Shown in pieces: positions 1-64,000 of a DNA stretch of 64,000 nucleotides; the stretch's first letter is position 1, and each line of letters opens with the position of its first letter. The DNA lies in NCBI GenBank assembly GCA_963664115.2, contig CAXWPJ010000004.1, forward strand, positions 64,001-128,000. The letters run 5' to 3'. The notes beneath the pieces were generated by a model. That model ran no database searches, was not told the origin of the DNA, and was given only the letters and a program-made list of their open reading frames with translations. The stretch is from Terriglobia bacterium (GTDB lineage: Bacteria > Acidobacteriota > Terriglobia > 20CM-2-55-15). The position numbers and the translations under genes are program-made.

Positions 1-358
1 CTGCCGAAGCTTTGGGCGAACGATGCCGAACGCCGCAAGAAGACCGGTGTCCCCGACGCGGTTGGATTCCAGACCAAGATTGCGATTGCTCTGGACCAAA
101 TCCGACAGGCGATTGCGGACGGTGTGGGGACGGCTCCCGTGTTGGCCGATGCCGCCTACGGCAACGACAGTAAGTTTCGCGCGACGATTACCGCACTGGG
201 GCTGCCTTATGTGGTTGGCATCCAATCCTCGACCTCGGTCTGGGAGCCCGGTCGGCAACCCCTGCCCAAGAAGTCGTGGACCGGCCAGGGGCGCCCGCCG
301 ACGCTGTTGAGGCGTCACAAGAAGCATCGTCCTGTTTCGGTCAAACAACTGGCTCTCT
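1..358 (+). pseudogene. IS701-family transposase, upstream fragment (runs off window start; interrupted at 358/359)
   Basis: Frame 1 reads LPKLWANDAERRKKTGVP...VLADAAYGND...LPYVVGI, typical of IS701. Removing 359-3490 restores an open frame (...VKQLALS-LPRQKW...). Confidence 0.9.
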
Positions 359-367
359 GGTAGTGCA

Positions 368-1252
368 TCAGTTTGAAATCCGCTTCTTGTATGGTCCGCG
401 TGATCCCGGCTTCGGGGCGTTCGCGTCGATCAGCCCAACAATATCCTCAAACGTCCAAACTCGATCCGTCAAACCTGCTTCCATCGCTGGCGTCACTCGC
501 AGGGTCTTATGTATCTTCAGGAAGTTGTAATAGACCGCGTACAAGGCAACCATCCACATGTGATTCTCAAACTTCTTCGAGAATCCGTTGGTCAGGCGAG
601 TAAACCGCCGCATGTGCATCCGCATTGTCAAATTTTGGCGTTCGACGTGAGACGTTGAAATGTGCTTCGGGTCTGGGCGTCCCTCCCGCGCGTAACATCG
701 TGTACCCGTGCATTCTGAAGGGCTGTACTTGCGTTCCGGACTGGCGGTCTTCGGTTCGCCGTAGAGCTTCACAAGTTGTGCGAAATCGACATCCGCACCG
801 AAAGCGCCTTCAACTGCCACCAGGTATGCTTTAAGTCCGTCTGTGGTCAACTGGACGCGACCGGCGAGACGGTTCTTAACATCGTCCATGAACATCGCGG
901 CATATTCGGTGTCTCGTCCACCTACCAGCCATGACACGATCAGCTTGCTGTCGCTGTCCAGCGCCGTCCACGTCCACGTATCACCAGCCCCGTCAGGGGC
1001 CTTTTTAGCCGTACCGACGTTCTTCTGTTTGGCGTAGGTGAAGCTCCAAATTTCATCGCACTGGACCCGTCTTGCTTTTACGTTCTGCACTCTTTCATCA
1101 TGGAACGTAGCGCAAGAGCGACCCGAGTCTATCAGGATCTTATTAACGGTATTGAACGACACGTTTGCGATCCTGGAGACCGAACGCATGGAGTTTCCTT
1201 CGCACAGTAAGTGAAGGATTTGAGCGCGGGCGTTGGTGTCTAGCTTATTCAT
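368..1252 (-). CDS. IS1-family DDE transposase (single ORF, N-terminal HTH)
   Basis: Motifs VQCDEIWSF, LTTDG, STSHVERQNLTMR..RRFTRLTNGFSKK. Start placed at ATG 1252 behind a sigma70-like promoter; stop TGA lies inside the TIR. Confidence 0.88.
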   Translation of the reverse strand: MNKLDTNARAQILHLLCEGNSMRSVSRIANVSFNTVNKILIDSGRSCATFHDERVQNVKARRVQCDEIWSFTYAKQKNVGTAKKAPDGAGDTWTWTALDSDSKLIVSWLVGGRDTEYAAMFMDDVKNRLAGRVQLTTDGLKAYLVAVEGAFGADVDFAQLVKLYGEPKTASPERKYSPSECTGTRCYAREGRPDPKHISTSHVERQNLTMRMHMRRFTRLTNGFSKKFENHMWMVALYAVYYNFLKIHKTLRVTPAMEAGLTDRVWTFEDIVGLIDANAPKPGSRGPYKKRISN

Positions 1253-1259
1253 ACTGACT

Positions 1260-1288
1260 ATTATGCTTAAACCTATAAGCATTGTCAA
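1260..1288 (-). promoter_or_regulatory. sigma70-like promoter of transposase with internal palindrome
   Basis: Minus strand TTGACA (1288-1283), 17-bp spacer, CATAAT (1265-1260); palindrome ATGCTTA-N6-TAAGCAT at 1263-1282. Confidence 0.6.
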
Positions 1289-1335
1289 TGGTTTCATTCA
1301 ATTTAATGAAAACAAAGGATATCTCAGTTTAGAGC

Positions 1336-1365
1336 TTGAGCTATGCACATTTCTCGATCTATAAT
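1336..1365 (+). promoter_or_regulatory. putative sigma70 promoter of the cargo operon
   Basis: TTGAGC (1336-1341), 18-bp spacer, TATAAT (1360-1365), upstream of GTG 1408. Confidence 0.45.
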
Positions 1366-1407
1366 GAGATCCGAAAATGTGACACCGCCCGAACTAAGGG
1401 GGTTTAA

Positions 1408-2094
1408 GTGAGTTCGATAGAAAGGATCATCATTTCGGAACCGATACAGGTGGAGCAGCGGCTCCGCGAATTGCAGTCAACCCTTAGCGGCGAGTTATTG
1501 CTCTCGGCGCTTGAGGCCGGGATGGCGGACCGGGCACGAACGACAGAGAATCATCCGGCAACCTATCGTGGCAGCGTCATGTACGGTGAATCGACGTGCC
1601 GCCTCCGAGAACTCGGGCTACCGCTCGGCTGGATTCGGGAATCGACCAAAAACTTCGAGACGCTGGTAGCTCCTGACGGCAGGATGGCTATCGTTGTCGC
1701 AAGCGGCGACGAGTGGACGGGAACCGCCAGCGTGGCGCGTCAGCCAACGACAAGACATGGAAAGGGGTTGGTCACTCGGCGCGTCGTTTACCGTAATCGA
1801 CAAGCCGCCTTGGAATTCGTCAACTCCGCCGAACAAACCAACGCAGAAGTGTTTGCCCCAGATGACGATGGGCAGGACAAATACCAGTTGACGTGGTTTC
1901 TCCTCCACTGCCTCGTTGACGGTGAACTCCGGTCCGAACTTTCGCATCCGACGAAGATTGATGAAGCAGGAAAGATAACCGCGTGGTCAGAGCGGCTGAT
2001 ACTCGGGCGCATTCCGGGAAGTCCTGAAGTGATGCCCAGACCCGAAGACGAGCCAGTCGAGCCGATAGTCGAAGTTCGTCGCCGTGGCAACTGA
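1408..2094 (+). CDS. hypothetical protein, putative toxin of a RosmerTA-like pair
   Basis: 228 aa ORF overlapping the downstream HTH-peptidase gene by 11 bp; function inferred from gene context only. Confidence 0.65.
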   Translation: MSSIERIIISEPIQVEQRLRELQSTLSGELLLSALEAGMADRARTTENHPATYRGSVMYGESTCRLRELGLPLGWIRESTKNFETLVAPDGRMAIVVASGDEWTGTASVARQPTTRHGKGLVTRRVVYRNRQAALEFVNSAEQTNAEVFAPDDDGQDKYQLTWFLLHCLVDGELRSELSHPTKIDEAGKITAWSERLILGRIPGSPEVMPRPEDEPVEPIVEVRRRGN

Positions 2095-3190
2095 CACCAT
2101 CTTCAATCCGGACCGGATGGAGTTGGCGCGAATGCGTCGCGGACTCACGAAGGTTTCTCTGGCGAAGCAGTCCGCAATAAGCCGCGAACGGCTCCACCGA
2201 TTCATCACCGGAGAGGTCGAGCCCACCGAAGGCGAGATCGTGTCGCTTTCCGAAGTGCTACGTTTTCCAGTTTCGTTCTTCTATCGTGGAGACCTCGCAA
2301 AACTTGGATCCGCTTCATTCCGTGCGCTCAGCACGATGTCTGCCGCAGAGAAGGCTTCGGCATTTTCAGTAGCTGGGATTGCGTGGGAACTCAACAAGTG
2401 GATCGACGCGAAGTACCACCTTCCTGAGCCAGATATCCCGGACCTGTCCATGTACAAGCCCCCTGTCGCGGCGACGGTCCTGCGACAGTATTGGGGGATT
2501 GGTGAGCGGCCAATTGGTAATATGGTTCGCCTTCTGGAAGCGAAAGGCGTCCGGGTGTTTTCCCTGATCGAAAGGACCAGGAACGTCGATGCCTTCTCGC
2601 TCTGGGCAGATGATGTGCCGATGGTGTTCCTGAATACCATCAAGACTCCAGAGCACTCCCGCACTGATGCCGCTCATGAACTGGGCCATCTCGTGCTGCG
2701 CCACCACCACCGCAAGCAGGTAGGCCAACCCTTTGAAAGAGAGGCCCAGACATTCGCGGGAGTGTTTTTGGTTCCAGAGAAGAGCGCATTGGCGAACGTT
2801 GGGCGTCTGCGTGCTCCAACAGTTTCGACGCTCGCCTCAAAAAAGAAGATTTGGAAGGTATCGGTCTCTCTTCTAGCCCACCGTCTCCACACACTAGGGC
2901 TGATAACCGACTACTACTATCGCGGCATCTGCATTGAATTAAACAAGCACGGTAGATCGTGGGAGCCGGAAGGCATCGAACGCGAAACATCACAGGTGCT
3001 CGAAAGCGTTTTCGGCGACCTGAAGAAGAGTGGTGTTAAGAATGCAGACGTAGCGCGGGACCTCTGTGTCGGGACGGATGAGGTGGAGGGTCTGATATTC
3101 GGGTTGAGGAACGTAACGGCGATTTCCGGAAAGCACAGGCCCGACAGCAGGGAATCTAAAGAACTCCGGGACCAAATTCGGCCGCTCTAA
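2084..3190 (+). CDS. XRE-family HTH + ImmA/IrrE (M78) metallopeptidase
   Basis: N-terminal HTH (LARMRRGLTKVSLA...LSEVLRFPVSFF), AHELGH (HExxH) and EREAxxFA motifs. Confidence 0.92.
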   Translation: MATDTIFNPDRMELARMRRGLTKVSLAKQSAISRERLHRFITGEVEPTEGEIVSLSEVLRFPVSFFYRGDLAKLGSASFRALSTMSAAEKASAFSVAGIAWELNKWIDAKYHLPEPDIPDLSMYKPPVAATVLRQYWGIGERPIGNMVRLLEAKGVRVFSLIERTRNVDAFSLWADDVPMVFLNTIKTPEHSRTDAAHELGHLVLRHHHRKQVGQPFEREAQTFAGVFLVPEKSALANVGRLRAPTVSTLASKKKIWKVSVSLLAHRLHTLGLITDYYYRGICIELNKHGRSWEPEGIERETSQVLESVFGDLKKSGVKNADVARDLCVGTDEVEGLIFGLRNVTAISGKHRPDSRESKELRDQIRPL

Positions 3191-3420
3191 TTATCTTTGG
3201 CGTGCTCCTTCGCCCATCGCGCCTCTGCCGCCTTCTTGGCGATCTCACGGCGCTTGCGGGCTGACAGCTTCGACGCACGGACCTTACCGCCCTTCTTGCC
3301 ACGGGCAATGGCGTCAGGGTCCTTCTCTTCTTCTTCAGCATCACCAGTTGCGATCTGCATCACGCGCACGGCATTCCCGACCACGTCGGCGGGTCGCTTC
3401 GTCTTGGGATTCTTTGCCAT
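3187..3420 (-). CDS. small basic IS-associated protein
   Basis: KRPADVVGNAVRVMQIATG...ARGKKGGKVRASKLS...IAKKAAEARW; Lys/Arg-rich type often seen beside IS1/IS1595 transposases. Confidence 0.75.
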   Translation of the reverse strand: MAKNPKTKRPADVVGNAVRVMQIATGDAEEEEKDPDAIARGKKGGKVRASKLSARKRREIAKKAAEARWAKEHAKDN

Positions 3421-3482
3421 GCCTCTAAGCATATCGGAGGCGTGAAAGGATTTAACGTCTAATTTCAAACTGATGCACTACC

Positions 3483-3978
3483 GGCTCTCTCCTTGCCTCG
3501 ACAAAAATGGAAGAACGTGTCCTGGCGCGAAGGCACGGCCGACACGTTGCGCTCCCGCTTCGCCGCAATCCGGATTCGCACGGCTCATCGCGATCATGAG
3601 CGCCACGAGCCCCATCCGGAAGAATGGTTGTTGATCGAATGGCCCAAGACCGAATCCGAACCGGTTCAATACTGGCTCTCCAGTCTCGGGACCAATACCT
3701 CTCTTTCAAATCTGGTCTATCGGGCCAAGCATCGCTGGATCATCGAACGCGACTATCAGGAACTCAAGCAGGAACTCGGACTGGGCCATTACGAAGATCG
3801 CGGCTGGCGTGGATTTCACCACCATGGCGCTTTATGCATCGCAGCTTATGGGTTCCTGGTCGCTGAGCGGAACCGTTTTTCCCCCTCTGCATTTGTCACG
3901 CATGTTGGACTATCCGTCCCCCAACTCCCCAGACACTTCAAACCCCGCGGAGCCCCGGATCCGGCCCGAGCGACATAA
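3483..3978 (+). pseudogene. IS701-family transposase, C-terminal fragment
   Basis: WREGT..LRSRFAAIR, EEWLLIEWP, RWIIERDYQELKQELGLGHYE.RGWRGFHHH. The element probably ends near 4080-4082 (...GTAACACAGTAG). Confidence 0.9.
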
Positions 3979-4086
3979 TCCGTGCTCGATTGCCACACTT
4001 CGCATTCGCATCGCACGATTCCTCATCCAGCAACTCCCGTGCTGTCCGCTCTGTGGGCCGCTTCGTTTGTAACACAGTAGTACTAG

Positions 4087-5571
4087 CAGCCCGTGGTGAA
4101 AGTCGGTTTCATAGTATTTAGAAGAAGGACCGGATGCGACCATATCGCGAGGAACATTGAGGTAAGGAGACCGCGCTATGGGAATGGGACGAAGAAAGGA
4201 CCGACAGGAGACGTTGTGGGTGGCGACGGCGGAGTTGCCGCGAACCGCGGGCCACGTGTTCTATGAACGGGTGAACCGAATCCTGAATGAGACGAATTTC
4301 GACCGGTTCGTCGAGGATGCCTGCGAGAAGTTCTACGCCGCAGTGATGGGTCGGCCGAGCCTGGCACCGGGCAGGTATTTTCGGATGCTGCTGGTCGGCT
4401 ACTTTGAAGGGATCGATTCGGAGCGGGGAATCGCATGGCGGTGTGCCGATTCTCTGAGCTTGCGGGAATTTCTGGGATTGGGACTGAGCGACGCGGTGGC
4501 GGATCATTCGACGGTGTCGCGAACCCGACGGCTGATCGATCTGGAAACGCATGGAAAGGTTTTTTCGTGGATGTTGGGCGTGTTGGCCAGTGAGGGCCTG
4601 ATCGATGGGAAGACGGTGGGCGTGGATGCATCGACGCTGGAGGCGAATGCGGCGATGCGAACGATCGTGAGACGGGATACCGGAGAAGCCTACAACGAGT
4701 TCCTGACACGGCTGGCGCAGGCGTCGGGCATTGAGACTCCGACCCAGGCCGAGCGGGCCCGGCTGGACCGAAAGCGCACGAAGAAGGGATCGAACAAAGA
4801 GTGGGAACATCCCCACGACCCGGACGCGCGAATCACGAAGATGAAGGACGGCCGGACTGATCTGGCGCACAAGGTCGCACATGCCGCCGACATGAAGACC
4901 GGGGCCATCCTGGCAGTCACCGTGCAGGGCACCGACCAGGGCGACACGACGACGATCAAAGAGACGATGATCGAAGCGGCTCGTCAGATGGAGACACTGG
5001 CGGCCGATCCTGAATCGAAGTTGCGGGATGATTGCCTCTCCGAAATCGTGGCCGATAAGGGATATCACAGTAACGATACGCTGACCGGTTTCAGGGACCT
5101 CAATATGCGCAGCTACATCTCGGAGCCGGACCGGGGCCGGCGCAACTGGAAAGGCAAGCCCGACGAACAAAAGGCCGTCTATGCGAACCGGCGGCGGATC
5201 CGGGGTGAGCGGGGCAAGCGGTTACTCCGACAGCGGGGACTGATGTTGGAACAACCGTTTGCGCACACGCTGGAAACTGGCGCAATGCGTCGGGTTCACC
5301 TGCGACATCGCGACAACATTCTCAAGCGTGTTCTGATTCAGTACGCTGCGTTGAATCTGAGTCTGATTCTTCGGAACAATTTCGGGAATGGCACACCGCG
5401 AGGCCTTCAGGGCCAGCATGTCACTGCCTTGTTCACCCTGATACTGCTCTGGAGCCACTATGCAACGCTCTCTTTCGATCGTCACCGCTCCCGAAACGAT
5501 TTCGCAGCCGATCCTTCCCGGAACACTCCTGTGAATTCCGGCTCAAAATATGCCACTTCTGCCACGGGCTG
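4087..5571 (+). mobile_element. IS1182-like (IS5-related) insertion sequence
   Basis: Imperfect TIRs CAGCCCGTGGTGAAAGT (4087-4103) and ACTTCTGCCACGGGCTG (5555-5571), 14/17 match; flanked by CTAG and TTAG. Confidence 0.85.
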
Positions 5572-5575
5572 TTAG
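4178..5575 (+). CDS. IS1182-like transposase (DUF772 + DDE)
   Basis: GRPSLAP..YFRMLLVGYFEGIDSERGI, DHSTVSR, VDAST, DPDA, VADKGY motifs. Confidence 0.9.
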   Translation: MGMGRRKDRQETLWVATAELPRTAGHVFYERVNRILNETNFDRFVEDACEKFYAAVMGRPSLAPGRYFRMLLVGYFEGIDSERGIAWRCADSLSLREFLGLGLSDAVADHSTVSRTRRLIDLETHGKVFSWMLGVLASEGLIDGKTVGVDASTLEANAAMRTIVRRDTGEAYNEFLTRLAQASGIETPTQAERARLDRKRTKKGSNKEWEHPHDPDARITKMKDGRTDLAHKVAHAADMKTGAILAVTVQGTDQGDTTTIKETMIEAARQMETLAADPESKLRDDCLSEIVADKGYHSNDTLTGFRDLNMRSYISEPDRGRRNWKGKPDEQKAVYANRRRIRGERGKRLLRQRGLMLEQPFAHTLETGAMRRVHLRHRDNILKRVLIQYAALNLSLILRNNFGNGTPRGLQGQHVTALFTLILLWSHYATLSFDRHRSRNDFAADPSRNTPVNSGSKYATSATGC

Positions 5576-5667
5576 GGGACAGGCGCCCGTTCCTTCAGTT
5601 GTTCAAACCAGTTGAGGACGACGTTGATATGAGGCAGTGCGGTTTGACGCAATGAGATCACACCGAG

Positions 5668-6054
5668 TCATCGTCGATGGACGAGCGTCTTCATGCCATT
5701 CTCGAAGACTACCTCGATCTTGTTGCCATCTTTGATTGTCGTCGTCACGCCGACTCCAAAGCTTGGGTGCTCCACGACGTCATCCAGCACGTAACTGTCG
5801 CTAGTGGAATAACGCTTGGCGAGCGAAATGTCTTTTCCGTTCAAGAGCTTTTCATAACTGCTCGTCCGAGCTTTGCGCTGGCGCACGTTCTTGGAAACTT
5901 TACTTGGTTTATGAGGTCTGTATTTATGTTGCGCTTTGCAAGTGTTGCAATGCACTCGCGCTGGGCTATCGGCGACGATGGCTTCGATCGTGTGCGCCAA
6001 AATGAGCTTGCATGCACCACACCAACTGTCAACGTCATCGCCCGTCTTTAACAT
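5668..6054 (-). CDS. hypothetical protein: zinc ribbon + C-terminal Tudor/SH3-like domain
   Basis: CGAC...CNTC pair; C-terminal VVEHPSFGVGV...KIEVVF; AGGAG RBS upstream of ATG 6054. Confidence 0.75.
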   Translation of the reverse strand: MLKTGDDVDSWCGACKLILAHTIEAIVADSPARVHCNTCKAQHKYRPHKPSKVSKNVRQRKARTSSYEKLLNGKDISLAKRYSTSDSYVLDDVVEHPSFGVGVTTTIKDGNKIEVVFENGMKTLVHRR

Positions 6055-6498
6055 TTGTTTCTCCTGATAGCAGGTCAATTGATCTTCTGAATTCTAGGGA
6101 CCACAACATTATGCCCGACGGCCGTCGGAACTCGATGGAACGGAACACGGCTTCTTTTCAGTTACTGGTGAAGAGGAGGTGAGATTTTGAGAGTCGGGAC
6201 GTGTGAAGAGTTCGGTCGAGAGTCCAGTCTGCGCCAGCGGTTTCTCGATTTCTTGCGAATTCAAATCGACAGGTTTATGATCTTCGGCAATTCTCCGTAT
6301 AGCTCATTCCCTATCGGGGCGCTAGTGTACGTATCGGAAAACGGAATTGAGATCTTTAGGCGAATAAGGATAAAAACTATAATACCTGAGACACCGAAGC
6401 CCTGCCGGTACCGTCGGATGAGTTAAATATATTAAATCAAATGACTTACTAAGGTGTCGAACCGGAAGGCGTGGCGAGTTTCCGGTTCGAAACGATTC

Positions 6499-7452
6499 TC
6501 AGGGCAATTCGGCCCAAATCGCGCGGACCGCGGCGCCAATCCGGTTGGGGGCGCTCCAGTCCGGGTATGCAGCCTCAAACTCAAGCGTCAGCGATGTGGC
6601 GGCCTGTTCCACAGACTGCCCTTCGGCCTTGAGTTCGCGAGCCCTTTCAGTAATGGCTGCGACAACCGTCCGCTGAGCATCGACTAAAGCCCCGCCGCCT
6701 ATAGCGCCGTGGCTGGGCACAATAGTCGTGGGATTCAGCTCCTTAAATCGGTCGAGCACATCGACCCATGTTGCGCCACTGGAGCCGGAGTTGAATGAAA
6801 GAAAGGTGCGGTTCATCACGATGTCTCCGGCAAACAGAACACCATCTTCTTCTACGAAGATCGCTGTGTCACCGCGTGTGTGCGTCGGACCCAGAGACAT
6901 GAACCGCACCGTCACACCGCCCAGGTCGATCGTATGCTCCCGTTCGAACATGAGGTCCCCGCGACGGTACCGCACGCCTTCGAGCAGTTCTCCCATGATG
7001 GGAGAAAACCCCGCGAACCGTTCGGAAATTCCCGCGGCCAGTTCGTCGAGGTCTCTCTCCTGGGCCTCGGATACAACGAACTGGGCACTCGCCGGAAAGG
7101 CCGAACCCCCACCTGCGTGTTCAGGGTGATAATGTGTCGCCACTACATAGATGTCTTCGTTCGAGCTGAGCTTCGCTATTTCGCCGAGCACGATCTGACC
7201 ATTGCGCTCTCCCAAACCCGTGTCCACGACGAGCGTCGCACCCTCGCCAACGATGATCCCAACGTTCGGTACGAACCGGACATTGTCATCGGAAATGACC
7301 CAGACATGCTCAGAAATCTTCTCGGCCGCGTCCTGCCTAACGAACGGGGGCCGTCCCTCACGTGGCCCCTGGACGGCTCGTGCAGTCGGGGAAGACAGCA
7401 GGCACACCGCCAGGACAAGGCACCCACGTACTTTCAAACCAGGCATTTGCAT
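6499..7452 (-). CDS. secreted MBL-fold metallo-hydrolase
   Basis: VVDTG, THYHPEH, HTRGD, FAGD, VPSHG motifs; N-terminal signal peptide; start approximate. Confidence 0.88.
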   Translation of the reverse strand: MQMPGLKVRGCLVLAVCLLSSPTARAVQGPREGRPPFVRQDAAEKISEHVWVISDDNVRFVPNVGIIVGEGATLVVDTGLGERNGQIVLGEIAKLSSNEDIYVVATHYHPEHAGGGSAFPASAQFVVSEAQERDLDELAAGISERFAGFSPIMGELLEGVRYRRGDLMFEREHTIDLGGVTVRFMSLGPTHTRGDTAIFVEEDGVLFAGDIVMNRTFLSFNSGSSGATWVDVLDRFKELNPTTIVPSHGAIGGGALVDAQRTVVAAITERARELKAEGQSVEQAATSLTLEFEAAYPDWSAPNRIGAAVRAIWAELP

Positions 7453-7639
7453 CACAAACTCCACTGAATAACGAATTACCCAGATTATACCCGCAGATAT
7501 CTTCTGCGGGTATGGCCTATGACCGCAAACTTCTCTGCCGTGTGCGGTCACAAACGGCCCCGGCCGGTTCGAATCAGCGACCGCCGTACTGATTCTCTCG
7601 TTGACCCTTTCTGGTACACATCGATACTCTAGTGACCTG

Positions 7640-8122
7640 ATGGAAGACATACTCCGCATCCTCGAAGAAGACGCGCGCGCGTCTTCCGAGCGGATCGCCA
7701 CGATGACCGGTCGTTCTGTGGACGAAGTCCGCCGTCTCATAAAAGAGGCAGAAGAAGATCGCAGGATTCTCTCCTATAAAACTCAAGTGGACTGGGACAA
7801 GGCCGGTGAGGGCCCTGTAGCGGCCTTGATCGAGGTGCGAATGACTCCCCAACGGGATGTTGGCTTCAATGCGCTGGCCACCCGCATCGCCCGGTTTCCT
7901 GAAGTGCGGTCCATGCACCTGGTCTCAGGGGATTATGATCTCCTGGTACAGGTTGTGGGCAAGAGCATCTACGAAATTTCGAATTTTGTCTCCAGCAAAC
8001 TGTCGGGAATGGACGCGGTCCAGGGAACGCACACGCACTTCATCCTGAAGCGATACAAAGAAGACGGGACCCTTATCGCGGGCGAAAACGGCGAGGACGG
8101 GCGTCTGCCCTTGTCGCTGTAG
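7640..8122 (+). CDS. Lrp/AsnC family transcriptional regulator
   Basis: N-terminal HTH, VSGDYDL motif, THFILKRYK tail; paired with an aminotransferase as in yugG-yugH. Confidence 0.9.
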   Translation: MEDILRILEEDARASSERIATMTGRSVDEVRRLIKEAEEDRRILSYKTQVDWDKAGEGPVAALIEVRMTPQRDVGFNALATRIARFPEVRSMHLVSGDYDLLVQVVGKSIYEISNFVSSKLSGMDAVQGTHTHFILKRYKEDGTLIAGENGEDGRLPLSL

Positions 8123-8134
8123 AGAGCGTTAACG

Positions 8135-9352
8135 ATGGCCAAGCGACCCATACCGTTTTCTTCGAGAGGCAAACCCGGCAAGCCGCGTCGGAAACAAAGG
8201 ATTTCCCAAATCGTTCAGGACATTCCCGCCTCGGGTCTCCGACGCTTCTTCGATCTGATCGTCTCTACGGACGGCATTATCTCTCTCGGCGTGGGCGAGC
8301 CGGACTTTGTCACGCCCTGGCACGTGCGCGAAGCCGCTATCTATTCGGTAGAAGCCGGTCAGACCTACTACACGTCGAACCTGGGGACGATGGAACTCCG
8401 AAGCGAGGTTGCCGCTTACCTGGAGCGTTTGTACGGCCTGCGATACGATCCGGAGTGCGAAATTCTGATTACCGTGGGTGCGAGCGAAGCGATCGACCTC
8501 GTCATGCGCGCCACACTCAACCCCGGAGACGAAGTCGTCAGCGCAGACCCCGGTTACGTGGCGTATTCCCCTATCATCCAGCTAGCCGGCGGCGTGTCCC
8601 GGACGGTCCCGACGCGAGTGGAGGATGGGTTTTGCCTCCAGGGGGGAGACATCGCCGCACACCTCACCGATCGGAGCCGACTGCTTCTGCTGAACAATCC
8701 TTCAAATCCGACGGGAGCGTTGCTGGATCGGAAGACTCTCGAAGCCATCGCAGAGGTGGCCGAAGAGAACGATCTCCTCGTCGTCTCCGATGAGATTTAC
8801 GACAGGCTTGTATACGCCGAAGAACCTTTTGTACCCTTTGCTTCCCTAGCCGGAATGAACGATCGCACGATCACCGTTGGAGGCTTTTCCAAAGCGTTCG
8901 CGATGACGGGCTGGCGGCTCGGCTACGTGTGCGCACCCCCCGATCTCATAGCAGCCATGATGAAAATTCATCAGTACACACTGATGTGTGCGCCAACCTC
9001 TGCTCAGGCCGCTGCTGTAGAGGCCTTGCGCCACGGCGAACCGGATGTACAGCAAATGCTCGAAGCCTACGGCCAACGCCGCAAGTTGCTGCTCGACGGC
9101 CTGGAAAAGATAGGCCTTGAGCCGAATGAACCACAGGGCGCTTTCTATGCCTTCCCGTCCATCCGTTCTACGGGCTTGACGTCGGAAGAGTTTGCCGAAC
9201 AGCTTCTGATCGAAAACCAGGTGGCTGTCGTGCCTGGCAATGCATTCGGCCCGTCCGGCGAAGGCTTCGTCCGTTGTTGCTATGCTGTCAGCGTCGCAGA
9301 CATCGAAGAGGCACTCGAACGTATGGGTCGTTTCGTCAGCCGTCACAGCTAG
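8135..9352 (+). CDS. class I/II PLP-dependent aminotransferase
   Basis: LGVGEPDF, NNPSNPTG, SDEIY, GFSKAFAMTGWRLG motifs. Confidence 0.95.
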   Translation: MAKRPIPFSSRGKPGKPRRKQRISQIVQDIPASGLRRFFDLIVSTDGIISLGVGEPDFVTPWHVREAAIYSVEAGQTYYTSNLGTMELRSEVAAYLERLYGLRYDPECEILITVGASEAIDLVMRATLNPGDEVVSADPGYVAYSPIIQLAGGVSRTVPTRVEDGFCLQGGDIAAHLTDRSRLLLLNNPSNPTGALLDRKTLEAIAEVAEENDLLVVSDEIYDRLVYAEEPFVPFASLAGMNDRTITVGGFSKAFAMTGWRLGYVCAPPDLIAAMMKIHQYTLMCAPTSAQAAAVEALRHGEPDVQQMLEAYGQRRKLLLDGLEKIGLEPNEPQGAFYAFPSIRSTGLTSEEFAEQLLIENQVAVVPGNAFGPSGEGFVRCCYAVSVADIEEALERMGRFVSRHS

Positions 9353-9364
9353 TACGCCTAACCA

Positions 9365-9709
9365 ATGTCTGCAGGCAACACACCCACACAGCCATCAATG
9401 CTGGCGAACTTGGTCGAGTATCAGGATGGTTCCGTCGTCAGCCGAACGCTCATCAAACAACCCGACGGCTCGGTCACCGTTTTCGCCTTCGATGAGGGAC
9501 AGGAGTTGAGTGAACACAAAGTTCCTTACGACGCCTTCGTGTACCTGGTTGTTGGAAAGGCTCGGATCACTCTTTCAGGCATACCACATGAACTGGGCGT
9601 CGGAGACGCCCTTGTCATGCCAGCGCGCACACCGCACGCCGTTGTCGCCCTGACACAATTCAAAATGGTGCTCGCAATGGTACGGGCGGATGAGGATCCT
9701 CGAAAGTGA
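9365..9709 (+). CDS. cupin domain protein
   Basis: FAFDEGQELSEH...MPARTPHAV. Confidence 0.85.
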   Translation: MSAGNTPTQPSMLANLVEYQDGSVVSRTLIKQPDGSVTVFAFDEGQELSEHKVPYDAFVYLVVGKARITLSGIPHELGVGDALVMPARTPHAVVALTQFKMVLAMVRADEDPRK

Positions 9710-10242
9710 ATCACCCGACCACCGCGGAACTGGAGAGCAAACTCGCCTGGCTCAGCGAATGCCCAAAAGATGGTGGAAAGATTACCGGAATCGTTATCCG
9801 GCCACGAACGAACGAGCGGGTCTTGCTCAGCGAGTGCGAAGTCAGCCCCAAACTTGGAGTGCATGGAGACAACTGGGCGAGCCGGAGTCATGACGAAAAT
9901 TCCAACTCAGCAACTCAAATTACGATCATGAACACGCGTATGATCGAATTGCTTGCCGATGAAAAGGAACGCCAGGCCCTGGCGGGAGATCAGTTCTTTG
10001 CAGACATGGACCTCAGCAAAACGAATCTCAAGGTCGGCCAACAATTACGTGTGGGCACGGCCACCCTCGAGATCATGTCCAAACCTCACCGCGGATGCTT
10101 GAAATTCTCGAAGCGATTCGGTGCAGACGCTTTGAGGTTTGTCAATTCCGAGGCAGGCATCGGAATGCGACTGCGCGGCCTATACGCACGAGTCATCTCA
10201 TCCGGATCGGTCGAGGTTGGGAGCGCGCTAGAAAAGATCTGA
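9706..10242 (+). CDS. MOSC domain protein
   Basis: GVHGD, AGDQFFAD, PHRGCLKF, RGLYARV motifs. Confidence 0.85.
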   Translation: MNHPTTAELESKLAWLSECPKDGGKITGIVIRPRTNERVLLSECEVSPKLGVHGDNWASRSHDENSNSATQITIMNTRMIELLADEKERQALAGDQFFADMDLSKTNLKVGQQLRVGTATLEIMSKPHRGCLKFSKRFGADALRFVNSEAGIGMRLRGLYARVISSGSVEVGSALEKI

Positions 10243-10334
10243 TCCTGAAGAGAATCCGAAAGCAGAATGACTGACGAAAACATAAGCACATGCGCTCAAG
10301 GGATCCGGAGCGCCAAGACAAGCGGAGTCTAAAG

Positions 10335-12173
10335 ATGTCTCAACTACTACACCGGAAGCTTCGAAGATTTCTGACTAAAGAATCACTCGGATTAGGCGTG
10401 GTCCTCGGTTGCATTGGCCTCGTCTCGGTCCAGCCCACTCAGGGTGCTGGTTCTCAGGCCTCGCCCGCTCCCGCTTTCTCCGGCGACCGGTTAATCGAGC
10501 TACCCACAGAGGACTGGGTCACGAACGGAGGCAACGTCTACAACCAACGGTACTCACCCCTCGATCAGATCAACCGCGACACCGTAAGCGAACTGAAGGG
10601 CGTCTCACGCACGCGGCTCGGTGGATCCGGCGTGGGCGCCAAGTACTCCGGCGAGGCCCAACCGCTCGTGTACGACGGTGTGGTCTATGTCGTGACCGGC
10701 GCCAATGACGTGTTTGCCATTTCCGTGGACACCGGCGACCTGTTGTGGAACTACGCAGCCAACCTGGACCAGACCATCGATACCATCTGTTGCGGCTGGA
10801 CCAGCCGCGGCCTGGGCCTGGGCGAAGGGAAAGTCTTTGTCGGCCAGTTGGACGGCAAACTGGTGGCACTGGACCAAAGCACGGGCGCGGTCCTCTGGTC
10901 GACGCAGGCGGAACGCTGGGAAGAGGGGTTCAGCATCACCAGCGCGCCACTCTACTACGATGGACTGGTGATTACGGGTTTCGCGGGTGCGGAGTACGGC
11001 GTTCGCGGGCGGGTGAAAGCCTACGATGTAGCGGATGGCTCCCTCGTTTGGACGTTCTATACCGTTCCGGGTCCCGGTGAGTTCGGGCACGACACCTGGC
11101 CCGCCAACAGTGACGTCTATCTTTACGGTGGCGCGACGGTCTGGCAGACACCGGCCGTTGACCCGGCACTCGACCTGATCTACTTCTCGACGGGCAACCC
11201 AGGCCCGGACTTCAACGGCAGCATACGGCCAGGCGACAACCTGTTCGCGACCTCCATCGTCGCGGTCGATGCAAGATCGGGTGAGTACCGCTGGCATTTC
11301 CAGCAAGTCCACCATGACATCTGGGATTACGATGCCCCGAATCCGGTCGTGCTTTTCGATCTCGAGATCAACGGTGAGATGAGGCAAGCGTTGGCAGAGG
11401 CCAGCAAGACGGGCTGGGTCTACATCCTGGACCGTGAGACCGGTGAGCCTCTGATCGGCATCGAAGAGCGTCCGGTGCCACAGGAGCCCCGGCAAGCCAC
11501 CTCAGCGACCCAACCTTACCCGATCGGGGATGCCTTCGTTCCGCAGCAGGTTGATATCGCACCGGAAGGCTATCCCCCGCTCGTGAATCAGGGACGCATA
11601 TTCACACCCTTCTTCGACGACGGGGTTGTCGTCAAGCCGAGTCATAGCGGCGGCGCCAACTGGGCAGGCAGTGCCTACGATCCCGAGACGGGCTATCTCT
11701 ACATCTGTGCAACCGACCGCATGTCGTTCTTCAGTGGTGGGACCACCGATAACGAGCTGCCTCCCGTGCAAGGCGAACAATTTGTGGGTGGGGAGTTCGG
11801 GTCTATTCCTTACCATGTTTCCGGCGTGTTCGCTGCCATGGACATGCACACCAACACGATCGTCTGGCAACAACGGTTGCGGGACCGCTGCTACAGTGGA
11901 TCACTGGCTACGGCAGGAGGATTGATCTTCCTCGGTCGCAACGATGGTCGCTTGACCGCGCTGGACTCGAGCGACGGATCGTTGCTCTGGGAGTTCCAGA
12001 CGGGCGCCGGAATGAATTCGTCGGTGAGCAGCTTCGAATATGAAGGGCAACAGTATGTCGTTGCGTATTCCGCGGGTAACAATTTCGCACGATCCACTCG
12101 AGGCGACAGTGTCTGGCTTTTTTCGTTGAGCGGTTCCATGGAGGAAGTAGCCGCGGCAAGCTCAGGGCCATAG
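10335..12173 (+). CDS. PQQ-dependent (alcohol-type) dehydrogenase
   Basis: NQRYSPLDQIN, vicinal CCG, repeated W-docking motifs, HHDIWDYD; signal peptide. Confidence 0.92.
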   Translation: MSQLLHRKLRRFLTKESLGLGVVLGCIGLVSVQPTQGAGSQASPAPAFSGDRLIELPTEDWVTNGGNVYNQRYSPLDQINRDTVSELKGVSRTRLGGSGVGAKYSGEAQPLVYDGVVYVVTGANDVFAISVDTGDLLWNYAANLDQTIDTICCGWTSRGLGLGEGKVFVGQLDGKLVALDQSTGAVLWSTQAERWEEGFSITSAPLYYDGLVITGFAGAEYGVRGRVKAYDVADGSLVWTFYTVPGPGEFGHDTWPANSDVYLYGGATVWQTPAVDPALDLIYFSTGNPGPDFNGSIRPGDNLFATSIVAVDARSGEYRWHFQQVHHDIWDYDAPNPVVLFDLEINGEMRQALAEASKTGWVYILDRETGEPLIGIEERPVPQEPRQATSATQPYPIGDAFVPQQVDIAPEGYPPLVNQGRIFTPFFDDGVVVKPSHSGGANWAGSAYDPETGYLYICATDRMSFFSGGTTDNELPPVQGEQFVGGEFGSIPYHVSGVFAAMDMHTNTIVWQQRLRDRCYSGSLATAGGLIFLGRNDGRLTALDSSDGSLLWEFQTGAGMNSSVSSFEYEGQQYVVAYSAGNNFARSTRGDSVWLFSLSGSMEEVAAASSGP

Positions 12174-12256
12174 GCAGCCCGTGGCACAAGTCTTGAGGGC
12201 CAGGTCACATCCACACTTTTTAGACGGATCTGACTCGATTCAAAAGGAGCTTCTTA

Positions 12257-15121
12257 ATGAGATACCCAATCCGCATCGCTATCCTCTTTTGCCTGCTGGC
12301 AACGCATCCACTGGCATTCCCAACATCCGGGCTCATCGCTCAGGAAGCGACGCTTGGGAGGGCGAACCCCGAAGATGCGCTGACAGTTCCTCTGGATCAA
12401 CCCGCTCCGATCAGCCCAGCCGTCAGGACTGGAGAATTCGCCAACGGCCTGCGCTACTTCATTCGTGAAAACCAGGAACCGGAAAACCGGGCGGAATTGC
12501 GACTTGTAGTCAACGCGGGATCGATCCTTGAAGACGACGACCAACTCGGACTGGCGCATTTTCTGGAACACATGGCCTTCAACGGAACCGACAACTTCGA
12601 AAAGCAGGAATTGATCGGTTTCATGGAATCCATCGGCATGCGCTTGGGCCCGGGCGTCAACGCCTCCACCTCTTTCGATGAAACGAACTACCAACTGGAA
12701 CTGCCGACCGACAATCCCGTGTACATGGAAACGGCTTTCCAGATTCTGGAAGATTGGGCGCACGGTCTGACACTCGACCCCGAAGAGATCGACATGGAGC
12801 GCGGAGTCGTCATTGAGGAATGGCGGCTGGGTCAAGGCGCCGGCTCACGTTTACGCGACCTCCAATTTCCGGTCATCTTTAATGGATCGCGTTACGCGGA
12901 ACGCCTTCCGATCGGCACACTGGAAAGTCTGGAAAACTTCGACCACGAGGCCTTGGGTCGCTTCTACCGGGACTGGTATCGGCCCGATCTGATGGCTGTC
13001 ATTGCGGTTGGCGACTTCGACGCATCCGAGATCGAGGCGCTGACGCGTCAACATTTTGAAGATCTGCGAAACCCGCCGAACTCTCGAGAGCGTCCCACAT
13101 ACGGTGTTCCAGACCATGCTGAGACGCTGTTTTCGATCGCGACGGACCCGGAAATGCCTCGGACGAGCGTCCAAGTCTATCACAAGATGCCGCCGGCAAC
13201 CGATTGGACAATTGGCGGCTACAGGCAGCGGATTGTGGAACGGCTCTACAACAGCATGCTCAACAATCGCTTTGCGGAGATCGCCAGGCAACCCAATCCA
13301 CCGTTTGTGCGGGGATCATCAAACCAGGGCCAGTTGATTCGCCCGGTGGGCGCGTATTTCTTGAGCGCTTCGGTTCTTGAGAACAGTATCGAAAGAGGTT
13401 TGGAGTCGCTGTTCACAGAAGCGGAACGTGTCGCGCGATTCGGATTCACCGAGTCTGAACTTGAAAGACAAAAGACAAACCTTCTGCGTGGAATGGAGCG
13501 CAGCTATACGAATCGGGACAACCGCGATTCTGGAGCCTTCGCACGCGAGTACACCCGAGCCTTCCTCAGCGGCGAGTCAATTCCCGGCATCGAATACGAA
13601 TACCAACTGCACCAGCGCTTCATCCCCGAAATTGCTATCGATGAAGTCAACGGGATCGGTCAAGATTGGATCCGCGACGCCAACCGCGTTGTTGTTGTTT
13701 CAGGTCCAGAGAAAGAAGGCTTGGCGATGCCAAGTGAAGCAGCTCTGACGGCTGTCCTCACTGCAGTTGGTGATCTTGAGATCACCGCCTATGTGGACAC
13801 TGTCAGCGACGCGCCCCTACTGGCTACAGTCCCCGAAGGATCGGAGATCGTCGCTACGCGCATGATCGAAGGGGGCATTACCGAGTGGGATCTTGCCAAC
13901 GGCGTGCGCGTCGCCCTGAAGCCGACAGACTTCGACGAAGACCAGATCGTGTTCCGCGGTTCGAGCCCGGGAGGAACGTCGCTGGCCAGTGAAGCTGACT
14001 ATATCCCCGCAAGCACAGCGACAACACTGATCTCGAACGGTGGAGTTGGAGAATTCAACGCAATCGATTTACAGAAGGTGCTCACGGGCAAGCTCGCGAA
14101 CGTTCGCCCGTTCATCTCCAGCTACGACGAGGGTGTCAGTGGCAACGCGTCCACCACGGACCTGGAAACGATGTTCCAGTTGATCTACTTGCGGTTCACT
14201 GCGCCGCGTGCTGATGACACCCTGTATGAACTGTGGGAAGCCCAGACGCGGCAAGCCCTCGCGAATCGAGACTCGAATCCGGCAACGGCGTTCAGCGATG
14301 CCTACAACCGCATCATCACACAAGACCATCCACGGTATCGCCCACCAACGGTTGCAATACTTGATGACACGGACTTATACCAATCACTGTCCTTCTATGA
14401 GGACCGCTTCTCCGACGCCAGCGATTACACTTTCGTCTTCGTCGGCAACATCGATTTTGACGTCATGCGGCCGCTGGTGGAACGCTATCTGGGAGCTCTG
14501 CCCTCGACAGGCCGGAGCGAAACTTGGCGGGATCTCGGTCTGAGGGCGCCAACTGGCGTCTTCGCCGAAACCGTGTACGGGGGTATCGAACCCCGAAGCC
14601 AGACGCGTATCGCATTCACCGGCCCTTTCAATTACGAAGACCAGGCTGAACGGACCGGAATTCGGGCGATGGCGATGGTACTGGAGACACGCCTGAGAGA
14701 TCGCATGAGGGAAGAACTCGGTGGCACCTACAGCATCAACGTTAGAGCCAATATGACCTGGCAACCTGTTGAAAGCTACACGTTCACCATTACGTTCGGG
14801 TCCGACCCGGAACGCACGGATGAGCTTGTCCAGGCCGTTTTCGACGGAATCGAAGATCTCAAGAGTGCCCCGCCCGACGATGATCTGGTTTCTGATGTCC
14901 GTCAAGCCCTGCTCCGGTCATTTGAAACCGGATTTCAGGAAAACAGGACTCTGCTGGGTCAGCTCGTCAGCGACTATCAACGGGACGCTGACCCGGGCGC
15001 CAGCATCCGCTCATATCCCGCGTCTGCAGAAGCCCTTACGCCCGTTTCAATTCAGGAAGACGCGCAGCAATACCTGAACCTGGAAAACAGGATTCGCGTC
15101 ACCCTGATGCCTGAACCCTAG
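12257..15121 (+). CDS. M16-family zinc peptidase (PqqL-like), secreted
   Basis: GLAHFLEHMAFNGT (HxxEH), NASTSFDET, FYRDWYRP; 954 aa tandem-domain architecture. Confidence 0.93.
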   Translation: MRYPIRIAILFCLLATHPLAFPTSGLIAQEATLGRANPEDALTVPLDQPAPISPAVRTGEFANGLRYFIRENQEPENRAELRLVVNAGSILEDDDQLGLAHFLEHMAFNGTDNFEKQELIGFMESIGMRLGPGVNASTSFDETNYQLELPTDNPVYMETAFQILEDWAHGLTLDPEEIDMERGVVIEEWRLGQGAGSRLRDLQFPVIFNGSRYAERLPIGTLESLENFDHEALGRFYRDWYRPDLMAVIAVGDFDASEIEALTRQHFEDLRNPPNSRERPTYGVPDHAETLFSIATDPEMPRTSVQVYHKMPPATDWTIGGYRQRIVERLYNSMLNNRFAEIARQPNPPFVRGSSNQGQLIRPVGAYFLSASVLENSIERGLESLFTEAERVARFGFTESELERQKTNLLRGMERSYTNRDNRDSGAFAREYTRAFLSGESIPGIEYEYQLHQRFIPEIAIDEVNGIGQDWIRDANRVVVVSGPEKEGLAMPSEAALTAVLTAVGDLEITAYVDTVSDAPLLATVPEGSEIVATRMIEGGITEWDLANGVRVALKPTDFDEDQIVFRGSSPGGTSLASEADYIPASTATTLISNGGVGEFNAIDLQKVLTGKLANVRPFISSYDEGVSGNASTTDLETMFQLIYLRFTAPRADDTLYELWEAQTRQALANRDSNPATAFSDAYNRIITQDHPRYRPPTVAILDDTDLYQSLSFYEDRFSDASDYTFVFVGNIDFDVMRPLVERYLGALPSTGRSETWRDLGLRAPTGVFAETVYGGIEPRSQTRIAFTGPFNYEDQAERTGIRAMAMVLETRLRDRMREELGGTYSINVRANMTWQPVESYTFTITFGSDPERTDELVQAVFDGIEDLKSAPPDDDLVSDVRQALLRSFETGFQENRTLLGQLVSDYQRDADPGASIRSYPASAEALTPVSIQEDAQQYLNLENRIRVTLMPEP

Positions 15122-15241
15122 CAGCCAGCCTGGCTGGATCCAACGGACGCGTATACGAAACAGAGCTGCGGTTTGACACCTTCTTTGGGTGGGGGTAGGA
15201 TACCCGTAAATTTCTGAACCTATTGATCCAAGGAGAACCCG

Positions 15242-16294
15242 ATGAAACGAATCTTTATTTGTCTCTGCATTGTGCCGCTTGCGCTGACTTTGTCTGCTTG
15301 CGCACCCATGGCCGAACCAGAACCGGAAGCGGAAGCGGAAGCGGAGGCCCCGGCTCCGGCCGAGCCAGACGGACCGGCTCGAAGCATCGTTAATATTACG
15401 GGAGATCTGTATCGAGCACAGAACAACAACCACCACACGGTGTTCCTGGTCACCGAAGAAGGCATCATCATGTCGGACCCGATCAACCGGGACTTCGCGA
15501 CATATCTCAAGGCAGAAATTGAAGAGCGCTTTGCTCAGCCTGTCCGTTACGTGCTCTACAGTCACACGGATTGGGACCATGCTTCCGGCGGAGAAGTCTT
15601 TGCTGACACGGCAGAGTTCATCGGTCACGAGAACATGACCGACGCGCTGGCCGCGCCAGCCGAGATGGATCTCCCGGCGAACGTCGCAGAACTCGATGCC
15701 AATGGAAACGGAGAGATCGAACCGTCCGAGGCCACCGGCAACTTCCAGAACAATTTCGCACTGTTTGACGCCGATGAAAATGGCATGTTGAGCGGTGGGG
15801 AAATCGCGCGGGGTCCGGTCGGCGACGTTTATCCACCGACAGATACATATTCGGACAGCCGGACCGTAACACTCGGAGGCAAGAGTGTTGAGATGATTCA
15901 TCCGGGCACGGCTCATTCCGCCAACATGTCGGTGCTGCACTTCCCCGAAGAGAGCGCCGTTTTTGTCGTCGACTTCATTAGCCTGGGACGGCTTCCGTTC
16001 CAGACAATGGGCGGCTACGATCACGAACTGTGGACAGGTGAAATGAGCGCAGTCGAAGCACTCGGCGCCGAGTTTGTCATCCCCGCTCACGGTGTTGTGG
16101 GTTCAACGGACGATCTCGCCGAGTATCGGCAGTATCATGTCGATCTATACGACGCTGTTGCCGAGGGAATGGCGGCCGGTTCGTCTTTGGAAGAGATGCA
16201 GGCATCCATAACGATGGAAGCCTATTCGGATTGGGCCAATTATGAGCAATGGCTGCCCCTGAATATCGAGGGCATGTACAACTCGATGAATTAG
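15242..16294 (+). CDS. lipoprotein, MBL-fold hydrolase with inserted EF-hand pair
   Basis: Lipobox LSAC, EP/EA linker, SHTDWDH, AHS, VVD, PAHG; DANGNGEIEPSE and DADENGMLSGGE loops. Confidence 0.85.
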   Translation: MKRIFICLCIVPLALTLSACAPMAEPEPEAEAEAEAPAPAEPDGPARSIVNITGDLYRAQNNNHHTVFLVTEEGIIMSDPINRDFATYLKAEIEERFAQPVRYVLYSHTDWDHASGGEVFADTAEFIGHENMTDALAAPAEMDLPANVAELDANGNGEIEPSEATGNFQNNFALFDADENGMLSGGEIARGPVGDVYPPTDTYSDSRTVTLGGKSVEMIHPGTAHSANMSVLHFPEESAVFVVDFISLGRLPFQTMGGYDHELWTGEMSAVEALGAEFVIPAHGVVGSTDDLAEYRQYHVDLYDAVAEGMAAGSSLEEMQASITMEAYSDWANYEQWLPLNIEGMYNSMN

Positions 16295-16303
16295 TAGGTA
16301 CCA

Positions 16304-16379
16304 AAAGGGGACGCACACTTCAATTTTTGAACGACCTAACGAGTGAGATCTGCTGAATTCTGAAGTGTGCGTCCCCTTT
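16304..16379. repeat. REP-like inverted repeat, copy 1
   Basis: Perfect 19-bp arms AAAGGGGACGCACACTTCA / TGAAGTGTGCGTCCCCTTT with a 38-bp spacer. Confidence 0.8.
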
Positions 16380-16401
16380 ATCGTTTCCTGGAGGCATACC
16401 A

Positions 16402-17733
16402 GTGGTTGAGTCGAGGCCGAATCCACTCAGGATGGCTGGGTTCGCGCTTCCCGCCATGCCGCTCAACGCGACCCTGACGGCACTGTTCGTCTTCCTTCCT
16501 CCTCTCTATGCCGAATTCCGAGGATTGGGCGCCGCCGCTGTGGGCGGCGTCTTTCTTGTCGCAAAGCTCTTTGACACGGTGACCGATCCGATCTTCGGAC
16601 TTGCGGCCGATCGATTGGAAACCCGATGGGGCCGACGACGGCCATGGCTCGTATTATCGGTGCCCATTCTGATGTTGTCGCTCTACCGACTCTACCTGCC
16701 TCCGGAAACGGCGGGCTACGTCTACTTCGCGGGCTGGTTGATCATCATGTACGTCGGGTGGACACTTTCCACGGTAAGCCACACGGCCTGGGCGCTGGAG
16801 CTTTCGGGCGACTACGACCGCAGGTCGCGAATCACCGCGATGCTGCAACTGGCGATCATCGCTGGTGCGGTTGTGGTCAGCCTTATCCCGGCCGCGATGG
16901 AGCGTATGGGCGCTCCCAGCTATGAAGAACGAACGGCTGCGATCGGTCTTTTTCTAGTCTTCAGCCTTCCAGTAGCAGTGCTGATCTGTCTGATGAGTAT
17001 CAGCGAACCACCCTTCAAGCGGCAGCCGGCCATAAGTTGGAAAAGTATTGCCATCGTTCTTAGGACTGCAGCGCTGTTCCGACTGATGATCGCCAACGCG
17101 CTGCTCACTTTTTCGACTTATTTTGTGCAAGGACTCTTCGTATTCTTTGTATCTTTCACCTTGGGACTGGAAGACCAGGTGGGTTCCATTCTCCTCTTTC
17201 TAATCGTGGGAGGTCTCCTGTGTCTACCTCTGTGGGTCAAGCTCTCAGAGGTGTGGAGCAAACATAAGACCGTACAGGTGGCGGTCATGTTCGGCGCTCT
17301 GGCTCCGATTCTTCTTTTGATTCTTCCTCCCGGGCAGTTGGTGATGACCGCGCTTGTCTTCCTGCTGATCGGGGTCAACACCTCGGCAAACGAGTTCCTG
17401 CCACGCTCCATGATGGCGGACGTATCTGATGAAGACAGCGTTAATACCGGTTCCGATCGGATGGGGCTCTACTATGCACTGCTTCAGTTTTCCAGCAAGG
17501 CCGCTTCCGGCTTAGCTGTTTTTATCGGGTTTACGTTTCTCGCCATCTTCGGGTTCGACCCTGCGCTCGGAGCCGAAAACAGCGCGGAGGCGCTCCAACG
17601 CATTCGTTACCTGATCGTAACGTTGCCCATGGCTGCCTATGCCGTGGTGATTTTCCTGATGTGGAGATACCCCATTACACGGGAACGTCAGCAGGAACTG
17701 CGTCGGATCATTGAGGAAAGACCGGCTCAGTAA
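16402..17733 (+). CDS. MFS transporter, GPH (MelB/MFS_2) type
   Basis: DTVTDPIFG..ADR..TRWGRRRPW, ELSGDYDRRS, MMADV, YPIT; about 12 TM segments. Confidence 0.9.
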   Translation: MVESRPNPLRMAGFALPAMPLNATLTALFVFLPPLYAEFRGLGAAAVGGVFLVAKLFDTVTDPIFGLAADRLETRWGRRRPWLVLSVPILMLSLYRLYLPPETAGYVYFAGWLIIMYVGWTLSTVSHTAWALELSGDYDRRSRITAMLQLAIIAGAVVVSLIPAAMERMGAPSYEERTAAIGLFLVFSLPVAVLICLMSISEPPFKRQPAISWKSIAIVLRTAALFRLMIANALLTFSTYFVQGLFVFFVSFTLGLEDQVGSILLFLIVGGLLCLPLWVKLSEVWSKHKTVQVAVMFGALAPILLLILPPGQLVMTALVFLLIGVNTSANEFLPRSMMADVSDEDSVNTGSDRMGLYYALLQFSSKAASGLAVFIGFTFLAIFGFDPALGAENSAEALQRIRYLIVTLPMAAYAVVIFLMWRYPITRERQQELRRIIEERPAQ

Positions 17734-17785
17734 CTGGGGCGCTGCCCGAGGGTGAGACGAGACAGAACGAGGCGAAAGAGAAAAC

Positions 17786-18244
17786 ATGAAGGGCAAACCG
17801 AAAAGCACGGTTATTCAGAGGGTTCACGGCAAATGCGCCACGCACACCCGAACCGAGATATCCGTCCGGGACGTCGGCTCCGTCATCGATGAGCCGCCGG
17901 AACGCGGGGGAGGCAACACGGGACCCACTCCGACTGAAACCCTGCTGTCGGCTCTCATCGCGTGCACCAACGTCATCAGCAACAAGTGTGCAAAAAATCT
18001 GGGGATTCAATACGAGACCGTGTCGATCGATGCCGAAGCGACGTTCGACAGACGTGGAACCCAACTCCTCGAAGAGATAGAAGTGCCGTACCCGAAAATT
18101 CAGCTAACTATCAACGTGAAGACGCCCGCATCCGATGAGGAAATGGAGCAACTCAAATCAGATCTCCAGCGGTTCTGCCCGATTGCAAAGATCATCAGAA
18201 ATGCGGGCACTGAAATCGAGGAAATCTGGAACGTTGAAAAGTAA
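17786..18244 (+). CDS. OsmC family protein
   Basis: DEPPERGG..GPTPTETLLSALIAC...RFCP. Confidence 0.9.
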   Translation: MKGKPKSTVIQRVHGKCATHTRTEISVRDVGSVIDEPPERGGGNTGPTPTETLLSALIACTNVISNKCAKNLGIQYETVSIDAEATFDRRGTQLLEEIEVPYPKIQLTINVKTPASDEEMEQLKSDLQRFCPIAKIIRNAGTEIEEIWNVEK

Positions 18245-18396
18245 AGGGACCACCTGCTTGTATTTCGAAATCTGGCTGGCCTCGGCCCTGGGATGATCCG
18301 AACGTACATCCGCAAAGTACCTTCACAACCACGAGGCAGAGGAGGAGAGACAGGAGCAATTCATTCTGGAAGAGCTTCAGCCCTCTTCGTCTGATC

Positions 18397-18419
18397 GAGG
18401 CCCCCTCGGGGGGCCTTCA
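18397..18419. terminator. GC-rich hairpin between convergent genes
   Basis: AGGCCCCC-TCG-GGGGGCCT stem. Confidence 0.5.
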
Positions 18420-18642
18420 TCAATCCGAGTTTGGCGGGCGGTATCTGATTGAATGTTCTGTTGTCCATTACACCGATGGCTAAAACCTTAAACGGGATCG
18501 TGCCGGTTCCGGATGGCTATGCCGTGCAAGATCCAAGGCCAGATACCGGATTCAGACAGAACTCCGTCTTATACACAAGCCTGGACCACATAAATTGGGA
18601 TTCGATCATCCATTTCAATCCAGGCCATCGGGTTAAGCTCGA

Positions 18643-19533
18643 TCATGATCCGATCCCGGCCATATCCTCCAATTCAGTTAGATAGGCAAAAAAGTCGAGA
18701 TCTCCTTTTCCCTTGGCCTTCATACTTTCATAGCCCTGTTTAACCATAGAGGTCATCGGCATGGGCGCATTGTTTTCACTAGCGGTGTCCAGGGCAATAT
18801 CAAAATCTTTGGCCATTTGCGCTGCCGTGAATGCCGGAGCGAAATTCCTATCCTTTAACGCCTGGGCTTTATAAGCAACCAGCGGTGACGCGACCACACT
18901 GTTACCCACAATTTCGATCATCTGCTCCCAGTCCATGCCGCCTTTCTTGCCGAACGTGAGGGCTTCTCCTACCATGGCCGAAGTCATGCCCACCATCATG
19001 TTCAAGACGAGCTTCAAAACCCTGGCTTCTTCAGCAGCGCCTACATGGAAGGATTTCTGCCCCATCGATCCAAAAATATCGACACACGCGTCATACGCAT
19101 CCTTGGGACCGGATGCAAAAATTGTCAAGGTCCCGGCTGTTGCTAAGGCCGTACTTCCCGACACAGGCGCACGCAAGTACTGCAGTCCCGCTTTTTCGGC
19201 ACCCTCGGCAACGCGAGCTGAAGCCACCGGCGAAACGGTGCTCATATCGATGAAAATGGTCCCCTTCCTCGCTGCTTCAAATGCACCGCCTGCCCCGATA
19301 GAAACAGCTTCCAGGACGGGATCGTCAGAAATCATGGAAATAATTACGTCAGATTCCGCAACCACGTCCTTTATGGAATCCGCAACTTGAGCGCCGGCCT
19401 CGGCTAAGGCCGCTGTTTTACCTGCCGTCCGATTCCAAACGGTCACCGGGTATCCTGCCTTGATCAAATTCTTGGACATGGGATCACCCATCTTTCCCAA
19501 GCCTATCCAACCGATTTTCTGTTTGTTCGCCAT
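18643..19533 (-). CDS. beta-hydroxyacid dehydrogenase (3-hydroxyisobutyrate/tartronate semialdehyde reductase family)
   Basis: GWIGLGKMG, WNRT, DMSTVSP, APVSGS, KLVLN, KD motifs. Confidence 0.92.
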   Translation of the reverse strand: MANKQKIGWIGLGKMGDPMSKNLIKAGYPVTVWNRTAGKTAALAEAGAQVADSIKDVVAESDVIISMISDDPVLEAVSIGAGGAFEAARKGTIFIDMSTVSPVASARVAEGAEKAGLQYLRAPVSGSTALATAGTLTIFASGPKDAYDACVDIFGSMGQKSFHVGAAEEARVLKLVLNMMVGMTSAMVGEALTFGKKGGMDWEQMIEIVGNSVVASPLVAYKAQALKDRNFAPAFTAAQMAKDFDIALDTASENNAPMPMTSMVKQGYESMKAKGKGDLDFFAYLTELEDMAGIGS

Positions 19534-19725
19534 TTTTCTCCTACCTTTCCTCTAGCCGTGAGTTGAATAATCGGAACCAAAACATTTCAATAATTCAATT
19601 ATTGGACACAACGCTATTGCCCTAACCGAGGGCAACATGTGGACGAGAGTACATCATACTATCAGCAAATTTACTTACTCTATCTATCGAGAAAGCAAAA
19701 TCGCACGCTTCGAAGTAGGTCTGTT

Positions 19726-20088
19726 CTAGGACGGTGCCAGCATGGCAAGAGACGCTCCCAGCAGAGCGATGTTCTTGATGAAATTAAGCATATCGATTTC
19801 TCTGTTGACTCCTGCTTCCAGTGTCCAGAAATTGTGTACTTTAATTGTCGCGGGAATCAGGAACACCCAGACACACAAGACTCCGAACCCGATCCAGAAA
19901 TTGATCATGATCAAGAATCCACCCAACGTAATGATGGCTGTCGATATGATCACGCTTGCTTTGGGAAAGGGGATACCTTTGGTCTCGGCAAGATGGATTT
20001 TCTTCTCCAGTTTGAGATAGTTGTTCAATCCAAGAATCACCAGAACTCCACCATATAAAACGCGGCCGATGTCTACTAAGACTTCCAT
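19726..20088 (-). CDS. DoxX family membrane protein
   Basis: GRVL, H.FW, NFIKNIALLG; lower GC than surroundings. Confidence 0.85.
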   Translation of the reverse strand: MEVLVDIGRVLYGGVLVILGLNNYLKLEKKIHLAETKGIPFPKASVIISTAIITLGGFLIMINFWIGFGVLCVWVFLIPATIKVHNFWTLEAGVNREIDMLNFIKNIALLGASLAMLAPS

Positions 20089-20111
20089 GTTTTCTCACTT
20101 TTTCGATCTAG

Positions 20112-21960
20112 TCCCAAAACAAGCGCATAACCAGTCCGCCGAGGCCCAGTTCGCGCCGATAGAATTCGAGGCATAGAATCCCGTTCCCGGATGGCCTGTT
20201 CCAGGTATCGAGTTTCTGTTGAATCTGTTTCAGTTCAGCCTCGCTGGTGTTGGACGGTTGACAGAAACCGGGCCCTCGATCGCCCGGGCTCAGAGTCATG
20301 ATCGGGTCAACATCGCAGAGGCTGACGCAACACATCCACCCCGCGGAACAAGACCGGCAACCACCGGTTCCAGGCCAGGATCCGGAACAGAATGCGCCGC
20401 CCGGTGCGCACGAGTTGGCACGGCACAAGCATGAAAGCGTTCAAGAAGGTTTTGAACTCCATGCGCAGCACGGTTTGCTTCTCAGCCTGATATTTTTGGC
20501 CCCAACGTCCGGTTTCGGGAAGCAGCAATGCAAACCACGCTTTCAGTGTCCAGGCCAGTGACGCGATCACCATGTAGGCCCAGTTGCTGGTCTGATCTCC
20601 GACCGGCATCCGCAACGCCTGAACGCCGTTCTTCAACTGCTCAATGAGATTCTCCTGATTGCACCGTTGATTGGCACGCATCACAATCTGGTCGGCCGGA
20701 TCCGAACGGTTGGTAATGTAGAAGAAGTACCGGATGTCGTCAAACAACACCTGCTCTCCTTTGGCCACCGACAGATTCTTCCGCACCACGACGACACGGT
20801 AGTCCCGATCGCAGGCTCCGGGTCGATACCGAAACTCGGCCACATCCTCACCCTGCAAGCGGATATTGTCGAAACCGCGCTGCCGAACGATCTCTTCCTT
20901 CACGTTGTCGGGACGTTGGCGCGGTTCGGTCGCCACGTCGTATTTCGCGGGCCGTTCCAGGCGCTTCCACTGGCGCGGCTCCAGTTCATCGGCCCGGGCC
21001 TTCAGGTTCGCCATCGCGTCAATCCCGAATATGAAACCCACCTGCTGGTCGTCCCATCCGTCCAGATGCCGGGTCTGGCTGAAGTCCGTGTCCCCGCGCA
21101 GCAGGATCTGGCGAAACCCCGCATGCCGGCACAATGCGATGGCTTGGTCGAACCGGACCGCGGCTCCTTCATGCGACGGCCGGTTGCCGCTACGATTGAC
21201 CAGATACAGCGGTTCGGCGGTGTTGGCCAGCGAGATCATCAGCGGGTGATATCCCCACGTCCCGTCGTAGGCCACGTCCATCCCTTGCTTGCATTCCCCC
21301 GTGGTTTCGGCCAGTGTCCCGTCCGCGTCCAACACCGCTTCTTCGAAAAACGCCGCCGGTTGCTGTCGCCAGACTCCGAGCCGGACTTGATTGGTTGCCT
21401 CCATCAGACACTCCACGTCGTCGGCCTCGAATCTCCGGCAGAAGTCTCCCGCCGTCGTCGGATCCGGAATCCGTTGCGCTCCCAGCGCATCCAGATACAC
21501 CGCATCGTTGCGCCGCAGTTCGATGTCTTCCAGGCACGTTCCTCCGCTCAAGGCGTTGTAGGCGATGTTCAGCACGTGATCCGACTCGTGATACGGCAGG
21601 TGCCGCTTCAACACATGCACGCCCTTGTCGATGGCTTCGATCAGCCCGGTCCGCCGCGCCACCAGTTGCATCGTCCCGATACCACCAACCGATGTGCCCC
21701 GCGTCCGCTCTCCCATCTCGTACTGAATGTTGCTCGCCGAAAACATCGGCTCTACCTGATCCGTCCAATGCCGGTCCCCAAGCCGACGTTCGATTCGCCG
21801 CTTGCGGTTCCTCATGTTCTTGCGCGTATAATCGTTCATCTGAAATGCCTCCTTTTCCGAAGAATCTGTTCAAGGTTTTTTTCGCACGGAGAGGGGGCAT
21901 TTCGGGTACTTCCGCTCTTATTGCACTATCATTTCCTCGTCAATCACGCTTGTTCAGGGA
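20112..21960 (-). mobile_element. IS1380-family insertion sequence
   Basis: TIRs TCCCAAAACAAGCG (20112-20125) and CGCTTGTTCAGGGA (21947-21960), 12/14 match; CTAG on both sides (20108-20111, 21961-21964). Confidence 0.9.
20307..21839 (-). CDS. IS1380-family transposase
   Basis: LDADGT, GYHPL, LRGDTDF, RCNQENLIEQLK, NWAYM motifs; 510 aa. Confidence 0.92.
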   Translation of the reverse strand: MNDYTRKNMRNRKRRIERRLGDRHWTDQVEPMFSASNIQYEMGERTRGTSVGGIGTMQLVARRTGLIEAIDKGVHVLKRHLPYHESDHVLNIAYNALSGGTCLEDIELRRNDAVYLDALGAQRIPDPTTAGDFCRRFEADDVECLMEATNQVRLGVWRQQPAAFFEEAVLDADGTLAETTGECKQGMDVAYDGTWGYHPLMISLANTAEPLYLVNRSGNRPSHEGAAVRFDQAIALCRHAGFRQILLRGDTDFSQTRHLDGWDDQQVGFIFGIDAMANLKARADELEPRQWKRLERPAKYDVATEPRQRPDNVKEEIVRQRGFDNIRLQGEDVAEFRYRPGACDRDYRVVVVRKNLSVAKGEQVLFDDIRYFFYITNRSDPADQIVMRANQRCNQENLIEQLKNGVQALRMPVGDQTSNWAYMVIASLAWTLKAWFALLLPETGRWGQKYQAEKQTVLRMEFKTFLNAFMLVPCQLVRTGRRILFRILAWNRWLPVLFRGVDVLRQPLRC

Positions 21961-22217
21961 CTAGTGGCCTGTACCACTGGATTGGAATTCATTTCCGACT
22001 TGAAAATAAACGCCATTTTCTCGAAAGACAATTGCGCAGTCATCGTGCAAATAATAGAACGATTCATTGATACCTCATCCCGCGTCATGTCGAATCGTCC
22101 GTTCGCGTCGATTAAGAATCTCATCTCACAACGTGAAGGGGCCGGCCGGGGCAGTTCTATTGGATCCGGGCGCTTCGGATGACAGGCCGAGTGGCCACGG
22201 CAGGGCTCGAATGGACG

Positions 22218-22249
22218 CGATACGGCCCGCACTATTGCGGGCCGTATCG
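22218..22249. terminator. perfect 14-bp hairpin (terminator-like)
   Basis: CGATACGGCCCGCA-CTAT-TGCGGGCCGTATCG downstream of the yciI-like gene. Confidence 0.6.
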
Positions 22250-22374
22250 TTACAGAGACGTATCAAACCCTGGATGTCTCAAACCACAACCCTATTGCGG
22301 GTGGGGGCTAAGACCAGAGACGTTTACACGCCGGGTTTGGGTCAGAGGCTCAAGAATACCGTCATCAATCCGAT

Positions 22375-22683
22375 TCAGGCACCTGACTCTTCGCCGGTCA
22401 TGTTGTTCACACGAAGCTTAAAGGGCCTGATGGTAATCGTTTCCCAGATATCTGCGGCCTTAAACGGGTCATTGTTATTGAATTCCTGAACTTCCTCGAT
22501 GTTATTTGCCTCTACAAGAAAGAAGCTTCCGACCATCGTATCCTGGCTACCTTCTTCAACGATAGGACCCGATAACAAGAACTTGATCGGCTTCGTCATC
22601 AGATACGCTTTATGAGCCTCATAGTTCGCAAGACGCTTCTCAACATGGTTCGGTTTGTCGTTGCAATAAACGATATAGTGCAT
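22375..22683 (-). CDS. YciI family protein
   Basis: DKP...R....EAHKAYL, SGP, GS, DPF motifs. Confidence 0.88.
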   Translation of the reverse strand: MHYIVYCNDKPNHVEKRLANYEAHKAYLMTKPIKFLLSGPIVEEGSQDTMVGSFFLVEANNIEEVQEFNNNDPFKAADIWETITIRPFKLRVNNMTGEESGA

Positions 22684-22798
22684 TTTTTCTGCTCCTTGAG
22701 ATTGAACATTGCAGAAACTACTTTCTTCCGCAAATTCAGGTTAATCGGAACCCATACGGGTTATCCGAAGGTCCTTCCGGGTTACCGACAAGCGACGT

Positions 22799-23674
22799 TC
22801 ATTCAATGCCGCTCGATCTGGCTTGATCGCGCGCAATGACCGCCCAATCGAGCTCGCCTTCGCCATGAGCGATTGCACCGATCAACCGGTCGCGATAAAC
22901 GTTGCAGCTCGGTAAGGGAACGTTCGCCGCCTGGCCCGCGGCCAACATTAGATTCGCGTCCTTCAATCCCAGCACGGTCGTAAAGCCGACTTGATCGTAA
23001 GACTCGTTTGCGATGATACTGCCGTACACCTTATAAGCCGGTGCTGCGAATAAGCCATCGGTCAGCACCTCGTTGAAAACGGCCGGATCCACGCCGTGCT
23101 TTCGCGTCAATGCAAAGCCCTCGCCCATCGCTTCGATCGCGCAGCCAAGCACCATATTGTTCGCTAACTTGACCGATGCAGCGCCAGCAGGATTCGTGCC
23201 GGCGGCGAATGTCCGCCTGCCGATGGCTTCGTACAACGGCGCGAGCCTGGCGATCGCATCTGCAGGTCCGGCCGGCACCAGGCCGAGCTGGCCCGCGGCG
23301 GCGGCATCGGGACGGCCAAGCACCGGTGTGGCCACCAATACTTGTCCGGCCTGTTCGTGGGCCTCATCGAGCGCCGTCATTGCGGTCACACCGTGCGTGC
23401 CCATGGGCACGTGTATGGCGCCTTTCGGCAGCGAGTCGAGGATGCCGCTGTGGGCAACTTCATCGAGTGCGGCATCGTCGGCCAGCATCGTGATAACGAC
23501 TTCCATGCCGGTGCAGGCATCCGCTATGGAGTTGGCAACCGTAGCGCCGCTCTTTTCGAGTTCGTCCGCCTTCGAGCGCGTGCGGTTGTAAACAGTCAAG
23601 TCGTGACCGCCATTCAATACACGGCCGGCAATCGCTGTACCCATGCGGCCCAAGCCAATGAATCCTACCTTCAT
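22799..23674 (-). CDS. beta-hydroxyacid dehydrogenase family oxidoreductase
   Basis: GFIGLGRMG, YNRT, PVLGRP, KLANN, LKD motifs. Confidence 0.92.
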   Translation of the reverse strand: MKVGFIGLGRMGTAIAGRVLNGGHDLTVYNRTRSKADELEKSGATVANSIADACTGMEVVITMLADDAALDEVAHSGILDSLPKGAIHVPMGTHGVTAMTALDEAHEQAGQVLVATPVLGRPDAAAAGQLGLVPAGPADAIARLAPLYEAIGRRTFAAGTNPAGAASVKLANNMVLGCAIEAMGEGFALTRKHGVDPAVFNEVLTDGLFAAPAYKVYGSIIANESYDQVGFTTVLGLKDANLMLAAGQAANVPLPSCNVYRDRLIGAIAHGEGELDWAVIARDQARSSGIE

Positions 23675-23967
23675 GATGTCCCTCTCGTGATGATCTCAAA
23701 TTAGATTGTCTAGCTCGACAACTGTCGTTCGTGCATACAATCGATCTAGAGCACAATGTATTCGTTGATATCGCCCGTGTTCAGGTTCCTCGAGCAATGA
23801 TGCCGGGTGAACGTGTCACTTTTCACTGCGGAGACACCCAGACACCGCCCCTCCACATGAGGTGTTGGCGGTACCCGCTGACGCAGATGGCAAACAACAT
23901 ACCGCAGATAAAAAATCAGAAATGGATTACGCGATCGTCTGGCAATTAAGTATCGCTCGAGCCTTCT

Positions 23968-24072
23968 TTATTTACCCTGACGGAGATAACCGACCAGGGC
24001 GATGGCCCCAAAGATGGCCATAATGGCCACAACACCCGCCATCCACAGTCTCGTTACAACGATTTCTTCCAT
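23968..24072 (-). CDS. 34-aa single-TM microprotein (not in ORF track)
   Basis: MEEIVVTRLWMAGVVAIMAIFGAIALVGYLRQGK with GGAGA RBS. Confidence 0.65.
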   Translation of the reverse strand: MEEIVVTRLWMAGVVAIMAIFGAIALVGYLRQGK

Positions 24073-24090
24073 CGTCTTCTCCGTGTTCGA

Positions 24091-24207
24091 TTACTGCTCG
24101 TTGATTTGACCGCGATCCCGGCGATCCATCAGATAGGCGATGACCCAGCCTACGGCAAGAATCGCGAGCATTAGAACTATGCTGTCGACAAAGATGCTCC
24201 AGAACAT
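24091..24207 (-). CDS. 38-aa single-TM microprotein (not in ORF track)
   Basis: MFWSIFVDSIVLMLAILAVGWVIAYLMDRRDRGQINEQ with AGGAG RBS. Confidence 0.65.
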   Translation of the reverse strand: MFWSIFVDSIVLMLAILAVGWVIAYLMDRRDRGQINEQ

Positions 24208-24476
24208 TGATGATTACTCCTGGCGTCCTGAGTTTGTCCGCCTCGCCTGCGATCCGGCGCTCTTACCCGGGCATTCGGCCGGCGACGCGACGCTCTATCG
24301 GAATTCTATATGTCGGTCTCCCGTTTCTTCCCTCCGCATCACACCAAACTCTCTTTATGCTGCGGGGCTCTGACCGTTCCAAACGGCTTTGGCTGTCTCC
24401 CTGTCGTTTGATCACCCACTCCGCTTAACCTTCTGTCCCGTTCTGCCACTGATCAACGTTCAGCCAGGTGTCTCAC

Positions 24477-25961
24477 CTAGGTTGACACAGAGGGTGAGCT
24501 GCCGAACCGGGATCGATATTCCTCCGACTTGAAATAGCCCGGTTGGCCCCGGGTGACGAGGTTTCCGACGATACCAAGAGCGAAAGTCACTGCGAGTGTG
24601 ACGTAGGCGTTGGGGACGTTAGCCATGTTCAACATTTGCGGCAAGGCAGTGAAAGACCATGCTGAATTCGCCGCCCAAGCAAGCAGTAGCGTCCATACGG
24701 CAATCGCGCTGTTGCGCTTCCAGAACAGGCCGAATACGACCACCCAAAACACGGGCACCAGCCACGAGAACAGCCAGTTTATGGCGGCCAGAATTGGTGG
24801 AAGGAACGCAGCTACGCTCACGGCGATGACAGCCAGGACGACGATGGTGATGCGTATCACCCGCGCCATCTCATTCTCGCTGGCCTGAGGCCGGAAGAGA
24901 TTCTTATAGATATCGACACCGAAGATGGTCGCGGGCGCGAGGCTGGTCATGGCAAAAGTGGAGAGTATTGCCGCCAGAAATGACGCCAGGAGCAGCGCAG
25001 CCAACCACTGCGGCAGATAGTTCACCAGCATCGCAGTCGCCGCCACTTTCGGACCCAACTCCGCGAACTCCGGGACGGTCTTGGCAGTCAGCCCGATGAC
25101 CACAGCGAAAATACCGAAGATGCCGTTCACGGGAGCAGCGATCCACAGGGCTTTGCGAATCGTCCGCTCACTCTCTGCCGCCATGCACGGCTGCATCAAC
25201 ATCTGGCTGATGCCCTGACTGAACACGACCGCAATCGTGGTACCCAGCGCAAAACTGAAAAAGATCTCGGGCGTGCCGTAAATGCTGAGCATGAATTCGT
25301 TGCCGGAGGAGTTGTAAAAATTCGCAACAGAGTCATAGTTGCCGCCGGGCAGCCTGAACGCCAGAAAGATGGTTGCCAGTATCAATCCCACGTACATCAC
25401 TATGGCATTGACCAGGTTCAGCCAGCCCACTTCCCTCATCCCGGCAAATACGACATAGAAGATACCGAGAATTGCCCCGACGACTGCGCCGTTACGGATG
25501 CTCCAACCAGTCATGGATGCGATGATGATGCCTATTCCCTGAGTCTCAAGCGTAAGGATGCCGAAGACGACGCCGGCCATCGTGCACGAGACCAGAAGCC
25601 GCGTTCCCCGCCCGTAAAGAAGTTCGAGGATCTCGGGTAAGGTCGTCAGTCCCAGTCGCCGTACCCACAGACCCGTCGACAGACACACCATCACCAGTAA
25701 GATGACGTGGGCAATGCTGAACCAGATGGCAACCGCACCCAGAGTCCAGGCCAGTTCGAAGATGCCCAGTATGTGGGCCGTACCGAGAACGGTAAGCGCT
25801 AATGTGATTGCGACCACGGGGACGGGCAAGCCGCGCCCGGCGAGGGCGAAATCGCCATCCTGACGGGTTTGCGATGCGCTCCGCTTCGCTAGCCAGAGAC
25901 CGATCCCCAGGATGATGGCCACCTCATAGACCAGGACGGCAATTAGGATTCCTGCGTTCAC
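24477..25961 (-). CDS. sodium:solute symporter (SSS) family transporter
   Basis: DFALAGRGL, TTLPE.L...YG, YVVFAGM, FLAAILST; about 13 TM segments. Confidence 0.92.
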   Translation of the reverse strand: MNAGILIAVLVYEVAIILGIGLWLAKRSASQTRQDGDFALAGRGLPVPVVAITLALTVLGTAHILGIFELAWTLGAVAIWFSIAHVILLVMVCLSTGLWVRRLGLTTLPEILELLYGRGTRLLVSCTMAGVVFGILTLETQGIGIIIASMTGWSIRNGAVVGAILGIFYVVFAGMREVGWLNLVNAIVMYVGLILATIFLAFRLPGGNYDSVANFYNSSGNEFMLSIYGTPEIFFSFALGTTIAVVFSQGISQMLMQPCMAAESERTIRKALWIAAPVNGIFGIFAVVIGLTAKTVPEFAELGPKVAATAMLVNYLPQWLAALLLASFLAAILSTFAMTSLAPATIFGVDIYKNLFRPQASENEMARVIRITIVVLAVIAVSVAAFLPPILAAINWLFSWLVPVFWVVVFGLFWKRNSAIAVWTLLLAWAANSAWSFTALPQMLNMANVPNAYVTLAVTFALGIVGNLVTRGQPGYFKSEEYRSRFGSSPSVST

Positions 25962-26223
25962 GCTTTCATCTCCAATTCCCCTATGAAGGCATAGACAGTC
26001 CTATGAATGGGCGGCTCAACAATCTGCCCAGAATCTCATGGAGTGTACCGCAATTCGGGTTACTCTGTACGCTATGTTGGGCTTCGATTTATCACCTCTG
26101 GACCTAACACGCAATGGGCGTTCGATAGCGCGGCAAACGGGTGGAACAATCAATATTTGCGAAATCACCTTCGCGCTCCGGCATCGTTGATATTCAGACC
26201 GATCGTCATTTACGGATAAAACC

Positions 26224-27420
<1,197 letters not shown>

Positions 27421-27479
27421 GAGTCCGGGCGGACTTTCGCTGAACGGACGGGAAAAACCCCTGTCGGGAGATACCTCAA

Positions 27480-28505
27480 ATGATCAACGCGGCAATTGTG
27501 GGCCTCGGTTGGTGGGGCAAGACACTGGTAGAGTCGGTCCAGGGTAAGAGCGATACGATCCGCTTCACCGCGGGTGCAACACGCACGGTGTCACCCGAAG
27601 TGGAGGCGTTTGCAAAGGATCAGGAATTCCAACTCGCTGATAGCCTGGATACACTCCTGACAGATTCGAATCTTGATGCCATCGTGCTGGCCACGCCACA
27701 TTCCGTCCACGCCTCGCAGGTGATCGCCGCGGCTGGGGCGGGAAAACACGTTTTCTGTGAGAAGCCCTTCGCACTCACCCGGGACGACGCCGCATCCGCT
27801 GTCGCTGCTGTTGAGAAAGCCGGTGTCACTTTGGGCCTCGGATACAACCGCCGTTTCCATCCTGAGATGATCAAACTCCGGGAACGCATCCGTAGCGGTG
27901 AACTGGGAACCGTCATGCACGTTGAGGCCACAATGACCTTTTCCAATGCCCTGTTGCTCAAACCCAGTCAGTGGCGCGCCCAACGGAATGAAACACCCTG
28001 CGGTGGACTCACACCGATGGGCGTGCACGCGATCGACGGGATGATCGATCTATGTGGCCCGATCGAGAGCGTCTTTTGCCAGAGCTTCAGGCGCGTGGTC
28101 GAAATTGACAGCGACGACACGACGTCGATTTTGTTCCGCATGGCAGATGGGATGTCGGGTTATCTGGGAACCGTGACAGCTACGGGCCCTGGATTTAGTT
28201 TTCAGGTCTTCGGTTCGAAAGGGTGGGTCCGATTGGAAGGGATGACGCACGTGGCGGGCGCGTCGTCGGAAGAAAGGCGCACGCGATTATTCGGAACGTG
28301 CAAGTTCCAACCGGCCAAGGGCGCACCGGAAGTGTGGGAGGCCGAAGCTCTTGACGTCACGCGGGCCGCCCTGGAATCATTTGCCGAAGCTGCCGGCAAC
28401 GGGTCGGAGTTCGCGATCCCCGTAGATCAAATGATTCACGGAGCGGCCGTCACAGAAGCGGTCGTACGCTCAGCTTCCTCGGGACAAATTGAGAAAGTCA
28501 CCTGA
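27480..28505 (+). CDS. Gfo/Idh/MocA oxidoreductase
   Basis: VGLGWWG, ATPH..H, GKHVFCEKP, GYNRRF, GVHAID. Confidence 0.93.
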   Translation: MINAAIVGLGWWGKTLVESVQGKSDTIRFTAGATRTVSPEVEAFAKDQEFQLADSLDTLLTDSNLDAIVLATPHSVHASQVIAAAGAGKHVFCEKPFALTRDDAASAVAAVEKAGVTLGLGYNRRFHPEMIKLRERIRSGELGTVMHVEATMTFSNALLLKPSQWRAQRNETPCGGLTPMGVHAIDGMIDLCGPIESVFCQSFRRVVEIDSDDTTSILFRMADGMSGYLGTVTATGPGFSFQVFGSKGWVRLEGMTHVAGASSEERRTRLFGTCKFQPAKGAPEVWEAEALDVTRAALESFAEAAGNGSEFAIPVDQMIHGAAVTEAVVRSASSGQIEKVT

Positions 28506-28520
28506 ACAGGAGAAGGGACC

Positions 28521-29703
28521 GTGTTGATCGCAAGCGCTGGGCAAACCCTGCCCACAACCATCATCGGCTCACTGCCGCGCCCGAGCTGGCAAACTGAAGA
28601 TCTGGGAACCCGGTCGTTTCTGGACGCCATGGTGAATTCCAAGTTCCGGGAACAATACGTCGATGCGCTCTCTGTTCACTTGCGGGATCAGGAAATCGCT
28701 GGGCTGGACATCTGTACAGACGGGGACTGCCGCTTCGATCAGGACGTCGGCGGTCAGAGTTGGACGAGCTATCCGCCGCACCATATGTCGGGCTTCGAAG
28801 CGACGCATCCGGAATTGGCGAGGGCCGATGCGGGAGGCATCGCCTTTCCCCGCGGACACATACTCCATGACTATCTGGAAGCGCGCGTCATGCCGAAAAT
28901 CGTCGGGCCCGTGAAACGCGGCGAGATGCAGTACACCGAAATATGGAAAGCGGCGCAGCGTCTGACCACGAAGCCGGTTAAGTTCGGGACGGTTACGCCC
29001 GAACTGGTCGCGTTTGCGGTTCAGGATGAGCACTACAAGGACCTGCCGTCACGCATTATGGCGCTCAGCGATGCTTTCAACGAGGAATTGCATGATCTCG
29101 CCGACGCAGGTTGTCCGGTCATTCAGATGGAGGAGCCCCAGATCCACCTGTTGGCAGCCCGCGGCATCATCGACGATGTCATCAATCCCGAATTCATGCT
29201 CAAAGTGTTTAACAACACCGTGAAGGGATTGCGGGATAAGACGGAGGTATGGTGTCACACCTGTTGGGGAAACCCATCCCAACAGCGCATGTTCCCTACG
29301 GTGCAGTCCTACAAACCCGCCCTTGAGATATTGAATCAGGTGGATGCCGACGTAATCACGTTCGAAACGAAAAGTTCCGGTGCGATCGACCTCGAGGCCA
29401 TCGGCAAAGATTTCACTGGAATGTAAGGTGGGTATCGGCGTCATCGATCATCACACGCTCCAGATCGAATCGCCCGACGAAGTGGCTGATCTCATTCGCC
29501 TCGCACTCCAACACGTCCCCGCAGAACGTCTCGTTATCTGCTCCGACTGCGGTATGGGCCGTGAAGGCATGAGCCGCCGGCACGCGTCCTACAAGATGGT
29601 GTCGCTCGTGTTGGGGACCAACATCGTTCGCAAAGAGCTCGGCCTTCCAGAAGCAGAGTGCCTCGCCGCCGACCCACGGTACTCGCTGATCCGAAATTCC
29701 TAG
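28521..29703 (+). pseudogene. cobalamin-independent methionine synthase II (MetE C-terminal-like) protein, frameshifted near 29424
   Basis: TTIIGSLPRP, GLDICTDG, HTCWGN, E, then IGVID and SDCG in another frame; deleting one base near 29424 joins the halves. Confidence 0.82.
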
Positions 29704-30189
29704 GGAAAACAGATTTTTCCTGTAGGTGCGGTCTATGTTCGTAGAAGAGCTCTCGAACTCATCCAGCTCAGGCTCTCGATAGCGTATTCCGTTGTTCTCC
29801 ACTGGGATCATTTCGGACCACCTTGTTCCCAGGCCGGCAAACGCCGAGCCGGCGCTTGCGGGGAACAACAATCGAAAAGGTTGATGTGGGGAGGACTGCG
29901 CCACAAGTGAACATAGCCCGGTATGAAGCAATTCACGCGTCATCGACGTTGCGGGACTAAACCGTCTGGATGTAGGAAATTAGTCGCAGAGGGAAAGTGG
30001 ATTGAGGGCAAAACGGGCTGGCCGAATGACGAAAAGCTCCCCCAAAGCGATCAAGCCCGAGACAAACTGTCGAGTCCTAACTTCAGAGTGAAAAACCAAT
30101 TTCGGTGTGTACGTCCGCTCGCCTCCCCTTGACTCCCACAACATCGCTTCGTAACATCTGGCCAGTTTTCAAACAACGGAGGCCGTAAC

Positions 30190-31662
30190 ATGACTGATTC
30201 GAGACGCCCCGCAAGCGTCCGCATGCTGACGATGTTTTTCGCTGGGGCGCTTCTGTGTTCCCTTTGGTCGTGTTCAACCGAAGATCCCGCCTCCGGAGAC
30301 ACGACTGTCCCCGAAGGGGAGGCGGAGGCCAGGAATATAAGGCTCGTTGGCTACAACGACCTTCAGGGACGCGAGTCTCTCGTAGTCGTTACCAAGTCGG
30401 ACGAAGCCAACGGGAACTGGGTTTATGTCGGCCATCACGAAAGCTATTACGACGGCGAGCAACGCTTCAATCCGATCACTGAGCAGATGGAGTGGAACGG
30501 CACGTCGATCCTCGAGATCTCTGATCCCGCGAACCCACAGTTGGTGTGGCACATCCCGAACGATGTCAACGCGAACTCTCGCGGAGTGTCTGTGGTCTAC
30601 GACTATGATTTCGACGGCTCCGGCCGGGACTACCTGATTCGAAACTCCGAGGCGGGAACCGATCTGAAATTTCAGATCTTCGACATCACATCCCGTGACA
30701 CGGACCCGTCCCAGATCTCTCTTGTCTCAGAAATTACGGGAACTCCGGAGAACTCCTGTGGGCCGGGTTGTGGAGGAAACTTCATCCAGAGGGCGCACAA
30801 AGGATGGTGGTCCCCCGAAACCGGCTACTTCTATTCCGCGGCGGCCGAACCCGGATTCGGTGGGGCCCTCATCCAGATCTGGGATCTCGGCGAACCTCGA
30901 AACCCTGTATTTCTGGGAAGGGCCTGGGTGCCCGGCCAGAAGGATGGTGAGGCAGGCTTTGAAGGTCAGTACGCACACCACCCCATCGTCGATGAAGAGA
31001 ACAACCGGATCTATGCCGGTTTCCGCGAAGCCGGACATACGGCATCTTGGGACATTTCCGATCCCACGAACCCGACACTCGTCTGGATGATCGACACCTC
31101 ACCCCCGGGGCGGGGCCCACACACAGTGTCGCCCATCGTGTACAACGATGTTCCGAACTTCATGGGAGACGCGCTGCCCAGAACCTACGCCCTGGTTGTG
31201 GACGAGGCCGGGGGCGCTGACATCTCACCATGCCCGGGCGGTGTTCGGGCGAAGTCCTACATGTTCGATATTACCCACGAGACGAATCCGTTTCCGGTTT
31301 CGACCTGGCAGGTACCCGTTGACGATTTCTGCAACAAGGGTGGACGCTTCGGACCGCACCAGTCGGCCGAGACCGTGAACGGGAGCATCAATCGCTTCGA
31401 AGACAAAATGGCCTGGATTGCCTACTTCAACGCCGGTGTGCGCGTCCTGGATCTTTCCGATCCTTACAATCTGCGAGAGATCGGCTACTACATTCCGGAA
31501 CCCAACGAAAATACACATCCCATCGTGGAAGACCAACCGATCGTTATTCAGATCGATGACGTCGATCTCGATCACCGCGGCCTGGCCTATGCTTCAGACC
31601 GCACGGGCTCAGGGCTCTTCATTCTGGAATACACGGGGGCAAGCCCGGGGACAAGCGACTGA
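30190..31662 (+). CDS. LVIVD-repeat beta-propeller lipoprotein
   Basis: Lipobox-like LWSC; repeated I.DISDP..P and VLDLSDP motifs; GGRFGPHQ; DR.G.GL.IL. Confidence 0.82.
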   Translation: MTDSRRPASVRMLTMFFAGALLCSLWSCSTEDPASGDTTVPEGEAEARNIRLVGYNDLQGRESLVVVTKSDEANGNWVYVGHHESYYDGEQRFNPITEQMEWNGTSILEISDPANPQLVWHIPNDVNANSRGVSVVYDYDFDGSGRDYLIRNSEAGTDLKFQIFDITSRDTDPSQISLVSEITGTPENSCGPGCGGNFIQRAHKGWWSPETGYFYSAAAEPGFGGALIQIWDLGEPRNPVFLGRAWVPGQKDGEAGFEGQYAHHPIVDEENNRIYAGFREAGHTASWDISDPTNPTLVWMIDTSPPGRGPHTVSPIVYNDVPNFMGDALPRTYALVVDEAGGADISPCPGGVRAKSYMFDITHETNPFPVSTWQVPVDDFCNKGGRFGPHQSAETVNGSINRFEDKMAWIAYFNAGVRVLDLSDPYNLREIGYYIPEPNENTHPIVEDQPIVIQIDDVDLDHRGLAYASDRTGSGLFILEYTGASPGTSD

Positions 31663-31722
31663 ATCCGGCGTCAGTCACGAAAAGGAACGTCCGGAGCATG
31701 GAAACTGGGCACGTGACAGAAT

Positions 31723-32664
31723 TTAAGCCGTGAACCGCGGCACGTCTTCGCCATCCAGATAGGCCAGCAACAAATCGGCCGCCCCCTGGGCGAACAGTCC
31801 GTATCTGAAGTCCGTCGTCCAACCCATGTGGGGCGTCAGGACGACGTTCGAAAGGCGGGTCAGTGGGTGACTGGCCGGCAGCGGTTCTTGATCGAAAACA
31901 TCGAGACCGGCACCTGCGATGCGTCCTTCGGCCAGGGCCTCGACCAGCGCGGCTTCTTCCACGATGGGTCCACGTGCGGTATTGATCAGATACGCGGAAG
32001 CTTTCATCAAGCCGACACGTCGGCTGTCAATCAGACCGCGTGACTCGGGTGTAAGAGCGGCATGAACGGATACGACGTCCGCAATCGCTAAGAGATCATC
32101 GAGAGCTTGGAATTCGACGTCCGCTTCCTTAGCGAGGGCGTCAGTCAACCGGGGCCCCCAGGCGAGCACGCGCATTCCCAATAATCGGCACACCCCGGCC
32201 ACATGCTGTCCAATCCTTCCGAAGCCGACAATACCGAGCGTCTTGCCGTGCAGCGCCGGTGTCAGAGGGGTCGACCACTCTCCGCTACGCACGGCATGGT
32301 CATGCGCAGGTATCTGCCGCATTACCGCGATCATTAACCCGACTGTAAGCTCGACTGCTCCGTAAGAATGTCCTGCTGCCGCTTTTCCTACCACGATGCC
32401 GCGCTCGGCGGCCGCGGGGAGATCGATGTGATTCACGTGTGTGCCGGTCTGCGCGATGATCCGGAGATCCGGAAGCTGTTCAAACAGTTCACGCGTAAAA
32501 CGCGTACGCTCCCTGTTCGCAACCAGGGCATCGAAACCACTGAGGACAGAGGGCTCACCAAAAGGTCGGGTGAAGATACGCACCTCCACACGTTCGCGCA
32601 GCCGGCGAACGCCGTCGGTCACCTCATAGGCCTGATGTATATCGTCGAGTATTGCGACGCGCAT
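31723..32664 (-). CDS. D-2-hydroxyacid dehydrogenase family protein
   Basis: GFGRIG, INTARG, LDVFDQEP, TPHMG. Confidence 0.93.
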   Translation of the reverse strand: MRVAILDDIHQAYEVTDGVRRLRERVEVRIFTRPFGEPSVLSGFDALVANRERTRFTRELFEQLPDLRIIAQTGTHVNHIDLPAAAERGIVVGKAAAGHSYGAVELTVGLMIAVMRQIPAHDHAVRSGEWSTPLTPALHGKTLGIVGFGRIGQHVAGVCRLLGMRVLAWGPRLTDALAKEADVEFQALDDLLAIADVVSVHAALTPESRGLIDSRRVGLMKASAYLINTARGPIVEEAALVEALAEGRIAGAGLDVFDQEPLPASHPLTRLSNVVLTPHMGWTTDFRYGLFAQGAADLLLAYLDGEDVPRFTA

Positions 32665-32674
32665 ACGTCCGCGG

Positions 32675-33913
32675 TCAGAGGAAAAGCAGCCAGCAGAGGA
32701 GGGCGCCGACGATAGACATCGACAGACCCCACGCGAGCAGCGAATTGAACATCTGCCGCGTGTCGGTACCGGCAGGCGTAGCGGCTAGAAACAGTGCACC
32801 CACTGTCGAGAGCGACGACATATCAACGAGGCTGGCACCCACGTTCATAGACCACGCGATCGGCAGCGGATCAATGTTGCCCACAGTCGCAGTCAGGCCG
32901 GGAACCAGGGGCAGAAAGGCAGGCAATACCACGCCGGAAGTACTGCTGTAAACTGATACAACACCTGAGCCGAAAGCCACGATTGGCGCCAGAGTGCCCG
33001 GCGTAGAGATGCCGGCCAACGCATTTGTGAACAGGGCCATACCTTCCGTCCGCTCCAGTATTGACACCAGGACGGTGACGCCCGTCACCATCAGAATCAC
33101 ACCCCAGGGAATCCCTTGAATGGCCTGGCGCTCGTCCACGGTTCGAAGCAGCACCAGTATCACCGCAATCGTCAGACCCGTCATACCGACATGCGAACCG
33201 AAACCGGCCACGGCGATGACGAAAATCCCGATACCCGTCAAGGTAAGCCAGTGTTTCGTTTCCATCTCGCTACTTTCGTGATCCACCACAGCCTCGGTGC
33301 TGCCTTTTCTGAATAGGCGTAGTCCGCCGAACAGAGCAAACCCGGCAAAGGCGACGAGGGCGTGTGCGAACGCGTTGTACCCGTACGTGTACCACTCAAC
33401 ACCGCCCAGACCGATACGTTCCATGACGCCGTTGGCAACAATACCTGTGGGTGCGAACGGCGAAAGTGTTCCCGCCAACGCTCCGTTGCCGGCCATGATG
33501 GCCATGAGAAAGGGTGAGATACCCGCACGGGCAGCGATTGCCATCGCCGGCGGCGCAATCAAGGCAGCGGTCGGCGTACCACCAGGACCTATCGTCGCCA
33601 CGATCATACCGAGGAAAAAGAACATGACCGGCAGCATGCCGGCGTTGCCGCGGCATACGCGCACCGCGCGTGCGGTCATGCGGGTCAAAGTGCCGTTACT
33701 GTTGGCAACACTGAACAGCAGAGTTACCCCGATCAACGTGACCAGCAGGGTTGTCGGATAGCCTTCCAGAACGGTGCCAACCGACATGCCACCGAGGTAG
33801 ACTCCGATCAGCCAGGCCAAGGCCATGGCGAGCACGCCCACGTTGACAGCCGTCGTACAGCTCAACCCAACGGCGAGCACCAGCGCGCCTATCGAAATCC
33901 ATGCCAGATTCAT
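32675..33913 (-). CDS. MatC/SLC13-type dicarboxylate transporter
   Basis: NVGVLA, GTLSPFAPTG, SSTSGVVLP, SSLSTVGA; multi-TM. Confidence 0.82.
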   Translation of the reverse strand: MNLAWISIGALVLAVGLSCTTAVNVGVLAMALAWLIGVYLGGMSVGTVLEGYPTTLLVTLIGVTLLFSVANSNGTLTRMTARAVRVCRGNAGMLPVMFFFLGMIVATIGPGGTPTAALIAPPAMAIAARAGISPFLMAIMAGNGALAGTLSPFAPTGIVANGVMERIGLGGVEWYTYGYNAFAHALVAFAGFALFGGLRLFRKGSTEAVVDHESSEMETKHWLTLTGIGIFVIAVAGFGSHVGMTGLTIAVILVLLRTVDERQAIQGIPWGVILMVTGVTVLVSILERTEGMALFTNALAGISTPGTLAPIVAFGSGVVSVYSSTSGVVLPAFLPLVPGLTATVGNIDPLPIAWSMNVGASLVDMSSLSTVGALFLAATPAGTDTRQMFNSLLAWGLSMSIVGALLCWLLFL

Positions 33914-35346
33914 CGCTTCTCAACCGTCGACGACGCACTCTCCGAATCGGGAGTGAGAAGAGCTATGAGCGCGTTGATATTGGAAACGTCTTCGATCGAT
34001 TCCGCAACGCTGAGCGTATCGTGTGCCGCTCGCTCGGTAAGAACCAGTCCGGCACATTCAGAAAATTTTTCGTGCAAATCTTCGCGCGTAAAAGGCATGT
34101 CGGGTCCGCCCCTGTACTGTTGGGCCGCTTCCTGCACCAGATGGGTCCCGTCTTCCAGATCCACCTCGACGGTGCTCCGGATCTTCTCGAATCCCAAGGC
34201 TTCGATGTCCGGATCGAGGATTGTTCGAACCCGGGCCATCATCTCCTGAACCTCAGCGCTCTGGACGAAGGCGTCAGTAAATTCATGGACTCCGGCCCTG
34301 CGTCGTAGCGCAATACTCGAAAGCATGAAGGCCGGGCAGAACTTTGCTTCCAGTTCCGTATGTGCGATCGGGTACCGGAGTGGGTTCAGGATATTCGAAC
34401 CGGCGCGAAGACGGATGGCGCGGATATTTTCGGGCTTTACGTCGTTGTCGATGACAAGCTTCCGCATGGCATCCATGCTGGGATGTCCAAGCACACCGCA
34501 GGGGTACGGTTTGATGGAAACGCCCGGAGTCACGATCGTGTACGGGTTGCCAAGGGCGCCGACAATCCGCTCAGGATCAAAGCCTGCACCGAAGCTGAAG
34601 ATCTGGAAAAACCCCCAAGGACCGTCCAGACCATCGTCGCCGCCGGTGAACCCCTTCAAAGCCAATTCTGCTGCCGTAACACCGTTCTGGGCCGCGCGGC
34701 CAACATGAAGCGGCTTCGTCATCGTTCCAAAGTTGACGCGGATTCCGGCGGACAAGCTGGCCACGATCGCCAGCGCATGAGACGTCGCGGTCGCATCGAG
34801 GCCGAGCAATTTCGCGGCAGTTGCCATCGCACCGAAAGCGCCAATCGTACCGGAGGAATGAAATCCTTTCTTGTAATGACCCGGATCGATGGCTTCAGCG
34901 ATCTTGCACTCCACTTCGAACCCAACCAGGAAGGCCTCAAGGAACCGCGCCCCGGACACCCCATCCCGTTCGCCCAGCGCCAGCGCGGCAGCCAGAGGAG
35001 GAATCGTCGGATGGGTCATCAATCCGAAAATTCGGTCGGCACTCGTCGACAACTGCGTGTCGTCCCAATCTAGTGCGTGTCCGCTGGCGCCGTTGGCCAG
35101 GGCCGCCGATGCCGCGTTCGTCTGAAATGGTGCCGCACCCAGCACCGTGGATTGGCCTGTGCCTTCGCAACCGTGGATGTAGTCGCAAATGATCCCGCTG
35201 CCGCGAGTGGTCGAACCCGCCAGCATCACTCCGAGTCCGTCAATAATGCAGCGCTTCGCCAGATGGAGGGCTTCATCCGGAAAATCGAAACTGTCCTGGG
35301 TGATGAACCCGACCACGTCCCCGCTTGCACAAATCTTTTCTTTCAT
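33910..35346 (-). CDS. MmgE/PrpD family protein
   Basis: ANG..GHALDWDD, HP, KGFH, NFGTMTKPLH, KPYPC. Confidence 0.93.
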   Translation of the reverse strand: MKEKICASGDVVGFITQDSFDFPDEALHLAKRCIIDGLGVMLAGSTTRGSGIICDYIHGCEGTGQSTVLGAAPFQTNAASAALANGASGHALDWDDTQLSTSADRIFGLMTHPTIPPLAAALALGERDGVSGARFLEAFLVGFEVECKIAEAIDPGHYKKGFHSSGTIGAFGAMATAAKLLGLDATATSHALAIVASLSAGIRVNFGTMTKPLHVGRAAQNGVTAAELALKGFTGGDDGLDGPWGFFQIFSFGAGFDPERIVGALGNPYTIVTPGVSIKPYPCGVLGHPSMDAMRKLVIDNDVKPENIRAIRLRAGSNILNPLRYPIAHTELEAKFCPAFMLSSIALRRRAGVHEFTDAFVQSAEVQEMMARVRTILDPDIEALGFEKIRSTVEVDLEDGTHLVQEAAQQYRGGPDMPFTREDLHEKFSECAGLVLTERAAHDTLSVAESIEDVSNINALIALLTPDSESASSTVEKR

Positions 35347-35438
35347 GGAGTTCTTAACAAAAAAGACAGGACTGCGGACTTTAATTGAGAAAGATACGGC
35401 CTGTACACCCCCAGCGCCCGAATTGACGGGATCTGAGG

Positions 35439-35987
35439 TCAGGCTTCGTGCATCTTGCGCATTGCAGCTGTGAACCGGTCACTCTCTCCGCGCGGAATAC
35501 TCAGCGACTGCCACTGACCCGAGCATAGGTGCTTCGCGAGGAACACAATCTGCCCAACGTGATAGGCGTAGTGCGTAAACTGCCGATTGATCGCGGAGGT
35601 CACCGACATGGATTCCCCTCGGAGCACGACGGATTTATTCATGTCGTCTTCAGTCAGACGTTCAAGCACTTCAAAAGTACGCCCCCACCCGCCCTCCCAC
35701 CTTTCCAACAGCGCGGGTTTCGTATCCCCGTCGCCGATCTCAAACTCCGCATCGCGGTTGCGTTTAGATGATTCGCTCTCACCTTCCTGGGGAAATCCGT
35801 CCCAGCGCGTCTGCATGTTTCCGGCCAGATGCTTCAGAAGCAGAGCGATGCTGTTGGATTCCGCATCCAGCGTTGTGAACAAGTCCGCGTCACTGACCTG
35901 ATCCAATGCCGCCTCTGCCAGGGCTTTCATCTTGCCCATACGGTCCCGGACGTCAGTCAGATATTCACTTGTAAAGGAGTTCTGCAT
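35439..35987 (-). CDS. DUF1572 / DinB-superfamily protein
   Basis: NSIALLLKHLAGN, RNRDAEF, HYAYHVGQIV, SLSIPRG. Confidence 0.88.
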   Translation of the reverse strand: MQNSFTSEYLTDVRDRMGKMKALAEAALDQVSDADLFTTLDAESNSIALLLKHLAGNMQTRWDGFPQEGESESSKRNRDAEFEIGDGDTKPALLERWEGGWGRTFEVLERLTEDDMNKSVVLRGESMSVTSAINRQFTHYAYHVGQIVFLAKHLCSGQWQSLSIPRGESDRFTAAMRKMHEA

Positions 35988-36156
35988 TTTCTTCAATCAT
36001 CAGCGACATTACCACTATCTGGGAGGGCCCAGCGTCACAATCACCTTCCGGCTCTGAAGTGTACCTCCTTCTGGGTGGTTTTTTAATTTGCGCATGGAGA
36101 TCAAACGGGTATGCTGAGGCCGAATTGATATCTCCAGTTTACGGGAGGAAACTTTT

Positions 36157-37113
36157 GTGAAAGCCAAACACCTTTCATTGCCGCTTACGATACTCGTTCT
36201 ATTGACCGGAACGGCTCAAGCCAGCGAGACCGTTCAAAGTGCGGATCAGCAGTTCGACCTTCGAGTCCTGACTGACGTCGGCGCCAATGAAATCCAGCAA
36301 TTAGCTCGGCAGGCCGGGAGGGGTGACATCGTGTCGCAGCGTATGCTCGGGTTGCTTTACCTCACAGGAGACGATCCCAGGGACCCCAGGAGGACTGAGT
36401 TAGTTGGGGTTGATACCGAAGAAGCCGCAATATGGTTTTTGATGGCGGCCGAACAGGGTGACTTGCTTTCGCAGCTGAGACTGGGTCTCCTGTACCACGA
36501 CGGGAACGGCGTGCCTCGTGATTATGCCGAAGCCGCCAGGTGGCTGCGTGCCCCGGCTGAATCGGGTGATGTGGACGCACAGACTTTTATGGGAAGCGTT
36601 TTCACGCGGAGCAGTGCTGACTGGGAACTGGATTACGAAGAGGCCGCCAAGTGGTTCGGCCTGGCCGCGGACCAGGGCAGCCTGGGCGCGATACTGACCC
36701 TCGCAGGTCTCTATCACAACGGCCTCGGTATCGAGTTGGACTTTGAAAAGGCGATGGAACTGTACCGCCAGGGATCCGACAATGCGACAGCTCAGTTCAA
36801 TATTGGCACGATGTATCGACGGGGCGAAGGCGTCTCCGTGGATCTGGACGACGCTGCCGAGTGGATTGAAAGGGCGGCCGAACAGGGGCATACCGCGGCC
36901 CAGTATGAACTGGGAACAATGTACTTCGCGGGCGAGGGTGTGAGGCAGGACAACGTCCGGGCTCACATGTGGGTCGATCTCGCCGCGGGGTCCTCGGGAG
37001 GCGCCGAGCGAACGAGCCGCATCGAGATGCGGGATACCATCGCAGCCGAAATGTCGCCCGACGAGATTGCGGAAGCCGCTGAGCGCCGGGCCGAATGGCA
37101 GCCCGGCCGCTAA
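36157..37113 (+). CDS. Sel1-like repeat protein, secreted
   Basis: Repeated AQ..LG..Y..G.GV..D..EA..W...AAEQG units. Confidence 0.92.
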   Translation: MKAKHLSLPLTILVLLTGTAQASETVQSADQQFDLRVLTDVGANEIQQLARQAGRGDIVSQRMLGLLYLTGDDPRDPRRTELVGVDTEEAAIWFLMAAEQGDLLSQLRLGLLYHDGNGVPRDYAEAARWLRAPAESGDVDAQTFMGSVFTRSSADWELDYEEAAKWFGLAADQGSLGAILTLAGLYHNGLGIELDFEKAMELYRQGSDNATAQFNIGTMYRRGEGVSVDLDDAAEWIERAAEQGHTAAQYELGTMYFAGEGVRQDNVRAHMWVDLAAGSSGGAERTSRIEMRDTIAAEMSPDEIAEAAERRAEWQPGR

Positions 37114-37114
37114 A

Positions 37115-37165
37115 AGGGGACGGACACTTCAGAATCGGTCCCCGATTGTGAAGTGTCCGTCCCCT
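37115..37165. repeat. REP-like inverted repeat, copy 2
   Basis: 17-bp arms AGGGGACGGACACTTCA / TGAAGTGTCCGTCCCCT extended by an AATCGG/CCGATT inner stem. Confidence 0.8.
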
Positions 37166-37180
37166 CCCGGGAGGTATGAC

Positions 37181-37918
37181 ATGAAGTCGTCCCATTGTTT
37201 GATCATTGTGATGTGTGTCGCGGTTGCCGGCCTCGCCGCGTGCACGGTCGAAAGCACGCCAGCAACCTCAGTTGCTGAACCGGTCAGCGCAGGGGTGAAC
37301 CTGACCGCACAGGAGCCGGTGATGCTGCCGGCCGACATCATCGAAGATTCCATGGCGCGGCTGCCCACCCTCGATCGTGCACGTGATCTCGATGCATACG
37401 GACAACGCGTCTTCGACATCATCGTCAATCCTGAAAGCCGGTACGCCGATGGCCTCCGGGGACCCGTCGGCATGTGGATGTACTCGCCACAGATGGCCGA
37501 GCACATTTTCCCCGCGAGCACATACCTGAGGTTTGGCACGCAATTCGACCAACGCCTCACCGAACTTGCGATTCTCACGACGGCCCGGGAAGTTAATAGC
37601 CAGTACGTATGGACGCAGCATGAGGGCAACGCCACAGAGGCGGGTCTCGATGACGAGATCATCGAAATCGTGAAACACCGCCGGAGTCCAGCCGGAGTGG
37701 GCGATGCGGAAACCACAATCATCGAATTTGGCCGCCAGGTGCTTGGTAGTGAGAAACTGAGTGCGGAGACATTTGCGAATGCACTGGAGTTGTTCGGCGA
37801 GCAGGGTGTGATGAATCTTGCCGGCCTGATGGGGTACTACAGCTTCGTGGCCATCACGGTCAAAACATTCGACGTGCAACTGGCTCTGGATCAAGAGCGT
37901 TTGCTACCGATGCCGTAG
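37181..37918 (+). CDS. carboxymuconolactone decarboxylase/AhpD-like lipoprotein
   Basis: Lipobox LAAC; ELAILTTARE...Y.W..H...A..AGL; GGAGG RBS. Confidence 0.82.
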   Translation: MKSSHCLIIVMCVAVAGLAACTVESTPATSVAEPVSAGVNLTAQEPVMLPADIIEDSMARLPTLDRARDLDAYGQRVFDIIVNPESRYADGLRGPVGMWMYSPQMAEHIFPASTYLRFGTQFDQRLTELAILTTAREVNSQYVWTQHEGNATEAGLDDEIIEIVKHRRSPAGVGDAETTIIEFGRQVLGSEKLSAETFANALELFGEQGVMNLAGLMGYYSFVAITVKTFDVQLALDQERLLPMP

Positions 37919-38018
37919 GCCCAAAACCCTGCAATCCTTTCTCAAGTCCTATAACTCCGCTTGTCGCGTACTGCAGCCCGTGGTCAGTATCGGCCACGGG
38001 CTACTCTGATCATCGGTA

Positions 38019-38594
38019 ATGCTAAATCTCAAATCAGCATCGTCGACTCGCTGGCTCGAGCAGGTCGAATCCCACCTTGACGCAGTGCTAATCGACCACG
38101 CTCACTGCGAGAAGAAAGCGGCCGGCAACGCGATGAACCTGATTTTTGCCTACGTGGTCAACGAAGAACTCTGCCGCGAGATGACGGTGATCGTCAACGA
38201 AGAGCTCGAACATTTTCACATGGTCCTGGAGCTTCTAAAGCAACGCGGGATTCCGCTGCGTCGCAACAAGCCGACCGAGTACGGGCGGAAGCTGAACGCT
38301 CTTGTCCGCAAGTCAGAACCCGAGCGCGCAATCGATCGCTTGCTCGTTCCAGCCTTGATCGAAGCGCGATCTTGTGAACGCTTCAGCCTGCTCGGTGAGA
38401 ACCTCAAGGATAGAACTCTGGCTAAGTTCTACGACAGCCTCTTTGAATCCGAAGCCCGCCACCATAGCGTCTATGTGCGGCTCGCCAATATGTATGGCTC
38501 TGAAGACGCGGTTCGCCAACGTCTCGATGTTTTAGCTGTTGAAGAGGCGAAAATCATCGATACCGGCGATGTTTTGCCGCGCATGCATAGCTAA
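38019..38594 (+). CDS. miaE: tRNA-(ms2io6A)-hydroxylase
   Basis: DHAHCEKKAA, EELEHF, IEARSCERF, SEARH di-iron motifs. Confidence 0.9.
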   Translation: MLNLKSASSTRWLEQVESHLDAVLIDHAHCEKKAAGNAMNLIFAYVVNEELCREMTVIVNEELEHFHMVLELLKQRGIPLRRNKPTEYGRKLNALVRKSEPERAIDRLLVPALIEARSCERFSLLGENLKDRTLAKFYDSLFESEARHHSVYVRLANMYGSEDAVRQRLDVLAVEEAKIIDTGDVLPRMHS

Positions 38595-38769
38595 AGAAAT
38601 CAAACCAAGGTGGTTGCTCGTTCCGCGGATTTCCGTTTATGGTTTCTCGATCGACGAGATATCATGCCAGCTCAACCGGCCGATGCAATACCAGCGTTCA
38701 GTCGTTCTGCTGGAGGTTCAAGCGCCAGCGTCTGACAGGGTCGTCCACGCCCGGTTGAGGAGACTGGCT

Positions 38770-39162
38770 ATGAACACAGCACGCGCGTTAACTCTTTTTG
38801 CTACGGCCACCCTGTTGCTGGCTGTTTGTGTCGATACGGCGTCAGCCCACCATTCCACTACGATTTATGATTCCGACAATCCTATTGAGCTCAGTGGCAC
38901 GGTGGTTGAATGGAGGTTCATCAATCCTCATTGCATCATCATGCTTGAAGTGACCGACGAGAGCGGAGACACCTCGATCTGGATTCTGGAAGGTAGCAAC
39001 ACCAGCGTCCTGTTTCGCCGCGGCTGGACACCGATGACACTACAGTCGGAGGATAAAATCATTGTTAGAGTCCGACCGCTACGTAGCGGCGTCCCCGGCG
39101 GCAACTACAGTGATCCTCGTTGGGAAGATGGTACGCCTGTCGATCCAAGCGCTGATGACTAA
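38770..39162 (+). CDS. DUF6152-like secreted protein (copy A0)
   Basis: Signal peptide ASA|HHS, INPH, W.LE, RRGW. Confidence 0.8.
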   Translation: MNTARALTLFATATLLLAVCVDTASAHHSTTIYDSDNPIELSGTVVEWRFINPHCIIMLEVTDESGDTSIWILEGSNTSVLFRRGWTPMTLQSEDKIIVRVRPLRSGVPGGNYSDPRWEDGTPVDPSADD

Positions 39163-39208
39163 GTGGGTGATAAGCATGTTTATGCTGACAGAGGGCGGAA
39201 TCAACAAC

Positions 39209-40042
39209 ATGAGTAGGCTCTTGATCGTGATCATCTTCGCTATGGTGACTGCTATCTCATGTGCACAACAGGAAAGTACATCGGGCACGGCTGCTTTCGC
39301 CACATATCCTGACTGGGGAGGACAATGGCAACGCATCGGCAGTCTGAACTGGCCCCCGGAAGGATACACGGAAGCGGGGCCTGCGCCCTTGACCGAGGAA
39401 TACCAGGCAATCTACGAAGAGAACCTGGAGCTGCGCAGCAATGGCGTTCTGGCCGGTGATCCACCTGCGACGTGCCTGCCGCCAGGTATGCCCAGGGTAA
39501 TGAAAATGAGTTTCCCGATGGAGATTATTGTCACTCCTGACATGACCCACATCATTGCCGACTGGGAGAGTCAGGTACGTCGCATTTACACAGATGGGCG
39601 CGCCTGGCCCGACTATATATTGCCGGAATTCAACGGGTATTCGATTGGCGAGTGGCACGATGAAGATATTGATGGTGTCTATGACATGCTTTCAATCGAA
39701 ACGCGTGGCATCAAAGGACCCCGTTCCATTGATTCCACAGGCGTGGTTCTGCACGAAAATAACCAGACGGTGGTGCTGGAAGAGATCCGCCGCGTTGATG
39801 AGAACACGATGGAAGACAGAGTGACCACAATCGACGATGCCTTTACCGGACCCTGGACGATCAATCAGCACTACAGCCACGTCACCGAAGACATCGTCTG
39901 GGTCGAGTACGTCTGCGCCGAAGGCAATCGCCACATAAAACTCGGTGATGAGTGGTACTTTCTGAATGATGCCGAAGGAATTCTGGAGCCAACCCGCGCA
40001 GGTCAAGCTCGGCTCGTTCCGGAAACTCAGGTCAATCAATAA
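39209..40042 (+). CDS. secreted/lipoprotein partner of DUF6152 (copy B0)
   Basis: DP..TCLPPGMPR, RRIYTDGR, GYSIGEW, IET, EYVCAEGN. Confidence 0.8.
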   Translation: MSRLLIVIIFAMVTAISCAQQESTSGTAAFATYPDWGGQWQRIGSLNWPPEGYTEAGPAPLTEEYQAIYEENLELRSNGVLAGDPPATCLPPGMPRVMKMSFPMEIIVTPDMTHIIADWESQVRRIYTDGRAWPDYILPEFNGYSIGEWHDEDIDGVYDMLSIETRGIKGPRSIDSTGVVLHENNQTVVLEEIRRVDENTMEDRVTTIDDAFTGPWTINQHYSHVTEDIVWVEYVCAEGNRHIKLGDEWYFLNDAEGILEPTRAGQARLVPETQVNQ

Positions 40043-40297
40043 TCCACACTTGCCGGTGGCGTGAAGCACGTCGCCCGTCCCTGGCCGAGGCTGGAACCCA
40101 TTCTCGAGACCCGAAAAATCCCTCTTGTCGGAAGTTAAAAAACCCCAGAGGTAAAAAAGTCCAGGATTCAAACGACAATTCGCTACCCGCAGGGCAGGCG
40201 CAAGGGAGTTTGCAGTCAGAGAACTGAAGGCAAGCAGCCTTTCCGTTCCAATAGCTTGTTCGAATCGAGTGCAAACCCTTCATGCACACGCATCCGC

Positions 40298-42133
40298 CTA
40301 TCCCCGCCGACCCGCTGGCGTCGGTTCTTCCTGCTCGGGCGTGAAGTCCTCGCCGGGATTGATGAACTGGTTCGTTTCGAACTGATACTGCCTGTCGTGC
40401 AGCTCTCTATATCGACCGTTGAGTGCCATGAGCTTGTCGTGACTGCCGCGCTCGACAATCTCCCCGCCCTCCAACACCAATATCTGATCAGCACTGCGAA
40501 TCGTTGACAATCTGTGAGCGATGACGAAGCTTGTGCGGCCCCGTCGCAGTGCCCGCAGACCGTCCTGGATCATCGCTTCGCTCTCTGAATCGAGACTGGA
40601 TGTGGCTTCGTCGAGAATGAGAATGCGGGGATCGGCTAGAACCGCTCGGGCGATGGCGACCCGCTGCCGCTGGCCACCGGAGAGCTTTACGCCTCGTTCG
40701 CCGACGATCGTATTGTAGCCGTTCTCAAAACGGTCGATGAACTCCGCACAATGGGCGATGCGGCAAGCGCTAACGACTTCTTCCTTGTTCGCCGACGGAT
40801 TTGCGAAAGCAACGTTCTCGCCTATCGTTCCATCGAACAGGAAGTTATCCTGAAAAACCGCGCCAAGGAGTGTGCGGTACTCACGCAACTTAAGGCCCGA
40901 TAGATCCCTGCCGTCGATCATCACGTGGCCTTCCTGTGGCTGATTGAAGTTCAGCACAAGGCTGATGAGCGTGCTCTTTCCAGAGCCACTCGAACCCACC
41001 AGGGCAGTCGTCGATCCAGCCGGAGCGACAAAGGACACGTTCTTGAGGACGGGCACGCCCTCTTCATACTCGAACCACACGCCCTGGAACTCTATGTCGC
41101 CTCTCAGCTCACCCAATGGAGAGCGTTCGGCGTCTTCGTCGTCCTCGGTCCGCATCGCCATGATTTCCTGGATGCGGTCCAGCCCGGCGAACGCTTCGGT
41201 GATCTGCGTCCCAATGTTGGCCAACTGCACCACGGGCATCGCCATGGTGCCCGTGAAAGCGACGTACATGATCAGGTCGCCCAACGTCATGTCGCCGCGC
41301 ACAACGGCTTGTCCTCCAACTATAAAGATCACCAGGCCGATCGTGCCTATAACAGCGGAGGAAAACGCCATCACAAATGACGTGCCGGTCAGCGACTTGG
41401 CGATGTTCCGGAATAGCTTGTGAACATGCCGGGCAAACACCAGATCCTCGCGCCGTTCTGCCGTGTACGTTTTGATGACCCGAACGCCCGCCAAGGACTC
41501 CGACAACCGCCCCGTAACATCCGCCATCAACTGGCCCCGCATCCGAAACAGGGGACGCAAGCGCTTGAAAGTGACCGCCAGCACTGCGCCGAATAGCCCC
41601 AACACCGCCATGGTGATCAACGTGAGATGCCAATTCAGATAGAACAACACCCCTAATGCCAGCACGGCCGTCAGAACGCCACCCGTCAGTTGCACAAGCC
41701 CCGTACCGACCAGATTGCGGATACCCTCGGCGTCGGTCATGATTCGTGAAATCATCTCGCCCGTTTTCATGGAGTCGAAGTAACCGACAGGCAACCGGCT
41801 GATACGTTCGAACAGGCGTTTGCGCATCTCGGTGATCGCCCGCTGCGCGGCCACACCCATAATTTGCGATAACGCGAACGTCGTAATCGCTTGCAAAAAG
41901 ATGGCGCAAGCGACGGCAAAGGCCACCCTCACCAGCAGTTCGGTCCGTCCGTTGCCGATCACCTCGTCAATGACGTACTTGGTCGATGCCGGCATGACCA
42001 GACCCAGCATCCTGTTGATCAGCATGAGGCCCAAACCAAGCATCAGTCGGTGCCTGTGCCGGTGTACCAGCACCTTGGCTTCGATCATCGCGTTGGAGTA
42101 TTTAACCTTTTGTTTCGGCTTCTCTTCGCTCAT
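40298..42133 (-). CDS. ABC exporter, fused permease/ATPase (MsbA-like)
   Basis: GSSGSGKS, LSGGQRQR, ILDEATS, IAHRLST; N-terminal TM domain. Confidence 0.95.
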   Translation of the reverse strand: MSEEKPKQKVKYSNAMIEAKVLVHRHRHRLMLGLGLMLINRMLGLVMPASTKYVIDEVIGNGRTELLVRVAFAVACAIFLQAITTFALSQIMGVAAQRAITEMRKRLFERISRLPVGYFDSMKTGEMISRIMTDAEGIRNLVGTGLVQLTGGVLTAVLALGVLFYLNWHLTLITMAVLGLFGAVLAVTFKRLRPLFRMRGQLMADVTGRLSESLAGVRVIKTYTAERREDLVFARHVHKLFRNIAKSLTGTSFVMAFSSAVIGTIGLVIFIVGGQAVVRGDMTLGDLIMYVAFTGTMAMPVVQLANIGTQITEAFAGLDRIQEIMAMRTEDDEDAERSPLGELRGDIEFQGVWFEYEEGVPVLKNVSFVAPAGSTTALVGSSGSGKSTLISLVLNFNQPQEGHVMIDGRDLSGLKLREYRTLLGAVFQDNFLFDGTIGENVAFANPSANKEEVVSACRIAHCAEFIDRFENGYNTIVGERGVKLSGGQRQRVAIARAVLADPRILILDEATSSLDSESEAMIQDGLRALRRGRTSFVIAHRLSTIRSADQILVLEGGEIVERGSHDKLMALNGRYRELHDRQYQFETNQFINPGEDFTPEQEEPTPAGRRG

Positions 42134-42624
42134 GTTCCGCCCTATAGTACACGGTGCCCCGCATACCACACCATGGGGAGGGTCCTGTCAGTAAAACTGA
42201 AATCCGGCCATTCTGGCGCCGCATTCAGACAGTGCCACGAAGTGAACCGTCCACTCCTGCCCACCGCTGAAATCCATTCTCAAGGCCAAACAAATCATCG
42301 TTTCTCTGGACTTGAGAATTTAATAGCGCCCAATTCCCCTTCTTAGTATTGCCTACCGAGTTTTTCAAGGTTCGATCAGCGACACACTTTAAACATGGAA
42401 TCCGGCACCAACAGACACCTAGTGTGCTACCGACGGATGTTCACGCGATGCTTGCGGGAATGAGAATCACATGTGTAGACTCTCCATTGAATGACCCGGC
42501 CAGATTACACGCCCCGTCGGTTCACCCATCAATATGCGATGCGTGTGGATTGTTTTTATTGTTCGCTGGTAAAGCTGTTTTCGCGGCCTGTACCGCACCG
42601 ATGCGGTTATCTCGATTGAGGCTT

Positions 42625-43437
42625 ATGGGTGCAGTAGGTATAACTCAAAGGCGAGGATGGACCTCGGCCCTGGCGGTCGTTTTCTTAGTCGCGTTGCTTG
42701 TCTTTGCTCCAGAGAATCTGTCGGCACAAAGTAACGAGCAGTTCGACAAGTCTTTTCCGTATATCGGAAGCTGGGACAACGGGGCCGACAATCCCGACGG
42801 TCAGGATCGGGGCAATTGCGGGGGGCGACTTGGAGACTACGGCGAAAAGCTGATCAACTGCTCCTTGCCGGTGGACCAGCTTCCGTTGAACCGCCGGGGA
42901 GAGGCCTGGCTGGAGTTCGTGGACCACCAGGCGTCGCCCGCCCTGGCCGAATGCGCGGACGTGGCCATTCCGGGATTGTTGGGCAGCACCATGCACATCT
43001 CCGGATATCCGAACCGATTGGTGTTTCAACATTCCATTCGCCTGACCACCCGGACCATTTGGATGGATGGGCGTGGTCACCCGGAAGCCCGGCACCTTTT
43101 CCAGCATGGCCATTCAATCGGCTGGTGGGACGGCGAAGACCTGGTCGTCGAAACCACCAACTTCACCTTCGACCCCGACGGCATCGACGACCACCTCCAT
43201 ATGGCGTCTTCGGTCCGAAAGAAAGTCACCGAACGCTACCAGGGGATCGATGAAAACACGCTCAGGCTCATTATCATCCTGGAAGACCCCACTTTTCTGA
43301 CGCGACCGTTTAAGTATGCCTACATCTTGAACAAACGGGCGAACGGACCAGCGCCGGACTGGGACGCCTGTGATCCCGAGGTTTCCCGAAACGAAGTCAT
43401 TTTTGCCTATCCCGGAAACAAATATCCCGAGGACTGA
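42625..43437 (+). CDS. DUF6152-partner family protein, orphan copy B3
   Basis: RTIWMDGRGHP, GHSIGWWDGEDLVVETTNF, TERY, EDP; paralog of 59004-59867; start approximate. Confidence 0.78.
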   Translation: MGAVGITQRRGWTSALAVVFLVALLVFAPENLSAQSNEQFDKSFPYIGSWDNGADNPDGQDRGNCGGRLGDYGEKLINCSLPVDQLPLNRRGEAWLEFVDHQASPALAECADVAIPGLLGSTMHISGYPNRLVFQHSIRLTTRTIWMDGRGHPEARHLFQHGHSIGWWDGEDLVVETTNFTFDPDGIDDHLHMASSVRKKVTERYQGIDENTLRLIIILEDPTFLTRPFKYAYILNKRANGPAPDWDACDPEVSRNEVIFAYPGNKYPED

Positions 43438-43787
43438 CCGACGATGACACGCTGTCTGGCGGGTAATTGTCAGGTGAAAGCCCCACACCCCACAATGGCG
43501 GGATGAAGACTCGAAGGAAGGGGTTTCCCTACCTTAGTTTTGCGAGGTCAACGCCCGACAATTCGCGATGCAGGACAGTGAAGAACGCCGATGCGGGCTT
43601 GTTCTCAGTTGGCGCGATGGGCGTTTGTCAGGAGTCGAGAGTTTATTTGCTTCTAAATCACTCCTCTAGTATCGTTTGTAAAATGTTTAACGGTTCAAAG
43701 CGACAACCCTCAGCCTTCTCGGCAACGGGAACTGAGAGCGTCGTTCGTCGGGGAAAATGTGGAAGAGGGGGAAAGGGAGAGATCAAC

Positions 43788-44180
43788 ATGAACATCAAGT
43801 TAACCATCCTTGCCACGTTGTTGAGTCTGTCGGTGGGTGTGATGGTGTCTCACGCACACCACGCGTTCGCTGCGATCTACGAAACTTCAAGAGAGGTTGC
43901 GTTTGAAGACGTAACGATTGTCAGCGTGGCCTGGACGAATCCGCACACGAGAATTGCGTTCGATGTCACCGACGAGAACGGCGAGATCACACGTTGGAAT
44001 ACGGAAACGGGGAGCCCATCGGCGCTGTCGCGTATGGGTTGGTTGAGAAACGCCGTGAAACCCGGCGATGTAATCGACGTTGAGGTGAATCCCGCGACGG
44101 ACGAGACGCCGCGCGGTCATCTGGCCAAAGTGACTTTAGCCAATGGTACGGTGTTTGATCGCACCGGCATCGGGAATTAG
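43788..44180 (+). CDS. DUF6152-like secreted protein (copy A1)
   Basis: SHA|HHAF, TNPH, WNTE, MGW, KPGD; GGAGA RBS. Confidence 0.85.
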   Translation: MNIKLTILATLLSLSVGVMVSHAHHAFAAIYETSREVAFEDVTIVSVAWTNPHTRIAFDVTDENGEITRWNTETGSPSALSRMGWLRNAVKPGDVIDVEVNPATDETPRGHLAKVTLANGTVFDRTGIGN

Positions 44181-44195
44181 GCGGAGGCATCCGAC

Positions 44196-44942
44196 ATGAT
44201 CAGGCGTTCGAATAGTGTGTGCTTCTTTGCAGTTCTGTTTCTCAGCCTGTCGCCCTACGGAGCTGCCCAGGAGCCCGCACCGGTCCGCGATCTGAACGGC
44301 GTGTGGAATGGCGGCGCGGTCATGCGCCTGGAGCCGGTCCCCGAAATGACCGAGTGGGGACAAGAGCGGTTCGACGCGGCCCGGCCGTTTCGCGGGCCGA
44401 GAGCGGTTGCGGTGTCCGATTCGAACGACGGCTTCCGCATGTGCGATCCGCTGGGATTTCCCCGCAGTATCTTTTACGAACTCCGCGGTGTGGAGTTTTT
44501 CGAGATGCCCAACAAAATGTTGATGCTGTTCCAGTACCAGCGTACATGGCGCGAGATCTGGACAGACGGACGCGAACTCCCAACGAACGTGGGGACCTAC
44601 GAAGACGGCGCTCCCGACCCGGCCTACTTAGGCTACGCCGTGGGCCGGTGGGTGGATGACTCCACCTTTGTCGTCAATTCCACGGGATTCCATGAAGCGC
44701 CCTGGAGTGATCCGGAAGGTCACCCGCGGAGCGTGAGCGCGCGGATAGAAGAACGCTATCGCCGCATCGACCACGATAGTCTGGAAATCACCGTGACAAT
44801 CGATGATCCTGTAGCCTATACGGAGCCGTTCGTGGGGATGAAACAGGTCATCAGTTGGGACCCGGACCAGGAGTTCGAAGAGCAATTCTGCATCCCTTCG
44901 GAAGCGATCGAGTACATGCGGACGTTCGCGCCGGAGCAGTAG
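44196..44942 (+). CDS. DUF6152-partner family protein (copy B1)
   Basis: DLNGVW, CDPLGFPR, REIWTDGR, GYAVGRW, EERYRR, DDP, EEQFC. Confidence 0.85.
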   Translation: MIRRSNSVCFFAVLFLSLSPYGAAQEPAPVRDLNGVWNGGAVMRLEPVPEMTEWGQERFDAARPFRGPRAVAVSDSNDGFRMCDPLGFPRSIFYELRGVEFFEMPNKMLMLFQYQRTWREIWTDGRELPTNVGTYEDGAPDPAYLGYAVGRWVDDSTFVVNSTGFHEAPWSDPEGHPRSVSARIEERYRRIDHDSLEITVTIDDPVAYTEPFVGMKQVISWDPDQEFEEQFCIPSEAIEYMRTFAPEQ

Positions 44943-45090
44943 ACAGAGTGATTCACCTGCCGGGGCTCGGACCTCTGGCGTCGACATCGTTGACATCAAC
45001 GGTGGCGGCGGAATAGTATCGCTCTGTAAATATTATTTTGACCGCCCTGATGGTCATCAGTAAGTACCCTCAAAAGGTCGAGGAGGACAG

Positions 45091-45486
45091 ATGAAAACAA
45101 TCGGAGTAGCCCTGATGGTCGCGCTGCTCGCCCTGTCGGTGGGCGTGACGGCGTCATACGCGCACCACGCGTTCGGTGCAATATACGAAAGCTCAGCGGA
45201 GGTTGCGTTTGAAAATGTGACGATTGTCAGTGTGGCCTGGACGAATCCACACACTCGCATTGCATTCGACGTGACCGATGAGAACGGCACCGTGAGCCGT
45301 TGGAACTCGGAAACGGGGAGCCCGTCGGCTCTGTCGCGCATGGGCTGGTTGAGAAACGCCGTAAAGCCCGGCGATGTCATCGACGTTGCCCTTCAACCGG
45401 CGATGGACGGGACCAAACGCGGTCACCTGTTCCGCGTTGTCTTGCCGGATGGCACGGAATTCAATCGCCGCGGCGCCGCGAGATAA
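45091..45486 (+). CDS. DUF6152-like secreted protein (copy A2)
   Basis: SYA|HHAF, TNPH, WNSE; core nearly identical to A1. Confidence 0.85.
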   Translation: MKTIGVALMVALLALSVGVTASYAHHAFGAIYESSAEVAFENVTIVSVAWTNPHTRIAFDVTDENGTVSRWNSETGSPSALSRMGWLRNAVKPGDVIDVALQPAMDGTKRGHLFRVVLPDGTEFNRRGAAR

Positions 45487-45501
45487 GCTGGAGAACCCGA
45501 C

Positions 45502-46245
45502 ATGATCATGCGTTCCAGCACTGTGTATTTCTTTGTAATTCTGTTTCTCAGCCTGTCGCCTTACCTGACGGCCCAGGAACCGGCGCCGGTCCGCGACTTG
45601 ACCGGAGTCTGGGAGGGCCGGGTGAATTTCGACGCTCAGTTCGCTGAAATGACCGGGTTTGGACAGGAACAGTTCGATGCGCACCTGCCTTTCAGCGGGC
45701 CGCGCGCCGGCTCGGTCGCTGAATCGAATGACGGCTATCGCGTGTGCGATCCCCTGGGATTTCCGCGTAACGTCGTCTATGAGCTCCGTGGGACTGCGTT
45801 TGCCGAGATGCCGGACAGGATGGTGATGCTGATGCAGTACATGCGGCATTGGCGCGAGATCTGGACCGACGGACGGGAACTCCCAACGAACGTGGGAACC
45901 TACGAAGATGGCGCTCCCGATCCACGCTATAACGGCTACTCGGTGGGGCGGTGGGAGGACGACTACACCTTCGTCGTCAACTCCACGGGTTTCCACGAAG
46001 ACATCTGGGCCGACGAGCAAGGTCACCCGATCAGCACGAACGCGCAGATAGAGGAACGTTATCACCGGGTCGACCACGATAGTTTGGAAGTCACGATGAC
46101 CATTAACGATCCCATGAACTACACGGAACCGTTCGTGACAATCACGGAAACCTTGAACTGGGACGAGGACCAGGAATTTGAAGAGCAGCTCTGCATCCCC
46201 TCTCAAGCGCTAGAGTACATCCGGACGTTCGCGCCGGAGCGATAG
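45502..46245 (+). CDS. DUF6152-partner family protein (copy B2)
   Basis: DLTGVW, CDPLGFPR, REIWTDGRELPTNVGTYEDGAPDP (identical to B1), EEQLC. Confidence 0.85.
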   Translation: MIMRSSTVYFFVILFLSLSPYLTAQEPAPVRDLTGVWEGRVNFDAQFAEMTGFGQEQFDAHLPFSGPRAGSVAESNDGYRVCDPLGFPRNVVYELRGTAFAEMPDRMVMLMQYMRHWREIWTDGRELPTNVGTYEDGAPDPRYNGYSVGRWEDDYTFVVNSTGFHEDIWADEQGHPISTNAQIEERYHRVDHDSLEVTMTINDPMNYTEPFVTITETLNWDEDQEFEEQLCIPSQALEYIRTFAPER

Positions 46246-46307
46246 GGCCAGTAATTCGTCGCCGCTTGAGCGGTTGGCATCAATCGGTAGTGCCCTGATT
46301 CCACCTA

Positions 46308-46335
46308 CAAAGGAGCGGTTCTGACCGCTCCTTTT
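46308..46335 (+). terminator. rho-independent terminator after the tandem modules
   Basis: AAAGGAGCGGT-TCTG-ACCGCTCCTTTT. Confidence 0.7.
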
Positions 46336-46804
46336 GCTGTAAGGGGCCGCATCCGACGGCCCGTTTTCATAGAAGGCGCTTGTCAAACCCCCACTGTGGT
46401 GGTCATCGGAAGCCCCAGCTTCTCTATGGGCGTGTGATTCACCCATATCCTTTCAACGCGAAGAATCAATCCTGGTGCTCGGGTCCCGAAGTCGTTCCCT
46501 GGAAGGAACAACGAAGGGCGTCTACTTTCGCTTGAAGCGCTGTCTTATCGATCAACTCGTCTTACCGATCAACTCAAGGTTGCGGTGGGCAGGAGAAAGC
46601 CCGTCCAGGGAGCCGTGAGGGCATTCGCCGATTCGACCGCCCAGAGAATACGATTGATCGTCCGAGCATCCGACTTTATACTCGACCGGCAACTTTTTGG
46701 CTTATTAATCTAAGGATAAACGGAGGCAATCGAGCCCGTTTAAGGGCGTGGCCAGTCGTGGTCGGATTCGGGCGCCTCGCGTACCGTAAGGGGGTAAATA
46801 CATC

Positions 46805-47938
46805 ATGAAATTCGGAGACAGACCAATTGTACTTGGCGCGGTGGTAATGGTGATCGCATGCATGGTGCCACTTGCGTCTGCAGTCGAACCCACGCAACCG
46901 CCGCAGCAGACCCCCCCGATGGCGGACGATGTATTCAATAATATCCAGGTTCTCACAGGGCTCACTGTGGACGAGTTTTGGAACACGATGGGGATGTTCG
47001 CAGCTTCGCTCACCAAGGACTGCGTCGATTGCCACGTCATCGGGGCCCTCGAGAATTGGGACGCCTTCGCCGAGGAAACAGACCAGATACGTATCGCCCG
47101 GGGCATGATTCGGATGGTGAACGATATCAACAACACTCAGTTCGGGGGCGCGCAAAGAGTAACGTGCTTCACGTGTCATCGCGCTACCTCGATTCCGGAG
47201 GCCGCGCCTGATCTTGCTCTGCAGTACGGTCTTGTCGAGAATCCGAATTCGATGACCTTGTACCCGACTCCTCTTGCACCGTCAGTCGAGGAAGTTTTTG
47301 ATACCTATATTGAGGCCATTGGCGGGGCCGAAGCCGTGGAAAGTATCGAGAACGTCGTTATCCGGGGGACGTATGCGGGTTTCGAAACCGGCCATATCGA
47401 CACTCCTTTTGAACTCTATGCTCAAGCTCCGGACAGACGCACGCGTATTTTCCACAAGGCCTCGGGAGACCACTACCGCGTTTATGACGGGGAAAACGGG
47501 TGGAATTCCAACCCTGATATGCCGGTTCCCTTGATCCCCAACTCTGGCGGCAATCTTTACGGCGACCGCATCGGCGCGCTGTTGTCCTTTCCGGCTCGAA
47601 TCCGGGAAAACTTCAGCCGGTGGGTGGTCAGCTTCGTTTTCGTCGGCGATGAGACCTTCACGGTCGCCCAGGGCGTCCAAGGCGCTGAGCTTCCGGTCAA
47701 CTTCTATTTCGACGAGTCCGGGCTGTTGACTAAGGTTGTGTACTGGACGGAGACCGCCGTGGGCCCGGTGACAAGCATGATCGAATACACCGATTACCGC
47801 GAGGTCGACGGGGTCATGGTGCCGTTCTTCTGGTCGGAGTCATGGACGACGGGAATGATCGAATCTACACTGACCGAGGTGGAATTTAACGTCCCGATCG
47901 ATTCCGCGAGATTCAGCCAACCGCCTCCTGCCTACTAA
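46805..47938 (+). CDS. diheme c-type cytochrome (reaction-centre cytochrome c-like) fused to a beta-sheet (LolA-like) domain
   Basis: Signal peptide, NIQVL, CVDCH, AR.MI.MV..IN, CFTCH; C-terminal YTDYREVDGVMVPF...VEFNVPID...F..P. Confidence 0.82.
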   Translation: MKFGDRPIVLGAVVMVIACMVPLASAVEPTQPPQQTPPMADDVFNNIQVLTGLTVDEFWNTMGMFAASLTKDCVDCHVIGALENWDAFAEETDQIRIARGMIRMVNDINNTQFGGAQRVTCFTCHRATSIPEAAPDLALQYGLVENPNSMTLYPTPLAPSVEEVFDTYIEAIGGAEAVESIENVVIRGTYAGFETGHIDTPFELYAQAPDRRTRIFHKASGDHYRVYDGENGWNSNPDMPVPLIPNSGGNLYGDRIGALLSFPARIRENFSRWVVSFVFVGDETFTVAQGVQGAELPVNFYFDESGLLTKVVYWTETAVGPVTSMIEYTDYREVDGVMVPFFWSESWTTGMIESTLTEVEFNVPIDSARFSQPPPAY

Positions 47939-48098
47939 TGCCCCGGCAGCGTGTGGCTAAAGGCGGATCATAGCTTCAAATGGTGCCGATGCGTCGTCGG
48001 TATCGCGAAGATGAGTGGAGTTCGAGACAAGCAAACTTAAATCCCAGCCTCCGAATCAACACCGTCCTGAACCGGCGTGAAGCCTTGAGACACAGGAC

Positions 48099-49214
48099 TT
48101 ACTTGGCTCGACCCCTATAACCCTGGGTTGTCATCGCTATCGAATAGACCTGCGCCGCGTTACGGACTTCATTACCGTCGGCATCAATTGCGCCACGCGC
48201 GAGAACGAAAAGAGTTCTCTTGTCGTTTCCACCGAAGGCCACACTGATGACTCCACGCGGCGTCGGAATAATCCCCAGATACTCCCCGTCGGGGCTGATC
48301 ACCTGAACGCCCGGATTGGACGTGACGTAGATGCGCCCTGCAAAGTCAATAGCGAGGCCGTCGCCGTTGCCGCCGCCGTCGAGTGTGGCGAACTCGCGTT
48401 GGTTGGTGAGCGAGCCGTCAGGCCGAACATCGAAAGCGGCAAGCGTCTGACGGTTTGTCACGTAAAGGATCTGTTCATTCGCGCTGAGAACGATCCCGTT
48501 CGGTCTGATCTCCTCGCCGTACTTCGTGACCACACCGTTCGGGTCGGCATGATAGACCCCGCCCTGGGTGAAGTAGGCACCACCCTTGCTGTTGGCGGTT
48601 ACATCGTTGGGATTCCCGCCGACGCAATCGAGCACATCGCCCTGATAACGATCCGCGAGAACTCTGCGAACCGGTGCCACCTGAAAGATTGCGCTTCTGA
48701 GAGCTCTTTGCACGATAAAAACGTCACCGTTCGAGTTGATCGACAGCGAGCCCCCGGTACGCGTGTCTCCGTAGACAACCGCAGTATTCCCGTCTTGATC
48801 GAGTCTCAGGACTTCACTGTTGTCGTTTTGCGCGATCAGCAGGCCCCCATCGTCGGTGCCTACGATGCCGTCGCCATTGTTGCCCGCCTCCTGCCAGAGG
48901 AACTTCCATTGTTGCCCGGCGGCAATGACTCCCGGAATTTCCGTCACCGTGTAAGCTCTGGGCCCCTGAGGCCGGGCGGGAACACGCGCGGGAGGAGCAG
49001 GTGGAGCGGCCCCACCGCGGCCACCACCGCGGGGCGGAGGCGGGATCGTGCAACTCGCAATCAGAGCGGGCAGCTCCGGGTGGTCCGGAGACGATATTGA
49101 CGGCGGGCGCGGATTTGCCGGAGCCGGTGGTAAATTCGGTGCCTGGTCCTGACCCAATAGGACCATCGAAACAAGAAGGCACACAGCAATGGTCAGTATC
49201 CACTTCGATGTCAT
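48099..49214 (-). CDS. SMP-30/gluconolactonase/LRE family protein, secreted
   Basis: PND, AYFT, PNGI.LS, GDGLAID..GRIYV, VAFGG. Confidence 0.9.
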   Translation of the reverse strand: MTSKWILTIAVCLLVSMVLLGQDQAPNLPPAPANPRPPSISSPDHPELPALIASCTIPPPPRGGGRGGAAPPAPPARVPARPQGPRAYTVTEIPGVIAAGQQWKFLWQEAGNNGDGIVGTDDGGLLIAQNDNSEVLRLDQDGNTAVVYGDTRTGGSLSINSNGDVFIVQRALRSAIFQVAPVRRVLADRYQGDVLDCVGGNPNDVTANSKGGAYFTQGGVYHADPNGVVTKYGEEIRPNGIVLSANEQILYVTNRQTLAAFDVRPDGSLTNQREFATLDGGGNGDGLAIDFAGRIYVTSNPGVQVISPDGEYLGIIPTPRGVISVAFGGNDKRTLFVLARGAIDADGNEVRNAAQVYSIAMTTQGYRGRAK

Positions 49215-49529
49215 AGTTCCCCCAGCGGGCGGCGGCATATTCGCGACCTGTTAAATGAGTGCGGTCACCCTGCTTACCTAGGTTTTTGATGGCATGTAAG
49301 GATACGTTCGACGAAATAGGGCGTGCAACCGCAAAAGTGGACCGGCCATTTGACTGTTACGCTCGTTGCGGGACGGAATGGATTCCGGGACCGTGTCGCG
49401 CCGAGCCTTCCTCGAAACAGCCGTGGCGGACGGAACCTATCTCCCACTTCTTGATGACTTTTGAGCCCGACTATGGCAAGTTCACCGGATCGAAACTCGC
49501 GCGGAAGTTCGAAATAGGAGCTTGGGCAA

Positions 49530-50054
49530 GTGACCAAAAGCGTCGATATCGACGAGAGTCCTGTAATCGGGACAGCCGGGCGGGAGTCGACGGCGGTTGC
49601 GGACCCCGATGCGCTGCCAACGACCCGGCTGCTGCATCCTTTTCTCCTGCTGAGCCGCCTGACTCTGGGTGGATATATCTTGTCGGCGGGATGGGAGAAG
49701 GTGGTAGCCGAATTCGGCAGCGGGCCGGGAACGTTTATCACGATTGATGGTTTCCAGAACCGTGCCGCTATCTTGCCTCCATGGTTCGCAGCGCCCTTCG
49801 GCTATGCCTGGCCCTGGCTGGAAGTGACCTTCGGCATCCTCCTCATGATTGGGCTATTCGGACGCGTGCCGGCTACCGTTAACGCCACGATGCTGGGCAT
49901 GATCAGTTTCCTGCTGTTGTTTACCGGAGAGCTTTTCCCGCGCCATCACGCCAGTGTGTTCTTTGCGTCGGCTTTACTGCTGGTCGTGCTCGGGCCCGGC
50001 CGCTACAGTGTCGATGCGTTGATTCGCCGTAGACGACAGTTCAAACCGCGGTAG
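49530..50054 (+). CDS. DoxX family membrane protein
   Basis: RL..G..L.AG..K, LE...G.LL..GLF.R, GPGRYSVD. Confidence 0.85.
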   Translation: MTKSVDIDESPVIGTAGRESTAVADPDALPTTRLLHPFLLLSRLTLGGYILSAGWEKVVAEFGSGPGTFITIDGFQNRAAILPPWFAAPFGYAWPWLEVTFGILLMIGLFGRVPATVNATMLGMISFLLLFTGELFPRHHASVFFASALLLVVLGPGRYSVDALIRRRRQFKPR

Positions 50055-50160
50055 CTGCCACATTCCGTGGCGGGTGCCCGCGCCGTAGTATGCCGTTCTA
50101 CCTTGAAACCCGTTCCCAAGTCCCGCTCGCCCCGGCGGGTCGCCGACTTCTCCGCACCTC

Positions 50161-51072
50161 TTAGCGGAGAGTGCGATAAATGTTCCGCATGAGAGTCCGC
50201 TGAGAAAAGGGCAGATAAGCCAAGCCGGCCACGGCCGCCAGCGACAGACCAAAGCCTATACGCAGCGCCGCCAGCAGGGGGGACGCGGCCCAGAGGCCAT
50301 CGAGGAAAAGTAAGACTGGAAAGAGCCGCCGAAATTGCAGGCCCGCCCCCGGATGTGACAGACCCACCGACGACACCAGGTACAAACGCACTGCGATGCC
50401 GCACATCGCAGTGACCATGATCAGCGACAGAATCGGGTCCGGCACCCTCACTCCGAAAGTACTGAAGACTTCGCCCAAGCGACCGATGTAGTACAGCGTC
50501 GAACAGTACAAGGCCAGGTAGCCGGCCTGGATCACAATGAACAGAACACGCGCGACGCCGGTAGACAGCAAGGCTCCTTCGGCTTCAACGAAGTCCATGG
50601 GCGCAGGAGGCCTGACAGTATTGTTGCTGGCTCCGTTGCTGGCAGCACTATTGCTGCCGGCTCTGGGCGAGCCCTCCTCAAGCTCGCTGATGTCTGGCTG
50701 AGCCGAATGACGGGCATCCGCCACGACGTCGATGGAAACAGGCTCGACCGATCCGATAAAGCGATAGCCTTTGCGGGGTAACGTTTCGACCAGGCGTGGA
50801 TGTTCGACATCATCGTCCAGAACCGCGCGGATCTTCTTGACCGCGGTGTTGATGGCATGATCGAACTCTACAAACTCGTCCTCTCCCCAAAGCGCTTCTT
50901 GAATTTCCGCCCGCGTGACCAGTTTGCCCGCGCGTTCGGCCAGAAGGACGAGCAGCCGTGCTGGCTGATCCTGTAAGCGCAGACGCTGTCCTTTTTTGCT
51001 GAGTTCACCTGTTTCAAGATCAAGTTCGAAAGAATCGAAGCGGAGATGTCTTGGCTGTTTATTCTGATCCAT
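50161..51072 (-). CDS. CadC/OmpR-type winged-helix regulator with C-terminal 4-TM domain
   Basis: RFDSFELD, LQDQP..LL..L, VTRAEIQEALW, FVEFDHAIN, VETLPRKGYRF; hydrophobic C-terminus. Confidence 0.9.
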   Translation of the reverse strand: MDQNKQPRHLRFDSFELDLETGELSKKGQRLRLQDQPARLLVLLAERAGKLVTRAEIQEALWGEDEFVEFDHAINTAVKKIRAVLDDDVEHPRLVETLPRKGYRFIGSVEPVSIDVVADARHSAQPDISELEEGSPRAGSNSAASNGASNNTVRPPAPMDFVEAEGALLSTGVARVLFIVIQAGYLALYCSTLYYIGRLGEVFSTFGVRVPDPILSLIMVTAMCGIAVRLYLVSSVGLSHPGAGLQFRRLFPVLLFLDGLWAASPLLAALRIGFGLSLAAVAGLAYLPFSQRTLMRNIYRTLR

Positions 51073-51151
51073 TCCGGTTCTTGCATGAAAGAGGTCGAAG
51101 AAGCGCCCTCTTTATAGCACACCGTTCTTCAGGCGACAGCAACCACTATTA

Positions 51152-51164
51152 AATCAATTAGTTA
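51152..51164 (+). promoter_or_regulatory. possible IHF site in divergent promoter
   Basis: AATCAATTAGTTA matches WATCAANNNNTTR. Confidence 0.35.
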
Positions 51165-51328
51165 GCTGTACATAAACGCTTCATAGGGGATCCACACACG
51201 GTCCACCAAGGATCGATCTCGGGTGCATTGAAGCTTCGGCTCCCCTGCCCCAGGATGGTCGCTGATTCGAGGCCGCCGAAGGGGCGGATTCCGAATCTGG
51301 AAGCGATTTAGCCCGAGGAGGTATTTTC

Positions 51329-52006
51329 ATGAGTCGTTCGAATTCAGCGTCGAGCCAGATGGAGCGCCAGCACGGAAGTCTGCTGGCGGACGTAGAAAAA
51401 CAATGCCTGGTGTGGCTGGCCAAACGCATGCCGCGGTGGGTTGGGCCGGACCACCTCACACTGCTCGCTTTGGCGTCGATGTTCATGGCCGGGTTGTCAT
51501 ACGCGGCAGCCCAATGGTGGTCACCAGCTCTCCTGGTGGTGAACGCCTGGCTCGTCGTGAACTGGTTCGGAGATAGCCTGGATGGGACACTCGCCCGGGT
51601 TCGAAGCCAGGAGCGGCCGCGCTACGGCTTCTATGTCGATCACATGGCCGACTCTTTCGGTGTCCTCTTCTTACTCGGAGGCCTGGCACTGTCGGGCTAT
51701 ATGACTCCAGCGCTTGCCGCAGCCCTTCTCATCATCCATCTGCTGCTCTCGATCAACCTGTACCTGGCGGCGTATTCCCTGGGCGTCTTTCAGCTTTCGT
51801 TCTGGATATTCGGCCCCACGGAACTGAGGATATTGCTCGGCGTGGGGAACGTCGTCGCCTGGGGTCGACCCACGGTGAGCGTCCTTGGTTTTGAACAACG
51901 CTTCTTTGATGCAGCGGGACTGGTTGCGGGTGCCGTTATGGCATTGGTACTGCTTGGCTCGGTCGCGCGCAACACCGTGGTGTTGTACCGAAGAGAGAGG
52001 GTGTGA
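51329..52006 (+). CDS. CDP-alcohol phosphatidyltransferase family protein
   Basis: PDHLT, GDSLDGTLAR...RPRYGFYVDH..D signature. Confidence 0.93.
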   Translation: MSRSNSASSQMERQHGSLLADVEKQCLVWLAKRMPRWVGPDHLTLLALASMFMAGLSYAAAQWWSPALLVVNAWLVVNWFGDSLDGTLARVRSQERPRYGFYVDHMADSFGVLFLLGGLALSGYMTPALAAALLIIHLLLSINLYLAAYSLGVFQLSFWIFGPTELRILLGVGNVVAWGRPTVSVLGFEQRFFDAAGLVAGAVMALVLLGSVARNTVVLYRRERV

Positions 52007-52452
52007 TGCGCTGGTTGAAGTTCAACGTTGTTGGCGCGATGGGTATGGCAATCCAGGTTGCCACGCTCGCTGGCGGCGTGCATCTACTCAACTTGCACTA
52101 CCTCCTGGCGACGTTTCTGTCGGTGGAAGCAGCACTGCTGCACAACTTCGTCTGGCATGTGAATTGGACCTGGCCGGCGCACACCGCCCAACTCCGATGG
52201 TCGACGGGTTCCATGCTGCGTTTCCAATTCATCACGGGGACCGTATCCATAGTCGGCAATATGGGACTCATGTGGGTTCTCGTAGCAAGCGTACAACTGG
52301 AGCCGGTCTTCGCCAACCTCGTGTGTATCGGGGCGTGTTCACTCGTGAACTTCGTCGTGTGCAACCGTATCGTATTTGCTTTTCCCGCTATTTCGGCCTC
52401 ACTGACAACACACGAAAATTCACGAACAAGATTCGACACAGGAGGGATCGTC
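52006..52452 (+). CDS. GtrA-family membrane protein (no stop; reads in frame into next gene)
   Basis: KFNVVG, HYLLA, HNFVWH..WTW, RF, AN...NF motifs; TGATG overlap with the upstream gene. Confidence 0.8.
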
Positions 52453-53340
52453 ATGTCTCGCTTTCCTAGAGGATCGAAGCGCTTATGTATCTGCATCAGT
52501 CTGTGTGCGTCCGCCATCGTTGGACTTTTGACGCCGCTTCAGGCGCAGGGATTGAGGGCTGACACTATCCAGGCTTGGAACGAATATGTCCTTCTGACTG
52601 AAGCTCGGATCGGGGAAGAACTCCGTTCAGGAGAAGGTTTCCTGGTGCAGGAGTTTCAGTCACCCACCGAGGCTCGGGCGGATCGCGAAGTCGTTCTCTC
52701 AGGCCAGCTCCTGGTTCGGAAAATGAGCACAACGCCCCCGGACGGGACAGACATCGCGATTCCAGGCGGCATGATCCACCACTGGAGAGGTGTCGTATTC
52801 ATACCAGCAGTCACGCTCGACGACGTTCTCGCAGTGGTCCAAAACCCCGATGCCCAACCTCATGAACAAGAAGACGTCCTCGAGTCGAGAGTCCTCGGTC
52901 GAGATGGAGATTCCCTCCGCATCTTCCTCAAACTGGTGCGCTCGAAGTTCATCACCGTGACCTACAACACCGAACACCGTGTCGATTACCGCAGGCATGG
53001 CACAGGATAGGCTTCGAGTCGCACCATCGCGACCAAAATTGCCGAACTTAGCTCGGCCGGAATACCAAACGAGCGAGAGAAACCGCCCGGCAGTGATCGC
53101 GGATTCCTGTGGCGGCTGAACTCGTACTGGCGCTACCAAGAGGCGGACGGTGGCGTACTGGTCGAGTGCGAATCGTTGACATTGAGCCGTTCGATTCCTA
53201 CTTTCATTACGCTGTTCGTTCGTCCCCTGATTGAGCGCGTGGCAAGAGAGTCGATGAATCGGACGCTTCGCTCGATGAGGGAGCGATTTGGCGATTCTCA
53301 TTTGCCAACTTCCAATCCGGTGACACACATCAGCGACTGA
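52453..53340 (+). pseudogene. secreted hypothetical (START/SRPBCC-like fold suspected) with in-frame TAG at 53008-53010
   Basis: GMIHHWRG..FIP, VTYNTEH, then after the TAG: SRTIATKIAE...GFLWRLNSYWRY...VECESLTLSR...ARESM; frame open to TGA 53340. Confidence 0.75.
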
Positions 53341-53422
53341 AGCGCCGCAGGGGACCAAAAACAACGGCCACAGGCAAGTTTTCAAAAGTAAAGCCTTCAA
53401 CCTTGAAGGAAGGAGAGACCCA

Positions 53423-54013
53423 ATGATCGAACTGACCGACAAAAGCATATTGTCACAATCGCTGACTTGCCAAAGGTTGTTCCAGAACAGCGGACCGATG
53501 GCGAGTTTCGCCCGTGTTGCCATCATGGCCTTCGTCTCGATACTTCTCTGGCCGCCCTCTGATGCCTCTGCTCAAGAACGACCTGCCCTCGCTTTGGAGA
53601 CCTCCCTGGGATGGGCAGGGTTTGTCGACAACAGCACCAAACACCATGGAGTACTCGGTGGTGGAGCAAGGTTCTACCTGACGCCGCGGCTGGCCGTAGG
53701 GCCTGAAGTTGTTTACATGGCGGGACCCGGAGACATCCGCATCTTCATGCTTACCGGGAACCTGAGTTTCGACCTGCTGCCCACCAGCGCTAATGGACCG
53801 CCTCGCCTGAATCCGTATCTGGTCGCCGGCGGTGGTCTGTTCCAACACAGGGACGAGTTTCCTCGGGGAACCTTCACCTCAAACGAAGGCGCGTTCACCG
53901 CGGGAGGGGGAATGCGTGTCTTCCTGACCGACAGGGTTTACATCGCACCGGAATTGAGGGTCGGCTGGGAACTCCACCTCCGAACGACTGTCGCAATCGG
54001 GTTTCAATTTTGA
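53423..54013 (+). CDS. outer-membrane beta-barrel protein (OmpA/OmpW-like)
   Basis: Signal peptide, PYLVAGGG, AGGGMRVFL, terminal GFQF. Confidence 0.8.
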   Translation: MIELTDKSILSQSLTCQRLFQNSGPMASFARVAIMAFVSILLWPPSDASAQERPALALETSLGWAGFVDNSTKHHGVLGGGARFYLTPRLAVGPEVVYMAGPGDIRIFMLTGNLSFDLLPTSANGPPRLNPYLVAGGGLFQHRDEFPRGTFTSNEGAFTAGGGMRVFLTDRVYIAPELRVGWELHLRTTVAIGFQF

Positions 54014-54171
54014 AAACAGAGACTCAGTTCTTATGTGAACAGTGCCCCCGGGGGGTGCTCGAAAGAAATGTTCCGGCACGTCGACTGCCTGAACATTGGA
54101 CATGCGATTGTGTCATTGAAGATCAGGGATTACGTTCAAGTGGGGCCTGACCGTCCCATGGGAGTTTAGCG

Positions 54172-55236
54172 ATGAGAATCTCAATTACGATGAGGACGAT
54201 CGTCAGTTTATTCGGTATCGGTTTTCGCCTCCTGACCCTAGCCGCAGTCATAGTGGTATCCGCAGGAAACGTGCATGCCGCTCAGGAGACACCCAGGCCT
54301 ATACCCATTGCTGTAGGGCAGTACATTCTCGCCAGTGCAAACTCACAAGCTCTTCCGGCTGTCGTCTCAGAGAACGGATCCCGGCGGCAAGAAGTCATAG
54401 GGGGATCGGTAATACTTGAGGCGGACGGCACTTTTACGTGGCGGACTCTGTACCGCAACATCGGAGGCGGTGGCTTCGAAAATAGTGAAAGCTCGGGTGG
54501 CGGAAACTATCTACAGGAGGGGACACGCATAATCTTCATGTCTGAGGTGGATACGCCCCTTTTCGAAGGCGCTCTGGAAGGCAATACACTGACGATTCCG
54601 GTGGACGTACCCATGGTTTACCGGAAGATTTTCCGTCAGAGCGCGGTATCTCGGGGTATCAACCAAGCAATTACAGAGCCCCGTGGGTCCGGCCTGGTGC
54701 CACCGCCACCGCCCCCGCCGTCGACAATAGGTGTTTTCACCTCCGGCTTGACACTGGCTCTTGGCGATGTGCCCGTATCCTTTGAGGAACTGTGCGACTC
54801 TTCGGAACTGATCGTCGAGGCTCATGTGCAGTCGCTTCTCGCTCCAACCGAGAATCTCAGATATCTCGAAACAGATGCGATATTGTCCCTCGACCGGTTG
54901 CTTAAGGGACCCGAATCGATCCGACAGGTCGTGATCTCTCAAAAAGGAGGAGTGCTCCCTCAGTTCATACAATTGCCGTATCAGTACGACCTGATGCAAC
55001 CCGGGGAGCACTACATCCTTTTTCTTACCGAAGAGAGGGAAACCCATCTCCCCGATGTGCCTGGCATCCCTCGCTACGCCCTCAACGGCTCCTGGACAGG
55101 AATGGTCCAAATCGATGAAAGTGGCGTCCACATGAGCTTCGACACCGCTGAGACCATCCGTGAACAGTTTGACGGCGGGAGTTCACAGGAGTTGGTCGCC
55201 GCAATTCAACGGTGTTCGCAGACACCCCTACGCTGA
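54172..55236 (+). CDS. secreted two-domain hypothetical protein with poly-Pro linker
   Basis: Signal peptide, beta-rich N-domain, PPPPPPP, C-domain L...SELIV...G..YILFL. Confidence 0.7.
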   Translation: MRISITMRTIVSLFGIGFRLLTLAAVIVVSAGNVHAAQETPRPIPIAVGQYILASANSQALPAVVSENGSRRQEVIGGSVILEADGTFTWRTLYRNIGGGGFENSESSGGGNYLQEGTRIIFMSEVDTPLFEGALEGNTLTIPVDVPMVYRKIFRQSAVSRGINQAITEPRGSGLVPPPPPPPSTIGVFTSGLTLALGDVPVSFEELCDSSELIVEAHVQSLLAPTENLRYLETDAILSLDRLLKGPESIRQVVISQKGGVLPQFIQLPYQYDLMQPGEHYILFLTEERETHLPDVPGIPRYALNGSWTGMVQIDESGVHMSFDTAETIREQFDGGSSQELVAAIQRCSQTPLR

Positions 55237-55488
55237 GACGACCCGTGACGATTGTTCGCAACATTTGACGCGATCCGCACCGGGCGATCGCCGGCCTGAA
55301 CTCGTTTAAAGAACGAACAGAACGCATACTGGTAATCTAAGCGTGACCGTTTCGCGGCCACTACAGCCCAGAGTGAATCTCAACTTTCAGGAATGCCCCG
55401 CGCTCCGGGCATCGACATTCAGTTTGGTCTCAAGCCTATCCTGTGATTAGATTCAGCTTCGGGAAAAGGCACGACAACAGGAGGATTT

Positions 55489-57021
55489 ATGCGCGTTTGG
55501 ATACTGCTCGTCATTTTTGTCTCACTGACTTTCGCCCCCGCGGGTGCGATGCCTCTACAGATCACGAATCCGATCCCAGATCCGGTTGAAAAACGTGGCC
55601 TCATGGTCGAGATCAGGGATGTCGTGCGCCTACCGGAGTCGCGCGGGATGCGTCCCCCCGAACAGGACGTGAATCCTGCGGGATGGGCGCGCGTTAGTTT
55701 CGTCCGTGACCTTCCGGACGGCCGCCGCTTCGTCAACGATTCTCGTGGATTTCTGTACCTCCTTGATCGCGAAGACCAACCCGACATCTACGCGAACGTC
55801 GGCGAAGTCTTTCCCTTTACCGACTACAGTAGGCTGGAGAGTGGCTTTATCGGATTCGCCTTCCATCCGGAATTCGCGCGGAACGGATTGTTTTACACCG
55901 TCCACGGCGAGCGCGCGATGGGCAATCCCGCCACGGCAGATTTCATCCCGCCAGGTTTTACAACATCCGATGTGACCCGCTACAACGTGATCACGGAGTG
56001 GCGCGCGACGAACCCGGCATCCAACACCTTCGAGGGCGCCCGGCGTGAACTGCTCCGTGTGGCTCACGTAGTCGACAGCCTCACCCACCCCTTCGGCTAT
56101 GTGGGGTTCAATCCGACATCAATGCCCGGCGACGCGGATTACGCCTTGCTCTACACAAGCGGTAGCGATCTGGGATTCAGTAACGGCGCCGGGCCAAACG
56201 CGAACAATCCCAGCCAGGTGCAGCGCCTGGATACGGTAGTCGGCGCCATTTTGCGGATCGATCCGCGCAGTCCCACCGTATCGGGCGGAATGAAAGGACT
56301 TGGCGATTACACGATTCCGTCAATTAACACGTTCGCTGCGGACGACGATCCGAACACGCTGGGCGAGATTTACGCCTATGGATTCCGGAACGCCCACCGG
56401 CTTTCGTGGGATCTCACCGATGGAACGATGTTCGCGTCGGACATCGGAATGAACCACATCGAGGAAATCAACATCGTCCGCGAAGGCGAGAACTATGGCT
56501 GGATGCGGCGGGAGGGCTACTTCGAGAACGGCGTCACCCGACCCGGCGGAGCGCTCAATCAGTTGTTCTCTCTACCCGAGGAAGTTCATAACGGTCAAAG
56601 AGAGGACGAATTCACCTATCCGGTGGCAATCTACGACCACAGCGACGGCCGGGCCGTGTCGGGTGGGTTCGCTTACTACGGTGTCATCGAGGCACTGCGG
56701 GGCAAGTTCGTGTTTGGCGATCTCCAACGAGGCCGTCTCTTCGCGGCCGATCTTGCTGCGATGAAGGCGGCTGATGACGGCATTCCAGGGACCGTAGCCC
56801 CGGTCGAGGAGATCCAGCTCTATTCGCGTAATTCGAACGGCGACCGGATCTACGTGACGTTCCGGGATCTGGTTGAAGCAAGGAATGGCGCCTCCGCCAC
56901 ACGCGCCGACCTGCACATCAGCCGTAGCCGCGATGGCGAGCTCTTTCTCACATCAAGGCAGGACGGGATGATCCGCATGCTCGTTCCGGATTCTGGTGAA
57001 ACATCGCCGGGTGTGCGTTAG
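55489..57021 (+). CDS. PQQ-dependent sugar dehydrogenase (GSDH-type)
   Basis: AFHPEF..NGLFY, GAILRID, EIYAYGFRN..R, D.G....EEIN....G.NYGW. Confidence 0.9.
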   Translation: MRVWILLVIFVSLTFAPAGAMPLQITNPIPDPVEKRGLMVEIRDVVRLPESRGMRPPEQDVNPAGWARVSFVRDLPDGRRFVNDSRGFLYLLDREDQPDIYANVGEVFPFTDYSRLESGFIGFAFHPEFARNGLFYTVHGERAMGNPATADFIPPGFTTSDVTRYNVITEWRATNPASNTFEGARRELLRVAHVVDSLTHPFGYVGFNPTSMPGDADYALLYTSGSDLGFSNGAGPNANNPSQVQRLDTVVGAILRIDPRSPTVSGGMKGLGDYTIPSINTFAADDDPNTLGEIYAYGFRNAHRLSWDLTDGTMFASDIGMNHIEEINIVREGENYGWMRREGYFENGVTRPGGALNQLFSLPEEVHNGQREDEFTYPVAIYDHSDGRAVSGGFAYYGVIEALRGKFVFGDLQRGRLFAADLAAMKAADDGIPGTVAPVEEIQLYSRNSNGDRIYVTFRDLVEARNGASATRADLHISRSRDGELFLTSRQDGMIRMLVPDSGETSPGVR

Positions 57022-57146
57022 GTACGTTTCGTTTTGGGATCTCAGATCAGGGAGGACCGATTCGGCGGACACTCTGATTTCGTTGTCACAGGCGGGTCGG
57101 CCGGCGCAGAAACTGTAGTTGAGAAAGAAATAACAAGGAGTCTCCA

Positions 57147-57788
57147 ATGAAGAACTTTCAAATGGTTGTTGCCGCAGTCCTGCTCCTGGTGTTGGTCAAT
57201 TCACCGGGGCTTGCGCAAGACACGAGCATGAGCTTTTTTGTGACGAGCGTAGGCTCGGGCGATGGAGGAAATCTCGGCGGCCTCATCGGTGCCGATGCTC
57301 ACTGCCAGCAACTAGCCGCGGCCGTGGGCGCCGGGAACAAGACCTGGGTCGCCTACCTGAGCCAGAGTCAGAGGGCCGTGACGATAAACGCTCGCGATCG
57401 CATCGGAAATGGGCCGTGGTACAGCCCCACAGGTATCAAAGTTGCCGACAACATCGAGGATTTGCACTCCGACAGCTCCAACGTCACGGGGCGCACATCC
57501 TTGACCGAGCGAGGCGAGGAAGTTTCCAACCACGACATACTGACCGGCTCGCAGCCCGACGGGACAGCGTTTCCCTTTCCCATGATGGACATGCTGGACT
57601 TCGACGATCACACGATGACTTGTGGAAACTGGGCCAGCAACGACAGCGATCACTGGGCCATGATCGGACATAGTGACCGTGATGGCAGCGTCGGTTTTTC
57701 GTCCTGGAACGGGGCGCATCCGATCCGGAGCTGCAATCAAGCTGACGGCGGCACCGGTTTCCTGTTTTACTGCTTCGCCATTGATTAA
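57147..57788 (+). CDS. secreted lectin-like protein (endostatin/C-type-lectin-like fold)
   Basis: SFFVTS..G..NLGGL.GAD.HCQ.LA, W.AYLS, ARDRIG.GPW, HDILTGS, TC.NW, FYCFA. Confidence 0.8.
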   Translation: MKNFQMVVAAVLLLVLVNSPGLAQDTSMSFFVTSVGSGDGGNLGGLIGADAHCQQLAAAVGAGNKTWVAYLSQSQRAVTINARDRIGNGPWYSPTGIKVADNIEDLHSDSSNVTGRTSLTERGEEVSNHDILTGSQPDGTAFPFPMMDMLDFDDHTMTCGNWASNDSDHWAMIGHSDRDGSVGFSSWNGAHPIRSCNQADGGTGFLFYCFAID

Positions 57789-57817
57789 AACGGCGTCGCG
57801 CCAAACGTCGTAACGAC

Positions 57818-57845
57818 CGAAGGCCGCGCTTACGCGCGGCCTTCG
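57818..57845. terminator. bidirectional terminator-like hairpin
   Basis: CGAAGGCCGCGC-TTAC-GCGCGGCCTTCG between convergent genes. Confidence 0.65.
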
Positions 57846-57884
57846 CCGACTCTTTGCCCGCTCTATGGAGAACCACTCCTCAGC

Positions 57885-58967
57885 CTAATTTCTCCAAGCC
57901 AGTTGAGCTTCATAACACTCGAGGAGGACTGTAAAATATCGGCTGACCGCATCGCGGCTGACGAAAGGGTGCGGTTCGCCTTCCCGTCGAGTGGCTTCGA
58001 GCACGCCATTGGATTGATCGGGATTCATGAGTCTCCAGGTACGCATCTTTTCCCTCAAATTGCCGTGCCTTAAGGTCTGAGTGAGGATTGTGTCGACCCC
58101 GGCCTCAGCCACGATGTCCCTGAAACGCCGTGCCGATTCGACCCAGGTGTTCATCATCGTCACGCTGTCGGGAAAATACTCGACTCCCTGCCGGCCGATC
58201 GAGATGTCGGTACCGCCCCAGAAAGCAGCCACGTGCCGCTCCTCGTCCGATTTGACCGTGTACCTGTTCCAGAGTGGCTCAATAATCATTGAGAGCGTCC
58301 CCGGCGTATGCCCCGGAGTGACATAGAACGTTATCGTGACTTCACCGAGCGTCAACTGCTCACCGTCGGTCACGACCATGTCTTTTGTGGGCTTGAGTTC
58401 AGTGGGATTGTTATCCCGCGCCACGACATCCCAATCCGCTTCCGACATCACTACTCGTGCTGACGGATAGGCTTCCTGGAGAGCTCTCGCCCCGAAATAG
58501 CGATCGTCATGGGCGTGCGAAACGACGATGTAACGGATGTTTTCGGGATCGATACCAAACTTCAGCAGACCCCAAACCATCTCTTCGCTGTTGTAGTGGA
58601 AGCCCGTGTCGATAATGATGATCCCTTCGGCTGTGTTGACGGCATAAACTCCATGGGTCTGCGTGCCAATGAAATACAGATTGTCGAACAAGTCCGTGGG
58701 CGGAATATACCAGTCGTCGCGCTCCCGAGTGGCGGTTCGGTCCTGCTGCCGCATCTGATCCGGCAACGTGGGTTCCGCGCACATCTGGTCGAACAAGCGG
58801 TCGAAAGTGTGATACGGCTGCAGGGGATTTTCGACGCTGGGTCGAATCGCAGCCCTCGCTGCCGCCACATGTGACCCGACGTCAGCGTCCTGTCCGTTCG
58901 CGTCAGTCACCATCCCAGTCACACAAAGCAACACGCCGCACAATGCTGGCACCAGATAGCCTCTCAT
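57885..58967 (-). CDS. secreted MBL-fold protein (B3-like scaffold, variant motif)
   Basis: FDNLYFIG, IIDTG, SHAHDDRY, TPGHTPG. Confidence 0.85.
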   Translation of the reverse strand: MRGYLVPALCGVLLCVTGMVTDANGQDADVGSHVAAARAAIRPSVENPLQPYHTFDRLFDQMCAEPTLPDQMRQQDRTATRERDDWYIPPTDLFDNLYFIGTQTHGVYAVNTAEGIIIIDTGFHYNSEEMVWGLLKFGIDPENIRYIVVSHAHDDRYFGARALQEAYPSARVVMSEADWDVVARDNNPTELKPTKDMVVTDGEQLTLGEVTITFYVTPGHTPGTLSMIIEPLWNRYTVKSDEERHVAAFWGGTDISIGRQGVEYFPDSVTMMNTWVESARRFRDIVAEAGVDTILTQTLRHGNLREKMRTWRLMNPDQSNGVLEATRREGEPHPFVSRDAVSRYFTVLLECYEAQLAWRN

Positions 58968-59003
58968 GGCCGTCTCCTTGTCGTTTGAATTTCATTGTTG
59001 ACG

Positions 59004-59867
59004 TCAATCTGCTCCATACTTTGCTCCCGGATAGGCGAAGTACACCTCATTTCTGGAAGCCTCCGGATCGCAGTTTTCCCATGCGGGCTCGATCCCCCCC
59101 GGACTTCTATAGAGGGAGAAGGCGTACTTGAACGGCCGCGTCAGGAACGTCGGGTCTTCCAGGGTGATGATGAGCCTCAAGATGTTTTCATCGACGATCT
59201 GATAGCGCTCGGTCACTTTCTTCCGTACCGATGTCGCCATATGAAGGTGATCGTCCATGCCATCGGGATCGAAAGTAAAATTGGTGGATTCGACAATCAG
59301 GTCGTCTCCGTCCCACCAACCGATCGAATGCCCATTCTGAAACAAGAATCGGGCCTGCGGATGCCCGCGTCCGTCCATCCATATTTCCCGGGTGATCAGG
59401 CCCACTGCATTGTCCGAATACTGGAATATCAGATGGTCCGGAAACGACCAAATATAGACCCCCGCGCCGAATATCGTCGGAATGGTCGGAAGGGCACACT
59501 CGGCCAGTGTCGGCGACATACGGTGGTCAGCGAACTCAAGCCAGGCCTCCGCCCTGCTGTTCAACGGAAGCTGGTCGGTCGGAATCGAGCAATTCAGCAG
59601 TTTTTCACCGTAGTCTCCCAGACGGCCGCCGCAGTTGCCACGTTCCTCGTCATCGGGATTTCTGATCCGCGTATCCCAGTTCCCAATAAGGGTAAAGGAC
59701 TTATCAAATTGCTCAAAGCTTTGTGCGGCCAGACCTGGCGGCACGAACATCAGCATCCATAGCAGGAAGCTCCCGAGTAGAAAGCTCCCAAGCAGAAAGC
59801 TCCCGACGGAACGCCCGTTCCAGCCTCGCTTCCGACAAGTCACTCTTTTTCCAAAAATACGTGTCAT
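59004..59867 (-). CDS. DUF6152-partner family protein, orphan copy B4
   Basis: NCGGRLGDYGEKL.NCS, REIWMDGRGHP, GHSIGWWDG; AGGAGA RBS. Confidence 0.8.
   Translation of the reverse strand: MTRIFGKRVTCRKRGWNGRSVGSFLLGSFLLGSFLLWMLMFVPPGLAAQSFEQFDKSFTLIGNWDTRIRNPDDEERGNCGGRLGDYGEKLLNCSIPTDQLPLNSRAEAWLEFADHRMSPTLAECALPTIPTIFGAGVYIWSFPDHLIFQYSDNAVGLITREIWMDGRGHPQARFLFQNGHSIGWWDGDDLIVESTNFTFDPDGMDDHLHMATSVRKKVTERYQIVDENILRLIITLEDPTFLTRPFKYAFSLYRSPGGIEPAWENCDPEASRNEVYFAYPGAKYGAD
59761..59805 (-). repeat. 3 x 15-bp tandem repeat encoding (GSFLL)3 in a signal peptide
   Basis: agcaggaagctcccg / agtagaaagctccca / agcagaaagctcccg. Confidence 0.8.
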
Positions 59868-60084
59868 TTGATATCTCCTGGCATAGCTCGTTGAATCAGG
59901 TGGAGTCCCTTTGAGACCTTCGCGGACCCAAATTGCTCTGGTCGAAACAACGGACAATATCACGCACGATACACCCGACAGGGCCGCAAGGTAAATCCCC
60001 TTCGCGGTCGCTGCGATTTCCTTAACCCGTCATCCATCCGTTTTGCTAGACTCCCCAGATATCCAAAACGTGAAGGAGCACGCA

Positions 60085-61269
60085 ATGAAGGTCCACATCT
60101 TTCTCCTGGTTAGCGCGATTACACTCCTCGGCGGCGGCGCGATCCGGATGGTCCTGCCTGTCTCCGCGCAGGAAAGCAACGAACCCGTTGCGCGGACGGC
60201 CATCGAGGAACTCGGACGGCTCCTGTTCTGGGATCCGATCCTGTCGGGCAGCCGTGACATCGCCTGTGTGTCCTGCCACCACCCGGATTTTGCCTATGCC
60301 GACGGTCGTCCGCTCTCACTCGGCACCGGCTCAGCAGGACTGGGGCCAGAGCGGACCGATACGACAGGCGGGATGATTCCGATGACCAGGCGGAACTCTC
60401 CTACCGTCCTCAACGTGGGCTTCAACGGCTTGGATGACAATCGGCGGCGGCGTCAATTGTTCGACGGTACGGTGGCTTCGGTCAATCAGGCGAACGCTCC
60501 TATGTTCTGGGACAACCGCGTGCGCAGCCTGGAGCTGCAGGCCCTGGAGCCGATCAAAGCCTTTGAGGAGATGCGCGGCAGCGCGTATCCGGAGGATGCA
60601 GCGCTCGACACAGTTGTGGCGCGGCTCGAGGAAATTCCGGAGTACGTCGCGCTGTTCGAGAGCGCGTTCGGAACACCCGCGTCTGTCACCGCACCACGCA
60701 TCGGTGCGGCGATCGCAGCGTTCGAGCGAACACTCACCGCGATGAACAGCCCATTCGACCGCTACCGTTCGGGGGACACGACTGCCCTGACGGCTGCGCA
60801 ACGACGCGGTATGGAAGCGTTCGACGATGTAGGCTGCGACCGGTGTCACGACGGGGTGATGTTCTCCGACTTCGGTCTGCACGCGGAAGGCGTCGCCGAG
60901 CACCCGCTGCTGGAAGCCCCGGATACAGGTGACGGCCGGTTCCGTTTTCGGACGCCGACGCTTCGCAACATCGCGCTCACGGCGCCGTATATGCACAACG
61001 GCACACTGGGGACGCTTGAGGATGTGTTGGTCTTTTACGACAATGGCCGTTCCGAGAACCCGAACATATCCAACGCCGGCCGGCGGCAACAGGCGAACGG
61101 CTTGGCCCGCCTTGATCGCCGCTTCCGCCGCGTGGACGACATGAACGAACGCGAGATGGCTGACATCGTTGCGTTCCTCGAAGCGCTGACCGACCCCGAT
61201 TTTGACCGGAGCATCCCCGCCCGGGTACCCAGCGGCCTCACGCCTGGAGGCCTTATCAAGAACCCCTGA
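60085..61269 (+). CDS. diheme cytochrome c peroxidase (bCcP/MauG superfamily)
   Basis: LG..LF.D..LS, CVSCH, RNSPT, FWD.R, CDRCH, TPTLRN..LTAPYMH.G. Confidence 0.92.
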   Translation: MKVHIFLLVSAITLLGGGAIRMVLPVSAQESNEPVARTAIEELGRLLFWDPILSGSRDIACVSCHHPDFAYADGRPLSLGTGSAGLGPERTDTTGGMIPMTRRNSPTVLNVGFNGLDDNRRRRQLFDGTVASVNQANAPMFWDNRVRSLELQALEPIKAFEEMRGSAYPEDAALDTVVARLEEIPEYVALFESAFGTPASVTAPRIGAAIAAFERTLTAMNSPFDRYRSGDTTALTAAQRRGMEAFDDVGCDRCHDGVMFSDFGLHAEGVAEHPLLEAPDTGDGRFRFRTPTLRNIALTAPYMHNGTLGTLEDVLVFYDNGRSENPNISNAGRRQQANGLARLDRRFRRVDDMNEREMADIVAFLEALTDPDFDRSIPARVPSGLTPGGLIKNP

Positions 61270-61298
61270 CGGTCGACACACCTGAGCGGATCCATGAC

Positions 61299-61886
61299 TT
61301 AAAATGTGGATTCTGGAAGTGCGGCGCTTAGCGCCCCAGTGATGGCTAGGTCGTCGCGGATCTGGTTCAACAGATCTAGATTAACGGCGTCCGCACCCAC
61401 GAGAAAAAGGATGTTGGGGATCAGGCGGCGACTCAGATTTACCAGGCGCCCTATTCGCACATCGTATTCCTCGGCTGGAAGTGGAGCCACATTGATCTGA
61501 GGAGGCTCGGATCCAGCGTTGACCAGGTCAGTTAGCCGATGGGTTGTTTCTTCTATGTCGTTTGACCGTTCGTCCAACTCCTCGTGCGACAAATCCTCGG
61601 AAACCGAAGCGTAATAAAGCGCTTCAATTTGTAAGGCAAATGCTTCCGTTTCTTTCAGGAGGAGCTGCATACCGGGGTCAGAGGTCTCAGTGCGGGCCGC
61701 ATAGAACTCGTCCGACATCGCATCAACCAAGCCCTGCTGATTCTCACTGAAGTTCGGGAGCCTCGTCGCGGTTCCTCTTCTGTTATCGACCAGTCGCCCT
61801 TCATCTCTCTGGCTCTTGGCAGACACAGGCCAGGCACCAAGAAAGAGCGCAAGTACAACGGCGAAGAATGCAAGCGTAAATCTCAT
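61299..61886 (-). CDS. secreted helical hypothetical protein
   Basis: 195 aa ORF with signal peptide and AAGGT RBS; no recognisable motif. Confidence 0.6.
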   Translation of the reverse strand: MRFTLAFFAVVLALFLGAWPVSAKSQRDEGRLVDNRRGTATRLPNFSENQQGLVDAMSDEFYAARTETSDPGMQLLLKETEAFALQIEALYYASVSEDLSHEELDERSNDIEETTHRLTDLVNAGSEPPQINVAPLPAEEYDVRIGRLVNLSRRLIPNILFLVGADAVNLDLLNQIRDDLAITGALSAALPESTF

Positions 61887-61983
61887 GACCTTTCAAGCAG
61901 GATAAACGCACCGGGTGGAGTGTGACAAAGAAAAACTGGCGTCGGTGCCGTAGACGGCGCCGCTTTCGGCCGTGCAATTGCAC

Positions 61984-62910
61984 TCAACTCTGCCGGCGCA
62001 CCCACCCCCGCGTGACGGCCGAGAGCAAGTCCCCAATCAGAACCAGGGTGCCGCCGAGGACGATGAAGAAAAACATCTCGTCGTAATTGTTTCGGGCTCG
62101 GGCGTCCTGGATCCAGAATCCGAGCGAGGAAATCCCCAGCATGCCCAGCACGGTTGCTTCGCGAACGCAGGTTTCCCACCGATAGAGGAAGAACAGCAGG
62201 AATCGCGAGAAAGCGAGTGGAAACACTCCGGAAAACACCAACTGCGCACGCGTCGCCCCGAGCGCACGAAGCGCCACCAGTGGAGGCGACTCGGTGTTCT
62301 CCAGCACTTCGGCGCCCAGACGGCCGAGTATTCCCGTGTTGTGAAGCGCCAGCGCCAGAACCAGTGGCCAGGCCACAGGACCCAGCATCGCCAGAAACAA
62401 AAACGCCCAGATGTACTCGGGAATGGAGCGCGAGAAAATCATGAAGAACCGGCATCCTGCCATCACACCAACCCATGGCAATCGCATCGGCCAGATAGTC
62501 CGGCGCAAGGACGGAAGGAAGGGGGATTCGGTCACGAGCGTGCGTGCCCCGAACACGGACAAGATCACTCCGCCACAACCGGCCAGAAAGATGGCCGCGA
62601 TCGAAATTGCCAAGGTGTTGAGGGCGGCCTCGAAACCTCTCGACCACATCATTTCGACAAGCCAATCGAACAGCAGACCCGGATCGAAACCTGCAGACTG
62701 CAACGGAAAAGGAACGAGTTGCCTGGCGAAATTGATGAGGTTCGACACGCGTCGGGCAGACAACAGTTCGGAGGCTCCGAAGTCCCCGACCAACCAGGAC
62801 CCGACTCCGAGAATCATTAACAGAACCGCACTCGCACCTGCTCCCCAGTTCCTTGGCCGCGCACGCCGGAGCCGAGCCAGTGTTTCCGAATGTTGTGTTC
62901 GAGGACTCAA
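61984..62910 (-). CDS. phnE: PhnE/PtxC-type ABC permease
   Basis: RSIPE.IWA, G.LGRL.AE..E, GA, YRWE..VR.A.VLG; TTG start overlaps the upstream stop. Confidence 0.85.
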   Translation of the reverse strand: MSPRTQHSETLARLRRARPRNWGAGASAVLLMILGVGSWLVGDFGASELLSARRVSNLINFARQLVPFPLQSAGFDPGLLFDWLVEMMWSRGFEAALNTLAISIAAIFLAGCGGVILSVFGARTLVTESPFLPSLRRTIWPMRLPWVGVMAGCRFFMIFSRSIPEYIWAFLFLAMLGPVAWPLVLALALHNTGILGRLGAEVLENTESPPLVALRALGATRAQLVFSGVFPLAFSRFLLFFLYRWETCVREATVLGMLGISSLGFWIQDARARNNYDEMFFFIVLGGTLVLIGDLLSAVTRGWVRRQS

Positions 62911-63830
62911 GGGACGAACCACCTCCGGATAATTCCACTCCACCATTCCACCACTACAATCAGCAGGAACAGTGCATAGAGATAAGTCCAGACCTCGCCG
63001 TAGTAGAGATTCTCAAATGAAGCCGCAATGAAGAAACCCAGCGTGGGGAAACCGAAGAAACCCAGCACGGCCGAGGAACGCAGCGCGCATTCGAACCTGT
63101 AGAACGTATACGCAACCATATCCGGGAACGCGCGCGGTAGCAGTGCGAACACGAACACCTGGGAAGGCAACGCTCCGGCGCCACGCAACGCGTAGGCGGT
63201 ATCGGGAGGTGTCTCGTCGATGATTTCCGAGAAGATCTTTGCCAGCACACCCGCGAAAGGTATCGCCAGCGCGATGACGGCATTGACGTTGACCAGACCG
63301 AACCCCGCCAGCAGAAACACAGCCCACAGCAATTCGTGAACGGAACGCATGACGGCGATCAGCACCCGGGTGGTTCCGTAGAGGAGAGGCCGAACGCTCG
63401 TGCTTGCCAATCGCCGCAGTCTCGAACGCCCGCCGGACGGGTCCTGGCTCCACCATGAACTGGACGCCAGGAAGCCCAGCAGCAGCGCAAGTGGGACAGC
63501 CAGGCTCATCGCCGCCGACGCAAAGATCACGGTAGTCACCCCAGCCTGCAGCGCTCGTAAGGGGAGAGGGATGAGACCGGACGGCAAATTGGGTGCCTCG
63601 TAATTGAGGGCAGGCGACAATGCGCGAGCGAAGAACTCGCCCGTCAACTGGAGGCTCGAAGACGACCCGATGAGATCCGAGGGCCGCAGTTCCAGTTGCC
63701 AGAAGGCCCACACCGCGAGCGCAGTGATGACGATTAAGATTCCGGGCCGAGCCCGGCCAGCGCGGGACGCCTGGGGTATCTTCGGCCTAAGTTCGGGAAA
63801 CCGAGGGATCGCTGCCGGATGGGTCGTCAT
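62907..63830 (-). CDS. phnE: PhnE/PtxC-type ABC permease
   Basis: RSVHELLWA, LAKIFSE, YRFECALRSSAVLG. Confidence 0.87.
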   Translation of the reverse strand: MTTHPAAIPRFPELRPKIPQASRAGRARPGILIVITALAVWAFWQLELRPSDLIGSSSSLQLTGEFFARALSPALNYEAPNLPSGLIPLPLRALQAGVTTVIFASAAMSLAVPLALLLGFLASSSWWSQDPSGGRSRLRRLASTSVRPLLYGTTRVLIAVMRSVHELLWAVFLLAGFGLVNVNAVIALAIPFAGVLAKIFSEIIDETPPDTAYALRGAGALPSQVFVFALLPRAFPDMVAYTFYRFECALRSSAVLGFFGFPTLGFFIAASFENLYYGEVWTYLYALFLLIVVVEWWSGIIRRWFVP

Positions 63831-64000
63831 AGCTGGAACAAGGACTGAAACTTATCTTCCGCTATCGCAGACACCGGCTTGTCAAAGGCGAGGCGTCCGG
63901 CCTTCATCCCTACAAGGCGAGGGAAAAACTCGCGAGCCAGATCCAGGTTGTGCAGACTCACGCAGAGCGTGAGGCCCTCTTCGCGGGCCAGGCTGGTCAG
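63827..64000 (-). CDS. phnC: C-terminus of PhnC-type ABC ATPase (partial)
   Basis: LTSLAREEGLTLCVSLHNLDLAREFFPRLVGMKAGRLAFD...; H-loop present; ATGA overlap with the permease. Confidence 0.8.
   Translation of the reverse strand: MTSLAREEGLTLCVSLHNLDLAREFFPRLVGMKAGRLAFDKPVSAIAEDKFQSLFQL

What the first reader, a model, noticed from the sequence alone, without database searches (positions are those of the whole stretch)
38770..46245. Repeated secreted two-gene module: N-terminal His-His/NPH protein (DUF6152-like) + Cys-paired beta-rich partner, a candidate undescribed periplasmic metal/redox system
Seen: three small proteins whose predicted signal cleavage (ASA|, SHA|, SYA|) exposes H-H at the mature N-terminus, all with NPH and WxxE. 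Each is followed directly by a secreted partner with C..(P)G.PR, R.I..DGR, GY..G.W and E..C motifs, and two more orphan partners occur in the window. Established: a free N-terminal His plus a distal His forms the copper His-brace of LPMOs and CopC. Inference: the small subunit binds Cu/Ni, the partner is a disulfide-stabilised ligand-binding barrel, and together they form a heterodimeric metalloenzyme or receptor diversified for many substrates. Nearby exported c-type cytochromes, PQQ enzymes and a lactonase fit periplasmic oxidative chemistry. I know of no functional description of this module.
Basis: partly seen in the sequence, partly recalled or inferred. Interest (0 to 1): 0.8.

Follow-up and report, generated by a model that had tools for sequence, protein, structure and literature searches.

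The report
His-His metal subunit with swappable partners
This bacterium carries about 125 small exported proteins predicted to start with two histidines, most of them encoded beside or fused to one of two unrelated unnamed partner proteins, and they likely form an undescribed family of metal-dependent enzymes linked to a membrane protein, though no metal or activity has been tested.

Summary
The window has three DUF6152 genes (A, PF19649), each followed by an unnamed Cys-paired gene (B), plus two further B genes. The 4.9-Mb genome holds 125 A and 145 B, 8 of them fused. 123 of 125 A have His-His after a signal-like peptide; 85 of 117 unfused A adjoin a B. AlphaFold gives A an OB-fold and B a lipid-binding-protein-like barrel; a natural fusion folds at pTM 0.90. 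Two corrections. (1) B is not obligatory: a clade of ten A pairs with an unrelated family C, and three other genomes hold only A plus a CopD-like membrane gene (DUF6644). (2) DUF6644 is the constant companion: A, B and DUF6644 occur in the same 11 of 121 genomes, and single-copy genomes carry B-B-A, a DUF6644 pair and a cytochrome c'-like gene. Best reading (0.4): a modular periplasmic redox metalloenzyme. Main rival (0.3): CopC/CopD-like metal trafficking. Metal binding, cleavage and A-B binding are untested. No paper names DUF6152 or DUF6644 in the library searched. This scan noted the A/B module before (31 findings, at least 27 genomes); family C was not found in those notes.

The parts
38770..39162 (+). 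A1: DUF6152 protein, signal-like peptide then HH (mature start predicted at 38848), NPH, WxxE
39209..40042 (+). B1: unnamed barrel partner, Cys89/Cys236; Cys18 in a lipobox-like context (read by eye)
42601..43437 (+). B gene without an upstream A (start uncertain), extra Cys pair; ends 350 bases before A2
43788..44180 (+). A2: DUF6152, SHA|HH
44196..44942 (+). B2: barrel partner of A2
44990..45019 (+). sigma-70-like consensus match upstream of A3 (10 of 12); the region had 7 matches against 4.0 +/- 2.0 in shuffles, so weak
45091..45486 (+). A3: DUF6152, SYA|HH; 71% identical to A2
45502..46245 (+). B3: barrel partner of A3; AlphaFold model (pLDDT 94.2) resembles FABP/calycin barrels
46805..47938 (+). 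context only: exported c-type cytochrome (CytoC_RC-like domain); 4 of 5 paralogues lie within three genes of A/B
59004..59963 (-). second lone B gene (start uncertain), 65% identical to the one at 42601

Best explanation
A (DUF6152) is an exported OB-fold protein whose predicted mature His1-His2 tip and NPH histidine likely bind one redox-active metal, probably copper; it likely docks on a larger partner (barrel B, or family C) that would supply the substrate pocket, and a DUF6644 membrane pair with a cytochrome c'-like protein would carry electrons between that metal and the membrane. Shown: the genes, conservation, pairing, fusions and co-occurrence. Predicted: the folds and the A-B packing. 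Inferred: cleavage before His1, metal binding, haem in DUF6644, electron flow and catalysis. On this reading about 100 A/partner pairs, each with its own pocket, share about 20 membrane relays and work on many dilute organic substrates in the periplasm.
For: His1 in 123, His2 in 124 and the NPH His in 124 of 125 A, at a median pairwise identity of only 31%. Of the 150 best hits to a natural fusion, 136 hold both domains and all 136 have HH at the start of A. The fusion folds at pLDDT 94.8 and pTM 0.90 over both domains; a whole-chain pTM this high implies a defined relative orientation (inference). Partners are inherited together: Mantel rho 0.41 over 80 de-duplicated pairs against a maximum of 0.18 in 999 shuffles. 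B keeps both Cys in 138 of 146 domains, and the Cys-Cys pair is among the top four long-range couplings within B. A, B and DUF6644 occur in the same 11 of 121 genomes. All 7 single-copy loci fetched have B-B-A; 6 have an adjacent DUF6644 pair, 6 a cytochrome c'-like gene and 5 a PQQ dehydrogenase gene or fragment, 2 of them with an N-terminal c-haem domain. Novosphingobium humi has cytochrome c'-like, DUF6644 x2, B and A together. DUF6644 has an invariant His and Lys in 22 of 22 aligned rows and weak matches to DUF2214, CopD and UPF0093/HemJ; HemJ is a membrane b-type haem protein (PMC13564367, passages). The ratio of 125 A to 21 DUF6644 fits a shared relay.
Against: Inter-domain covariation did not beat shuffled pairing (top z 6.3 against 6.2 and 5.0). 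Tree congruence also follows from co-duplication alone. Three genomes hold A beside a DUF6644-like gene with no B found, which fits a CopC/CopD-like minimal unit better than an enzyme that needs a pocket. G008 has A and B but no DUF6644 match at 1e-5. 50 of 137 unfused B have no adjacent A. PQQ and CxxCH genes are not enriched near A/B in this genome. The single-copy loci are homologous cassettes from related genomes, not independent cases. The DUF6644 links to CopD and HemJ are below cut-off (hhalign to YebZ probability 0.5%). The four N-terminal-His families in PMC12537917 are presented as metal binders; DUF4198 showed only weak peroxidase activity (abstract and part 1 of Results).
Confidence: 0.4

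Rival explanations
1. Metal trafficking like CopC/CopD: A captures Cu or Ni in the periplasm and hands it to the DUF6644 membrane protein; B and C are receptors for metal chelates or acceptors of the metal.
For: Lone HHGW-type A sits directly beside a DUF6644-like gene in G236, G256, G276 and G014, and no B was found in the first three. DUF6644 weakly matches CopD (E 0.0012). A conserved His in the CopD domain of YcnJ is needed under copper limitation (PMC13344008, passages). Brace-like bacterial proteins mostly serve copper transport (PMC10952591, passages).
Against: 125 divergent paralogues with specifically co-inherited partners are far more than one metal needs. Single-copy cassettes carry a cytochrome c'-like gene in 6 of 7. 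No metal ATPase or multicopper oxidase family was recognised among the families most enriched near A/B (judged from representative sequences only).
Confidence: 0.3
2. Non-redox metalloenzyme: three His plus or minus Glu hold Zn, Ni, Co, Mn or Fe at the A-B interface for hydrolysis or lyase chemistry, and DUF6644 only loads the metal.
For: Three near-invariant His and a Glu in 98 of 125 A. Metallo-beta-lactamase-like (18 of 44) and NHL-propeller (14 of 28) genes are modestly enriched nearby (p 0.016 and 0.004 against secreted background). A B-hydrolase-A-B arrangement recurs in four loci.
Against: A cytochrome c'-like gene is conserved in the cassette across two phyla. The enrichments are small and uncorrected for many tests.
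Confidence: 0.15
3. A ligand-binding or sensing repertoire: B barrels bind diverse small molecules or haem, A caps the barrel, and the His tip ligates the bound molecule rather than a catalytic metal.
For: B resembles FABP, SAHS, UnaG and nitrobindin barrels (Z 7.4-8.4). Paralogue numbers suit a receptor library.
Against: A also pairs with an unrelated family or stands with DUF6644 alone. B has no His above 60 of 146. No transporter or signalling gene is a constant neighbour in the 7 single-copy loci.
Confidence: 0.12

Closest known systems
CopC/CopD (YobA/YebZ, YcnJ) copper-handling modules
   Same: Small exported protein with an N-terminal His beside a CopD-like membrane protein with a conserved His.
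   Different: A is an OB-fold; CopC is a beta-sandwich (recalled). A has His2 and an NPH His. DUF6644 scores below the CopD cut-off. Dedicated B/C partners and more than 100 paralogues have no counterpart.
Copper histidine-brace enzymes (LPMOs AA9/AA10 and kin)
   Same: Predicted free N-terminal His plus a distal His, with possible cytochrome partners.
   Different: Different fold, extra His2, two-component layout; T-shaped CuN3 geometry (PMC10952591) untested.
Signal-strapping metalloproteins DUF4198, DUF6702, Ang-1/2 (PMC12537917)
   Same: Secreted DUF proteins with post-cleavage His1.
   Different: DUF6152 is not in the main text, nor found in five supplementary files, one of them cut. DUF4198 is a beta-sandwich Ni binder.
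Calycin barrels (FABP/CRBP, SAHS, nanoKAZ, nitrobindin)
   Same: B model aligns at Z 7.4-8.4 over about 116-123 residues; N-terminal GxW motif.
   Different: About 10% identity, rmsd 3.5-3.9 A, about 100 extra residues, conserved Cys pair, no sequence-level match.
Pfam PF19649 (DUF6152) and PF20349 (DUF6644)
   Same: A and the membrane partner are members.
   Different: Both are of unknown function; B and C have no Pfam family.

Membership tests
PF19649 DUF6152 | score above gathering cut-off | tested here: met
   75-89 bits against 27 for the three window A
Copper histidine brace (LPMO/CopC) | His as residue 1 of the mature chain | tested here: inconclusive
   HH follows a signal-like peptide, Ala before it in 112 of 123; no SignalP or proteomics
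Copper histidine brace (LPMO/CopC) | second conserved distal His | tested here: met
   NPH His in 124 of 125
Copper histidine brace (LPMO/CopC) | T-shaped CuN3 site with bound copper | not testable with these tools
   model coordinates not returned; no metal data
CopC / LPMO protein families | family profile match and beta-sandwich fold | tested here: not met
   Pfam gives DUF6152 as the only family over its cut-off; the A part aligns to OB-folds, best Z 9.4, rmsd 2.6, 81 residues
OB-fold superfamily (A) | structural match over the domain | tested here: met
   many SSB, PriB and tRNA-synthetase OB domains over model residues 6-97; predicted model
Calycin/FABP-like barrel (B) | antiparallel barrel with N-terminal GxW | tested here: inconclusive
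   consistent top hits but middling Z 8.0-8.4, Foldseek E 3.4e-3; G23 in 131 and W25 in 118 of 146
CopD (PF05425) for the DUF6644 partner | score above gathering cut-off | tested here: not met
   19.6 bits against 32.1; 2 of 22 members match weakly; hhalign to YebZ 0.5%
Haem-b membrane proteins (HemJ-like) for DUF6644 | bound b-type haem | not testable with these tools
   invariant His and Lys; 1 of 22 matches UPF0093 at E 0.093
PsbP/DcrB-like fold for family C | profile similarity | tested here: inconclusive

The most novel reading that the evidence does not exclude
DUF6152 is the shared catalytic copper head of a new class of modular periplasmic oxygenases or oxidoreductases. One His-His OB-fold plugs into at least two unrelated specificity folds (B, C), is fed electrons by a two-subunit DUF6644 cytochrome b and a cytochrome c'-like lipoprotein, and has expanded to about 100 enzymes per genome in uncultured Acidobacteriota and Proteobacteria: a periplasmic counterpart of P450 expansions for breaking down dissolved organic matter.
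Probability: 0.25. Interest if true: 0.92.

Novelty: categorically new. Interest (0 to 1): 0.72.

Why it matters
A and B take up roughly 3.4% of this genome and are its two largest gene families. They reach 45 to more than 112 A matches in 12 of 18 genomes of the family, and a fusion query finds 6,927 clusters at 50% identity. None of the four core components (A, B, C, DUF6644) has a characterised relative in the libraries searched. If the His-His tip is a redox metal site, this is a new metalloenzyme architecture and a candidate for how uncultured soil and marine bacteria attack diverse organic matter. If it is a trafficking system, it is a new fold solving the CopC problem. A compact cassette in cultured Novosphingobium makes either directly testable. 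The novelty class rests on architecture; function is not shown.

Tried and rejected
Inter-domain covariation on 338 paired rows (effective 262) did not exceed shuffles. Sequence searches of solved structures gave nothing useful for A, B, the fusion profile (weak SSB/PriB rows at E 0.19-1.1), C or DUF6644. No CopC, LPMO, CusF or CcmE chain was among the 50 rows listed, which does not exclude them. ESM Atlas: B found only unnamed clusters; A found MamS/MamX at 0.82, a lead only. NCBIfam names neither A nor B. C as PsbP/DcrB-like: unsupported. C related to B: only the signal peptide aligns. Enrichment of PQQ and CxxCH genes near A/B in G000: rejected. Tat export: RRx[FLV] in 1 of 122 A and 0 of 143 B. 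Long open frames around A in 11 loci of other genomes showed no new fusion types on reading. The 431-aa gene between DUF6644 and B in N. humi is GH39-like, not a B. RNA contigs did not cover A1/B1; this is no evidence of silence. Paper searches: 'DUF6152' 0, 'DUF6644' 0, Acidobacteriota+sponge+PQQ+expansion+secreted 0, CopD+heme+electron transfer+CopC+cytochrome b561 0; two searches gave no CopD-haem paper; one search timed out. The primary HemJ paper is not held, so my recollection that it proposes His and Lys haem ligands is unverified.
Full report
Observation. The three small proteins are DUF6152. The partners have no Pfam family or NCBIfam family. An HMM built from genome paralogues finds three A and five B in the window. 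Close relatives of B3 lie in records titled Terriglobia or Acidobacteriota, and more distant ones in Vicinamibacterales, Gammaproteobacteria and Rhodospirillaceae. The host is therefore probably an acidobacterium (inference).

Scale. G000 (4.89 Mb) holds 125 A ORFs and 145 B ORFs, 8 of them A-B fusions; a few are identical copies. Together they are about 3.4% of the genome and the two largest families in an all-against-all clustering of 4,127 roughly called genes. In 31 related genomes DUF6152 matched 17. Twelve of 18 family members had 45 to 112 matches (112 is the scoring cap), three had none, and 0 of 14 control genomes matched. A mature fusion query finds 6,927 clusters at E<=0.001.

Anatomy of A. 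His1 is kept in 123, His2 in 124 and the NPH His in 124 of 125; the Trp and Glu of WxxE in 111 and 98. Before HH stands Ala in 112, Gly in 5, Ser in 5 and Pro in 1 of 123. No other gene with a credible signal peptide showed this start among the 3 pattern hits. Cleavage before His1 is inferred, not tested. The AlphaFold model of a natural fusion (147 rows) has pLDDT 94.8 and pTM 0.90. Its first 97 residues align to OB-folds (best Z 9.4, rmsd 2.6, 81 residues). From recalled chemistry, a His at position 2 allows a three-nitrogen Cu site other than the brace, so a metal site is likely but a histidine brace is not established.

Anatomy of B. Both Cys are kept in 138 of 146 domains, along with conserved Arg, Gly, Glu and Asp and an N-terminal GxW. 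The B3 model (pLDDT 94.2) matches calycin-like barrels at middling scores: nanoKAZ Z 8.4, SAHS 8.3, LBP-8 8.0, nitrobindin 7.4, and CRBP1 at Foldseek E 3.4e-3. The Cys-Cys pair ranks in the top four long-range couplings within B, which fits a disulfide.

Pairing. 85 of 117 unfused A adjoin a B on the same strand (53 A-B, 27 B-A, 5 both), against about 2% by chance. 87 of 137 unfused B adjoin an A, so 50 do not. In 78 loci from other genomes, 66 central B have an A within 700 bases and 72 have one somewhere in the locus. Partner similarity is correlated (rho 0.41, shuffle maximum 0.18; the nearest A has the nearest B in 36 of 80), which co-duplication alone can explain. 136 of the 150 best fusion hits hold both domains, all with HH first. 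Inter-domain covariation was no better than shuffled pairing. Physical binding therefore rests on fusions and on the fusion model only. Contigs from four RNA libraries (two studies) cover parts of A2-B3 with few or no differences, and one bridges A3 to B3. This is a weak hint of expression, since the runs were chosen by that stretch and can hold DNA.

A second partner, family C. Thirteen genes of an unnamed secreted family of about 215 aa lie within three genes of A or B (13 of 13). Eleven directly adjoin an A on the same strand. Ten of those A form one clade (SH-aLRT 98 in a quick tree with few columns) with a distinct signature: mostly HHSH and an RC...GC Cys pair. Of 30 C loci fetched (of about 90 matches; three from G000), 26 have an adjacent A and 25 of the Cys-pair type. 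In more distant families G134 showed this in 2 of 2 loci but G146 in 0 of 3. C has 463 homologues, no Pfam or PDB match and no similarity to B. It occurs in 3 of 121 genomes, all A-rich. It was not found in earlier scan notes.

The constant partner, DUF6644. 18 of 21 DUF6644-like genes in G000 lie within three genes of A or B, against 25% for secreted genes (p about 1e-8), mostly as tandem pairs. In an even sample of 121 genomes of the phylum, A, B and DUF6644 each matched the same 11 (G000 and ten genomes of four other families). Kin are not independent. Among 31 relatives DUF6644 matched 15; G008 has A and B without a DUF6644 match. Seven loci from genomes with a single A all read B-B-A. Six have an adjacent DUF6644 pair (the seventh ends at a contig edge, and that genome has a pair elsewhere), six a cytochrome c'-like CxxCH gene, and five a PQQ dehydrogenase gene or fragment. 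Cultured Novosphingobium humi (NZ_CP117419.1) has cytochrome c'-like, DUF6644 x2, a GH39-like gene, B and A. Novosphingobium sp. PP1Y has A-B facing DUF6644 x2-A. The Croceibacterium locus has A-A-B without DUF6644 nearby. In 201 genomes of the class of G149, A matched 4 and PF20349 only 1. The three others carry a single divergent HHGW-type A right beside a gene that my own DUF6644 profile detects (one A and one membrane gene look broken), and no B was found. The minimal unit is thus A plus membrane protein, the CopC/CopD layout. DUF6644 has an invariant His and Lys in 22 rows and only sub-threshold links to DUF2214, CopD and UPF0093/HemJ. The window holds no DUF6644-like or C gene.

Mechanism. 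The three His mark a metal site on A (inferred). The recurring cytochrome, the membrane protein with one invariant His, and 125 A for 21 membrane proteins point to a shared electron relay serving many A-partner pairs that differ in pocket. I put this modular redox metalloenzyme reading at 0.4. The lone A plus membrane units, and the behaviour of known N-terminal-His proteins, keep metal trafficking at 0.3. A non-redox metalloenzyme (0.15) and a ligand-binding library (0.12) follow.

Literature seen. PMC12537917: abstract, part 1 of 4 of Results, term searches of the main text and five supplementary files (one cut when stored); DUF6152 not found. PMC10952591, PMC13344008 and PMC13564367: passages only. 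Other papers: search listings only. Searches for DUF6152 and DUF6644 returned no paper. The library lacks most subscription journals, and bioRxiv supplements are closed, so a mention in a table cannot be excluded.

Earlier scan notes. 31 findings in at least 27 genomes describe the A/B module, and some describe the DUF6644, cytochrome and PQQ link. They are unchecked AI notes and are not counted as support. One led me to PMC12537917. One mentioned a pair of small membrane proteins before I ran my neighbour analysis.

Verdict. A real and very large undescribed system. Interest 0.72; categorically new in architecture, function unproven.

Noticed in passing
G000 C2:723888-727298, C6:259409-263009, C10:54002-57368, C10:528496-531752, C11:93659-97016; C7:86338-90086: A distinct B subfamily (13 genes) sits in a recurring operon B - metallo-beta-lactamase-like gene - A - B (four loci; a fifth has A between two B), and as B-hydrolase-B-B without A on C7.
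   Followed up: partly
G000 C9:1273364-1276294: An HHGW-type A and a DUF6644-like gene are separated by a 510-codon transposase gene, which looks like an interrupted minimal A + membrane unit.
   Followed up: partly
G000 C2:349872-350813, C5:120182-121111, C12:259658-260605: Three DUF6644-like proteins carry an extra N-terminal His-rich membrane domain (resembles DUF2231 from recall, not tested).
   Followed up: no
L125:11163-12440 (G018): Cytochrome c'-like domain fused to a C-terminal part with an HNVH...C..H.WM pattern that suggests a blue-copper site (read by eye), next to the B-B-A cassette.
   Followed up: no
window 57147-57788 +: Member of a 13-copy secreted DUF1554/endostatin-like family with conserved His and Cys; 8 of 13 lie near A/B.
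   Followed up: no
window 46805-47938 +: Exported protein with a photosynthetic-reaction-centre-type cytochrome c domain (NF033196 below cut-off) and a DUF6544-like tail; five paralogues.
   Followed up: partly
window 40298-42169 -: ABC exporter gene on the opposite strand splits the A/B cluster.
   Followed up: no
window 20307-21839 - and genome-wide: A 510-aa DDE transposase family has 79 members in the genome, and several other IS families are expanded.
   Followed up: no
window 26224-27420 +: EboE-family TIM-barrel gene (NF035939 above cut-off).
   Followed up: no
G000 C2:333461-335074; duplicates such as C2:11153 and C2:155728: A tandem B-B fusion, and several identical A/B or fusion copies at distant sites, which suggests recent duplication or assembly repeats.
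   Followed up: no
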